This document shows positions 1 through 64,000 of a stretch of 64,000 nucleotides of DNA, piece by piece (the stretch's first letter is position 1; each line of letters begins with the position of its first letter). This DNA comes from Asterias rubens (taxonomy: Eukaryota): assembly GCF_902459465.1 (NCBI RefSeq), contig NC_047067.1:1612001-1676000 (forward strand). The letters run 5' to 3'. The notes under the pieces were generated by a model. The model saw nothing but the letters and a program-made list of their open reading frames with translations. It was not told the DNA's origin and did not search any database. The position numbers and the translations under genes are program-made.

Positions 1-1200
1 CACAGCGAGACACGTGCACCAGCAAAGCAGGCGAAAATTCGAAAATTCGTTTTCCCGCCTGAATCGCAGGAGAAAGGCTCACATCACGACAGTGAAGTAG
101 TCGTTTATGACCGGTGGATACAACACATCGCAGGCGACAAATCTCTGCCTGAGACGACCTACGGGATTCTCAAGAAAAACGACCGGTGCACTGGGCGGGA
201 AAAATCAATCATTCTCCAAACTCCCACAAACTCTAAGTCAACACAAACTGACGGTGAGAACGGTGGCGGGAAAGTCAAACTCTTCTCCATTCCTCTCAAA
301 CTGTCCCCGAACTCGGAATTACATGGCCGTAAAAGGCCTCACACATCTGCCCTCAATCTCAAGTCATCCCAGGGGTCGAGAGATTTCGCCATATTTGGCC
401 GAGCTCGAAGCCCGCGCAATGATACCAATTTCAAATCTCTCCTCGATAACGCCAAGAAGCGTTTGACGGAAATCGAAAGGCAGCTTCATGGATTGTGTGT
501 TGAAAGTGGGATTATTCACAAATCAGCGTCAACCAATGCCCAAGTCGTACGGGATAGTTTAACATCTCAGCGGGCAGATGCAGCGGACAATCTACCCGGG
601 GAAGACGGGGGTTACAGTAAAACCACTCAAATCAAATCTGTAGACGTCGGTACAGTAACCCCGTCTGAATGGTACACCGTCAGTAAACCATTGAAACAGC
701 ACAACTCTGACGTAAAAACTGTGAACATGAAAAGCTACGTCACACCATGGAGGAATAAATTAGATTCCTCCATGGTCACACCAGACATGCTGAACGTAAC
801 ATCCCAACACTCGCGTTATCAACGTCATGTCACCTTCGCAAAGAGCGCCCTCATTCACCCCGTTAAACTAGTCCGTCCTCAAACAAACCAGCGATGGAAC
901 TCTCACGAGACTGCTCGAGAGAACGGGAGTTTTGCAACGACTTCAGATTTACTGGTTGAATCACTTGACAATGTGGATACATCTGGGGAGATCGCTGAGA
1001 GGGTAAATATTCCCTCTCCCAAAGGAATAAGAAATTCACAGAAGGAGGAGGAATTAAAGATGTTATTGAGAACGTGTTCGCTGACACCGAGTCCTAGGAA
1101 ACAAACAGCGAAAAATGAAACGTCCCTGGAAAAAGGAGAGTTTGATGTGGAGATGTTGGAATCAACTGAATCAAACAACTCTAGTTTTACCGATAGTTAA
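1..1200 (+). CDS. 5'-truncated large terminal coding exon of an unrecognised, mostly disordered protein
   Basis: Frame 1 is open from base 1 to TAA at 1198-1200 (399 codons: HSETRAPAKQ...SNNSSFTDS*). The track shows only 463-1200. AATAAA occurs downstream near 2125 and 2164. No family recognised. Confidence 0.6.
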   Translation, partial: HSETRAPAKQAKIRKFVFPPESQEKGSHHDSEVVVYDRWIQHIAGDKSLPETTYGILKKNDRCTGREKSIILQTPTNSKSTQTDGENGGGKVKLFSIPLKLSPNSELHGRKRPHTSALNLKSSQGSRDFAIFGRARSPRNDTNFKSLLDNAKKRLTEIERQLHGLCVESGIIHKSASTNAQVVRDSLTSQRADAADNLPGEDGGYSKTTQIKSVDVGTVTPSEWYTVSKPLKQHNSDVKTVNMKSYVTPWRNKLDSSMVTPDMLNVTSQHSRYQRHVTFAKSALIHPVKLVRPQTNQRWNSHETARENGSFATTSDLLVESLDNVDTSGEIAERVNIPSPKGIRNSQKEEELKMLLRTCSLTPSPRKQTAKNETSLEKGEFDVEMLESTESNNSSFTDS

Positions 1201-1240
1201 GACGAGTTTATCAACCAATACATTAAGCTGACACCGGACC

Positions 1241-2344
1241 GGTGTCGCATGCAATTATGTCCTCTATGCAATACTATCCGGAGGACATTATTGCATATGC
1301 AACAATGTCCGCCGGACGGTTTTGCATATGCAATCGTGTCCGCCTGGACGCTACTGCATAATGCAATTGTGTCCGCCCCCGTGCAAAACCGTCTTGCAAT
1401 CAACTAAACGCCCTTGGTCGACGGAACACGTTCGCCATCTTTTTACAAGCTAGGTAAATATCAAGAATGAAATGGGAAATGTTCCGCCGTTGGGTATTCG
1501 CTGCAATCCTAAATAATATAGGCCTCTTAAACGATAGTTAGTTCTTTTTTACATGTAAATATATGCTGTTTTCAGCTTTTGCTTGATTTTGGTTTTTTTT
1601 TTTCCTTGTAGGGTTTTCCACCTGTATTGTAAATTGTTTTTTGCCTGTTGTCTGTATAGTTTGTCTAATTTGTTAAATTGATCACCCCTTTTTGTTCAAT
1701 GCTTTAAAGGGTTTGGGTATAGTTTGTGTAGTCCTTAATGTTTTAATATGTTTTGATTTACTAATGTTATTTTAATTCCTTGCCTGTATGTAGAGTTCTC
1801 CGGTATTTTAATGATTTTTGTTGTTCTTGTGTGTTGTTGCGGTCGGTTAAACATTTCCTTTTTAATATATAGACGGATTGCGATGCGCGTCGTTGGCAGC
1901 CATCTTTGATGTAACAATGGATTTCAAAGTGTGCCCGTACTACGCACAACTCTGAGCCAGTAATGGCTTTTTCACGCGTTCACTTTCATCAAGGATGGCG
2001 GCCGATGACGCATGTTGCAATTCGTCTTTTGTGCATTCCCTAATGTTTATTTGTAAAATATTTTACTGTTTAACATATATATATATATTGACGCAATTTA
2101 GCCATTGGCTACAAGTTCAATTTTAATAAACCATCAATAATATAAAAAAAAAGAAATAATAATAATAAAATACGTGAATATTCATGCTGCATAAAATACG
2201 TCGGGTTCAGTGCATGCACGCTTGCTTACGCGTGCACATACATGTACAGTCATGTACATGTCCACCTGACGGTTTTTGCATAGCCCCGGACACGATTGCA
2301 TATGCAAAAGTGTCCAGAGCAGACAGTATTGCATGGCGGACACC
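1241..2344. mobile_element. Foldback-like element with inverted subterminal repeat arrays (GGACAC..TTGCATATGCAA..TGTCC)
   Basis: 1241-1400 and 2255-2344 carry the same repeat units in opposite orientation, and both outer ends read GGTGTC. No TSD found. Confidence 0.5.
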
Positions 2345-3566
2345 AAGAAGATTTTGAGATTAAATGAGTGCGATTTTTTCAAATTTGAAACTCTCACCAA
2401 CACAGCCAATGCTTTGTTTCAGAGTTACAAGTCAGTGTCAGTCTAAAAAAAAACGAACAACTTTATTGTTTGGTTGTAATGCACAATGTTTATTTTACAA
2501 AAATGTTTTATCAGTTTCAAACTTTTCTTTTATCCATAATTTGTTTTCGCTTTTTGAATGAATTTGTAGTTTGTCTTACAAAGAAAAAAAAACATTGATA
2601 TTCTAACTATCGAGCAAGAAAGCCATTGTTCAATTAAAACAAACTACAGGGTTTTCAACTTAATAATAATGGATGGGAACGGACCACAATGAACTTCTAA
2701 CTAAAATTGACTGATTACTGTCTATCATTCAAACATGTATGACACCATTGAAACACAATTATAGTGAAATCACATATAAACTCTGTTTTGTTGCTTCACT
2801 TGCATGGGCCCTTTGCGTTGATTTGTCCTTTCCAGTCGGAGTTGCACCAGGCAGTGTTGCTCATTTTTAAATAGGAATCTTGGTGCTTTGTAAAATCAAG
2901 CCAAGTTCCGATAACGTTCAACAATCGTGTAATGCAATTGTTGGACCGTTGTGGCAGGAGATTATGTCCCCCGGAGATTTTCTGTGTGCCCCGCCTCCCC
3001 CCCCCCCCATATACAGTGAATTGTGCAGAAATTTTGTCTGATAGCGCCCTCTTTTGAATAAACTTCCTTCAGCGCCCTTTTGCCTTAGATTTGGGCGCTT
3101 TGGTCTATTTCTTTGAAATGAACGTTTATATTGGAACGATGTTTTAAAAGTGGAATATTATGCCTTGTAATTGTGTGGTTTTCCCTCAACTTCGTGAACT
3201 AACACGGTCCGCTATTTGTATAATAGAACCAATTACGGACCGTGTTAGTTCACGAAGTAAGAAAAACCACAGAAAAACTTAACTCAGTCCGAAGATCACA
3301 TGGGTTATTCGAACCATGTGGTTCGGATAATCCACGTATACCTTAGGGTTTTTTTAAATGGTCGAAAACAGCAAAATCTGATTGTTTCTGCTCCATTCCT
3401 TTAAAGACCTTTGGAGTCACTTGGGTATATTTTATAACCAATAGCCCAATAATGGGGGATGGGGGGGCATGGGCGTCAATGGGGGGGGGGGGGGTGTCAC
3501 TTAAACATGGGTAACTTTATTGATGCTCTAGGTTCGATTTCACAGTCCTAACCTTATAGTAGTCCT

Positions 3567-3686
3567 GGGGTCGATTTCACAAAGAGTTCGGACTAGTCTT
3601 ATCTCTATAGGACGAGAACTTAGGACTAGCCATACGTTTTTAATATCTCCTAGGACTAGTCCTAACTCTTTGTGAAATCGACCTCT
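3567..3686. mobile_element. MITE with GGGGTCGATTTCACAAAGAG terminal inverted repeats
   Basis: The left end ggggtcgatttcacaaagag and the right end ctctttgtgaaatcgacctc are inverted. Related GGGCCCAATTTCAT ends occur near 9388, 30494-30683, 35958-36130 and 45124. Confidence 0.7.
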
Positions 3687-4204
3687 GAGTTATTAAAAAC
3701 TAAAGGCTAGTCCTCCAACTCGAGATGGGGAAATGTACACCTTAATCATTCATAAGGTTGTGTGGGGATCATAAGTGGGAGCATTGCGTGCATTCATGGG
3801 GTCGGAACTGAGTTTAATTGAATTGAATTGTGGGAGGGGTGACACTCGCCTTTTTACTTTGAAAATACTTGTACCGGGCCTCTTGAATGGACCACCATCT
3901 TATCCACCGTCTCTAGACTGCCTTTATCCATTTAATTGTCAATACATACCTGCAATGAGTGGTCAAGCATTGTACACATCCCTAACAACCACTCTCATCT
4001 TGACAAACATCCGTAATCCCTTTCTATGAAGTGAAGACTTTAGGATTTGCTAGACGGAATCCTGCTAATAATGTAGCCAGTTGAGAAATAAATTGTGTTA
4101 CTCAAAACTTACAAACTTTCCTTGGCGTCTTTTTTTGTGAGTGCCTTTTGACAATAAACTTATAAGTAGGATTTGAAACTTTGCATGGTAGAAGTAAGAT
4201 ATAG

Positions 4205-4330
4205 AAAAGTTTGCGGTAACACCATGTAATAACAATCTCTAAATGAGTTGGGGTGGTTCTGAACGGTTCTTTTCAGAACCACCCCAACTCATTTAGAGAT
4301 TGTTATTACATGGTGTTACCGCAAACTTTT
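4205..4330. repeat. Perfect 59-bp inverted repeat with an 8-nt spacer
   Basis: 4205-4263 is the exact reverse complement of 4272-4330. Confidence 0.95.
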
Positions 4331-4871
4331 CAATAAACTTATAAAGCACGAAGATTTGTTTTAAATGTTGTTAACGTATCTTGAATGTTGAATCATCAGA
4401 TTTTGATCATAACTTCATATTCCTAGATCATTATATCTAGTAAAAATATCTCAGTTTGGGGCACAATAAACAAGACGTTTATTTTGAGGGTAGCCTGTAT
4501 CTTTTCAAATCAAGAATGGATATTTTTTTTTTATAGTGACTGGAAATGTGTCACAAGGTTTTGACAGTTGAGGTTGCTGTTGTGGACTTCGTACAGGAAT
4601 CGATGTTGATGAGGCTAAAGTTTTGTTCCAATCCACGGTGAATGCTATCATCTATCTCCTGTGGGATTGTCCTAGATCTCCCACATTTCTTGGATACTGA
4701 TATTGGTGAAGTGCTTGCCCCTGTTTCATGACTGAAGAATAGTCAAAGCAGCAAATCTTTGCTCGAAATTGGCAAACTTGGGGTGAATTAATTATCTTGG
4801 CAATCTTTGTGTCGTATCCGTATCGAGATTGTACCACTTCCGGCTTTTCGTGTCTTTGGTGCGATTTGGCC

Positions 4872-7800
4872 ATGGCCTCCGATCTCAAAACTAGTGGAAT
4901 CGGTGAAACAAACTATGGTGGATTGGGTGGGTCGACATGTCAGAACGTGGCTACATTCGTCCACAAAATACCATCTCCTACACCAACGAGCGTAATACAG
5001 TTCTACAACCAACACAATTCCTACAACCCAGACAATCACAGGTGAGTTAAGAATAGTTCATTGGAAATATTTCCCGTTATATCCTGCCACCACTTGTTCA
5101 CTCATTTTTACCAGAAGGGAATATCTCATTTTGAGTAAATTATATACTAATTTATTTCATAAAAGTGACGACAGCACACGGAAGTTTTTCCCATTTTATT
5201 TCCTATCTAAATAACTTTGATGTTGTAGGCCTACTGTCAAAAATAAGGAACGTGTGGGCTTTTAATACCTTTTTGACTCCTCGTGGGTCGTACCTTGAGG
5301 AAAGATGTTCATAAAAGTTTGTTAATATGACATTAACAACGAGGTGTGAGCGGCCGGGCCGGGGGGGGGGGGGCTAACTGTGATACTCTTTCAATCGGGT
5401 GTACATTGTTGCACATTATACTTTCTTTTCCTTGCCGACCTACATTTCCATGTTCGCTTTTATGTGACAATGAAATTTGATGAATTACTTGATTAATTTG
5501 GTGATTGGAACATTGGTTTGCATTATGTCATGCAGAGATAGAAAAGACAAGATGTTCCAAAGTGCACAGAACCTTGTTCTGAAAAAATTATCACAAACAA
5601 AATGATGTGCAGATTTTAATATTGCAGTTTACTTTCTTAGTGCACCACTTTTAGGCCAAGAAAACTAAACATACCAACTTTAATTAATAATTTTTTCATT
5701 ATCTTCTTTTAAGGACTGTTATTAAGTCTTATATATAGTGTGATTTCTTGTAAAACTTTGTCTCAGACTGCCTGAGTTTTAATATTGTATTTTTCTTCTT
5801 TGTAAATTGCAGCCTTTGGCTGCAATGTGTTTTTAACAATAAACCATAACTGGGGGAGGGGGGGTATATTATTATATTATATATTTCAAAGGAAAAGTGT
5901 AGCCAGACTAAAAATGTGCTGACTTTGTGGAATTTAGAATTAAAAAATTATGGGTAAAATAAATCAACGAAACATTGGTGCCAATTATGAAGTAATAAAT
6001 ACACGAAATTTTGTTGTCCTTTCGGGTACCAAAATAACATGTTTTTAAAAAAGGGGGACAATGCGGCTTAAGAAATGAATGAGGGTCGGTCGATCAATTT
6101 TTGATGCATTGTTGTTGTTGAGTTGGGTTCTGTCATTACTTGGCCTGAGGTTCTGTGTGAACCATTGAGGTAGAAACATCCATAACACAAAGTTATCGAA
6201 ATTGACGGTACAGTAAGTAGCTGTGTAGTAGTCCGCGTTAGAAAGTGATCGTGATTTGTTGAACATAAACTATAAGCCGTGTAGCCTTGGTTACGAGTAT
6301 ATACAACTATAGTGCCCGATGTTAACAATCTCGCATGTGTGCCAGTGATGTCAGTGGAGCTTATTGTCAAAATGAGAAATCACTATCGGGGAACAATCCG
6401 AGTTGACCTCTAAACACCTTTACAGTCTATATGCACCTCCCGGAGGTTTGGGATTGGATAAAAAACAAAATTCTCAAATTGTTTGTTCCCCATAATGCCA
6501 GGTTTTTCTTCATTTTTCAAGGACTGTTTTACAGTAAATACAAAGTTACATTTCTAATCGTATTCTTTCAAGGGACACAAATAAAGAACCATTTGCAGGG
6601 CTATGGCAAAATGTAGATGTTACTTAATAATCCCTTAGGTAAACAATCCCCAGCTTACTCACAATCCTGAGCTTGAATCGCTTCAGCGAACTTTCACAAC
6701 ACACGATTGAAAACCGTAACTAGGATTTTAACAGTGGGGCTAAATGCATGCGTAATGTTGCGTGACTGCATACTGAAATGAATGTCGAGTTGACCGACAT
6801 ACATGAGGAAATACTGGTAAAAGTTGGGTTCAAGAAGGACTTCTGAGTTTATGTTTCCATGACGGCAGAGGTTTTCTCTTATTTTGGTAAAGGAGAGACG
6901 TGTGATATGGAGGGAAAATAGCAGTATTTGGTAAGAAAATAGGAGTGTAGAATGTCGTCTTACAATTTGATGGTTTGGCTTTAGGGGTTTGGTTTAGTCG
7001 TGGGACTGTTTGGGTATTGGGGCTTTGTGATTTTTTTTTCATTCTGGACTAGTATAAATATAAGCACGGGTTGAGCAGTGTTGACACTAGAATGACCCAG
7101 TTTGTCAATTGACACTATCAGCTCAAAATGTCCGACTGTTTAGCTCTCAAATTTATTGTTGAACCACTCTTCGTTGGTTTAACTGCAGAACAAAAGGCAT
7201 AGGGCCTACAGGGTTTTTTTTTACAAGTGCGAGTTGGTTGCGGGCATCCATGGTTGCAGCCTGTATGTTTCCACGATCGCATGTATTTTCAACTGTATCC
7301 CACTTTATTGCGTTACAGACACACCATTCTTGAGGAGCCATCTAAAGACGCTACTGCCTCCGTCACGATGACGTCATACAAGCTGGATACTGGTGTTTTC
7401 CTTCAGCAGTTTACGAACAGCGTCAGCCGGGCCCTTCATAAGCAGACGTGTAGCTGCAGCGGACGATCCTACTCGGCAGACGAACTCTTTCTGAGGAGTA
7501 ATCCCGCCATTTTTGCTACGAATGTCACCGAGTCGTGCAGTCGACAATCCACTGCCGACTCGTTACCGTTCGTGTCCAGATCCGGCTGTATGGCTAAACA
7601 CAAGACAGATGCATCAACGGCAAAACACTCTTCTTCTTCTCCGAATATGAAATTGGAGTATGAGTTTATTCCACGTGGTAGTCCAACCCACCGCATGAAG
7701 ATCAAGATGCTAGGAGATGCCTCTCCGATGAAAAGATTGAAACGGCAGTCAAATTTACCGGAGAAAATGAACGTGACCGATAAGAATGGACAGAACTGGC

Positions 7801-8981
7801 AGGTTGTTCAGAACTTCCCGAAGCACGTGAATAGGTCATCTTCACATCAAAACCCATCGTGCTCTTCGCAAGAGCTCGAGTTGCAGACACCGCCAAACAC
7901 ATCTCGTCTCGCTATGATGGAGGTAGGAAGAAGCAAACATGACGCGTCTGAAAGAAATTCCCCAAGACATCGAGGTATCCACCTCCCCAAACACATCACC
8001 AATGAAACTGATATCACTCACAACAACAGTTTAGAGCACATACAAATACAAAATGCTCCATCTCCGGGTCCAACGCCCACTGATCTACCAGTCATAGACC
8101 TTGAATCAACCCCTGCCGACGGCTTTCTGTCCAGCCGAAACACGCCTCGCGAAGCCGATCGAAAGTTCATCCTCTCGCTGTTAAATTCAGCAGTGAGAAA
8201 GAGACAAATTACGTACGAGGACTTCCTCAAAAGAGCATCTCAGCTGACATCGGCCTTGTCTAACAGGGACAATAACGAAGACGGGTTGGTTGAGAGTCGA
8301 AACCAGAATAATAACAGTCCTTCATCTGATGTGTCTGAACTCAAGAGTGGGGGTACGCACCTCCCGAGTTTAAACGCCTTTGACAAGACTGGTGAGCAAG
8401 TACCGGCCCAACATCACCTACCAACACAACTGGAAGACCTGTACACGAAGGGACGTCTGAAGATTCTTAAGTTTGACATTGGAGGAGTGCTTCCCGACAA
8501 TTTCCTTCAAAAGGACAGGGACAAACTTCGACAGATGTATCCAATGTATGACTGGCGTGTTGGGCAGGGTGCAAGGTTGGTGAAAATGAAACACTCACCC
8601 GTTAAAACAGTTGCACCAAACAAAAAGGACATTCTGGCGACAAATTGTACGCTTCAGCTTCCGAAAATGTTCCCCAAAGATGGAGGGAAAGATTTACGGG
8701 ACAAAGGACATAATTGGCGAGACTGGAAGAGCCCAAGGAGGGCTGTAGGTGTGAGGGGCGACAGCTTTGCAGTGACCGATCAATCTGAAGCTACGAATGG
8801 GAGTAAAGTCAAAGATGGGGAAAGTGGAGCGGCCGCGATGGAAGAGGAGCGTGTTGGGGACGGCGAGGCCATGGAGGAAATGCGTCCGTGTTCGGGGTCG
8901 ATGATCCCGAGGCAGCCTCCACCAACTCCGATGGAGAGTAGACGTAAACAAACATTGGAAACACTCAAAGAAATAGACTAG
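4872..8981 (+). CDS. Two-exon gene for an unrecognised ~610-aa low-complexity protein
   Basis: Exon 1 is 4872-5041 (ATG GCC TCC..., donor ag|GTGAGT, phase 2). Exon 2 is 7319-8981 (ttattgcgttacAG|, phase 2, stop TAG). The total of 1833 nt is 611 codons and joins in frame (NPDNHR-HTILEEP). Exon 2 lies inside the 584-aa ORF of the track. Confidence 0.65.
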
Positions 8982-9081
8982 CTGCGTGGACGAACTGTCG
9001 TCACATTGTGTAAATTGTTATAAATGTACCAATAACTGTTTGTTGTGTTTATCGTTTTAACAATTTTACTATAAGGAAGCA

Positions 9082-9261
9082 CAGGCATGATACTTCACAG
9101 AGGCAACGAAGGTGATTGTTTCCCCATGCCCTCTGGTCATTACCTTGGTGCCCTTGAAAACCTCCTAAAGAACGTTACAATTTCCTGATAGGGTGCCTTT
9201 TACCAAGGAGAAAATGGCTAAGTGCCCTTGCCCTTTAAAAAAAACGAAGCATACAGGCCTG
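9082..9261. mobile_element. MITE family with CAGGC...GAAGCATACAGGCCTG ends (other copies about 20713-20878 and 22066-22257)
   Basis: Imperfect TIRs and a shared internal ccttggtgccc motif in three copies. Confidence 0.7.
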
Positions 9262-10730
9262 GACAAGCTCCGTAAACGAACTATCATTTTGGCATAGACA
9301 CATTGTGTGAAGTGTTATAAATGTACTAATAACTGTTTGGTTTGTTTATTGTTTCACCATTTTCATATGGAAGCAAATAACTACCCTGGGCCCAATTTCA
9401 TAAAACTGTTAGGCAGAAAATACTGCTTGATAATTTTCTTTGCTAAGCAAAAATTCTATGGGGCACCAGTCACAATAATGTATTTATATATATTGGCCGG
9501 TAGCCTGTTTCTGTTAAGCAATATTGTTATGTGCTTAGCAAGTTCATGTGCTGGCAGGCTTCATGAAAATTGGCCTTGTACATAAACAAGATCTGTCAGA
9601 ACATTACATCTTTAGTTTTGGGAAATGAAAATTCAATCAGGCTTAACATTTCATCTCGTTAAGTTTTATAATGTGATTGTGTATGTTTACTTTTTAATAC
9701 GTTAATTTGTTTGTTCTTAACAATGTAATTATGCAGGGCCCAAATGGAAACCAGTTATGTTTTTGCTGATTTTGCTCGCCCTGGGTAAATAAGGGAAATA
9801 AATAAATCTCGAGATTTGAGGCTATTTTCATTTTACAATGGGAATATCCGTCGTAAAATCTTCACAAGTATTTTATGGAAAACTTGTATAGGGGGCACGC
9901 CAACGAACCATGGGTAACAGAGGCCATTGACTTTGAAATCGCATTTTAGCTTAAAAAATCATTCTTAATTTAGATGAATTAAGTGCCAGGGTATAGCAGT
10001 GACATCTCCAGCAGCCTTTTAATCTATAAATGTCAGCTAAGTTTGGCTGTTACACTTGCATTAAACTGTACTGATTGTGTTGAATTGAGAAAAGATACAA
10101 CAGTGGTTTTCATTTATGTTTTTATTATAATTTTGTAAACAAATAAATAAAATTTTTGAAATTATCTTAAATTATTCTGAAACAGAAATGAAATGTCAAG
10201 ATTGAAGCTTCCTCCTTGTACGCAAGGCGTCATGCACACAAAAACAAGCCTAGTTCATACTTACTGTCAATGGTTCTTGCAAAGCGAATTTGATGTCACA
10301 GCTCTGTTTGATCTGTGAATGTTACAGAGGGTTGAGCTATTCCAAATTATTTGTTGAAATTTGCATCCATTCACATGAAGTATGAACCAGGCTTTAGACT
10401 TCCCTTTGTGAAATCCGAGTACCAGCCTTAAGGTTTATTAACACATGCTGGTTGTGACTGCCAAACATATCTACAGTATACAACTTGGCTGGAATTTGAA
10501 CCCCTCTGATCTAAAGCAGATATATTAACCTCTAGACCACCAAGCCCAGTGTCAAGAGGCCACTCCAATCCTGTCAATTAGAATCTGGTACTGCATCAAT
10601 TTACTGTTTACCAGTCGATATGCAGCAGTGTTTGGTTCCCACCATGTTTTGGCTGCCAATAAGAGATATTTGTCAAGCATTATTTTCTACTTTACAATTA
10701 AAAAAAACTTGACCTAGGTCAAGTGGTTCT

Positions 10731-11104
10731 TTAAAGACACTGGACACTATTGGTAATTGTCAAAGACCAGTCTTCTCACTTTGTGGATCTCAACATATGC
10801 ATAAAATAACAAACCTGTATAAGTTTGAGCTCAATCGGTCGTCGAATGTGCAAGATAATAATGAAAGAAAAAACATCCTTGTCACACGAAGTTGTGTGCT
10901 TTCAGTCGCTTGATTTCGAGACCTCAAAATCTAAATCCGAGGTCTCAAAATCAAATTCGTGGAAAATTACTTCTTTCTTGAAAACTGCGTCACTTCAGAG
11001 GGAGCCATTTCTCACTATCAACCTCTCCCCATTACTTGTTACCAAGTAAGGTTTTATGCTAATAATTATTTTGAGTAATTACCAATAGTGTCCACTGCCT
11101 TTAA
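10731..11104 (-). mobile_element. ~370-bp TTAA-flanked MITE, family A (Kolobok-like)
   Basis: TTAA-AG(G/A)CA(G/C)TGGACACTATTGGTAATT TIRs. It is the reverse-orientation copy of 11764-12151. Confidence 0.9.
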
Positions 11105-11763
11105 GCAGTTTCAAACAAGAATAGCTGTGTGGTATGTCTCTGTTCTCTGATGGTAGTGACCCTAAGCACATGAGATCACTGCAGTAGGGCGCCCTCATGT
11201 AGAGGTCAAACGAAAGTTGCTCATTGGTCCATCCTGTGCGATGTGGTACTGAGCTTTGCATTTCCATTTTTCATCACTGTTTACTGCTTCGACAGGATAA
11301 TGCCTATGCGTTAAGTCTATAATATCCACACTGCTTTGGCCTGGTGCCCTAAAAATAAGGGTAGAATACCCTGCCAATCACAACATCACAGGAGCCAGAC
11401 TACTTCTTGCATGGGTTCCAACATGGTCCTCTTGAAATGAAGTCCCGTCACAGAGAGAAACCTCAGTACCTATGAGAAACAAACAACACTATTGTTACAA
11501 GACACACACATTTAAGAATGCGTCTTCAAAGCAAAATATCAATGAAAATTGTAAACACAAATTGAAATAGATTTTATCAGACTCAAAGTCACCATGTGAA
11601 CATTATATGTTTTTGTTCAGGCATTATTGTCTCATTGAAAATCACAAGACCCTGGAATAGTCTGGCCATGAGTTCACTGGCCCGATGTTTAACTAACTGG
11701 CCTCTGTAGTCTGGCCTCAGGTCCAGTGTAAAATTTGAGCCCTGGTCAAATCCACTATTCCCT

Positions 11764-12151
11764 TTAAAGGCAGTGGACACTATTGGTAATTAATGAAAAA
11801 TAATGTTTAGCATACAACCTTACTTGGTAACGAGTAATGGGGAGAGGTTGATGGTATAAAACATTGTGAGAAACAGCTCCCTCTGAAGTGAAGTAGTTTA
11901 CGAGAAAGAAGTATTTTCCACCAATTTGATTTCGAGACCTCAAGTTTAGAATTTGAGGTCTCGAGATCAAGCATCTGAAAGCACACAACTTCGTGTGACA
12001 AGGGTGTTTTTTCTTTCATAGTTTCATCTCGCAACTTCAACGACCAATTGAGTTCAAATTTTCACAGGTTTGTTATTTTATGCATATGTTGAGATACACC
12101 AAGTGAGAAGACTGGTCTTTGACAACTACCAGTAGTGTCCAGTGTCTTTAA
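11764..12151 (+). mobile_element. Family A MITE
   Basis: Both TIRs, TTAA flanks and the conserved interior are present. Confidence 0.9.
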
Positions 12152-12310
12152 CAAGTAAAAATATTTAAGTAAATTACTACTGTGGTTTGAACAACCAATC
12201 CAACTGCATATTATTAAAGTTTGGAAACGTCCATCCAACGAAACAAGGCAAACCAGTATGGGAGTAATTAAAGAAAACTGAATGGTTATTTAACTCGCCC
12301 CCTTGAACTT

Positions 12311-12457
12311 AAATGATTTGGGTTGACAAAGAAAAATTTACTAGAGTGGGATGTGAACCAGCGACCTCCAAATCAACATGCCAGCGCTCTACCAACTGAG
12401 CTATCTAGCCATATGTTGGCAGTCTCTCTAATAAGTCAATATCTTTGTTCGGGGTGC
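12311..12457 (-). mobile_element. tRNA-derived SINE/repeat with A-box and B-box
   Basis: The minus strand reads ctagatagctcagttggtagagcgctggcatgttgatttggaggtcgctggttcacatcccactctag. Homologous tandem copies lie at about 53876-54240. Confidence 0.7.
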
Positions 12458-12580
12458 TTCTTGAATTTACAGATTCTTTGTTAACTGCTTTCTACTAAAT
12501 ACCTTTTCTGTCTTTGAATCATCGGGGAATTCTGGCCGTACTCGGGTGTCTCTCTCATTCAGCAGCAGAAGTCACTGACC

Positions 12581-14531
12581 TCAGAATGATAGTGGTGGCT
12601 TCTGGGTGTCCTTGTCACTGAAATCTAGTGACACATTCAGAAGTGACGCGACCTGGATAGAGGAACAAAATTAACTAGATGAGCCGAACTTTGTTTATGG
12701 TACACAATCAGGAACATGCCTAGCACACAAGGTATTGTAGTATAATTCAATTTGCGGTAACACCCTGTGTGTATCTGTGTGTATCCTTATGAGCATTGCT
12801 CATAAGGAGTTGACAAACCGCAAGTGCAAAACAACTATCAGTCTAAATTGAGAGTAGATACACGGCTGCTCACCTGTTTGAATTTGTCTCTGATCTTTTT
12901 AAATTCTTCCCAGTAGTTTTCCTGAGTGACATCCTCCAAGCGAAAGGATACCAGCAACGTATGCAGAACGCCCAGCGCTTTCACTGCTCTGTAGAAACAA
13001 GTATGGATTTCACATAAAATAACTCCATTAAAGACCTTTAGTGGAAGATTGATGTTTGTGTTTTATATTATTAAGATTCTAACACAAGAGCTTGTGGGCA
13101 CCCACAAATTTAAATTACTGCTAAAAGCGTAAAGTATTGCTTACCAATTTCTGAACAAAAATGAGCTAGATATGAAATGGGGTTTTGGTTGTTATAAAAC
13201 CTTATTCTGGTAAGCATTATTTTGTTGTGCTAAGTTACTATGTACTTCAGTAGCCCTGTAGTGTTAGTGAACCATCCAAATTTAGTTTGCATAGCGTGTA
13301 CACCCGCTAAGCATCAGGTAAAATTCACCCTTTTTCTAACCCTTTTTCTCAACATTAAAAAAGTGCTTCTCAAGCAATGGAGCTTCATGTATAGCTCCAT
13401 GCTCTAGCATAGACTTAAGCTGTCAAATTGGCAGCTTAATCTCCAAGTTAAAAAGCATTGAAGCATAGAATGCCCATAGCAACAGCTACAGTCACAGGTT
13501 CCAATTTGGTCATGGCCTTAAGCCATGTCCGAATAGCAACTGTGGCTAATTGCTACCACTGTTGCTAAGGGTGTTGCTAATGACTACATTGGACTATACT
13601 TCAATGCATGATGACCCAGCGATCAAGCCATAGACATAGATGTAGCCCCCAATTCGATCATGGCCTTACTTGGGTTTGGCTAGCTCAGGGTCTTTCTGGA
13701 GAAGCTGCCGCCATGTTGATATAAAGCCGAGATAGAATCCATACTCTGATCCAATCTGTCGTCCTTTGTCTTGACCTAGCTTGAATCCATCTTGTTTTCC
13801 AGTGACTTTACCGGCTTGGAATCCCTCTTCAAATCCCATCTCATTAAATCTGTGAATAGTCAATAATCACGTTGAACATGTTAAAATCCATTGAATCAAA
13901 TTGTATTTGTAAATGTATGAATTGTTAGGCCTAATGAGTGACCTCTTGCATAACGTCGCATGGAACACATTTACACTTGCCATTTTGGGAGTCAATATAA
14001 TATTTCTTTTATTTCGGCATAATTTTTAACTCTCAAATTGACTATCTGACACAATAGGCATGTTAAGTGTGGTACATACGTGGAAATTCGAAAAGGGTCA
14101 ATTATTAACTAAATTAAAAAAATTATGAAAATAAAAATATATTTTAAAACATTATTTTTATTAATAACTATTTTATTTAATTTACTTTTTTATCTTGCAC
14201 ATTCATGACACTAAAGAATTAAAAAAAATGTTGCCATGCCACAGTTCCTACATGTGTGAAATTCTGAGCGGACTCCATAATAAAAAAAATATAAGAATGT
14301 GTAAACATAGACCTAAATTTGTTCAGAAATTTAATCAACAAAAGTCAAAAGGCATTGCCATACACTGACTTGCCAGATTGCGGCGGCGACAAAACCACAG
14401 TGAACTATATGATGAGTATGAAGTTCAATGTGAACTCTTATTTACCTTTCTTCCGCCATAACTATAGAGTCAAATGGATCTTCATCTGGGGCGCCTACAC
14501 CACGACTCGGGAATCTGGGGTTTTCTGCCAT
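12581..14531 (-). CDS. LTO1: LTO1/ORAOV1 (Yae1-Lto1 adaptor for ABCE1 Fe-S maturation), 4 exons, 150 aa
   Basis: Exons are 14531-14446 (MAENPRF...DPFDSIVMAEER), 13849-13670 (FNEMGFEEGFQAGKVTGKQDGFKLGQDKGRQIGSEYGFYLGFISTW), 12988-12874 (KIRDKFKQ) and 12652-12581 (VASLLNV...PPLSF*). All introns are GT-AG and phases match. The Gly-repeat Yae1_N motif is present, and the C-terminal LSF fits the CIA-targeting tripeptide. Confidence 0.95.
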
Positions 14532-14985
14532 TGTTGAATATGAAAATAAATGAAAATCCAACTACTTTTAGTGGGACTTGTTTTAGCAAACACTTCGTTT
14601 GTGTAGCAGAGATCACGTCGATGGTATCCCTGTGGCAAATCCACAAGTAGCGCTCGTTCTCGTGGCGTGGCGTCTAGTTACCAGACAAGTTGTTGCCCAG
14701 ACCGTTAATTTGAAATAGCGCCCTCTATCATCAAAAACAACTATTGATGAAACTTTCTTTTTTGCATCATTCGGGTGCCTGATATTGGGCATGATATTAT
14801 CCGCAAGGATAACCTCGAAGTGTGTCGTCACATGTTCAGGCTAGGCATGAAGTAACCCAATGTGTCTTCATTATGTGTTTTGAATATCAAGAGTTGATTT
14901 GAGGATCAATGGGGGATAATGACTTCTGTACGAGAGGAAAATACCCTTTACCCTATATCGGGCATTCGATTATGATGGCAATCTA

Positions 14986-15116
14986 AGGCCGTGTCCGAAA
15001 CGACGACTTCGGCTACAGCTACGTCTAGATCAGCGCGTCTACCAGTGTTAAAGAATAGGCAGACGCGCGCGATCTAGCCGTAGCTGTAGCCGAAGTCGCC
15101 GTTTCGGACACGGCCT
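14986..15116. mobile_element. 131-bp hairpin MITE (46-bp arms, 2 mismatches)
   Basis: aggccgtgtccgaaacgacgacttcggctacagctacgtctagatc is inverted at 15071-15116. Confidence 0.85.
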
Positions 15117-15907
15117 CAGTCTGGTCACTACCCCGGCCCCGCCCTAATTGCGAAGGTTTGAGCTCACCGGGTTTGTACCACATGGACGTAATGTATGAGT
15201 TGTCAATAATTTTGCCATAATTGATATGAATTGAATCGATACAGTATTAGAAAGACCAGTCATAGCTCATTGTGAAATCGGAGCATCACTCAGATGGATG
15301 GATGGATGGAGGGGGGGGGGTGCATATATTCTGCTACTACGAATTACCTTTGTCGTGTTTGTTTTTTTTAGAATTTGTGTTTTTACTGAATCGATTTAAA
15401 AAAAATAAACATAAGAAAAACCTCTTATTAGGCTGTCTTGTGTTTGGAACTTTGATTCATCATAAATCATATGAATGTATACGCCTTATACCAACAAAAT
15501 AATTAACCTGTGTGAATTTTGTATCGTATTGGTCGTTATTTTGAACTATCGCTGAAGCTCCTGAGCGAATTTAATTATTTTCATGGAAATAATAATCCAC
15601 GTATAGGAATACACAATCTAATTCAAATTTTGCGGGGATAAAAGTGATGTGTTTTTCTATAACCATTATAACATGAAATGGTTGTCAAAGTGAATTATCC
15701 AAAGCTGTTGCAAAAGTTGATGTCTAAATGATGCTTTGTATTTCAGTTTGAGAAGATTATAATTTGTTTGTTTATTATTTTTTTGTGTTTCTGAAAATAA
15801 TTACAACTAGCTCTTTTCCGAGCAATCGATACAGTCAGGTGCCTCTGTATCAATATGTAATTTTTATTTTAAAGCCCTACGTGCATCTTCGACCGTGCCT
15901 CAACTAA

Positions 15908-17180
15908 GGAGCCATTCATAATTTTCAATGTTTTAACATTTCTTTTCGAATTAGTGGGTGGGTGGGTCAAAAGCCTCTTTTTCAAATATTTATTAATCGA
16001 AATTCACTTTATTTATTTATTTCTTGTTTATCCTGGGAAATCCATTCAGTAAGAAAAACTCACTGATCTCCCATGGATCCCAGCTAATAACAAACTACAG
16101 AAGTGAACTTAAGATAAAAATATTACAAATTTACACAGAAAAACATTGCACATTCATTTAAAAAAAGCACTAGATCCAAGCATACATACATTTTGAAAAC
16201 TACAAAAAACGTTTTTAAATAGGACGAATAAATTAAAAGGGGGAAAAATACATTAAAAAAAACTTCCATGGAGGTAGCAACTGCAGACCAAGCAAGTCTC
16301 ACGCTTTCACGCAACGCAACCATTTTCTCACGCTTAGGGCCGGACAGGGAAAACAAAATAAAATTCATAATGCACAATCTTCAGATTGCGCGCAGTTTTT
16401 CAGAATTATCAACTTGGGCTGGCTTACAAACAGAGCGCGAATTTGCATATTGCGCAGTCTTTTGCTCTCTCACCAGATTCAGCTGATAATTCTGAATTCG
16501 ACAGAGCGAAAAACGTGAATTGCGCACAAGTTTGTCTCAATCCGTTTTTAGCAAATTTTGTTGAATGCGCCCCACGTGCATAGACTCGACACATCAGGTA
16601 GAAGTCATGAGCGGAGGATTTTGCACATCATTTTAGCCGGAAACAATCGTACCTCCACATTAACCAGCAACATCTCCTGTATACCTCATGTGAATGTGAA
16701 GTAAACTGAAAAGTTTTTTCATGCATTTTGAAGAAAAGAAATCCTCCACACACAAAAATTCTGCACAATTTTTGTATTTAGCCTATTTTTTTCCTTCCCC
16801 AGGGAGCAAGTTTTTTTTTTTTCGGGCGGCGACACCGTTAATTTAAAAATCTAAGGGATAGCTGTCCACTGTTGAACTTGGCACCGATCTTCACGGGTTT
16901 CGGTCACAATGAAAGTTGATAAAAGTTTTAGCCCAGGGCTGAAATAACTGGGCCTGCGGTCCGGTGCTAGGCCCGAATGTGCAACATCCATGATGCAGCG
17001 CACAATGGTACAAGTACCATGCAAGTAATATGCATAATGCAATCCACATGTAGCTTTATTTTTAATACTGCACATAACAAATCAATGTTTTTATAATCGA
17101 AATTAGGGGTGGGTGGGTGGGTCAAAAATCTTTGGAAAAGAAATCGAAATTTTAAAACATTGAAAATTATGAATGGCCCC
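15908..17180. mobile_element. 1.27-kb non-autonomous DNA transposon with ~27-bp TIRs and a TAA TSD (Zator- or Harbinger-like)
   Basis: The ends read taa|ggagccattcataattttcaatgtttt ... aaaacattgaaaattatgaatggcccc|taa. A gggtgggtgggtcaaaa direct repeat sits near both ends. Confidence 0.8.
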
Positions 17181-17713
17181 TAAGCCCCCCACCGCCTCCC
17201 CTCACCGACCATTCCCAAAGCCAGCCGGACCGTCAACTTTTGTTTCCTACCTAATTCGGCCTCAGCCATTTGTCAAAAAGGCCTTCCTTGTTAAGTCATA
17301 ATCATTATACCCTGAGCATTTCCATCATGAAAACTTTGGCATAATTTGTAGTGATTATGCCTGGGTGATGTTATCAGCCAATTAGCTCGTCTGCAATCCA
17401 TTCATGGAATCGGAGGTCTGCGGTCTCACGGTCTAATGCCCCAGACGATCGCCCAGACAGGTCACAAGGTCAAAATGAATCCAGCCGTACTCAGTATGGC
17501 ACCCCGACTCAAGCAAATCATTCACACATGATTACTAGTGGGGACAACACAGCAGCGAGTGTGGGTCACCTGACGATGGCTTGCAAGGCACGTTGAAAAA
17601 GTGTACATGCACCCTAAAAATAGCCGGTCAAAAAAACGAGTGAAAACCGAAGTACTTTGTAGGACTTTGACATTTCACTCTATGCATTCAAGAGGAGAAG
17701 GCTCGTCACAGAG

Positions 17714-20700
17714 ATGGCACGATTTATATTAACTCTCGTGAGACAGTAAGTTGATTAATTAATGTTTGCATGAACCCTGCCCTTGTGCCGCTTGACTGAG
17801 GCCTATCCTATTTATATAGCGGAGAAGGGCTTTTTTGGGGTGGGGGTGAGAGGCTGAAGCCTCGGCTAGCTCAGCTGGGTTGGTGTGCGTCTGCATGCTC
17901 GCACTCTCATCATCCAAGTACTGAGCTGAGCAGATGCCATGCATGATCATGCATGTGTTGTATATCAGCTTCTTTTTGGGGGTGGGGGTGAGAGGCTGAA
18001 GCCTCGGCTAGCTGGGTTGGTGTGCGTCTGCATGCTCGCACTCTCATCATCCAAGTACTGAGCTGAGCAGATGCCATGCATGATCATGCATGTGTTGTAT
18101 ATCAGCTGGTGTGGGAAATTCTTAGCTGCACTGACCTAGGCCTATTCAATAGCAATCATGTGCAAAAAAAATATATATTAATGTTAAACCTTTTTTTTTT
18201 TTTTTAAGATGTAAATTAAACTTGAATGTTTCAATGTTTGCTTACATTATTTTAAAGTCTCTTTTTTTTTTCTGTACCGAAAGTGTCCAATAAGTGTAAA
18301 GCCATTGGACCCTTTTGGTAAAGAGTATTGCCCAAGTCCCACTCTTCGTGTATCACAACTTACATATAAAATAAAAAACCTGTGAAAATTTACTCTCAAT
18401 CGGTCATCGGTGTCAGGAGAAAATAACCCACCCTTGTATCCGCACGTTTCGCCGTGTCATGACATGTGTTTAAAATAAATCCGTAATTCTCGATATCGAG
18501 AATTGATATTGTTTTAATGTTTTCTCATAAAGTAAAGCATTGGACACTTTCAGTACAGAAAAAAAAAAAAAGTTCACAGATTTACAAATAACTTGCAGGG
18601 TTTACAGAAGGTAACGGTGAAAGACTTCTCTTGAAATATTATTCCATGAAATGCTTTACTTTTTGAGAAAACATTAAAACAATATCAATTCTCGATATCA
18701 AGAATTACGGATTTATTTTAAACACATGTCATGACACGGCGAATTGTTCGGAAACAAGGGTGGGTTTTCCCGTTATTTTCTCCCGATTCCGATGACGGAT
18801 TGAGCCCAGGTTTGTTATTTTATATAGAAGTTGTGATAAACGAAGTGTGGGCCTTGGACAATACTGTTTACCGAAAGTGTCCAATGGCTTTAATCTTAGA
18901 CCATTAATATTATTATTTAAGTGTCTTTAAACTTCGAACAGATGCAAACATTATTTACAACCTTGGATGGTCGTTTAAACTTTAAAGACACTGGACACTA
19001 TATTGGTTTATAACACACCTCTTGCTCGTTCTGTATTCTGGTTGGCTGAAACATGGTCACATGGGATGAACTAATATAGGCTAGTGATCGCGGGCACGTG
19101 TTTTGCGGGAATAGTACCAGAGCGAGCAATAGTCTTTGAATATAGTGCAAAACAAATTTCCAAAACTCTTTTTTCTGTTCTTATTTTACATTTAAGACAG
19201 AGCTGTGCTATAAAACACATATTGACTGGCATAATTCGGTAACTAGTGTACGTCTATTCCCCCTCGGTCCTGTGAGTGACCAGAAAAGGGCCTATTTCCC
19301 TCGGCCTTCGGCCTCGGGAAATAGGTCGCTCTTCTGGTCACTCAAAGTCCCACGTGGGAATAGACGTATACTAATTACCTCGTTGCCAGTGTGTATAATA
19401 TGGTCGCGACATGGTTACTTTTATTATTTACTCCGCTCACACTTTTATTTGAGTTTCTCCCAAAAAAAGGATGAGCGGAGTTAATTAAGGAAGAATAATT
19501 AGCTGAGCGAGTTCAGAAAATTAGTTACTCTTTTTCCTCTTTAATTTGTTTATGTTTTACAGGAAAATGTTCATCCACTGCAGTAAACATTGTTAAACCT
19601 ACAACCGTTACAACATAGTTGGTTATTTTGTACAAAACAAAAAGTTCCATTCAAAAATTTCCGATCCCTAAAGAACTAGTCAAATAAGAAAACAACTTAA
19701 AAAGACAAACAATTAGCTTTGACATCAGAAACGGACGAAAAATACTTAAAGACAGTAGGCCTGGGTGAATTATTTGAATATCCGGTTAATGGCGAATAGG
19801 TTTTCCTATCCGTAACCGCGAATGCCTTTTTTTTCTTAACCGGATATCCGCATAGGGCGCTAATACCTATTTATAAACCGGATAGTTCTGTAATTACAAC
19901 CAAGTAACCGGATATTCTTTAATATCCGAATATCCGCAGACGTCGGGCGACAACTGATATGAATGTTTTGTCTGAATCCTTATGAAACCTCTATTAAGAC
20001 AGCATAAAACAGCATAAATTAAGTATTTAACTATGCTCACATCCGTAAAGAGTTAAAACAATGACATTTCCGACGTATTTTGTTCAAAGATTACAAAAGT
20101 TTTCCTTCACCCAGAGTCAATCAAGATCAAAAGAAAAAGCAAATCACCATCTTTAAATTAGATTCGGTCATTTTTATGAATGAACCGAGTGACACTGTCT
20201 AAAACTAATATCAATCCGCCCATAAGATCTCATTCACAAACGAACAGCGCCCTCTAGCAGCAAAAAAAATGTGCTCTCTAGCGGCGAAAAAACTATTTGA
20301 ATATCCGGTTAATTTCGAATAGTTGGCCAGCGGTATCCGAAAAGCAAAATTTCACTATTTGCCCAGCACTAAAAGACAGCAACTTCAGGAAGATTATTTT
20401 TGAATATAATTCTTAAAAACTGCACACCTAATACCAAAGTAGTGAATTAGCGTACGAGTTGGTTGGATAAACATGGTTTTGTGCACACTAATTGCCAAGT
20501 AATATTGTGTAAAAATGTTTTTTTTTTAGTTTCAAGAATCAACTGATTATACATTTTGTGCATACGACACTAGTACAAAGTACATTCTGGTCAAACTTCT
20601 CCATAATACTGCTTTGGCGTGTTGCTTTTTATGTTACCTATCGTTTGTAAGCTGCCATAGTGAGTTATTGGAGCGTTAACTGGCCCTGCGTTTTGAGGCT

Positions 20701-23700
20701 GTTTGTGTACAACAGGCCTGATACTTCATGGAGGCAATTCACGTCTTTGGTCTCATTACCTTGGTGCCCCATGAAACATTCCAATAGAAAGTTACAATTT
20801 CCTCAGAGAGGTTCCCCTTTACAAAGGAGAAAAAGCCTTGGTGCCCTTTCCTTTGATCATGTCGAAGCATACAGGCCTTTATCCATGGTTCTGTTCTTAC
20901 CTCTGTAAAAGTTTGAAATTTGTACAGCCGTAGTACAGCTATTTGCATGCATTTGTATCACATTGATTTTTGTGTGAATTATAGAATCTATCAAAATTGA
21001 ATGTAAACTACCATTTTACGAAATTCTACTTTTGTGCTCAATAATGCAAACCCACATGTCTGGGTATAAATAGTAGTACACAGGTTTCAATATGAGTGCA
21101 AGTTTCCACTAACTATTTGTGTACAAAGTTCTGTTTAAAATGTATAAATCTTTATAAAAAAAATCCCAAAAATCGGACCTAGCATCTTTAAACCAACCAC
21201 GACAAATTGAATCTTAGACCACATAAACCTTATAACTAAACTAAATTAGGGTTGCCTTGCAATGTTTATTGAAGCATGGAGGAAGAAATTGAAGATTTAA
21301 ACCAATCAAAAACATGCATGAGATATATTAACTGGGATCCCCCAGGTATCTTGCGGTCTGAACCTCACTTTGTCAGTCTCAACTTATAACCTGCAAATGT
21401 GCCAGATGGCTCGTGGAGGGTTGTTTACTTGTCACATTTAATAGCCCAGAGCCAATGGAAGCACAAACCTTTCCATCTTTCTGACACACGGGATTAACCT
21501 TAGGTAAACCGCATAAACCACAATGTCACTGTGGTTCGTTCTACCATGGTTCTACTCTGGCTGAGTCAATACGCTCGGAAAATACTGAGTAATGATGAGC
21601 TTTAAAACAGCTCAACATTTATTGCTAAAATTGTGTATTTTTTGGAGTGCTCGATTTTGAGGTAAATTCCACGAGACAGGGGAGGGGGGCTTGTAGCTAA
21701 AAATGTTCACTGGAGCAGTATTTATTTTACAAGACCAGGGGCCGATTTCTCAAAGAGCCAAGATTGATCTTAACTGCAAATCAATCATAGTTGCTTAGTA
21801 AAGTGTGATGTCACAATACAAATCACTAACATTTGAACATCATTTCTTTCTGTTATATACATAAAAACCAAAAGGAGAAAAAAGTGCCACAATTAAACTG
21901 TTTTTATAATACTTATGGGGTACAACTTTCTTAAATACTCATCTGAACTGAAAGATTTAAATCCGACTTAAAGTCAACATTTGAACATAGTATGTTTGTT
22001 AAGATGAGGTGAGGTATTATTATTCAATCACACAAGACGGCTGAACTTGTCCAGTCATAAGTTTACAGGCCCAATGCACGCCTGTGTGCTTCGTTTTTGA
22101 AAGGGCAAGGGCACCAGGGCATTTTCTCCTTGGTGAAGGGCACCCTGTATGAGGAAAATTGTAAATTTCTACTGAGCTTTTCAAGGGCACCAAGGCAATG
22201 ACCTTGGGGCATGGAGGCAATCGCCTTTGTTGCCTCCGTGAAGTATCGGGCCTGCGACGAAAAAACACTGGCCTCAGGCCTGCAGTCCAGTGTTAATTTG
22301 GAGCCCTATGTCATGTTGACATTTCGCGTGATTCTATTCATAATTCATGTTTATCATCTTATGTTAACACCCTATAGCAGCTCCCATGTCTAGCCTGCCA
22401 GCAAAAAAAAGCATAAAAAATACATAGGCCCCTAAACTGCAGCCAAGTGATAACAGCTGTGTGTACTTTCCATGGTCAAGGTCAAATGTGTTTAGTCCCC
22501 AAGATCAGCCATAGGGGAAACCGTTGAAGGTCAGTGCCTCACGGTACTCCCTGAAGACCTAGTCAATATTACAAACATGTAATTAATACAGTGACATTTT
22601 AACGGGTATGGTAATTTCCTAAATGGAGGCAATCTGATGGATGGCTGTAATGCTTTCATTGTTTTGACTACTCGCATGTTTTGACATTGCATCACACATA
22701 TAGTAGGAGTTGGGTTACTTCATAGACTAGAGCGAGGGTTTATTTTTATCTTGCGACCAACGTCCTCGGTTTATAGGGATTGGTTTTATTGGCAGACTGC
22801 CAGAAAGGCTTGAGGCCCCGATTGGGCTTATTGACTGGCGGTAGACTGTTGGTAAACATTGGCAGAAAAGGGAAGTACTACTTACATTAGAAATACAAAA
22901 GATTTAGAAGGGGAAGTCCAGTTCGAAATATGTATCACCAGGCTTTACTTGACTTGCATTACAGAGATTATTATTTTGGGTTTCTAGCAGTTCTGAAAAT
23001 GGTATTTTGTAACACTTTGCCTTGGATCGGACGAGTTGGTCTATACAAAGCGTCTGTAACAGTTTGTTATAAAATGCATAAGAATAGTAGAGTACAATGA
23101 TCCACACAAATATGCCTCAAAATTGCGTGGTTTTCCTTTTACCTCATTACCTTTTACCGCAGTTTCCAGGCAAATTTGTGTAGATAATTGTATTCTATAC
23201 TTTTAAAACATCTTTCTAATCATATGCATTTTATAACAAACGGTTACAAACGCTTTTCAAAGACCAATCCGACCGATCCAAGGCAACTTGTTCCTTTAAT
23301 TGCTAACCTTTGGGGTGGGTGGTGGGGGGGGGGTAGAAGGCTGAAAAGACGGTCCTCTTCAATAGCCTTCTTGAGGTACGGTGAACACTATGGTGTGCAC
23401 CGTTTCTGTTGGGTGTTTTCAGACAATTTTCCAAAGCTCTCTTAAAAACACATCTTTTCAGATTGGCATTTGAACACATCTGTGAATTCTTTGATTGACT
23501 TTGACCTGCGCCTTTTAATGTTATACAGAGAAAGTGCGCCTTACAAATGCTTTGTTATAATTATTATTACCAGACCTCAAAATGGCTAAATACTCTTTGT
23601 TTCCCTCAAAAATGAAAAATATAAAGCTCCTGACTAAAGAAAAAGTGCAATGTCTTCACTCAGAAGGAGTAAGTACAAGCCTGAGATGGACTGACACATA

Positions 23701-26700
23701 GTATGTTTTTGTCTGTACTTTAAACAGTTATAAAAGATACATAATTTGTAAATAAGGAAGTGTACATTTTTTGGTAGGATTGACTATCAATCATTGATAA
23801 CCAACCCATGCTAGCTCTGCAACTAACATGCAAATTTTGCATGTAAGTTTTCAATAATGTCTGGTACAGTGATGCTTAAACTCGTGTTTCAACTTAAATT
23901 TCAATTCCTCAGTCGAGAGACAGTTGCTGTGTCACATGGGTCGGGGTAATTAATTGTGTAATTCTGTAGAGGGTGAACACCCACACACAATGTGTATGGC
24001 ACGATGGTACGGCTTTGCTCATCTGGCGGTTGCTATACAAAAGCTTGCCCGAACCACTGTGTAATGTGGTAACACTATCTCGAGTCTGGTCAGTCCAATT
24101 GGAGTATTCACTTAGGACTAATCAAGTCATTGTACCAGACATTATTCAAAATCCAAGTTACTCGCAAATGGCTTATTCGGTAGATTTCACAGAACTCATG
24201 AAAGTACGGAGTACATGTACAGTAAAGACATTTGAGGGGAAACAAATATTATATTCTTTGTTCCCGATGCAAAAATAACCTCTAATTTGAAGAACTTAGT
24301 ACGTTGATATACTGTAGTTGGTCTGTCGAGACTATTCAATGTGTACAAGTACTTTAATCCCGACGACGTATCTGAAGCCCCACCCATTCAGGTAGGGGCT
24401 CCGATCCGAAGGTCACCTTTTAGGCTTAATGGGGTCAAGTACGCAGACAGTGAAGGTCTACAAGGTACCTACAAGGTCAGACAGGCGATTGGCCATCCTG
24501 TGCCAAGTGACGACCCCCACTGATTCTGTTTTTAAATTTCACTTGAATTAATTCGGAACGAGGGGGAGGGGGAAAAAGCATCGTAGGGTGTGTGCCTCTT
24601 CAGAATTAAAAAACAGGAAAAGAACTCCTAATTTCAGCTTTCCTTCCCCTGCCCATTCATGATATGTCCACCAGCCACTCCCCATAAATTGTTATGACTA
24701 CCAATGCATTTGAATTTGAAAAAACATGTATTACATCATCACCCCGCTTTATGGAGACCTTCAGTTCAAGTCCACACGTGGGAGTGAAATACATCATGTG
24801 TTATCTATAATGGACAATCTCTGTGGAGTTTTAACTAAAGTAATGCTATGTGAGATTTGAGGCATTGCATGGTGAGATATCAATGTATATTTGGTTTGCG
24901 GTAACACCACATCTACTTGGGTTGATAATGTTCTTTTGAGAACTTGTCTTGTTGTATTCTACTATCGCTAAGTAATGATGTAGCTCAGAGTGTTCTCTCC
25001 TATGTACAGTAGACTCAGTCCTTCCTAGTCACAATTTGCCCACTCTGTTTTGATATGTCAGGGAGTTCTGGCATCATTTTCCCTAATTGTTTCCTGGCAA
25101 TGTGTTTGTTGACCCATTGTCTTCTTTCAACTCCACAGAGTGAGTATACACTGTTATGGTTTTAGGTCTATCAGGTGAGGTTTAGACACTGTGACATCAC
25201 TTGTTTACAAAACAGCCACAGATCCTGAACTTCCAGCAGGCAGGCATTATTTGTACACAGCACAATGCAAGAAAACATTACATTGCATTAAGGGAGGTTG
25301 CACTGCTTGATTTTATGTAACTTTGATATGAAGCAACGGAACACAAAATGCAAAGTTTCCCATATTATGACCAGCCAGTACAAACCCGATATCTGGGATT
25401 TTGTTTTAGGGACGTCCCCATTGGTTTTGTACACGAAAGTGAAATGAGGCATCTTTACTAGTTAAAAACACTCTCATCCCTTTTTGTTAATGTCTTCAGT
25501 TTCAATGAGTAGACGCCCTCAATGCACACTTTAAATGAGTTGTGCAGCAGCTGTTTTCTAATATGTCTTTTTTTAGACATTGTGTTCACATGATGAAAAC
25601 TGATTTTCCGTTTTTATAGTCAGCTGATTTGTCTAGCCACCGGCACTACAAGTAGAGCTAGCAAGAATTACCATCTTGGTTTTTAGACGACCATACTTAT
25701 TCAAGTCATTGTGAAGTCAGTGGTTAGCATGGGGGGGGGGGGGGTTGAACCCACAACCTTGTTATTGAAAGTCTTGCAGTCTAACTGCTGGACCACGGCT
25801 GGACGAATTGGTAGTTCAGTACTTGTTATTGAAGTCTATACCTTTTCTATATCTAATGTAATTGAGGAATGTTTTGCGAGTAACATTCACGTTTAGGATA
25901 TACACCCCTGCACACATTTAGACAAAAAGTTGTTTCTTTTTTGGGGGAGACGCATGCATTTAAAATGACTTGCACAAGTGCGTGCCACTTTTAATTAGGT
26001 CCATATAAGAGGGAAACAAATTAAGAGTGTGACTTGGCAAATTAGCCAGACATTCTGTAAATATTAGATAAGTAAGAGGAGAAAATGATGAATGAAATAA
26101 GGCCACTAGACGCTCAAGGGCACCAAGCCCTGGCTAGGCTTGTCTCAAGGGGTTTATAGAGGGTTGATGAGGAATGCGTGCGTGGTTTAATCAAGGACTT
26201 AGGATCAGGCAAGAGGGGGAAGAGGCTATCGTAGGGTTCAAAGCACTTTTACCATTCCCTAGCGCTTTCTCTATTAAAAGTTCATCCTTTCAATTTACTT
26301 CCTTCAAAAATCTTCGCTAATTCACTGCATGGATCTAGATTGACTCGGTCGGTACAGCAGAGCTTGAATTTGGGGTGGGGGGGCTTCCACACGACCACAT
26401 AGCTTGGTGGCCCAGAATTATTCGTACAATACCATTATTAAATTAAAAGAAAGCTGCGTAACCCAGTTTAATATACATTAAGGTTAATTGTGACAAGCGC
26501 TCCAAGACATTAGAGAAGATTTAGCTCATTTTTACTTAGTGGTAGTAAGGTTACTTGATTATGTCATTACTCAATACAATTGAATTGTATTTCATCCAAT
26601 CAAAGTTAACATTTTTACAATTTTGTTGTAATATTTTGTTTATAGATTTTTTACAGATTGGTGTATTTGTCATTTGTATTCTTTTTTTTTTACATTTTTT

Positions 26701-29700
26701 TTTTTACATCTGGGCTGTGACGTTAGTATTCATTTAAAAATTGACAAGACTGGTGGACTTGTCTGGTAAAGTTTACTGGTGACACCAACACTACTGGCCT
26801 CGGGCCTGCGGTCCAGTATAAAATTCTAACCCTGTATGGCAAAGTCTAATCATGACCAAATCAACCATGCTTGATTGAGGACATGCATGTTCCTGTGCAT
26901 GTTGAATGTCTCTTTGATTCAACAGGTTTGGGACAGTTTAACACTTTTTAGAAAGTTTTTCAGACAAGTATTGTGGTTGTGTAAGTAAAGGCACAAACTA
27001 AAACAACAAGAAAGTAGGGCAAACCTTTGCAACTGTTTACGGCTGCTATCTATAAAGGGTTAAGCACAGTCTTATCCAACAGCAAACAAAATTCAAGAAG
27101 GTTTCACGTGAGTGAGTTTATCAGAAGCGGTAAACTTTAGAAATGTGTGTGATTAAATTTGACAAAAATTTGTGATTAAATATGATGTCAGATTAAAGCC
27201 ATTGGACCCTTTCGGTACAGGAAAAAAAAAAAGTTCACAGATATACAAATAACTTACAGGCTATACAGAAGGTAGTGGTGAAAGACTTCTCTTGAAATAT
27301 TATTCTCCTTTTGAGAAAACAGTAAAACAATATCAATTCTAGATTGAGAATTACGGATTTATTTTAAAACACATGTCATGACACTGCCAAACGTGCGGAT
27401 ACAAGGGTGGGTTTTCCCGTTATTTTCTCCCGACTCCGACGTCCGATTGAGCCTAAATTTTCACAGGTTTGTTATTTTATATAGAAGTTGTGATACACAA
27501 AGTGTGGGCCTTGGACAATACTGTTTACCGAAAGGGTCCAATGGCTTTAAAACCCTTCTGTCTGGATTTTGTTCTGAATTTTTTCTTTTGTTTGTTTTTA
27601 AATTTCAGTGGTCAGACAATATACAACCAAGATGGTATCATACAAGGTAAGCTTAATGTTTGTGAAAGACAATTTTTATTTTGTTTATCATCAGCAAAAT
27701 AATTATCAAACATTATGATGTAGTTGTGTTTGTATACAGATATCATAATCCACAGCAGGAAGAATAATGTAGAGATTCCATTTAAAGGCAGTGGACACTA
27801 TTGGTAATTACTCAAAATAATTATTAGCATAAAACCTTTCTTGGTAAGAGAAATGGGGAGCTGCTGATGGTATAAAACATTGTGAGAAACAGCTCCCTCT
27901 GAAGTAGTATAATTTTCGAGAAAGAAGCAATTTTCCTAAAATTTGATTTCGAGACCTCAGATTAAGAATTTGAGGTCTCGAAATCAAGCACATATGAAAG
28001 CACACAACTTCGTGTGACAGGGGTCTTTTTTCTTTCATTATTATCTCGCAACTTTGACAACCGATTGAGCTCAAATTTTCACAGGTTTGTTATTTTATGC
28101 ATATGTTGAGATACACCAAGTGAGAAGACTGGTCTTTGACAATTACCAATAGTGTCCAGTGTCTTAAATATTCAATCTTGTATATTTGATATTAGCTTAA
28201 GGAATTTGCCAGTCCCACCATGAACTGTTGAACACTTTTTACAGTTCTGTACAAAAAAAGAAGTGGGCTGTGGAGCACGATACTTTGGTTGGTGGTGCAC
28301 CTGATGAAATGATTTAATTAGACAAAATATTTCTGAAAAAAAAAAGAATTAGCTGTTGCAAACAACTTACCAACCGCTGGTATAAATGGAGAAAAAAAAG
28401 AGTTAATGGCCTGATGTTTAGACCCTTACAGAGTCTTTCTCGCATGTTAAAATGTACTTTATGAATATATTTTTTGTTCTCAACAACTTGTTCCTTGTTC
28501 TTGAATGAGAAGCTTTAGAGGTATTATTACAGAATAACTGTTTGTCTTGAATTGTCTGAATAAGTTTCTGTTTTTTTCTGAATAAGGAAGTGCAAGCAAT
28601 GTGAAACAATTTTGTTAGACACAAACCATGTGGCTAATCTCACTTGACTAATGGGATGTGGTTAAGTTATAAGAACAGTCTGCCGAACTCGTGTCTTCTT
28701 CTGGAGACAATGGGAGAGACAAAAACAGTTGAGAAAACCACCATGATGAATAATTCTTTCTTGATAGTGAAACCCCATGGTTTACCAATTCCCAGAAATC
28801 AAGATGCAGTCATCTTTCTTTTCCCCCATTTACCTATATCTACATCCACATCTCTGATTATTCTTGTCAAAGACAATTCTTGTCAGCATCTGGACAAGGT
28901 GAGAAGACAATGAAGAAGTTCCAGTTTTAGAAGTGGGAGCTAGGAAAACCCCAGAGAATTGTTCTAGCGAAAACCCACACAGTCAAGTAGCGACTGAAAA
29001 ACCCAATCCACATAGTGCCCCCAGCATGTTTTGAACTGGGATTTTGTGGTGGAAGGCGAGGCAAAACCAACCTGACTTCCCAAACTGAGGTCCTTTTTTA
29101 AACCATGGCTTCAGCTTTGCCTCCAGCTTGGGCTCTGGCTTGCTGGCATCTGCTTTGGCTCTGGTTTGAGCTCCGGCTTGGGCTTTGGCTTGTGCTCCAG
29201 CCTGTGCTCTAGCTTGGGCAAGAGCTTGGGCTCTGGCTTGCGCTTCAGCTGGGGCTCCGGCCCGGGCCCTGTCTGCCTGATTGGTTCTCAAAAAGGGCCT
29301 ATGGCTGCGAGGGTAAATAAGAAATAACTACATCTGAAATAAGAAGTAACTTCGAATTGTATTTGTGTCAAAAGTCACTTTGGTAATTTCCTTACAATGA
29401 ATAATTTTTTTGCATGCCAAAAGGTCAAATGGACGTACCATTATCTGAGGAGGGGAGGAAACAGGTCTGGTTGCTAGGCAAGGCATTGCAACATCATCGA
29501 TTCTCAAAAATCTTCGCCAGTGATCTGCAAAGAGCTTCAGAGGTGAATATGCAAATTGTAGTCAGGGATTGGACATAAACGCTGGCCAGTGATTTTAGCC
29601 TCAGGCCAGTAAACTCAGCATGGGATAAGTCTGGTGGTCTTGTGTTTTTCAATTGACTGAAGAAACCTCACTGTGTAAATACCTTTTAAATCTTTACGCT

Positions 29701-32445
29701 TACTTCATACCTTAAGACAAATTTTATGAGATAGTGCATTATGTTATGATGGGAAGGCCAACGTGCACAAATTCGCAGTAACTGTATAAGTAACTGAAAC
29801 AGCTCTATGGAAAAACGGCTGTAGTAGCTTTAAAAAAAAAAAGCTTTTAAAAAAATTGTGAAACTGGGATTAGAGCAGCTCAATGAAATTTTCACTCGTT
29901 TAGTTTGCTTTGATCTCTGCCAAGATTGAGGATTTTAGTAAACAGTTACTAATTCTATAGATATTTTCTCTTCCAGACCGCTCAAGCTGTTGTTGACCTC
30001 GGAACAGTTGAAAGGCCAAAGGTCATCACAGATCCTAGGTTAAGAGAAAGGGTAAGGAATTCACCATCGTTTATGGTTCACTGTTTTTTTTCTCTTTTTT
30101 CTTTTTTACATTGTTCTTGTTTGAATTGCAATTGCACTTGTTTGTTTATAAAGGCACTACATCTGAATTGAGATATGGCTGTGGCTAATGGCATAGCAGT
30201 GTAATGATGGAGCCAGAGCCAAAGCTGTTAAATTGTTTGCTGGAACTCAAGACAAGAAAGTCAACCACGTGACATCACCCTAATGCTAAAATTGTTTCTT
30301 TGGCCCCGAATCCATCATAGGACTCATTTTCTCCTGTTCTGAAAAAATTATTAATAACTGGTTACCATTAGTTGTCTGGTCTCCTCCATCCAAACAAACC
30401 AACCCACATGACAACATCCCTCGAAAACTGGCCTAACTGCCACTCCCGCCACTGCATTCAAAACTAGTCTGAAATCACTCCTGATCAAATCTGGGCCCAA
30501 TTTCATAGAGCTGCTTTAAAAGCACAAAATGTTGCTAATAAGCACAACAACATTACGTTTACCAAAATAAGTTTACCAGTTAAAGCATTATCACACCTGA
30601 ACAATTTGTGACTGGTATCCTGCTTATATTTGCTGAGCACAATAATTTTCTGCTTAATAAAGCAGCTCTATGAAATTGGGCCCAGCATGTCCGCCGCTTT
30701 TTTATGATTATTTGGCAAAGTCTTATCTGTGATACTTTTTTCTTCTCTCTCTATTGTCGCTTCCAGGGTTATGGACGATTGGAAGGAATACCCGTCAAAG
30801 AGTACCAGGGACACGCCAAGAGGCAGAAGAAGAGAATCGAGTTTACACCGGAAGGTGGAGAAACTATTGAACAAGTTAGTGAAATACATGTTAACCCTTC
30901 AGTCCATGCATGGAAATAATAATATTAATGAACCTTCTTATATAGCGCATATCATCGTGATGAGGTCCCTGTGTGACGTCAGTATTTTTCTACAACATTA
31001 TAATGTGGTGGTTAACAAGGTGCTGTGGTGCATAATGCAGCCAATCAAACAGGAACAGCGAGGCTTCTTTGACGAGCATTCACAGCAGACATATTTTTTC
31101 TACTTAAGTCTGATTTACAATTTGCTTGCCCTTAGAAAACAAAAAAGATAGCCTGGAAGTCTTCTATAGCTTACGCCATGGGACTGCCCTTGTATTCAAT
31201 GAAATGTTTCTACTTTTTCCTGAAGAGCCAATTATCATACCTGCTTCAGTCACTGTACCGCCTGAAACTGCCCGAGATTGGTTTTCAGTTCCTACATGTT
31301 TACTGGGTTTCCCTATTTGGGGTTTTTCCTCCCACATCTTAAACTGACATTTCTTAATCTTCTGTACACAGATATCTTCATGTCTTAGGGTTCGAAATTT
31401 TTAAGGGTGTTTTGGTTTCATTAATACCAGAAAGATATAACATTTTTAGTATTAACAATATTTGTCCTACATGGATCATGATGTCAAAATCTCAGTGTTT
31501 CTGTTGAAACTTTTTTATGTTAAAATCCCCAGAATATTGTTTTTTTTAACTTTATCTTGTAACATCAGTGAAATTAGAAAACTAAGAAAGGCTTTTTTCC
31601 CCATCATTATGTTGGAGTAGTCTGATTGCATAGTATGCATTTAATTCTGCTGTGTGTTTTTGTGTTTTGTTACTTAGGTTAAGAAACGAGCCGTTGATTT
31701 CTTCAAAGACCTGTGTGACGACTTTTTAGAAGGCAATGCACTTCTTACCCCTCCAGAAAAATGTATACCAGCAAAACACCCCCGCCAGGCCGATGATGGC
31801 TCCAACCCACCAGATAAAGTGCACACAAATCCGGGATCTTCCATTGCACAATCAGAGTTGAGTGCTTCCTTTGAAAAGGACAGTCCGCCAGTAGAATTTA
31901 CTGTAGGCGATGAGGAAGAGGTATTGAGTGAAAGTGCTGAGCCAATCAAAAGCTGCGAGCTTAGCAGCGAAGATTTGGCAACGGAGGAACAAACAACTCA
32001 AGCCAAGAAGCATGCAAAGAGTGGAGGAGGGGAAGGTCCTCATTTTCATAAACACTCGTCCTCTGGCAGTAATCAGTACGCCCCCAACGTGACCCTATCA
32101 AACTCTCCCATGCATGCAGGAGGGGGCGAGTTGTCTGAGGGTGCTATTGAGATATCATACTCCGACAGTAGCCTGGGAAGTCAGGGAACCGATGATTTTG
32201 ACGACGACATTGATTTGGACGGCATGGCGGCGGACGTCTTGGTGGTCGCGCATGGCGTGCTCATCCGAGAACTGATGAAGTATTTCATCGACGAGCTAAA
32301 CTGCTTCATACCCAAGGGTCAGAACTTGGCCAATCGAGTCACTTTTAACACCGGAATGTCGCGGTTTCAGGTTGACCTTCTAGACGGGTTCCCAAAGATG
32401 GAATGTTTAAGCATTCATCAGATTGATCATTTGCATCAACCTTAA
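17714..32445 (+). CDS. TIGAR: TIGAR-like histidine phosphatase (fructose-2,6-bisphosphatase), 6 exons, 379 aa
   Basis: Exons are 17714-17745 (MARFILTLVRH), 27609-27646 (GQTIYNQDGIIQG), 29424-29542 (QMDVPLSEEG...FASDLQRASE), 29977-30051 (DPRLRER), 30767-30874 (GYGRLEG...FTPEGGETIEQ) and 31678-32445 (VDFFKDLC...VLVVAHG...NTGMSRF). The RHG, SDLxRA, RER and AHG catalytic motifs are intact and phases close. Confidence 0.95.
17831..18107. repeat. Near-perfect ~140-bp direct tandem duplication in TIGAR intron 1
   Basis: 17831-17970 matches 17973-18107, with a 5-nt indel. Confidence 0.95.
18297..18893. mobile_element. Family B TTAA MITE (AGCCATTGGAC ends), composite copy; other copies at 27193-27550 and 62748-63067
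   Basis: TIRs read aaagccattggac...gtccaatggcttt. The internal gattgagc..aaattttcacaggtttgttattttat stretch is shared with family A. Confidence 0.85.
19008..19400. mobile_element. Non-autonomous element ending in a long hairpin (19241-19376)
   Basis: Imperfect arms of about 65 bp are centred on ccctcggcc-ttc-ggcctcggg. Superfamily not determined. Confidence 0.55.
19756..20371. mobile_element. hAT-type MITE with a perfect 8-bp TSD (AAAGACAG)
   Basis: The ends read aaagacag|taggcctgggtgaat ... gcccagcacta|aaagacag. Confidence 0.85.
23005..23270 (+). mobile_element. Fragment of the MITE family also found at 42073-42400
   Basis: Shared ttgccttggatcggacgagttggtctat and atgatccacacaa segments. 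Confidence 0.75.
27782..28167 (+). mobile_element. Family A MITE (TIGAR intron 2)
   Basis: Same TIRs and interior. Confidence 0.9.
29105..29275. repeat. Degenerate GGCTTG/GGCTCT hexamer microsatellite next to a SINE fragment (28940-29040)
   Basis: The hexamer periodicity produces the Ala/Gln-rich minus-strand ORF in the track. Confidence 0.75.
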
Positions 32446-34523
32446 CTATAGCATCAATAATCGCTCAAAGTCAGGGGGCACATCAGGGAGTTTAAACTTA
32501 GGAAGCGTCTCAAAATTTGGGCATGTTCTAGGTGCAGAGAAAGCGTTCCTGTTGGCACCTTCCCTATCAGCCAATGGACCTCCAGAACATTGGGCTGTAC
32601 CGTGCAATGTGCCGAACTTAAGGAACAATCTTACACGAGAGAATATTATGCGCATTAGTAATTGAAAGGTTACAAGAGACCAGATAAGAATGTTTCAACC
32701 GTTCAAACTTTTGAGAAGCTCCCTTACTAGAAAATGGGCATTCCCTTCAGGAAATGAGAGGTATTCTTCTGTTTCCCCAGGCCCTTTTTTGAGCGTTTTT
32801 TTTTTAAATATAGCAGTCGTCGGGAAAAATTAATCAGTCAAAGAAAAAACAGTATTACATACATTTTAATTATTCATAAAAATATGAACATTTGTGAATT
32901 TTTTTAAATAAATGTTTTTTGATATATATTTTATTTCCAGAGTTCATTTCAAACACAAACAAAACAAATTCCTCATGAACTATACCCCAATGTCATTTTT
33001 TATTATTTTTTTATTTAGTATTTTATTTTATTCATGAGGGGTAAACCTTCTGATGACTTTTGCCTGTAAATAACCGTTCCAAACTACCTCATTACGTTTG
33101 CTTAAGTTCTAATGAAAGTTTTGTTCATTACCTTTTGGGTTTATTAAAAGAAACATTACTACACATTATACTCAGTGCCTTAATATTAAAACCTGTATAT
33201 ACCTAAAAAGAATGAAATTTAAGCATGCAAAGAGATGTTATGTACAAAGAAGATGGGTGGGCGTCTCATTAAGAGAAAATGCTGCATTGTACGGAAACAA
33301 AAGTATGGCTCTTTATCGTGCAGTAGGCTTTTAAAGGTAGGGTTATAGATTGTTTTTTGTCCATGCAATACTGATTCATTGTCAATATTATAAAGAAATA
33401 TACAAAAAAGTCACATTTTGATTACAGTGCTGAGAGATCAGAAAAAAAAAAGTATTTGTTTTGCGGTTACACCATGTGTGTGTCTATTTGCCAGGTAGAA
33501 TTTGTTCTTTAGAGAACTGTCTTACTTTATTTTCTACTACAGCCACAGAGTAGATTTTTATGGAGACTTATCAGTTCTGTCCATTCTCGTTTGGCAAGGT
33601 GTTAGCGGGAACAAACCGCATCTCTGGCTGCAATGTTCACGTCCAGACACCGACGCTCAGAAACCTGAGAAATTATTCATGGATAAATTCTTTCCCAGAT
33701 TAAAATGATTATAAGTGGAAAGTTATCTAAACCATATTACTTGGAAGGGAATCCTTTCTCAACAAAAATTCATACTATCAACAGCTAGCTGCAGTGCTTC
33801 TCACTAAGTAAGTTTTTATGGTCATTCAATTTTTGAGTATATGACAATCTATGACCCTACCTTTAAGTCATGTTCCCGTCGTGCAATAACAATACTGATA
33901 GGTAACTTTTGTTATGTGAGATGGTACCAGACTCTTCCACCTTCAAGCCTCGTTATGGTTCCAATGTTGTAATTAGAGGAATCAAAGTCAAGCTGCGCCA
34001 TGATAAGTGTCCGTTTTTGTTTACAGAGGAACCTTTTTTTTGCATGCAGTACGCATGTTTGAAGACTTATTAGAAAGATTCTCTTTTGAAGTCATTTCTT
34101 TATTCTTTACCCTGCTACATTATTGATCCTAGTCCATATTTTATGTTCATGAGCAAAATTTGAATAGTTTTATATATATTTTTTTTCATTTTTTGTAATT
34201 ATTGTAATTTTTAGAATTATTTTATTTTATTTATTATTTGTTGTTTTTATCACTTATATCATTATGGTTGATAATTGTTAATATTTAAACCCAAGTATTT
34301 GCTTCTTATCGGACCAAAGAGGTGACCTGTTCTTGTTGAAAGCTTAGCTGGAGGAAAAATCTATCTCCTATATCACACATTTGATATTTGTTTTTTAAAT
34401 GTCATCCGAACGTGACATTTACTTCTTGTGCAAAGGTAAACGGAAACCATAGCAACATAGGATCAGGCATTTCATTGTTCAAATCCTCGCACTGATGTCA
34501 ATAACATACAATAAAAAAAAAAG

Positions 34524-34839
34524 TTAAAGACAGTGGACACTACTGGTAATTGTTAAAGAACAGTCTTCTCACTTGGTGTATCTCAACATACAAAAAACAC
34601 CCTGGTCACACTAAGTTGTGAGCTTTTGGATGCTTGATTTCGTGACCTCAGTTCTAAATCTGAGGTCTCGAAATCAAATTTGTGGAAAATTACTTCTTTC
34701 TCGAAAACAACATCACTTCAGAGGGAGCTGTTTCTCACAATGTTTTATACTATCAACCTCTCCCCATTACTCATTACCAAGTGAGGTTTTATGCTAATAA
34801 TTATTTTAAGGAATTACCAATAGTGTCCACTGCCTTTAA
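34524..34839 (-). mobile_element. Family A MITE with an internal deletion
   Basis: Same TIRs; shorter interior. Confidence 0.85.
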
Positions 34840-37509
34840 ATGGTAAAAAATGAAGTTAAACATTTCTGTAGATGAATTCATATTTTGCAAAATCAATTGT
34901 TTACAGGGTCAGCTTTCAAAATGAATTGTTTACAGGGTCAGTTTCTCAATACATTGGTCAGGATAACATCAAAACATATTCCAAGTATCGTTGAATTTCA
35001 CAACTAGTTGTTTCTTCAAACATTAACTAGATGTGACACAAAAAAATCCTGTTGTTGCAAATATACCAGCAATAGTATATTTCATTCATCAATTTATTGA
35101 TATACCTCTTGTCTAAAAAGTTTGTTTTTTACATGACCCAGTTTCATAGAGCTGCTTAACCAGATAATATTGCTTAAAAAAGGCTTCAGCTAAGTACAAT
35201 TAAGCATGATACCAGTCAAAGATAGTGTATGTGATATGGTGTTTTGGCTGGTAACCTTCTCTTGGTAAGCAATATTCTGTAATGCTTAGGTTCTTTCTAG
35301 ACCCTGCAGTATAGCATGTAAATCTGTCTTTATGAGAGGGTCACAGAAACACTTAATCCAGATAGCATAACATTCGGACCATAAGCTTTGCGAATTGATT
35401 TTCACGGCATTCGGCTTATATAGTTTGAAAAGTAAAGTAGTCACCAAATAATCTACAAATCAGATTAAACATTTTTTTGTGTGAGATTTCAAAACAATCT
35501 CAATTCATTATTATCAACAATCCAGATGAACTTACTTAATAATCTCATTGAAAGTTGAACAGTAAACTTTGTCATCTTGCCAAGTTCAATTGTTTTATGA
35601 GAATCCTGATGTCACCCGAGCACATTTTTTAAAGTCAGTATTTGTTAAATTCTTTGACATCAAATGTGCCTCCTGTATTTATGTAAAAAAATATTAATAA
35701 TGAAATTTTACCTCATACTATTACCTCATAATTTATGTATGATAGAAAATGCTACTTATCTCATAAGATAATCAGAATAGCTACTTTAATTTAATTTACC
35801 AGTAGTATTTGTACGTACACTGAAGTTCTGTCTGAGACCCGAGTAAATTATGATTCTGAGGAAAATTCCTTCAATCCTCTTCCATATTGTATAAGAAACA
35901 TTACTCTAGCCATATCTAAATTGGTGGATTTAGCTACGATTTAGCTACGATTTCACTAGGGCTCGATTTCATAGAGCTGTGTAGCCAAACAGAAATGTGC
36001 TTTGCACAGAAAAATCTTGCTTAGCAGAAACAGGTTACCAGACAAAATACCATATAATGTATATTGTTTGTGACTGGTTCCATGGAAATGTTTGCTTAGC
36101 AGAAAAAATTCACTGCTTTGTGAAATTGGACATCTTTTAGAAAACATTGGTAGCATGTTTGAAATTATTGCAATGGGCTCCTGGCAGACACCTCAAAAAC
36201 AATTTAATTTGCATGAATTATTCAAATGTATGTTAATTCTTGTTGGAAATGGACTTATTCTCAGGGTGATTATTGGTACTTTTGTTACTTGTGTTGATGT
36301 GATCTTTTGTGTACTGTAAATAAGTGCATAACTTTGCACATAATACTTATGTTATAGTTATTATTTTATGGCAAATCTTTCTTGAAATAAACTCTTGTCT
36401 TTTTCTCTGTAATTTTTACCAACATCTCATAAAAACTCTGAGCACTAAGTCTCAATTTAGTTGAGAAGTTTTAATCATGTAGTCAAAACGATCAGTGTAT
36501 GGGATTTTTTTGTAATCGTTCAATATCGCCTTAAACCCTCTGAAATTGGAGCGGTCCAGAGTCGATATTTTTGCATGCATGTGTTTGTTTAACTGAGTCA
36601 TGTTTGGCAATGCATGATCTTATTGAATAGAGAAAGAAATAAATGCCTCATTTTGACTCAATGTCAAACTATTAATTGCTTTGTAGACAATTTCTTTATT
36701 TTTTTATTGTCATGTTTTATGAAAATAATTCATAACAGGTTGATTGATGGTCAGAGAAGTACACACATAGAGTTTGGTTTATTGTAGCGAGAGACAAAGC
36801 TTCTCATTAATATTATTTGTTTCAGCCAAAAAATGATGAAAGGGTGTTTTTGTAACTTAGATAGGGAAAATGGATTACAGGCTAACTCAACAAAGCGTTC
36901 CAGGCATTATAGTCAGAGCGAAGGATTCTTTTGGTACAGTCTGAAGTGAGGTTGAAATAGAGATTTCAAAATTGTTTTAAACCAGTTAACCAAGTGTTAA
37001 AATGTAGGAAAAACCTGCACAAAAATCAATTTTCAATTTGTAGTGGAGGACATTGTTGAGTATTAACTCCAGTGTGTTGTAACGAAAATGACTGGATGGG
37101 GATCTTTGTGAAATGCACGCTGTCCTATTCAGGCACCATCCATCCCCCCCCCCCGCCCCCCCAAAAACAGAAATCCGTTTTGAAAGTACACACAATAGGA
37201 TCTTTGTAAAACGCATGATTTCCCCAATTCGGGCTCCCGAAATGCCTGGCATTCAGTTTGCCGTTTTGAAAATACCCTAGTGAGGATCTTTGCTAAACGT
37301 GCTTTCCCCATTCAGGCCCGAAAAAAACATAATTTCAATTAAAATAAAAAACAACATAGTAAAGGTTTCTTGTGAAAATCATGTTTTTATGGAAATCTTC
37401 CCAGGTTTGCAACGATATTTTGCCTGAGTGTTACGAGATAGTTGTCTAAGTGTGTGTTTATCATTTTTCGGCGGGGAGAATTTAGTTTGCATGCCGCGCA
37501 AGACAAAGA

Positions 37510-37549
37510 GCGCCCTCTACGGCACTGTCATTAAAGCCAAAATGGCGAC
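37510..37549 (+). promoter_or_regulatory. ACTR6 start region: GCGCCCTCT (CTCF-like) motif and an AAAATGGCG (YY1-like) motif overlapping the ATG
   Basis: Motif matches only. AAAATGGCG also overlaps the DEPDC7 ATG at 61547. Confidence 0.4.
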
Positions 37550-40500
37550 GACCATAGTCATCGACAATGGCGCTTATCAGGTCAAGATTGGCCTGAATTC
37601 TGACGAAAAGCCAAGGTAAATTATTTCGTTTTTGCATTGAACTTGTTTGTGTTGTAATAAAGAATCATTTGAATGACTTATTTTTGGCAAATTTGTTCAC
37701 CCGAGCTTAAAAACAGTCCTTGAAATTCATTGGGTCTACTCTAACTTAGTAAGGAGACCAGACAACTCGTCCGTCGGACAGCTCGTCCGTTCGGACAACT
37801 CGACGGTTCAGACAACTCGACGGTTGGGACAACTCGACGGATGATTTATTCAACCGTCAGACAACTCGACTTTGGGGTCAAGACAAGTTGACGGATGGCC
37901 GTGACGGGGGCTCAGCGCGGGGCGCGGGAGGGGTAAATAGCGGCCTGGGGTGGAGGGATGTACTGACTAGTGACTTGGCAATGATGCACGGGCGTTCCGG
38001 CCCCGGGGGTGGGGTTATAGTGGGTGGGTTTAATATCCGGGCAAACAGATTATTGATGCGTTTTTTGTTGATGTTTTTTTACCATGACCCCGCATTTTCA
38101 TTATTTTTGTACCATACATGTCTGATCGAGTTGTTATTGTCGTTGGTAATAAAGTAAATAACAGTAAATCTTCTAAATAGAGCTGTATTATAATGTTTTA
38201 ATTATTTAATGTTTAAATTGTTTTTTTAAAAACCTGTTATATTAAATAAATTGAAGACAACTGCTAACTGGCTGGCTATACACTAGAGATCATAGTCTGT
38301 TTTTTCACAAAGTCTCGAGATAGTCACTAATATATATTTATATGCAAGTATGGCTTCACTGGGACACCACACTTTCTTGTGATAAATAATAACTGATAAA
38401 TAATAGAATCGCAGGAATTATACAGAAAAGTTTGTGTAAACATGACAGTAACGGAGGTCGGCCGCTCAACCGTCGACTTGTCTTGGCCATCCGTCGAGTT
38501 GTCTCAAAGTCGAGTTGTCTGAACCGTCGAGTTGTCCGAACGGACGAGTTGTCCGACGGACGAGTTGTCTGACATTCCTAAGTAAGAGTGGTGCAAGAAG
38601 GCATGTGGTTCGATCATGCTGCCCTCATCGTTCGTGTACTATTCACTGCTATTATAACATAAAACCATCATAAAGCAAGAACACAGGGATCATGCATGTC
38701 ATGTCAACTCATCCGTCGGACCATTTCGGATAACTCGACGGTTGAGAAAACTCAACGGTTTGGAGTTGGACAACTCAGCTGAGAGTTGAGACGGGATAGC
38801 CACACCATAGGAGTTTATTACAGAACTTAGATGATTGTCAGGCCAGGGGCCTCAGCACAGGCCGGGGACCATCAATGGCGTACAGACTTTACTGACTTGT
38901 TGGCAATGGCACGGGAATAGTTTCCGTATGACGCCACCACTTTTTCATTCGATATGAAATAATATAATATCTAATTTACCTCAATGAGATATCCCTTTTT
39001 GTAAAAATTAGTGAAAAAGTGGTGGCGCCAGCCATACGGAAAGTTATCAATGGCACGCATAAAGGGCGTCTACTGGCATGCCTGCTGGGGAGTGGGATGG
39101 GGGAGTCCGCTGGCGATGGGGTGGAAGAGTCAGTCTGCCCGGTGTAGGCTTGCAGGCAAGGTCAAACATGCAAAATTGGAGGCAGGGTGCATAAATATCT
39201 GAGAGCTATCTCCAGGGACAGATTTCCATCATACATATGCCAGCAGCAGCAATTTGACAAATCATGTGAAATATGTTCCGTGCGATTCCAATCGATTGGC
39301 AGTAATGTGTTTTACTAAATATTACAAAGTTAAGATAAATGTGTTTAAATTAAACATATTTTTTAGTATTTTTCCTTTTGTAGTGGTGTGCCAATATTAA
39401 AGTAAACCGCAAGGAAGTCTTAAGTGAAATGTACCAACAAATATTTAAACTCTTTTCAACCAACTTAGTTTTAAATGTTTTTTGTTGTTGAGCTTCTTAG
39501 CAATAACATGTTTTCAATCTTCAGTGTTGCGTGTGTGCATTCATCAGTTATAAAATTTCCTAATTGAGCTGTCTTCCATTGGAAAAATCAGTTGGAAACT
39601 TTTGAAGGGGCACCAAGGCCAAGACCAGGGGCAACCAGACCTGCGTGTAATTTCAGGCCTAGACTCACTTTCAAGACTGGTTTTCTATTTTATATCCTAT
39701 TCGACCATGGAAAGTGTGTTGGGATATCTTCTCCTTTACAGGTCTACTCATAGTTCAAGGTGGAATCGATGGAAACAGTTGAGCCGGTTCTTACTTCCGA
39801 AGCGAATTTGAATGTCACAGGGCTGTTTTTGCAGCGAATGTTTCGCAGGAAGTGAGCACAAGTCAACTGTTGCAAATTATTCAGTGCAAATTTGTGGCGT
39901 CAAATTTCTAAACAACATTCACTCGAAGTAGTCCTATGAACCGGGCCTAAAGCAGTTGAAAAGCAGTCACATGTTCAATTTCATATTTAGGTAAAAATTA
40001 ACAACCCCATCTAGAATAAATAAAAATGTTTATTTTACATTACACAATTTGTTTTTCCCTTGGACAGGTTGGTTCCAAATTGCATCATGAAAGCTAAGAA
40101 TGAAAGGCGGAAGCAGTACATTGGATCACAAATTGATGACTGCAAAGATCTGTCTGGTATATTTTACGTCTTACCCTTCCAGAAGGTAAAATTAAAAACC
40201 ATATAAGGTCTGGGCTCCGGAATATCACTCTGGAATGAAGTTCACACCAAGCCCCACTGGAGCCCTTTTTACTTGATCCCCCAAAACCAAGATTCCTTGT
40301 TATAATAAGTTTTACAAGCGCGGATCTTTACTTCTTATGTCACTCTGCAGAGTTTTCACACAACACCAGTTATTGGTTTTACCATTACCCCATGCGACAA
40401 GAGTACAAATATATTTACTTTTTTTTTTTTTTTTTTTTTTGTAACAACAAAACCTCTAAAAGTGGAGAAGATAAAAATACATTATATTGACAATAAAAGG

Positions 40501-43500
40501 TACATAAACACAAACTCAAGGAGACATGATTACCCTGACACTCATGGACGACCCAAGACCATCTTATCAAAGTATTTAACAAAAGGATTGTCAGAACAAT
40601 TTGAGCAGCTGACCTAGAGTACCAAGATCATCACATTTAGGAAACTGGCTGCTTACCACTGAACAACATTTAGGAAACTGGCTGCTTACCACTGAACAAT
40701 CAAATTTTCTTTTTTAATCATTACTACTACCAGAAAAATAATGATGTTTCGCTTACATTTTTTAAACACAGTGCGTTCCAGTTCAGATTGTTCGCGTGAC
40801 ACACTTTTTTAAACAGTATCGCAAACATTTGCATGGTGACACTCCTTTATTAGCAAGGAACGTCGGACAATAAACAACAGATCGTTTCACAATGTTCCTT
40901 GCGAAAAATTCCACCAGCGTAATTTTTGTTGTAGGCCGGTGTACCAACTACAACACTTTTTTGACCATATATAATGTCTACTTTTGTTGTAACTAGTTTA
41001 TATACATGTACACTTATAAATTTAACCCTAAAGTGAACTGATTTTGATATATTTTTTTCAGGGCTATTTAGTCAACTGGGACGTTCAGCGTCAAGTTTGG
41101 GAGCACACATTCGGCAAAGATGCTTTGAACCTGGAGTGTGAGGAAACCAATGTGGTGTTTGCCGAGCCGTACTTTGATTTCTCATCCATCCAAGAAGCCC
41201 TGAATGAGATCTTCTTTGAAGAGTATAACTTTAAAGCTATTCTCAGAACAAATGGTAAATCTCAACCTCTCCTTGCCCTCCCTTCCCCCCACAAAAACCC
41301 CGAAATATACTCCCCTGACTGGCACTTTCCTTGTTGTATTGTAAACTTGGGTGTTCTAATGACCTATTCTTCTGGTTTTACTCCAAACCTATGGGGGGCA
41401 AGATGTCTCAGCTAGGAAATACATCGCCATATTGCGATACTTAATCGATATCGCGATCGATATATCGCGATATATCGATATTTCGTGATATATCGATATT
41501 TCGATTTAAACCAAAGCGATCCGATATCGAAATCGTTACCAAATTAGTATCGCGATATTCAATTATATCGTGGTATCGCCCAAGCTTAGTCGATGGTTCA
41601 AATCGTAATAACAAAATTAAATGATAATATAAAGAAAATCATCACCATCATGTCAAAATACTGAGAATACAGTGCTTACACACATCAATGTAATGGTAAT
41701 ACCAAATAATATAACTTACGAGTCTAACAAAGCACCTTTTTTCCTTTCACAGCTGGTACTCTAAGCGCTTATAAGAACCGGCAGGATAAACCTGAAGAAC
41801 TGTGTTGTCTTCTTGTTGACAGTGGCTACTCCTTCACTCACTTAGCCCCATACTACAACGGCAAGAAAGTTGGCAGTGCAATAAGAAGGTAAATTGCTGC
41901 TTGATACCCCACTAAGATTGATTTCCCTGTGATATGTTGCGGCTAAGCAGTTCAGAGCACGGACTCAAGGTGTAGTGTTTCTGATCAGCAGAGTGTGGGT
42001 TCAAGTCTCTGTCGTGGTGGTAATGCCCTTAAGATACTTAACCACAATTGCTTTGTCCCTCGGTTGGGACATTTAAGGAACACGTTGCCTTGGATCGGAC
42101 GAGTTGGTCTATAAAAAGCGTTTGAAACCGTTTGTTATGAAATGCATATGGTTAGAAAAATGTTTTAAAAGTAGAATATAATGATCCACACAAGTATCAC
42201 TCAAAATTGCACGGTTTTCTTTTTACGTCACGGTCGGCCATTTATGGGAGTCACAATTTTGACTCCCATAAATGGCTGACCGTATTATTGGACGAGGTAA
42301 AAAGAAAACCACGCAATTTCGAGGCATATTTGTGTAGATCATTGTGTTCTACTTTTACAACATCTTTCTAACCATATGCATTTTATAACAAACGGTTATA
42401 GTGCAAGTAAAACAACCTAGAACACTTTCTGTGAAAGTGTAGGGGTTAACCCGAGTGTTTCTGCTCACATTGCAAGCACCCTTGTTTACAGGTTTCCTCA
42501 GGCTTGCAAGCTACAGTGTAAGGGTAGGGGTTAACCCCAGTGTTTCTGGTTCCCATAGCAAGCACCCTTGTTAACAGGTTTCCTCAGGCTTGCAAGCTAC
42601 AGTGAAAGAGTAGGGGTTAACCCCAGTGTTTCTGGTTCCCATACAAGCACCCTTGTTTACAGGTTTCCTCAGGCTTGCAAGCTACAGTGTAAGGGTAGGG
42701 GTTAACCCCAGTGTTTTTGGTTCCCATACAAGCACCCTTGTTAACAGGTTTCCTCAGGCTTGCAAGCTACAGTGTAAGGGTAGGGGTTAACCCCAGTGTT
42801 TCTGGTTCCCATACAAGCACCATTGTTAACAGGTTTCCTCAGGCTTGCAAGCTACAGTGTAAGGGTAGGGGTTAACCCCAGTGTTTCTGGTTCCCATACA
42901 AGCACCCTTGTTTAAAGGTTTCAACATGATTGCAAGCTACAGTGAAAGTGTAGGGGTTAACCCCAGTGTTTCTGCTCACATTGCAAGCACCCTTGTTAAC
43001 AGGTTTCAACAGGATTGCAGGGTCCAAATTAAAAAATAAGGCACTGGACCCAGACCCAGCCGCCGATTTCTGGCGGATTGAATCACCTGCTGTAGAGGTA
43101 GTGTCAAAAAACAAGCTAGGGCCAAATTTGACTGCAGCCAACTTCGATATAGTGTGAGGCAATCTTGTTGTGGGCAAAATGTATAAGTGTTAATCAAACT
43201 TTTCACGCAAAGATTCGGCAGTCCATCTGAATTTTTTTCCTAACCACTTTTGGATCGTCTATAGTTTTGTGGCAGGCTGTGTTAAAGGTCTGTGCTAATT
43301 CTGTTTATTTACGCATTATTTTTTTCTCCAAAGGATGAACATCGGTGGAAAGGTTCTGACCAACCACTTGAAGGAAATCATTTCATATCGTCAACTACAC
43401 GTTATGGATGAAACTTATGTTATGAATCAAGTCAAGGAGGACGTATGCTTTGTGTCGCAGAACTTTTATGGAGATATGAAGACTGCAAAGTGAGTTGTGG

Positions 43501-46500
43501 CGAACAAAAATTACTTTCTTTCTGATTGTGTTCGTTGAGGATTTTTCACAGATCTCGTACTTAAAATGTTGAACCACAAACTTTTTACTAAGTGTGCTTT
43601 TATTGTTCCTCTTCTAAGTACATTTTTGTATCTACTGTCTTGATGTAAATTTTTATGTCAATGCACTTTTACTGTTGTATCTACTGTCTTTATGTCAATG
43701 CATTTTTACTGTTGTATCTACTGTCTTTATGTCAATGCATTTTTACTGTTGTATCTACTGTCTTTATGTCAATGCATTTTTACTGTTGTATCTACTGTCT
43801 TTAAATCAATGCATTTTTACTGTTGTATCTACTGTCTTTATGTCAATGCATTTTTACTGATGTATATACTGTCTTTATGTCAATGCATTTTTACTGTTGT
43901 ATCTACTGTCTTTATGTCAATGCATTTTTACTGTTGTATCTACTGTCTTTATGTCAATGCATTTTTACTGTTGTATCTACTGTCTTTATGTCAATGCATT
44001 TTTACTGTTGTATCTGCTGTCTTTATGCTAATGCCTTTCTACTGTCTGGAAAGTCTTGTAAGGGTCTTGTGTGGGGATTGTGGTATTTCCTTGCTTTTAC
44101 CAAGGTTTAGCTTTTAATCATTGTTATTATTATTATTATTTATTTGGCAATTCACATAAAAATACAAATAATCTAATTGTCTAATTATTTTGTTACTCGT
44201 TTGTGTAAATGGGCACAATATAAATGTCTGTTAACTGAGAGTTGAAACTAAATAGCTTTTGGTTTATAAACATGAAATTGTTTAACTGGTTTTAGATTGA
44301 GAGGCGGAGATAACTCAATCGTCAGGGATTACATCTTGCCGGATTTCTCCCATACCAAGAGAGGCTACCTGAAAGACAGTAATACCAAAGTCAAGACACA
44401 TGAACAGGTGAGAGTTAATCGCTGTACTATTCCTTTTTTGTACATTGACAACTTTTATCTTAAATACTGATTATTATATTGGCCAAATGTTGAGGATCTT
44501 CGGCTGAGAGTGCATATGCTGGTAACTTTTCCCCTCCTTCTTTTAATGTTCTTTTAATCAGGTCTGGATTTTCATCTGGAGATGGCCATTTTTCTTTTGC
44601 AAAGGGCACTTTTATTTGTTAGTCTTGAAGTCTACGTGAAAAGGGCACCAACAGAATTGATAACCCTCGTGGCTTTCATGTACCTACAGGCCTGTTTATT
44701 GTGTACCTACCATTTTTATGTTTGTAATATTGATTACTTTGTTTGCCAGATATTGAGTATCCTTGAGTACATGATGTGCTGATAACCCCTCCCTCCCTCA
44801 TTTCTTGTTCCTTTTTATTGTGTACCTCCAATGTTTTATATTTGATTGACTGCTCTATTTTCATATGATTTGCTTGGCCAGTTTTGGCTGCAGGTGGTTT
44901 TATTGTTTATCCCTAGTGTTCAGTTATATGTTTGTGTCTTGTATTAACTTTTTAATTCTTGTCTCGTTAAAATCTTTATTCATTAGTTATAATTGTTATT
45001 ACTGTCTTTTCAATGGTTTATCTGGCTTGTTTTGAATTATATGTCTTATTGCCATTTTTATTAGTCTATGTTTGTAAAGCGCTATGAGGATTTTGCGTTC
45101 TAACAATTAACTGCTTGGGACAAGGGCCCAAATTCATAGAGCTGCTTAAGCACAAAGAGTAGCTAAGCACATCTAAATTATTCTTACCAGAGTGTGTTGA
45201 CCAAACAAAGTACAATGTCACATGAACATCTGTGACTGGTGTCTTGCTCATTTGTGCTTTATAGCAGAATGTTGATAAGCAATACTCTTTTACTGAACGA
45301 AAAACAATATTTGTTTAATTACATATATGAACTATTTTTACTTGTAAATGTTCTTTTCTGCCTGCTTGGCTGCCAGTGCAGTTAATACATAAACCAGATT
45401 AATGATAATAATAAATCCAAGTCATTTGGCCCTGCAGGTTGCATGGTTGTTCTTTACCTTTGGTTTAATTTATGTGAATCCTGGTTCAAATCCCACTAGG
45501 GGTCAGAATAGTGAATATTGATCAGGATTCCTGTACCCATCTAGGCCTATTTGCTTAGCGTATCTCTACGGTATTCCTAAAACAGATTGCCACAAAGTTG
45601 ACATTGTTGCAACCTGTTTCCTGCGAATTCCTTACTCGATCAGACAGAGACATTTTGTGATCAGTTTACTTTAAATATTGTCATTATTTTATCATCTTCT
45701 GCATAACTGTAGAGAATCAAGTTCTCAAATTAATTGAGTTATTTGTTGTTGTCTTTTTCAGACCGTCCGAATGAACAATGAAAGATTTGCCGTTCCAGAA
45801 ATCCTGTTTCATCCGTCTGATATCAGTATACAGGAACAGGGCTTGTCGGAGGCTATCGTTCACGTCATTAATAACTGCCCAGCAGGTAGGCTGTCCATAG
45901 AGGGCGCTTTCTTATCCATGTTCCGGGTACTGTCCAAACAGTATCCTTTTCGGGGATTTCAGTTGAATAATGTCTTGTACAAAGGGAATGGTAATTTTTG
46001 GCTTGACAGACATTCGGGTCACAGTGTTTAAGTACTCTTTTGTTAATCCTGGACAGCTTGAAATGGGTTGTCTCTGTCCCTAATTCCCTGCTGTTCCCTC
46101 TCCCACCCTATTACTAGCCTTATCCAATCTACCATCATCTCTCAATTATTCTTCACATGTTTCTTGTTGTATCCAAACCTTATGTCAGTCATCTTCATTC
46201 AGGACCAGTGCTTTAGTTTAGTTGCTATGTAGCCTGTATGCCTACATGTAGTTCTGTTCAATATGTTGATTTGTTTTTCTTCCTATAAATAAAATTTGAT
46301 AAAAAATACATGTATTGTTATTGTACTTTGTAAAATGGCCGAATAAATAATATCAATAATAATAATAATAGTATTAGTTTCTGTTTTTAAGGGATAGGGG
46401 AAATTTTTAGTCTAATATGGTTAATTTCTGTTTTCTTTTCCTTTTTTTTTGATTGATTGATTTTTTCTTCTTCTTTTAATCTTAGTGTATTGTATTGACA

Positions 46501-47471
46501 CTGTATTTTTCTATGCCATTTTATTTCTGTTTTTGAGAAATGTTGTTAAATTTTAGAATATTTGTATATAGGCTTATTGAATTTTGCATTTTAATTATTT
46601 TGTCAAGTTGAGCATTATTAATCGTGAAACAAAATTATTTAAAAAAAATGATTTACCACTTTCAACACCGTGCAAACTTCAAGTCTTACCCAATCAGGCA
46701 ATATGGAGAAGAACATATACTTTCATTTTTTATAATAATTTATCTTTTGTTGACAATGCTTTTCAGACATGAGGCCGCACCTGTTTAAGAACATCTTACT
46801 AACCGGCGGCAATGCAATGTTCCCTGGTTTTAAGGAGAGAGTAGAAAGTGATGTACGATCAATGGCACCCGCTCAGTACGAAGTCAGCGTCACTAAACCA
46901 GATCAGTAAGTCTCTTCAAACTATAAGTGAGGGCTGGTGGAACATGGTATTTATTTCCTGATGTGTCACAGTGGGAGTACGGTGCCAACTGTGTGTACAT
47001 CACTAAAAGTTTCCTCGCAGCATTTTGTTTTAACCAGGCTTAATTATGTTGCCCAGGTTTAACCTGGTATGTTTTTACCAGGTTTATGCTGCTTTATTTT
47101 TGCATTGTTCACTAGAGTTTAACACACCCAAGAGATCAAAATCGTTTTCTGAATGTAATTCGTGACTTATTAAACTAATATTGTAGTTATGGTTAGAAAA
47201 ACCAGGGTTTTAATACACATATTCAATGTTGTGTTTGTAACCATAAAGTTGCCCCCATTCATATAATTTGTTTACATTAAAGAACTTTCTAGTAAAGTTT
47301 TGAAACAGCTTTCTAACGATTGTTTGATCATCTCATTCCAGTCCAATCACAGATGCATGGGAGGGCGGCAAATTACTCAGCAAATCTAAAAACTTCTCTA
47401 AACTTATGGTGACAAGAGAGGAGTACAATGAACACGGTCACAGTGTCTGCTGGGAAAGATTTGACGTCTGA
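37542..47471 (+). CDS. ACTR6: Actin-related protein 6 (SWR1/SRCAP subunit), 9 exons, 393 aa
   Basis: Exons are 37542-37615, 40068-40185, 41062-41254, 41753-41888, 43334-43489, 44296-44407, 45762-45885, 46767-46905 and 47342-47471 (1182 nt). Motifs include IVIDNGAY, GYLVNWDVQRQVW, VDSGYSFTH, LTNHLKEIISYRQLHVMDETYV, NERFAVPEILFHPSDI and NILLTGGNAMFPGF. Confidence 0.97.
37753..38577. mobile_element. Foldback/MULE-like element with GACAACTCGACGG subterminal arrays and an 8-bp TSD
   Basis: The ends read cttagtaa|ggagaccagacaactcg ... cgagttgtctgacattc|ctaagtaa (7/8 TSD match). A degenerate relative lies at 38700-38900. Confidence 0.85.
40634..40699. repeat. Perfect 33-bp tandem duplication
   Basis: catttaggaaactggctgcttaccactgaacaa occurs twice. 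Confidence 0.95.
41412..41588. mobile_element. CGATAT-rich degenerate hAT-like MITE in ACTR6 intron 3
   Basis: Dense cgatat/atatcg repeats, ending tatcgcccaagctta. Confidence 0.55.
41929..42072 (+). mobile_element. 5' head of a tRNA-derived SINE (second copy on minus at about 51210-51340)
   Basis: tgtttctgatcagcagagtg(t)gggttc (B-box) is shared with the minus-strand copy at 51.3 kb. Confidence 0.7.
42431..43018. repeat. 85-bp minisatellite, ~7 units, in ACTR6 intron 4
   Basis: agcacc recurs at 42475, 42561, 42646, 42731, 42816, 42901 and 42986. Confidence 0.97.
43625..44045. repeat. 37-bp minisatellite, ~11 units, in ACTR6 intron 5
   Basis: The unit is tactgtctttatgtcaatgcatttttactgttgtatc. 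Confidence 0.97.
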
Positions 47472-48430
47472 GGGAGTTTAAGAGTTGTGACTGTCATTCA
47501 GAAGATCCTGACTGTAAGCGTTCCTGTATGTGAAGAGCCCTCCGGAGGTAAAATATGGCCATGATGGTTGTAAGGCCTCAGGTTGGTCGCTACTAGACTG
47601 GTTCCCTCTCTTTATCCACAAGAAGAAAGATAGCCCCTGATCTTACCGGCCCAATGATTTCATTGGGTACAATGATTTCATTGGATAGACGTGCAGTGAC
47701 GTAACCATTCCATATCTGTGTTATGATTTGTTCGAGGTGATGCAGTGTGTCAGCTGCACTTTCAACCGTCTGCATGCAGCGTTTGTGTGCATAATGTTGT
47801 GTACATCATGTAGTGTTGTTTTACTCACTATGTAATACATGTTTGTGTACATGGGCATGTGAATTGACTGCAAATCCCTGAGTAAACTTAATAATGTGAG
47901 GGCAAAGATTAACTTGTCAGGATCTGGTCTGGCTGGTATCTGGCGTAATTCATGAGCTTTGAAGTGAGGCATCAGATGTTCATTCAGGCTAGGCCTCAGC
48001 TTGGTCCCAAGTTTCCAAGCCAGATGGGCTTGGGTTTGTCCACGGAGTATAATTCGACATTGCACTGTCTGAAATAAGGTGCTGCCTAGGTCGATGGTTG
48101 CCAACTTGGAAAGTATGTGGCTAGTGTTGGGGATCATTTTGCCATGGCTTTCAATTTGAGCCAAACTTTTATACAATTTTTATACAGAACAATTTTTAAT
48201 AAAATATTAGTTGGTCAGTAATGAAAACAAATCACTAAAGAGTACATCACCATCTGTTGGAAGGATCCAGCGAGTTGTGAACAGCGGCAGTACGATGCCT
48301 GGCACCAACATGAAGATATTGTTTTAACCCATCAACATATTCACTAACTATAAAAAAATAAAGGGTCTTTTCCAAAACCTCGGTTTGAGCTCCGTCATCA
48401 TTTTGGAGGTGTGTACATTTAGTGCAGTGT

Positions 48431-48816
48431 TTAAAGGCAGTGGACACTATTGGTAATTACTCAAAATAATTATTAGCATAAAACCTTACTTGGTAATGAG
48501 TAATGGGGAGAGGTTGATAGTATAAAACATTGTGAGAAACAGCTCCCTCTGAAGTGACGTAGTTTTCGAGAAAGAAGTAATTTTCTGCGAATTTGATTTC
48601 GAGACCCCAGATTTAGAATTTGATGTCTTGAAATCAAGCATCTGAAAGCACACAACTTCGGGTGACAAGGTGTTTTTTTCTTTTATTATTATCTCGCAAC
48701 TTGACGACCAATTGAGCTCAGATTTTCACAGGTTTGTTATTTTATGCTTTATGTTGAGATACACCAAGTGAGAAGACTGGTCTTTGACAGTTACCAATAG
48801 TGTACAGTGTCTTTAT
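48431..48816 (+). mobile_element. Family A MITE
   Basis: Same TIRs and interior. Confidence 0.9.
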
Positions 48817-51800
48817 AACACCAAATGGAGCCCGGAGACTAAGGCAAAGTTTGGAAAAAGTCAAAGTTTGGAAGCAGACACGAAGGCTGGTCCACTTAGT
48901 ACACAATACGGTACCATTACCATTGTTGCAGTCCAACATGGCCAGCTATTTTTAAGACTAAACTTTGTGTAAAGGAAAACATTTGGTTGTAACTATCGCG
49001 ACGTCTATGCAAGGTACTTCATAATCCTAATTTGTATTTTTATTAAGTGATTCATGACAAACAGTATGTACATTTTTTCTGGCATTAAAAAGTATTCATT
49101 TGGTAAATTGAACTGTGTATGTTTATTTATTTAATTTTCAAAACCGAGTACATTCAGCTCATCTGATAACAGGTGGAATGGTTTTTGTACAGAGCATTTT
49201 CTTTACTCTGTCTTTAACTCCTTCACCTCAAGACAGTTTGTAATGGTGTTGCGCTAAGCAAAAATGTACTTAATGCTTATATGCTTAGCATAGATGAACT
49301 GACTGCTTTAAGGCAAAGTTTACTCTTTTTTTTCTTTGAACTGTCTGATTGTTTTAATCCTATATAAATGTAGATGTACAAATGTGAACATTTTTTCAAA
49401 ATGTAAGCGGGAATGGAGATCGGAAGCGCAAAATTCGTTTATAACCAGAGCTATCATCCTATGAAATTAGGATCGGCTCTCAACTCTCATTTTTATAAAG
49501 ATATAACTTACAGTTGTTTTGCATTTTTTAATTTTTACACATACACTTATTTGGGGGGGGGGGGGTTATAAAAAAGAACAAGTCTACAGTCTCCCACTTA
49601 AGTCTTTTATCATAATTACTATTTACAATTCAATTTATTTGAATTCACAAATTAGTAAATAGATATTAATTACACACTTTACAAAATTCAGTTCATGCAT
49701 CTACTACATTGTCCTCTTATATGAAGGCTTTCATGGCTCCAAACCTGTGTAGCGGAGACTACATATGTGCACGCGCCACTGGTGAAGCCACATAGCCTTT
49801 TCCAACTTGATTGTGCGTGTTTTCGTGGTTGCATGACTTGTAAAGATTCAAATGTAACTTATTCATAATTTTGATACAAATATGTAAAATGTTGAAAGGT
49901 TAACCAATCACAATGCTGAAGAGGTAAATAAAGGCTGACAACATTGCATACTTGGTTTGCAAAATTTTCGACACCAGAAGGGTAGCAAAAAAGTGGACAT
50001 AAAGAAAAACATAAAGAAAAAATCCTGACACGTAGGAAAAGACTCTCGGGGCTTTGTCACTCAGGCATGTAGTCTCTGGTTCCAGGCACTTTGTGGCTAC
50101 ATTCCTTCCAGAGCCTCAAAGGCCTTGAGTTAAGGCTAGTGTACCAGGGACTTTTGATTGCTACTTTGCTCAATAATAATCTGCATTGATAAAATATTAT
50201 TTACATTTTTAATTTTTTTATTCTATATATAAACAGCTGAACTTTGACTAAAGATTGTCTAGGGAATATTTTTTACAAATTGATCAATTGATAAACGCAT
50301 AATATCAAATTGTTTCCTGTGGTTTGAGAAACGTTTACATAGCTTTACATTTACCTTTATACTGTTTCTAACTATTACACAAGTCTGCACTAGTAAAAAG
50401 AAAAGTTTTTGACTAGAGTTTGCTATATAGCAGGAACTGTACTTGCTACTTAGCACCCTTTTCTGCAAATAGCTTGATTAAATTGGGCCCTTTAAGAGTT
50501 ACAAATTTGTATTTGCATTTTTTGTCACTTCTACTCAAACGGTTTGCCCACCAACTTTTCATTAATAAAAATGCTTGGTACAGTGAAATTTTTTATTTTG
50601 TTTTCTAGTTTGACAACATCTTTAAGACATTTGACTTAGATTTAAATGACCCTTGAGGATCATGAATCAGTTGAATGCATGTCTAGCCAAGTGGAAAGGT
50701 GCAACCAAAGTCCATTGGTGATAGATGAAGCCAAAATGGTTTCTAGCAATAATTCACGTCAGTTTAACGAGGCTGCACTTCCGCCGATTACAGTTATTTA
50801 GGCTTGTCATCGATTTACCGCGCTGTGGTTGTTGCAAAAATCGTAATGATAGATTGTTCACACGTGACATCCCACAGTTTGCAGTCGGTTATCTTTGCTG
50901 GCAAATATCAATTTGTTTTGAATGTACAACAACATGATGCCTGGTGCAAAATGCAGAAGTTTGATCAAAGTCCTTGCTTGATTGGTCTGTGTGAAATACT
51001 TTGCTGCGTAGAAAATTGAGAACACTTGATGCAGCTCAAAGTCAAAACCCAGTAATAGTTGCCTGTAATGATGGCGTATATGATGGGACTACCTGTATTG
51101 CCGGAACTGGGTCGGAAATTAATCATCGCATGTGGTTTGACTGAAGCTGTGTGGGTGTATTGTTTGTTACCCTCTCAAATCTTCTTAAGGATGTTGTCGG
51201 ATTGCAGGGATTGAGGGCTATAGACCAAAATGAAAATTGCTCTAAATCTTGGTCAAGGACACAAGTGTCAAGACCGGGTCTCGAACCCACTCTGCTGATC
51301 AGAAACACCAAAGCTCGAGTCTGGTGTTCTACACGCAACAAATTCATAATCAACCAGCTCTAGGTAATCTCTGATGAGAAACTTGATTCACAATAAGTTT
51401 TTTCATTATTTTATTTGGGGAAGTGAGGTACAGCAAGAAGAATGTCTCTTATATTGCTGCTAACATGTTCTGTTCGCATGCAGTGCAATTGGTTGCCTCC
51501 CAGTGCCTGTAAAAATTGCCCTGCTTGACTTGGGCAAACATTTCCATGTTGAGTGACCATAGAAAGGAGGATAGTGGAGGATCGAGGTTGCCTATGGGCA
51601 AGTGGGCCAATACAGTGAATGGGGTCATTAATTACAAAGGCAAGCAATAGTCAAACTATACTCCCAATCAGTGGCGTAACCAGACATTTATTTTTATTTT
51701 TTTTTGGGGGGAGGGGCAAGTGGTGGCAAAACATAATTTTGGATTATTCTTCCCCCGATACCTCAAAAACTCTATTGACATGAATTGTTCAAGGGTTAGT

Positions 51801-51967
51801 TTTATTGTACATATCTAGATCTACATGGGATTAAAATAATTGAATAATTCCAAAAACCAAAGGTATACTTTGCCTTGTTATCAAACCCTTCTTTTGTAAT
51901 TTTGTTTTAATCGATCTCAAGTTGGGCAGGGGGCCTTTGGTTACACCACTGACTCCAATCTAAGCGA

Positions 51968-54900
51968 CTACAACATATGAGAGAAGTGTTTATCGTACAC
52001 TGTGAAATGATGTTTCCTCATGTCTTGAAGATGTTGTTTTTTATCCTTGAGGGATGTCTTGATGTCATCGATGATGGAATTGGTCAGATCATGTAGGGCT
52101 ATATTTGTACCCGTTGTACACTGCAATTGGTATTGCTGGGGTGTGACCCTCTGGCAGTAGGTTTCTGTAATAAGACGAAATCAAGTTTTGAGGAAATATA
52201 CTTTGGTTTGCTGCATTAGATGATCTTCCCGTCAAGTGAACTCGGCAAACTCCCACAAAGGGATATAAACACCAAGCTGGCAACAGCCAATCTCTCTCAT
52301 TATACAAATATTGGTTTAATGCCTATGATTACGAATTGCACACATCAAGAAATTGTGATTGAGTAACTAGACGACAATACTTATTCTAGTCGTGAAATCA
52401 GTTCAAACCCTAAACCTTGTGATTGCAAGTTCTGCGATCTAACCGCTAGCTTTTTCCCTTGTACTGCTGCACTTTGGAACTACTTCCCTGTAATTACATC
52501 ATCTTCAAATCTATCCCAGTTCAAGAGGTATGTGAACAAAGTACCTTCTCTCTCTCTTTAAATTGTCTTGTTTTCTTGTAGCCTTTGTGTTGGGCGACTT
52601 AAAAAAAAAAATATATATATAGTTTAACAAAATATGTAAATATTTTGTGAATTTGTTGTGGCACTACGAGTCGGAATACCAACCTAAACTGATGTCTTTG
52701 AGTCCTGCCTTCAATCGTGCTATTCTGATCTTTGCTGCCTCCTCAACAAGTTGTGGAATCTTGAAGATTCTATCGTTACAATCCACCATGAAGGAGACCA
52801 AGTTCTTCTCTTGGACTGGGGTCACTACTTGACTTGGAATGATCAGCGATGTAAAAGTTGTAATGAGTGTGATTCGGTTGTCCGTCTATTAAGAATGGGG
52901 GAAGGTTGAATGATTTTGAAAATGAATAATCTGACATCGGTTTTGTTGTTTGATTGTCTTTCTCGTGGATCAAGCATATGTTTTAATATAAAATATTTTG
53001 ATTTTAGGTTACAGATTTGTAATTTTAAGTTTAGTTTAGATTAACCATCCTACTGTTTGACCATTCAATATCATCCACTGTGGTTTTGAATTTTTAAACT
53101 ATGCCAGCCTGCAGTATGATACCACATGGTAAATGCATCTACGCAGAACACAACCAACCCTCCTACAGTCAAAACAGTCGATATCATCCACTGTGGTGTC
53201 AGCATGCATATGATATCGTAATTTGTGAAACGTCATCATCTTTAGGGATCAGATTGGCTCAGTGAATTCTTTCCCTGTCTTTCACCTCTGTGGACCCCGG
53301 TTCCAATCCCACCTCAGACCGAAGCCTTGCATGTGGATTTGGTTTTCGGTCTCTACGTGATTTTCCCCCTTGGGGTTTCCTGTTCATCATGTTCTTGGCG
53401 CTAATTTTGCTGTTGGATGTGTAATCAAATAAAAGGGTTTGTAATCTTCATGACTGCATACCTCATAGCTCAGTTTCACAGCATTCTTAGTGCTTGCCGC
53501 ACTCATGAATCCCAGCAACCTCTTCAGTTCATCTCGTTCCTTCTTCCCAACAATCAACATCATCACCTGTGTCAACTCAATGGCTCTCGTTGTCTTCCCT
53601 CGAGCGAGAGAACCCAAGATGGCCGACAAGACCTCATGGAGATCAGCTGGGATCAAGTGATGTTTCCTCCCAGCGTAGTGATTGGTCAGAGTCTGGAAGA
53701 GGAGTAATTTGCGTGCATGAACCGAGGACTGTGATTGGCTGTTGGTGCTACTAAGGAAGCTGGCTGCTATTGAAGCGCCCTCTGGGTGTGAGTGAAGACA
53801 AGCAATGGCGGACGAGAACCAAGGATCACTGCTGGAAATTATCAAATAAAACACATCTATTATGTTTCTTGAATAATGATTTGGGTTAAACAAATTGACT
53901 ACCAACTAAGCTATCCAGCCCTATGTTGGCAGTCTCCCTATTAGTCAATATCTTTGTTCGGGGGTGCCAGTCAGAAGCAATACAACAGTTAACTGCCGCA
54001 TAGCAGTTATGATTTGGGTTAGACAAATTGACTGGAGCAGGACTTGAACCAATGAACTCCATATTACTGTATCAAAGCTCTACCAACTAAGCTATCCAGC
54101 CCTATGTTGGCAGTCTCCCTATTAGTCAATATCTTTGTTTGGGGTGCCAGTCAGAAGCCATACAACAGTTAACTGCCACATAGGCTAGCCAGGGATCACC
54201 AAGTTTTTTATACAACCTCGGAAGTGGCAGCCAAGGGATCACCTTAAGGAAATGTGACTTTTCTTAATACTGTGGGGGGCAATAAGTCGCTCTCGGGAAG
54301 TGAACTTTGTCAAGTTGATGACAAGACTGCAGTATTAAAGAGAATTTGATTGGTAACTTACCCCGTGGTGTCATCTTTGATTGTGTTTCCATTCGCTAAA
54401 CTCTCTCCGATATCGTTTCTAGCTTCAAACTTTTCTGTGCAGCTTAAAATGTCCTCTAGAAGGGGTAAGTCCACTAATTGCAACAGCCTCTGTACTGTAG
54501 ACTCCTTCCAGATCTGATTCAAATCTTTGAATAAACAACAATTATAAAAAACCATCAAAAAACAAATAATAAAATTTAAAAACATTCAACAACCCTCCCC
54601 ATAGGTGGTGCTACTACAAGCCACATGCCGATTTATTAAGAAAGATATAATAAAAATCACATATGAAAGTTTCAGTTGGATTCAGTTGTCTACTTGTTGA
54701 GAAAAAGCAAACAATTATTTTATGTTGAATTCATCCTTGTTGACAGCGGATACTAGTCACATCTCTGGCTTCAGTACAACCCAACTCAAATAAGATTTTT
54801 CACATGGTGCTACCACAAACCTCACCTGATTATTATGAATTACTCTTATAATGAGATGTTTTATTTTTCAAATATCCTTTGAAATAATTGCTCTTTAAAT

Positions 54901-57900
54901 GAATTCTGTTCACAAATTTTCATCTCTAACTTGATTCCGTTGCTATCTGACTTGTTTTCCCCACACTTTACCGTTCCTGCAATTTCCTAACAAAACTCAC
55001 CGATATCATCTCTACTGCTCGTCTTTGATCTAGTCAACCGAACTGATGCCCTATCACAGTAAATATTCACATCGCTGCTCCTGCTACTTGTTGATTTAGT
55101 GTCAACTTGGGAGGATTCTGATGTTACACTCGCCGTCTCTACGTCCTTATTTCTGATTTTAAAAACAAAAATTAATTTCAACATAAAAAGGGTTTTCAGG
55201 GTTCTTTTTGTGGCAAGTGCTGTTTGTTATGTTGATGAAATCAACTGTATTTTGAAGCAGGAGAAACCGTGGATAAGGTGCCTCCAGACCATTCAACCCC
55301 ATTGTCTGAACATCCAAGAAGGAAATGACTAGCAACTTGTCTTTGCCTTCACCTTTTCCAAGAGATATCCCCTTTTTAGTCTGCCTCATTCAATAATTAA
55401 TTACTTTCTCTTCCTTTTCCCACCTTTGACTTTGTCTTTTGTGTTTCCAACCTCTTGTTGTTAAACCAGCCCTTTCCCTGGACCCCCTTATCTCCTTCAT
55501 TGTTCATTCCTTGCTTTTTTGGTGTGCTTTCTACCTCCCTCTCATTTTTGTCCATTTGATTGCTCCTTTTACACCAGTACACCTTTTTATGTGTGTTGTC
55601 ATTTAACCTTGAGAAAGACTCTACTAGAAACATCAGGCCATTAACTCTCTTGTGCATTTAAACCAGTTTTGTAAATATGACTCAGGTTTTCTTTTATGAA
55701 AGTAATTCTTGTGACTACTGACTTGACTTCTGTTCGCTTCCCAAGTCGAAAACTTCCGATACTCCGACGACTCTTTTTACGCTCTGGCAGGGATCCTTGA
55801 GAATCAAGATCTCCGCATCTTAAGTGAAAATAAAAAGATGTTTGATGTTTTGTGGAAAAGAAGGCATGATATAAAACAATGAGGGACAGAGTTGACTTCA
55901 GGGCTCGAACTTGTGGGCAAAATTCAGAAGACTGCAGGATTTGTAGCTTAGAATCTTTACTTGACTGGGATTTTATTTACAAGACAATGAAAAGAGACTA
56001 AAATCAAAACGAGAACCAGTTGTATGATCTGAACTGTTTACACCAAGATAATTTTGTATGTCTTCTGTTTTAAGGGTGGTACTCTACAGGATTGAAAGAT
56101 GTTTGTGATACTCGAGCTCAACACTTGAACTTCATTCTTTTAAGACAAAATTTTGAATTTAAAATTACAAGACCACCAGACTTGTCCTGCCTTTCGCTTA
56201 CTGGCCCAACAGTAAAATCACCCGGAGGTAAAATCTGAGCCCCTGTGACTTGGAGATGAAGAAACAGGAAAGGGTTTGGGAGATTGCGACTCCCTAATGG
56301 CTAAATGGATCAGAGTCAAACAGAACTCAACTTACTTCGGTTCAAATTTTTGTCTTGAGAGTCTGAAACTTGCTCTTAGCTTGTCTCCGGATCGAGGGAT
56401 GTTTTCAAGAGATCCACTGATATTGTAACTGAAGATTGTAAAACAACAAAATTTGTAACAATTCAAATATACCCAGCAGGGAACAATTTCGTCCAGCAGT
56501 TATTGCATAGGTAAATATTAAGACTGGTTAAATTTTGTGTACAATAATGGTAAACATTGAGTAGCAAAAGATGATTTTTTTAGAAGTAATTTATACATTT
56601 TGCATTGCAGTTTGCTATAAAAGGGAAATCTTTCGATGACCAGTTGCCATTTATTACGGTTCCGAGGACTGGATTATTTACATGCATCCCATGAAAGGAA
56701 ATTTAGTTATATCTCACAAACATTTAAGATATTACTATTCGTGTTGCCACGTCTTGCATGACATCAATTAGCTCACCTCCCCTCTGGTTTTAGTTTTCCG
56801 AGTCCAAAGCTGTTTCGTTTTCTCTTCTTTTTCTCAAGGGGTGTATCTGATGGGTTTCCTTCAGTCATTCTGTTGCAATAGGGACGAGGAAAGAGAACAA
56901 GGAAAAAATATAGACAAAGGATTGTTGTTATATGTACTGAAGATTGTCTGCTGTTAAAAGTAAGATTGACGTCAGATAAAGAATGATACACTACTTGGTG
57001 ATAGGGTTGTCGTTGTAGTCAGCAAAACAAATTAATTATGCACTTTGGTTTCAAAATTATGAGTTTTTGTACTCAAATGGTAGGATAGCATCTTTCAACA
57101 AGAACATTTTTTAATCAAAGCAAAACTGTAAAATAAAAGGTCATACCTAGGTAATCCATCTGTTTTGAGTTTTCCAAGGCCGAAGCTTGCCCTCTTCCTT
57201 TTCTTGCGGTCAAACAAACCGGCAAAACCAGTTGCACCATCATTTTCATCACATCTAAATACAAAAACAAGTTACGTCAAAGACGTGTAAATCTTTACTT
57301 CAGACTAACAAACAAAATATATTCAGATAATTTTTACTTTATAAGTATCCATCAGAATTCATATTCATATGAATTTTATTATTTCTGAATTGCCAGTGTA
57401 ACCACCTTGACTTTCGCACAAAACTTGCACTGGTTTCGATGTTACTGAAACTGAAAAGCCAAGGCGGAAATTTATTCTTACCGATGTTCCATTTTTGACT
57501 TGCCAACACCAAAACTGCTCCTCAGTTTCTTCCTTCTGTCGAATGGAGAACTTTTCAAGATGTCATGGTCAATCGATCTGCATAACATAATCAATCCCAA
57601 CATCTCGTAACAATTTAAGAATACTCAGAAATACAAACTCCTGTTTATACCAAAAAGTGCCCGACTATTTTTTGCTCCTACAGCCTCAGTTAGGAGTAGA
57701 TTTTGGAATTAAAAATACTACTTAGTTCTGAAAAGAACTATTGCGCTTAATAACTACTGCCTGGTGAGGGGAGATAGGTAATCGACTGGGACTACTATTT
57801 TTGCCTAGTGAATTGAGGGGAATTCTTGTTATGCAGCAGAGTGAGCTCTGCATAATTGGTTCCAGATGGGGATTTAAAGTTTTAGGTATATTCCACAGTG

Positions 57901-60900
57901 ATCATTTATGCATTCTATTGTTTTAGTTTGTTAAGCTTCTTAGTGTCTTAAAGGCAGTGGACACTATTGGTAATTACTTAAAATAATTATTAGCATAAAA
58001 CCTTTCTTGGTGACAAGTAATGGGGATAGGTTGTTGGTATAAAACATTGTGAGAAACAGCTCCGTCTGAAGTGCCATAGTTTTCGAGAAAGAAGTAGTTT
58101 TCAACGAATTTGAGGTCTCGACCCCAAGTTTAGAATTTGAGGTCTCGAAATCAACCATCTAAACGCACCCAACTTCGTGTGACAAGGGTGTTTTCTTCTT
58201 TCATTATTATCTCGCAATTTTGATGACCGATTGAGCTCAAATTTTCACAGGTTAGTTATTTTATGCATATGTTGAGATACACCAACTGTGAAGGCTATTC
58301 TTTGACAATTACCAATAGTGTCCACTGCCTTTAAGGGCAAGCAATCTTATAGTGTAGGGTGAAACTTGTTACCTTTTCTCTGTTTGACTTCTTGACATCT
58401 GTGACAATTGATGGTCGAAATGACTATTGCTACGAGCTCTCTGTTCACTCCCAATTCTGTTCATGAGTTTTTAAAGAAAGAGTCTTAGAATTCACAATAA
58501 CTATACAGTCCCTGGTCTGAAATCTTGTTTTAGTCTCTACATGTAATTCTTTATTGAAATTATTAAAGCTGACACACTGAATCCGCTCAAATCCTTGTTG
58601 ATGGATTCATGGCTTGCTTGATCAGCATTCACTTAGATTGTTTTTTTAAATCATTTTACTGGGTCATCAAATTTGGTGAATCAAGTTTCCCCCAATCCAC
58701 CATTAAGGACTGCAACACCTTGCCCTGAATTTATGTCATCTCTAGTAAATCAATGGACACCTTTAAAGACCTCACTAAAAAACAAAGTTACTCCCTCCCT
58801 TTACCCTCCCATCCCATCCATACATTTTGCAAGCTGATGTGATGTGTCTTTTAAACATTTTTGTGCCAGCTTATTTAAAACAGTACAGAAGTTAAATTTA
58901 GTCAAAGAATTAAAGGTTTATCGATAGAAGACGGTAAAACCAAGCCCTCCAACCACATTGATACATTATCACAGCAGGCCTGTGGCTGTACATTGAATTG
59001 TGAACTCTCACCCAGTTACATCACAGGCGCGCTCTCCACAGATTTGATACAGAGGAGAGGGCCTGCACTTGCAGTCTGCTAACTAGGTGAGAAATCATAA
59101 TATAATTCCATGTACGCCGCAGGTCTGCTTTGAGCATGTCGACACAGCCCTTTAATATACAGTCAGTGAAAGTCTTAAAGTCCTAGGGTTAGGATTACTG
59201 TTAAAGTCGACCTGTGACAGGCCTGGAATTAAACACAGGCCACTGCCTGTAACCCTGGTCTTGGTGCCCCTTCCAAAACTTTCTCATAGAATGGAAGGGC
59301 CCTTTGCAAAACCAAAATGGCCTAGTCCTCTCATATATCAAATTGCAGGCCTGCTGTTATTACCTGTAGTAGCTTGCATTGTTGTCCTGGAAGACTGGTT
59401 TAGTGTTTATGGATTGCTGAGACTGAGACAAAACATCGTCAAATATACTCTGCTCCAGTAGTAACTGAAAGAAATTAGTTGTTGTTGGGAATTTGTTATG
59501 AAATTTATGGACAAGTTAAAATTGTGTGCAGTTACGGAAACTGAAGATATGATCAGTCAATCAATGGGAAACCTAAAATACATTATTTTTTTTTTTTTTT
59601 AAACAACTCAATGTTAGCAGCATCAATATTGAATTGAAGAATGTTTTCATTGAAAATGTTATAAAGAAAAATTTATAGTGTAAATTTGTACCTTTTTGTG
59701 AAACTTTCTTTCAACCATTTTCCTTTTTGTTTTTTTAGGGGAAATAAAGGGATGTTTTAAATAAAGTGCACTGTGTTCAGTGACGTAAGTTTTGTAGTTT
59801 AACCCTCCTATACTGTTTGACTATTTGTATATTACTCAACCGAATGTCATACAACTCGTCCGTCGGACAGCTCGTCCGTTCGGACAAATCGACAGTTCAG
59901 ACATTTCGACGGGAGGGTTAAACTACAAAACTTATGTCACTGAACACAGTGCACTTTAACATCCCTTTATTTCCCTCCAAAAAACAAAAAGGAAAATGGT
60001 TGAAAGAAAGTTTCACAAAAAGGACAACTCAACGGTTCAGACAACTCGACTTTGAGACAACTCGACGGATGGCCAAGTCCGACAGACGAGTTGTCTGGTC
60101 TCCACTCAACCATATCCACTGTTATTTTGTATGGGTAAAATTTTCAAATCAAAAGATTATTATCCAAAGTAAGACTTAGTCTTGAGTGACTGGAACATGC
60201 TCTTTGCAGCGATTCAACTGCACATACCTGACACAATTTGACTGCATTTTCTCTGGAAATGTCTCGCTCAAATCCACTCTGCTGTAAATATGGCAGTAGG
60301 ACATCTACAGCATTGGCTCCAGTGAAGCATCCTTCGTAACGCTTTGCCTTGTTCTTGTGGGGTTTTGTGTCTACGCTGTCTTGTAGATGTTTGATAATGC
60401 TGTTCCATCGCTGTGTGGCTCGAAATGGTCCATTCATCGTACCTGCGGCAGATTGAGTGTTAATAATTGCTGCAGTTAATTTGAAAAATAAAATGTGCAG
60501 CAACACAACAGGCCTGTTTACAGTGAGTATAGTTGCGATATTGTAACCCTCCATCCTCCCGGTAATCGCAGACCATTGGGAGGATGGATGTTACAATGGT
60601 CGCAGACCGCTGGGTTGGGAAGATTGAGGGTTTATGATTGTGAAAATGATTATGATTTTGAAAAATACTGAAACAGCTAGCCCCACTTTTGTTAATAAGA
60701 CTAAAGTTGGCCACATAAGTGGAAGTGGGATTTCTGAAATCAGTGATGTGATAATATTGAGTGATACTTAGAACCAGGGCAACGCAACTTTTGGTTGCGA
60801 TAATCGTGACCCATATCCTCCCAACGGTTAGCCGAGTTACGATTATCGCAATGAACAAGTTACAGTTACACAGCAAATTGTCTTCTTTTTTAAACAAAAT

Positions 60901-61547
60901 TTATATTTTTACTCATATAGTCTAAATTTATAATCTAACAAAAAAATATATAAAAAGGCTTTTTGATTTAGTGAAATCCAGACCCAGTAACTGGGTCTCT
61001 GTACTAATTTTATTAAATTTTGATATTTGCATTTTTTTTCTGCGCCCACCCTGCCTGAGCTGAGGCTGAGCTGTTTTTTCACTTCCTGCTTTTTTTTAAA
61101 ATGTTAATTGTTTACTGTTTTTTTTTATACTTTTGTTTTAAACGTTTAATTTTTTTAAATCCCCCTGGAAAAAAAAGGTTAAGTAAACAAATTATTTCCG
61201 CTTATGGCACAACAGATACAGATGTAGCCCCACTTGTGTGGCCAACAAGTGGGGCTAATACAGATGCAGAGCCAGCCAGAGGCAGAGGCGCAGAGAGCAA
61301 GGTTGGACTCGACAAAACATGATGATTTTTTAATTTAAAAAATTGTGTTGAAAACAACGTTATAATTATTCGCGGTCATTTATCATACCGCAGCAATATT
61401 ATTGTTTTGATTTTGACACCACTCCGATCCGATATGTTTCGATTCCAGAATAACTTACTAACCTGCGTCATCCATTGAGTCTGTCATCGGTTTTGAACAA
61501 AAGTTTTGTGTTTCTCGCAGAGGGTGAATCTTCAACAAGGTCGCCAT
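51968..61547 (-). CDS. DEPDC7: DEPDC7/DEPDC4-family protein (DEP domain plus RhoGAP-like C-terminal half), up to 14 exons, ~684 aa
   Basis: Exons are 61547-61463, 60442-60228 (GPFRATQRWNSII...CFTGANAVDV, DEP domain), 59464-59364, 58456-58373, 57577-57482, 57254-57147, 56869-56777, 56428-56336, 55818-55723, 55152-55001, 54524-54362 (WKESTVQRLLQLVDLPLL), 53831-53462 (ELKRLLGFM), 52885-52684 (IFKIP) and 52164-51968 (YCQRV). All introns are GT-AG and phases close. The linker exons (58456-55001) rest on splice signals and frame only. Confidence 0.88.
53876..54240 (-). mobile_element. Tandem partial copies of the same tRNA-derived repeat (DEPDC7 intron)
   Basis: The block accaactaagctatccagccctatgttggcagtctccctattagtcaatatctttgtt occurs twice. 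Confidence 0.75.
55723..57577 (-). other. Array of five paralogous symmetric (phase 2-2) coding exons in the DEPDC7 linker
   Basis: Lengths are 96, 108, 93, 93 and 96 nt, all multiples of 3, each with AG and GT sites. Each encodes a basic cluster followed by SF[G/R][L/V]. Confidence 0.8.
57948..58334 (+). mobile_element. Family A MITE (DEPDC7 intron)
   Basis: Same TIRs and TTAA flanks. Confidence 0.9.
59842..60103. mobile_element. Short copy of the same foldback family, perfect 8-bp TSD ACTCAACC
   Basis: The ends read actcaacc|gaatgtcatacaactcg ... cgagttgtctggtctcc|actcaacc. Confidence 0.88.
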
Positions 61548-62346
61548 TTTGAAATTGAATTTACCTCGGTTTTATTTTGGATTACTACATTTTGACAAAG
61601 GGGGTGTTTGAGTCGAAACGCCCAATTTAAAAACGAAACGGACAAAAGGTAACTAGAAAAAAACTGCAAAATTTTGGGTTTCAAACCTTTGACATTCAAA
61701 GAATTGCTTCACATTTTAAAATAGTTTCGATATTTGTATGTACTTTGAACATTTTCTGATGTTGATTTTAAAACTAAAATGGAGTATGCCAATTCTCACC
61801 CACTCACCGAGAGAGGGCGCCATGCACCCAGCACCAAATCAATCAATCAATTATTGGAAAACAAAGTTGCAGGGCTCATATATCAGCAGAGTCGAGTCCT
61901 TTTCATTATAGCTCCCCATGGTCAAAGTCGGCAATGAAAGTTGCATAACCCACACCAAAGAGTAAGTAATTAAATGTATGCATTTTTATAATTTACTGTA
62001 TTGAAAAGCTTGGATAGGTTTCTTGCTTTTGCTTTGCTGTTAATTATTATTAATGACAATATTGAAACCTACAACAGCACACGATGGAGAAAAGGACGAA
62101 AACTTTTGGTTGCAATCTCAAATCTGAACCGAACTCGCTCCGCGCGCCGACGCACACTGCGTAAACTTTGCATGCAACAAGTCTGTGTGTACTGTGTGAA
62201 TGGTGATATACACAGTGTTTTGTCCGTGTGCAACAACACTGCATGCTATGTGTGGTAATTCTATTGTAGTCAACATTTTCTTTACACAGGGGGGAGTGTC
62301 ACTGCCAAAACAATCATACAATGCTGTTGTCTTCTCAACATTAACA

Positions 62347-62751
62347 TTAAAGGCAGTGGACACTATTGGTAATTACTCAAAATGATTATATTAATTAGCA
62401 TAAAACCTTTCTTGGTGACGAGTTATAATGGGGAGAGGTTGATGGTATAATTAATAAAACATTGTGAGAACCGGCACCCTCTGAAGTGCCAAAGTTTTTG
62501 AGAAAGAAGTAATTTTCCACCAATTATTTTGTTTGAGACCTCAGATTTAGAACTTGAGGTCTCAAAATCAACCACCTAAACGCATACAACTTCGTGTGAC
62601 AAGGGTGTTTTTTTCTTTCATTGTTATCTCGCATGTTCGATGACCGATTGAGCTCATATTTTCACAGGTTTGTTATTATATGCATATGTTGAGATACACC
62701 AACTGTGAAGGCAAGTCTTTGACAATTACCAAAAGTGTCCACTGCCTTTAA
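62347..62751 (+). mobile_element. Family A MITE sharing its right TTAA with a family B element
   Basis: The junction reads ...gtgtccactgcctTTAAagcaattggacac... Confidence 0.9.
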
Positions 62752-63067
62752 AGCAATTGGACACTTTCTGAACAGAACAAAAAATAAAAATTCACAGATT
62801 TACAAATAACTTACAGAGTTTACAGAAGGTAATGGTGAAAGACTTCCCTTGAAATATTATTCCATGAAATGCTTTACTTTTTGAGAAAACATTAAAACAG
62901 TTATCAATTCTCGAAATCGAGAATAACAGAGATTTATTTTGAACACATGTCATGACACGGCGAAACATGAAGAAACAAGGGTGGGTTTTCCCGTTATTTT
63001 CTCCCGACCCCGATGACCGATTGAGCCTAAATTTTCACAGGTTTGTTATTTTATATAAGTTGTGATA

Positions 63068-64000
63068 TGGGCAGTTCCATAGAAATGTAAACCTCAGTGC
63101 CAAAATTTCAAAATGGCACTAATGTGGCAAATGAGGCATCATTTTGTAGCTCATTGTATGAATTTTAATAAAATATAATTTGTTACTGAAAATATTCAGC
63201 GGCTTAAGTGCTATTTTCGACTGAAAAAATACTTTAAAAATAGTGAAATTTGCTAAAAAATAATGTTTTGCCAAATTAATCAAAATTTTTACTGTGGTTA
63301 AATAGTGTTTGTTTTGGTTTTGCACCTGTTTGAAGTTTGCTATGGTAACAACACAATGATGGAAAAAAAAAATAAAATCTTTCAAAATTTTATGATATTC
63401 AATATTTTAGGAAACTTACTTTTCCGATGTACGTCCGACACCAAAATAGTGAATATTTTAATCTCCCTTTTTCAACCGTGGGCAGAAAATTTTCAAATTA
63501 ACACTACAAAGCACAATTAATGCCCTCTATCTAAACATGGAATTATTTTTTTTAAAAAATCTTCTTAATCGTACAAAATCCTGGTGTCGGACGTGCATTT
63601 TGTTCGTACGTCCGACACCAGTACGTTCGACACCTCCAAAATAATTATGTGAAAGCCTTTTTGAATGCCTTTAAAATATCATACAAAGCTATAAATTGGT
63701 ACCTAGGGTAACTCTCACCCAAATCACTCAAATCTTGCCTCAAAACAAGTGTATTTCATTCCCCTTTTTTTCTACTGGCTGCTAAAAACACAATAATTTT
63801 AATCCGCAGAAAATTTTAATTTCTATTTCTAAAACCCACTGGTACTTATAATTAATATAAGAAAAGCTTGGTTTTTGCAGTATATTTGTTAAATTCAGGT
63901 ACATGTGGTTACCCCCAACCAAGGATAGAGCGCTTATTCATTTAGTAAACTGTTGACAATGCTATAAAGTTGGTTCTTAAGAGAAAATATCAAAACATTT
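63068..64000. mobile_element. Probable end of an unclassified DNA transposon (GGGCAGTTCCATAG...; repeated TACGTCCGACACC motifs)
   Basis: It interrupts the family B MITE at about 63067. acgtccgacacc is repeated in both orientations at 63430-63635, and the element appears to run off the window. Confidence 0.4.

Follow-up and report, generated by a model that had tools for sequence, protein, structure and literature searches.

In starfish DEPDC7, the linker that joins the DEP domain to the helical C-terminal domain contains an array of five consecutive exons, each encoding one copy of a module of roughly 32 residues that holds a basic motif with an invariant serine. Comparison of the units and gene structures among species showed that the array arose when a single ancestral motif exon was duplicated in tandem, after the starfish/sea urchin split and before the Forcipulatida/Valvatida split, and that each of the five units has been kept by strong purifying selection. 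By analogy with known polybasic patches, the array would most likely be a multivalent, phosphorylation-reversible module of the MARCKS/Lgl type that binds the cortex or membrane, perhaps also read by importins; we offer this assignment tentatively.

Gene structure and transcripts

The window analyzed was a 64,000-nucleotide stretch of Asterias rubens DNA, whose minus strand encodes exactly the DEPDC7-like protein XP_033628513.1 (684 aa, 14 coding exons). The full 684 aa of this RefSeq protein (P0046) mapped without gaps to the 14 exons, from 61547 to 51971. Exons 2 and 3 (minus strand, 60228-60440 and 59364-59464, spanning 59364-60440) encode the DEP domain, as determined by mapping and by a Pfam scan in which PF00610 matched residues 54-135 of P0046 (E 9.7e-13; 48.3 bits, cut-off 32.7). 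Exons 11-14 (minus strand, 51971-54525) were mapped to the helical C-terminal (TOE2_C / RhoGAP-like) domain. The assignment of this domain was based on the database's precomputed hits to PF27581 TOE2_C, annotated for P0046, P0003, P0045, and P0005, and on a phmmer search with exon 12, which returned DEPDC7-named proteins from Ambystoma, fishes, Branchiostoma, and Lingula; it was not based on the local Pfam scan, in which P0046 had no match to PF27581 at E <= 0.01 and the exon 12 ORF alone matched no Pfam family. Protein P0001, from a 32 kb ENA contig, was 73% identical over exon 12. In the AlphaFold2 model, residues 376-679 formed helices with pLDDT mostly 80-93, and residues 139-372, in the linker, had pLDDT < 50 and no secondary structure; the linker bearing the array is thus predicted to be disordered.

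The five unit exons lie within this linker, all on the minus strand. Unit 1 is encoded by exon 5 (57482-57577; 96 nt; aa 163-194), with the core D-R-R-K-K-L-R-S-S-F-G-V-G-K, and unit 2 by exon 6 (57147-57254; 108 nt; aa 195-230), with the core D-R-K-K-R-K-R-A-S-F-G-L-G-K. Exon 7 (56777-56869; 93 nt; aa 231-260 plus a split codon) encodes unit 3, in which an invariant D-T-P is followed by E-K-K-K-R-K-R-N-S-F-G-L-G. Unit 4, from exon 8 (56336-56428; 93 nt; aa 261-292), is divergent, with the core K-L-R-A-S-F-R-L-S-R. Unit 5, from exon 9 (55723-55818; 96 nt; aa 293-324), has the core K-K-S-R-R-S-I-G-S-F-R-L-G-K-R, with a two-residue insertion ahead of S-F. Each exon is of phase 2-2 and has AG/GT splice sites, with AG and one exon base before the peptide and two codon bases and GT after it. 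Splice sites, RNA contigs, and protein mapping identified all five exons. Contigs assembled from RNA runs X1 (2710 nt) and X2 (1069 nt) joined exons 5-9 to one another and to exon 10 with exact limits. These results agreed with the original prediction in the position, phase, and length of the five exons, whose peptides were all found in the minus-strand translation, and spliced transcripts, which it had named as a check, do exist; a small correction is the final residue of the third unit, which it gave as Arg and which is Ser, from the codon AGT split as AG and T.

The flanking linker exons are also on the minus strand. Exon 4 (58373-58456; 84 nt, phase 2-2), directly upstream of the array, was located by protein mapping; in both RNA contigs, the 84 letters between the pieces of exons 5 and 3 agree with it in length. 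Exon 10 (55001-55152; 152 nt, phase 2 in and phase 1 out), found by mapping and in the RNA contigs, encodes a Ser/Thr-rich linker after the array. A dispersed intronic repeat at 57948-58334 swamped the RNA-read joint table and had no Rfam match.

Similarity of the motif units

In each unit, a spacer that is acidic or rich in Ser precedes [DE]-x-basic cluster-R-x-S-F-[G/R]-hydrophobic-G-[K/R]. The R, S, and F did not vary among the 15 units from three starfish; the Arg lies two residues before the invariant Ser in four of the five units, and the Phe is at +1. The 16-residue cores each have a net charge of +5 to +7 and contain Phe together with Leu or Val. For unit 3, the columns D238, T239, P240, E242, and K243-R248 were invariant across nine starfish sequences.

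Similarity between units was determined by comparing local alignment scores with those of 500 composition-preserving shuffles. Units 1-3 (exons 5-7) resembled one another strongly (z 9.6-12.8, with none of the 500 shuffles reaching the score; unit 2 against units 1 and 3, z 11.0-12.8) and also resembled the single sea urchin unit (z 7.7-11.4); the top match of unit 1 was the single Diadema unit (score 71, z 11.4). Units 4 and 5 (exons 8 and 9) gave weaker scores (z 0.3-4.1) and kept the R..S-F core. At the DNA level, exons 6 and 7 were 72% identical over 50 nt (family D1). Because these were the only two exons that retained DNA similarity, and the introns around the units retained none, we conclude that the duplications are old.

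Exon 4 was considered as a sixth, degenerate unit on account of its phase and its R-A-R-S-N-S-H-F string, and was rejected: it is fast-evolving and scored z <= 1.0 against all of the units. When the array region alone was used as the query against 5.8 billion proteins, only the three starfish clusters matched, and no similar array was detected in any unrelated protein of 376-1197 aa.

Origin of the array

Patiria (L001) and Acanthaster (L003, represented by isoform X1) both have five orthologous unit exons with identical phases. Outside the starfish, Diadema has one 87-nt and the acorn worm Ptychodera one 111-nt phase 2-2 motif exon, the proteins of S. purpuratus and Lytechinus have one unit each, a crinoid has one degenerate motif, and no motif unit was found in amphioxus or the sampled vertebrates. 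Because five positional units in starfish stand against a single, degenerate, or absent unit in these sampled outgroups, the array is best explained by an old tandem exon duplication in the starfish lineage; exon duplication had also been proposed in the original prediction. In a tree of the units, grouping was by position and not by species. Unit 4 formed a position-specific clade (support 98/99), and unit 1 clustered with the sea urchin units (support 84/91); the unit encoded by exon 5 is probably the ancestral copy. All five positional units have been retained across two starfish superorders.

The ancestral motif, which occurs singly in sea urchins and acorn worms and has been lost in the sampled chordates, suggests that this regulatory site predates the array. 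The length of the linker also varied among species, being 243-245 aa in starfish (244 aa in A. rubens), 138-143 aa in sea urchins, about 100 aa in the crinoid and acorn worm, and 73-99 aa in the sampled vertebrates; the lengths given in the original prediction, about 60 aa in human and about 240 aa here, were close to these values.

The units share features with a general pattern of human exons in which symmetric phase and a length divisible by three go together with predicted disorder (PMC3632108). The starfish case differs from that pattern in being lineage-restricted, in having a dated single-copy ancestor, and in the unusually strong constraint on all of its copies. Titles and abstracts of the top-ranked DEPDC7 papers included no study of echinoderms or of such an array, in keeping with the earlier impression that it had not been described; the exons themselves, however, were already present in RefSeq gene models.

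Selection on the units

Between Patiria and Acanthaster the array had a dN/dS of 0.062 over 151 codons. This value is below those of the folded domains (DEP, 0.113; C-terminal domain, 0.142) and that of exon 10 (0.144). For single units the ratio ranged from 0.016 (unit 3, Patiria-Acanthaster) to 0.073 (units 4 and 5). Between Asterias and the valvatids, pN was 0.19 for the array, as against 0.37 for exon 10 and 0.47-0.50 for exon 4. In related species the motif was under strong purifying selection, a check that the original prediction had named.

These values bear on whether the array is a neutral, functionless low-complexity expansion of the linker. Its location in a predicted disordered region fits that interpretation, as does the fact that vertebrate orthologs manage without it. 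The array, however, had roughly half the pN of the neighboring linker exons and a dN/dS under that of the folded domains, and it preserved both the invariant residues and the five positions described above. Neutral expansion is already disfavored by these comparisons, and we find it hardly credible.

Splicing of the unit exons

Because their phases are 2-2 and their lengths are divisible by three, any subset of the unit exons could be skipped in frame, and exon 4 has the same properties. The original prediction was that splicing sets the number of units, which would make the exons cassettes whose inclusion varies by tissue. Our results did not bear this out. Both of the independent transcript contigs (X1 and X2) carried all five unit exons, and none was omitted from eight RefSeq isoforms of A. 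rubens, A. amurensis, and Acanthaster, which differed only at the N-terminus, at one NAGNAG serine, and at the C-terminus. The positional orthology of the units and the low dN/dS of each one are also as expected for constitutive exons. In two RNA-seq runs (X7 and X8) the raw read depth on the gene was < 1x, so that minor, rare, or tissue-specific skipping would lie beyond detection, and assembled contigs drop rare variants. Given the transcripts and the constraint, we regard unit number set by tissue-specific splicing as highly doubtful.

Possible functions of the array

The starfish gene belongs to the DEPDC7/TOE-2/LET-99 family and has its domain order, in which the C-terminal TOE2_C domain is a degenerate RhoGAP-like one, and both the DEP domain and the helical C-terminal domain are conserved from starfish to vertebrates. 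Proteins of this family are found at the cortex or membrane in asymmetric divisions: in the mouse, DEPDC7 is held at the plasma membrane by its DEP domain and is polarized by Ran-GTP in oocytes (PMC13457618); the cortical distribution of TOE-2 is asymmetric (PMC11125515); and LET-99 is kept out of cortical domains by PAR-3, PAR-1, and PAR-5 (PMC5576900). The starfish protein differs from its vertebrate relatives in its longer linker with five motif exons, the vertebrate linker having no unit. Because vertebrate DEPDC7 acts at the membrane without the array, the array would be an accessory and not the core mechanism.

In each module an acidic spacer is coupled to a basic patch, with the invariant Ser between Arg and Phe inside the patch. 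We favor a reversible anchor because this layout matches that of phosphorylation-reversible basic-hydrophobic motifs, namely the MARCKS effector domain and those of Lgl, Numb, and Miranda. The five patches would most likely form a multivalent electrostatic anchor, whose avidity for the acidic inner leaflet or the cortex would supplement membrane binding by the DEP domain, and a basophilic kinase of the PKC/aPKC, PKA, or Aurora type acting on the five serines would release it stepwise. Affinity and the steepness of the switch would depend on unit number, which would have been set over evolution and not by splicing. Nishikawa et al. (1997) reportedly found that PKC isozymes prefer a hydrophobic residue such as Phe at +1, together with basic residues at -2, -4, and -6; units 1-3 fit this pattern fully. 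Truncated supplementary text of two Patiria oocyte phosphoproteomes (PMC8370769, PMC12542822) contained neither a DEPDC7 entry nor a unit peptide, which is not evidence of absence.

Phosphorylation by aPKC neutralizes the charge of the polybasic domains in Lgl, Numb, and Miranda, much as PKC acts on MARCKS, and this releases the proteins from the plasma membrane (PMC6020718). The starfish patches are likewise short, unstructured, and rich in Lys/Arg with Phe and Leu, and each has a Ser inside in a PKC-like context. They differ in having a single Ser per patch, five patches, acidic spacers, and an exon for each patch. They also lack sequence homology to these proteins, the Pfam scan of P0046 having given DEP only; the resemblance is a functional analogy, not membership. 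The nuclear localization signal (NLS), basophilic kinase, and MARCKS-like switch of the original prediction are plausible at the level of sequence pattern, in the net charge of the cores and the invariance of R, S, and F. Since the motif fits several basophilic kinases as well as a classical NLS, its residues do not by themselves choose between them.

A possible but unlikely alternative is that the array consists mainly of classical NLSs read by importins, the protein being nuclear or importin-masked in interphase and freed in regions of high Ran-GTP. Importin binding would then be gated by phosphorylation, both of the Ser next to the basic string and of the invariant Thr-Pro ahead of unit 3. 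By pattern match, a K-K/R-x-K/R string is present in units 1, 2, 3, and 5, and unit 3 holds K-K-K-R-K, the string of the SV40 large-T signal; unit 4, however, has no such pattern and is equally constrained. A single good NLS is sufficient for import, and the S-F-[G/R]-hydrophobic-G tail is not needed for NLS function; for these reasons NLS activity leaves five conserved copies with an invariant tail unexplained.

Evidence from relatives falls on both sides of the NLS question. The cortical polarization of mouse DEPDC7 depends on Ran-GTP by a route that is unexplained, but the protein is described as membrane-bound and neither importin nor an NLS is mentioned (PMC13457618). A TOE-2 cDNA transgene built up in interphase nuclei, but endogenously tagged TOE-2 was non-nuclear (PMC11125515). 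Anillin provides a precedent as a cortical scaffold with a C-terminal basic, Ran/importin-sensitive NLS that makes its recruitment to the cortex responsive to the chromatin Ran-GTP gradient (PMC5683762, PMC7353161); DEPDC7 proteins, unlike anillin, are not known to bind importin, and the mammalian one, whose polarization is Ran-GTP dependent, has no such array. Importin and membrane binding would be compatible if the basic patches were contested by importin and lipid. The units could be dual-purpose patches, for importin or the acidic plasma membrane, and starfish DEPDC7 a multivalent coincidence sensor, attaching to the oocyte cortex only where chromatin-derived Ran-GTP strips importin and a basophilic kinase is inactive, an arrangement that we consider rather improbable.

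The units might instead be phospho-dependent docking sites for proteins such as 14-3-3, or a multisite kinase substrate or scaffold, with protein binding in place of lipid electrostatics. The invariant R-x-S and the conserved positions that follow it (F, G/R, hydrophobic, G, K/R) resemble a specific recognition motif more than mere charge. Pro at +2 is typical of 14-3-3 mode I/II sites, but the units lack it, and no partner is known. In the family, exclusion of LET-99 from the posterior cortex requires PAR-1 and the 14-3-3 protein PAR-5, according to a passage in PMC5576900 citing Wu et al. 2016. On balance we consider docking improbable, and the reversible polybasic anchor remains our preferred, if tentative, interpretation.

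Significance

The array provides a clean, datable case of a short linear motif, carried by a phase-symmetric exon, that was multiplied and afterwards held fixed by selection. For polar-body extrusion, the oocytes of starfish are a classic model, and in mouse oocytes DEPDC7 was shown in 2026 to be a Ran-GTP-responsive membrane scaffold that builds the actin cap for that process (PMC13457618). In starfish, the array would serve as a mutable handle, through unit number and Ser-to-Ala or Ser-to-Asp changes, on the contributions of charge, phosphorylation, and possibly importin to the cortical targeting of this family. If the patches do bind either importin or the membrane, the array would supply the link still missing between Ran-GTP and the cortical polarization of DEPDC7 seen in mouse oocytes, and would do so in amplified form, open to easy dissection.

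Gene model and transcripts

Translation of the window's minus strand contains all five peptides originally proposed for the array. Ahead of each stand an AG acceptor and one exon base; after it come two split-codon bases and a GT donor. Searching with phmmer for matches to the DEPDC7-like gene's large downstream exon recovered, among full-length relatives, P0046 (RefSeq XP_033628513.1, Asterias rubens 'DEP domain-containing protein 7-like isoform X1'). This protein mapped onto the window as 14 minus-strand exons, from 61547 to 51971, without gaps and with every residue placed; therefore, the gene model, including the five array exons, is already in RefSeq. Exon limits were taken from transcript contigs of two RNA runs with the same species label. 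The array exons, all minus-strand and phase 2-2, are exon 5 (unit 1; 57482–57577, 96 nt), exon 6 (unit 2; 57147–57254, 108 nt), exon 7 (unit 3; 56777–56869, 93 nt), exon 8 (unit 4; 56336–56428, 93 nt), and exon 9 (unit 5; 55723–55818, 96 nt). The spliced RNA that the original prediction called for was present in these contigs, with exons 5–9 joined one to the next and then to exon 10 (55001–55152, minus strand). Both contigs had 84 letters between the exon 5 and exon 3 pieces, the length of exon 4 (58373–58456, minus strand; 84 nt, phase 2-2). With exon 4 counted, seven introns in a row (3 to 9) are phase 2.

The proposal that splicing sets the number of units was unsupported. All five exons were in both assembled transcripts, and eight RefSeq isoforms from A. 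rubens, A. amurensis, and Acanthaster showed three differences only, none in the array exons: the N-terminus and the last exon each have alternatives, and exon 12 starts with or without one NAGNAG serine. Raw reads of the two 2026 RNA-seq runs covered the gene at less than 1x and contigs hide rare variants, so low-level or tissue-specific skipping could escape this comparison.

In both A. rubens and A. amurensis, RefSeq isoforms X1 and X2 are distinguished at the start of exon 12 (window ~53828–53833) by a single Ser ahead of D-P-W, a difference that would fit a NAGNAG tandem acceptor. In isoforms X1 and X3 of Patiria and Acanthaster, an alternative last exon (Patiria locus 16011–16067; Acanthaster locus 12497–12553) replaces the conserved Y-D-K-x-F-x-x-M-L end with a lysine-rich tail ending in T-x-K-K-K; no such exon was seen in the Asterias models.

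Two repeats lie in introns of the gene. Intron 4 holds one that is dispersed and ~390 nt long (57948–58334), with a second copy ~4.4 kb away (about 62365–62751; 88–91% identity over 72 and 215 nt) and no Rfam match. RNA reads on it exceeded 1000x, most continuing into unlike sequence, so it is an element with multiple copies that occurs in many transcripts. Intron 2 contains an inverted repeat with 66-nt arms (59691–59756 and 59958–60023), 95% complementary and 201 nt apart.

Repetition and origin of the units

Local alignment scores were compared with those of 500 composition-preserving shuffles. Units 1–3 were mutually strongly similar (z 9.6–12.8, 0/500 shuffles scoring as high), units 4 and 5 were divergent (z 0.3–4.1), and exon 4 had no similarity to the units. 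Detectable DNA similarity was limited to exons 6 and 7 (72% over 50 nt), with none left in the introns; the duplications are thus old.

Motif columns were read from an alignment of 15 units from three starfish. An acidic residue ahead of the basic cluster and the Arg, Ser, and Phe were present in 15/15; the Phe is followed by Gly or Arg, a hydrophobic residue, Gly (14/15), and Lys or Arg. Each 16-residue unit core has a net charge of +5 to +7 and the spacer ahead of it −1 to −3. Nishikawa and colleagues are said to have found in 1997 that PKC isozymes favor Phe at position +1 together with basic residues at −2, −4, and −6, a preference that units 1–3 would fit fully and units 4 and 5 partially.

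Patiria miniata and Acanthaster planci have five exons matching those of Asterias in order and phases. In a tree of the units, copies clustered by position and not by species (support 91/88 for unit 3, 98/99 for unit 4, and 82/90 for unit 5, with the three unit 2 copies unresolved), and unit 1 clustered with the single sea-urchin unit (84/91). The array was therefore already in place when Forcipulatida (Asterias) separated from Valvatida (Patiria, Acanthaster), and no homogenization has followed. One motif exon, phase 2-2, was found in Diadema (87 nt) and in the acorn worm Ptychodera (111 nt); the crinoid Anneissia has one degenerate motif, R-K-R-H-S-I, and no unit was found in amphioxus or the sampled vertebrates. 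The proposed origin by exon duplication was borne out, and the ancestral single-copy state is now identified. The linker between the DEP and C-terminal domains follows unit number across lineages: 243–245 aa in starfish, 138–143 in sea urchins, ~100 in crinoid and acorn worm, and 73–99 in vertebrates. With the array region alone as the query against 5.8 billion proteins, the only matches were three starfish clusters.

In S. purpuratus and in Lytechinus, the protein has a single unit, flanked by one or two further R-R-x-S sites. Across the sea-urchin orthologues (Diadema locus 17129–20234; proteins P0065 and P0067), one unit exon has at most two further R-R-x-S-hydrophobic sites flanking it, one spanning the exon 4/5 junction (e.g., K-R-R-A-S-I) and the other where the next exon begins (R-R-A-S-L in both S. 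purpuratus and Lytechinus, H-R-A-S-L in Diadema). By their motifs these form a cluster of putative basophilic-kinase sites without exon multiplication.

Selection on the array

Purifying selection on the motif, as predicted, was present. Nei-Gojobori dN/dS, from codon alignments built from the Patiria and Acanthaster loci, was 0.062 for the array (exons 5–9, 151 codons), 0.016–0.073 for individual units (28–34 codons), 0.113 for the DEP domain (101 codons), 0.142 for the C-terminal domain (293 codons), and 0.144 for exon 10 (49 codons). Synonymous sites were saturated in the comparison of Asterias with the valvatids, where the nonsynonymous proportion pN was used instead: 0.11 for the DEP domain, 0.19 for the array, 0.22–0.25 for the C-terminal domain, 0.37 for exon 10, and 0.47–0.50 for exon 4, in agreement with the dN/dS pattern. 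Constraint on the array is thus similar to that on the folded domains and much greater than that on neighboring linker exons. Because each unit is constrained, we argue that the array exons are used constitutively.

Predicted structure and function

AlphaFold2, with a 23-sequence alignment, gave confident models for the DEP domain and the helical C-terminal domain; residues 139–372 had pLDDT below 50 and no secondary structure. The array is therefore short linear motifs strung along a predicted disordered linker, in keeping with the known link between phase-symmetric exons and disorder (PMC3632108).

The original observation of the array is correct and well supported, and reading its units as NLS or phospho-switch motifs is reasonable from their sequence; judging by titles and abstracts, none of the 20 top-ranked of 134 papers mentioning DEPDC7 concerns it. 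The family's setting is the cell cortex. Mouse DEPDC7 is tethered to the plasma membrane of the oocyte by means of its DEP domain and polarizes, depending on Ran-GTP, to the actin cap, upstream of CDC42-NWASP-ARP2/3 (PMC13457618); C. elegans TOE-2 is asymmetrically cortical during neuroblast divisions (PMC11125515); and LET-99 is kept within a band of the cortex by PAR-3, PAR-1, and PAR-5, the last a 14-3-3 protein (PMC5576900).

The main rival, possibly complementary to membrane anchoring, is that the array may bind importin. The classical NLS pattern fits four of the units, and in unit 3 K-K-K-R-K follows an invariant Thr-Pro; anillin offers a precedent, and the Ran-GTP dependence of mouse DEPDC7 was left unexplained (PMC13457618). 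For membrane anchoring, the starfish units share the layout of the basic-hydrophobic polybasic patches of MARCKS and the aPKC substrates Lgl, Numb, and Miranda, which attach to the acidic inner leaflet until phosphorylation within the patch switches them off, an established mechanism (PMC6020718). The unit sequences are compatible with both readings, and among the phosphopeptide entries covered from two Patiria oocyte studies (PMC8370769, PMC12542822) none belonged to this protein. The best reading is that the array would act as a multivalent membrane or cortex anchor supplementing the DEP domain, and that this anchoring would be reversible through phosphorylation.
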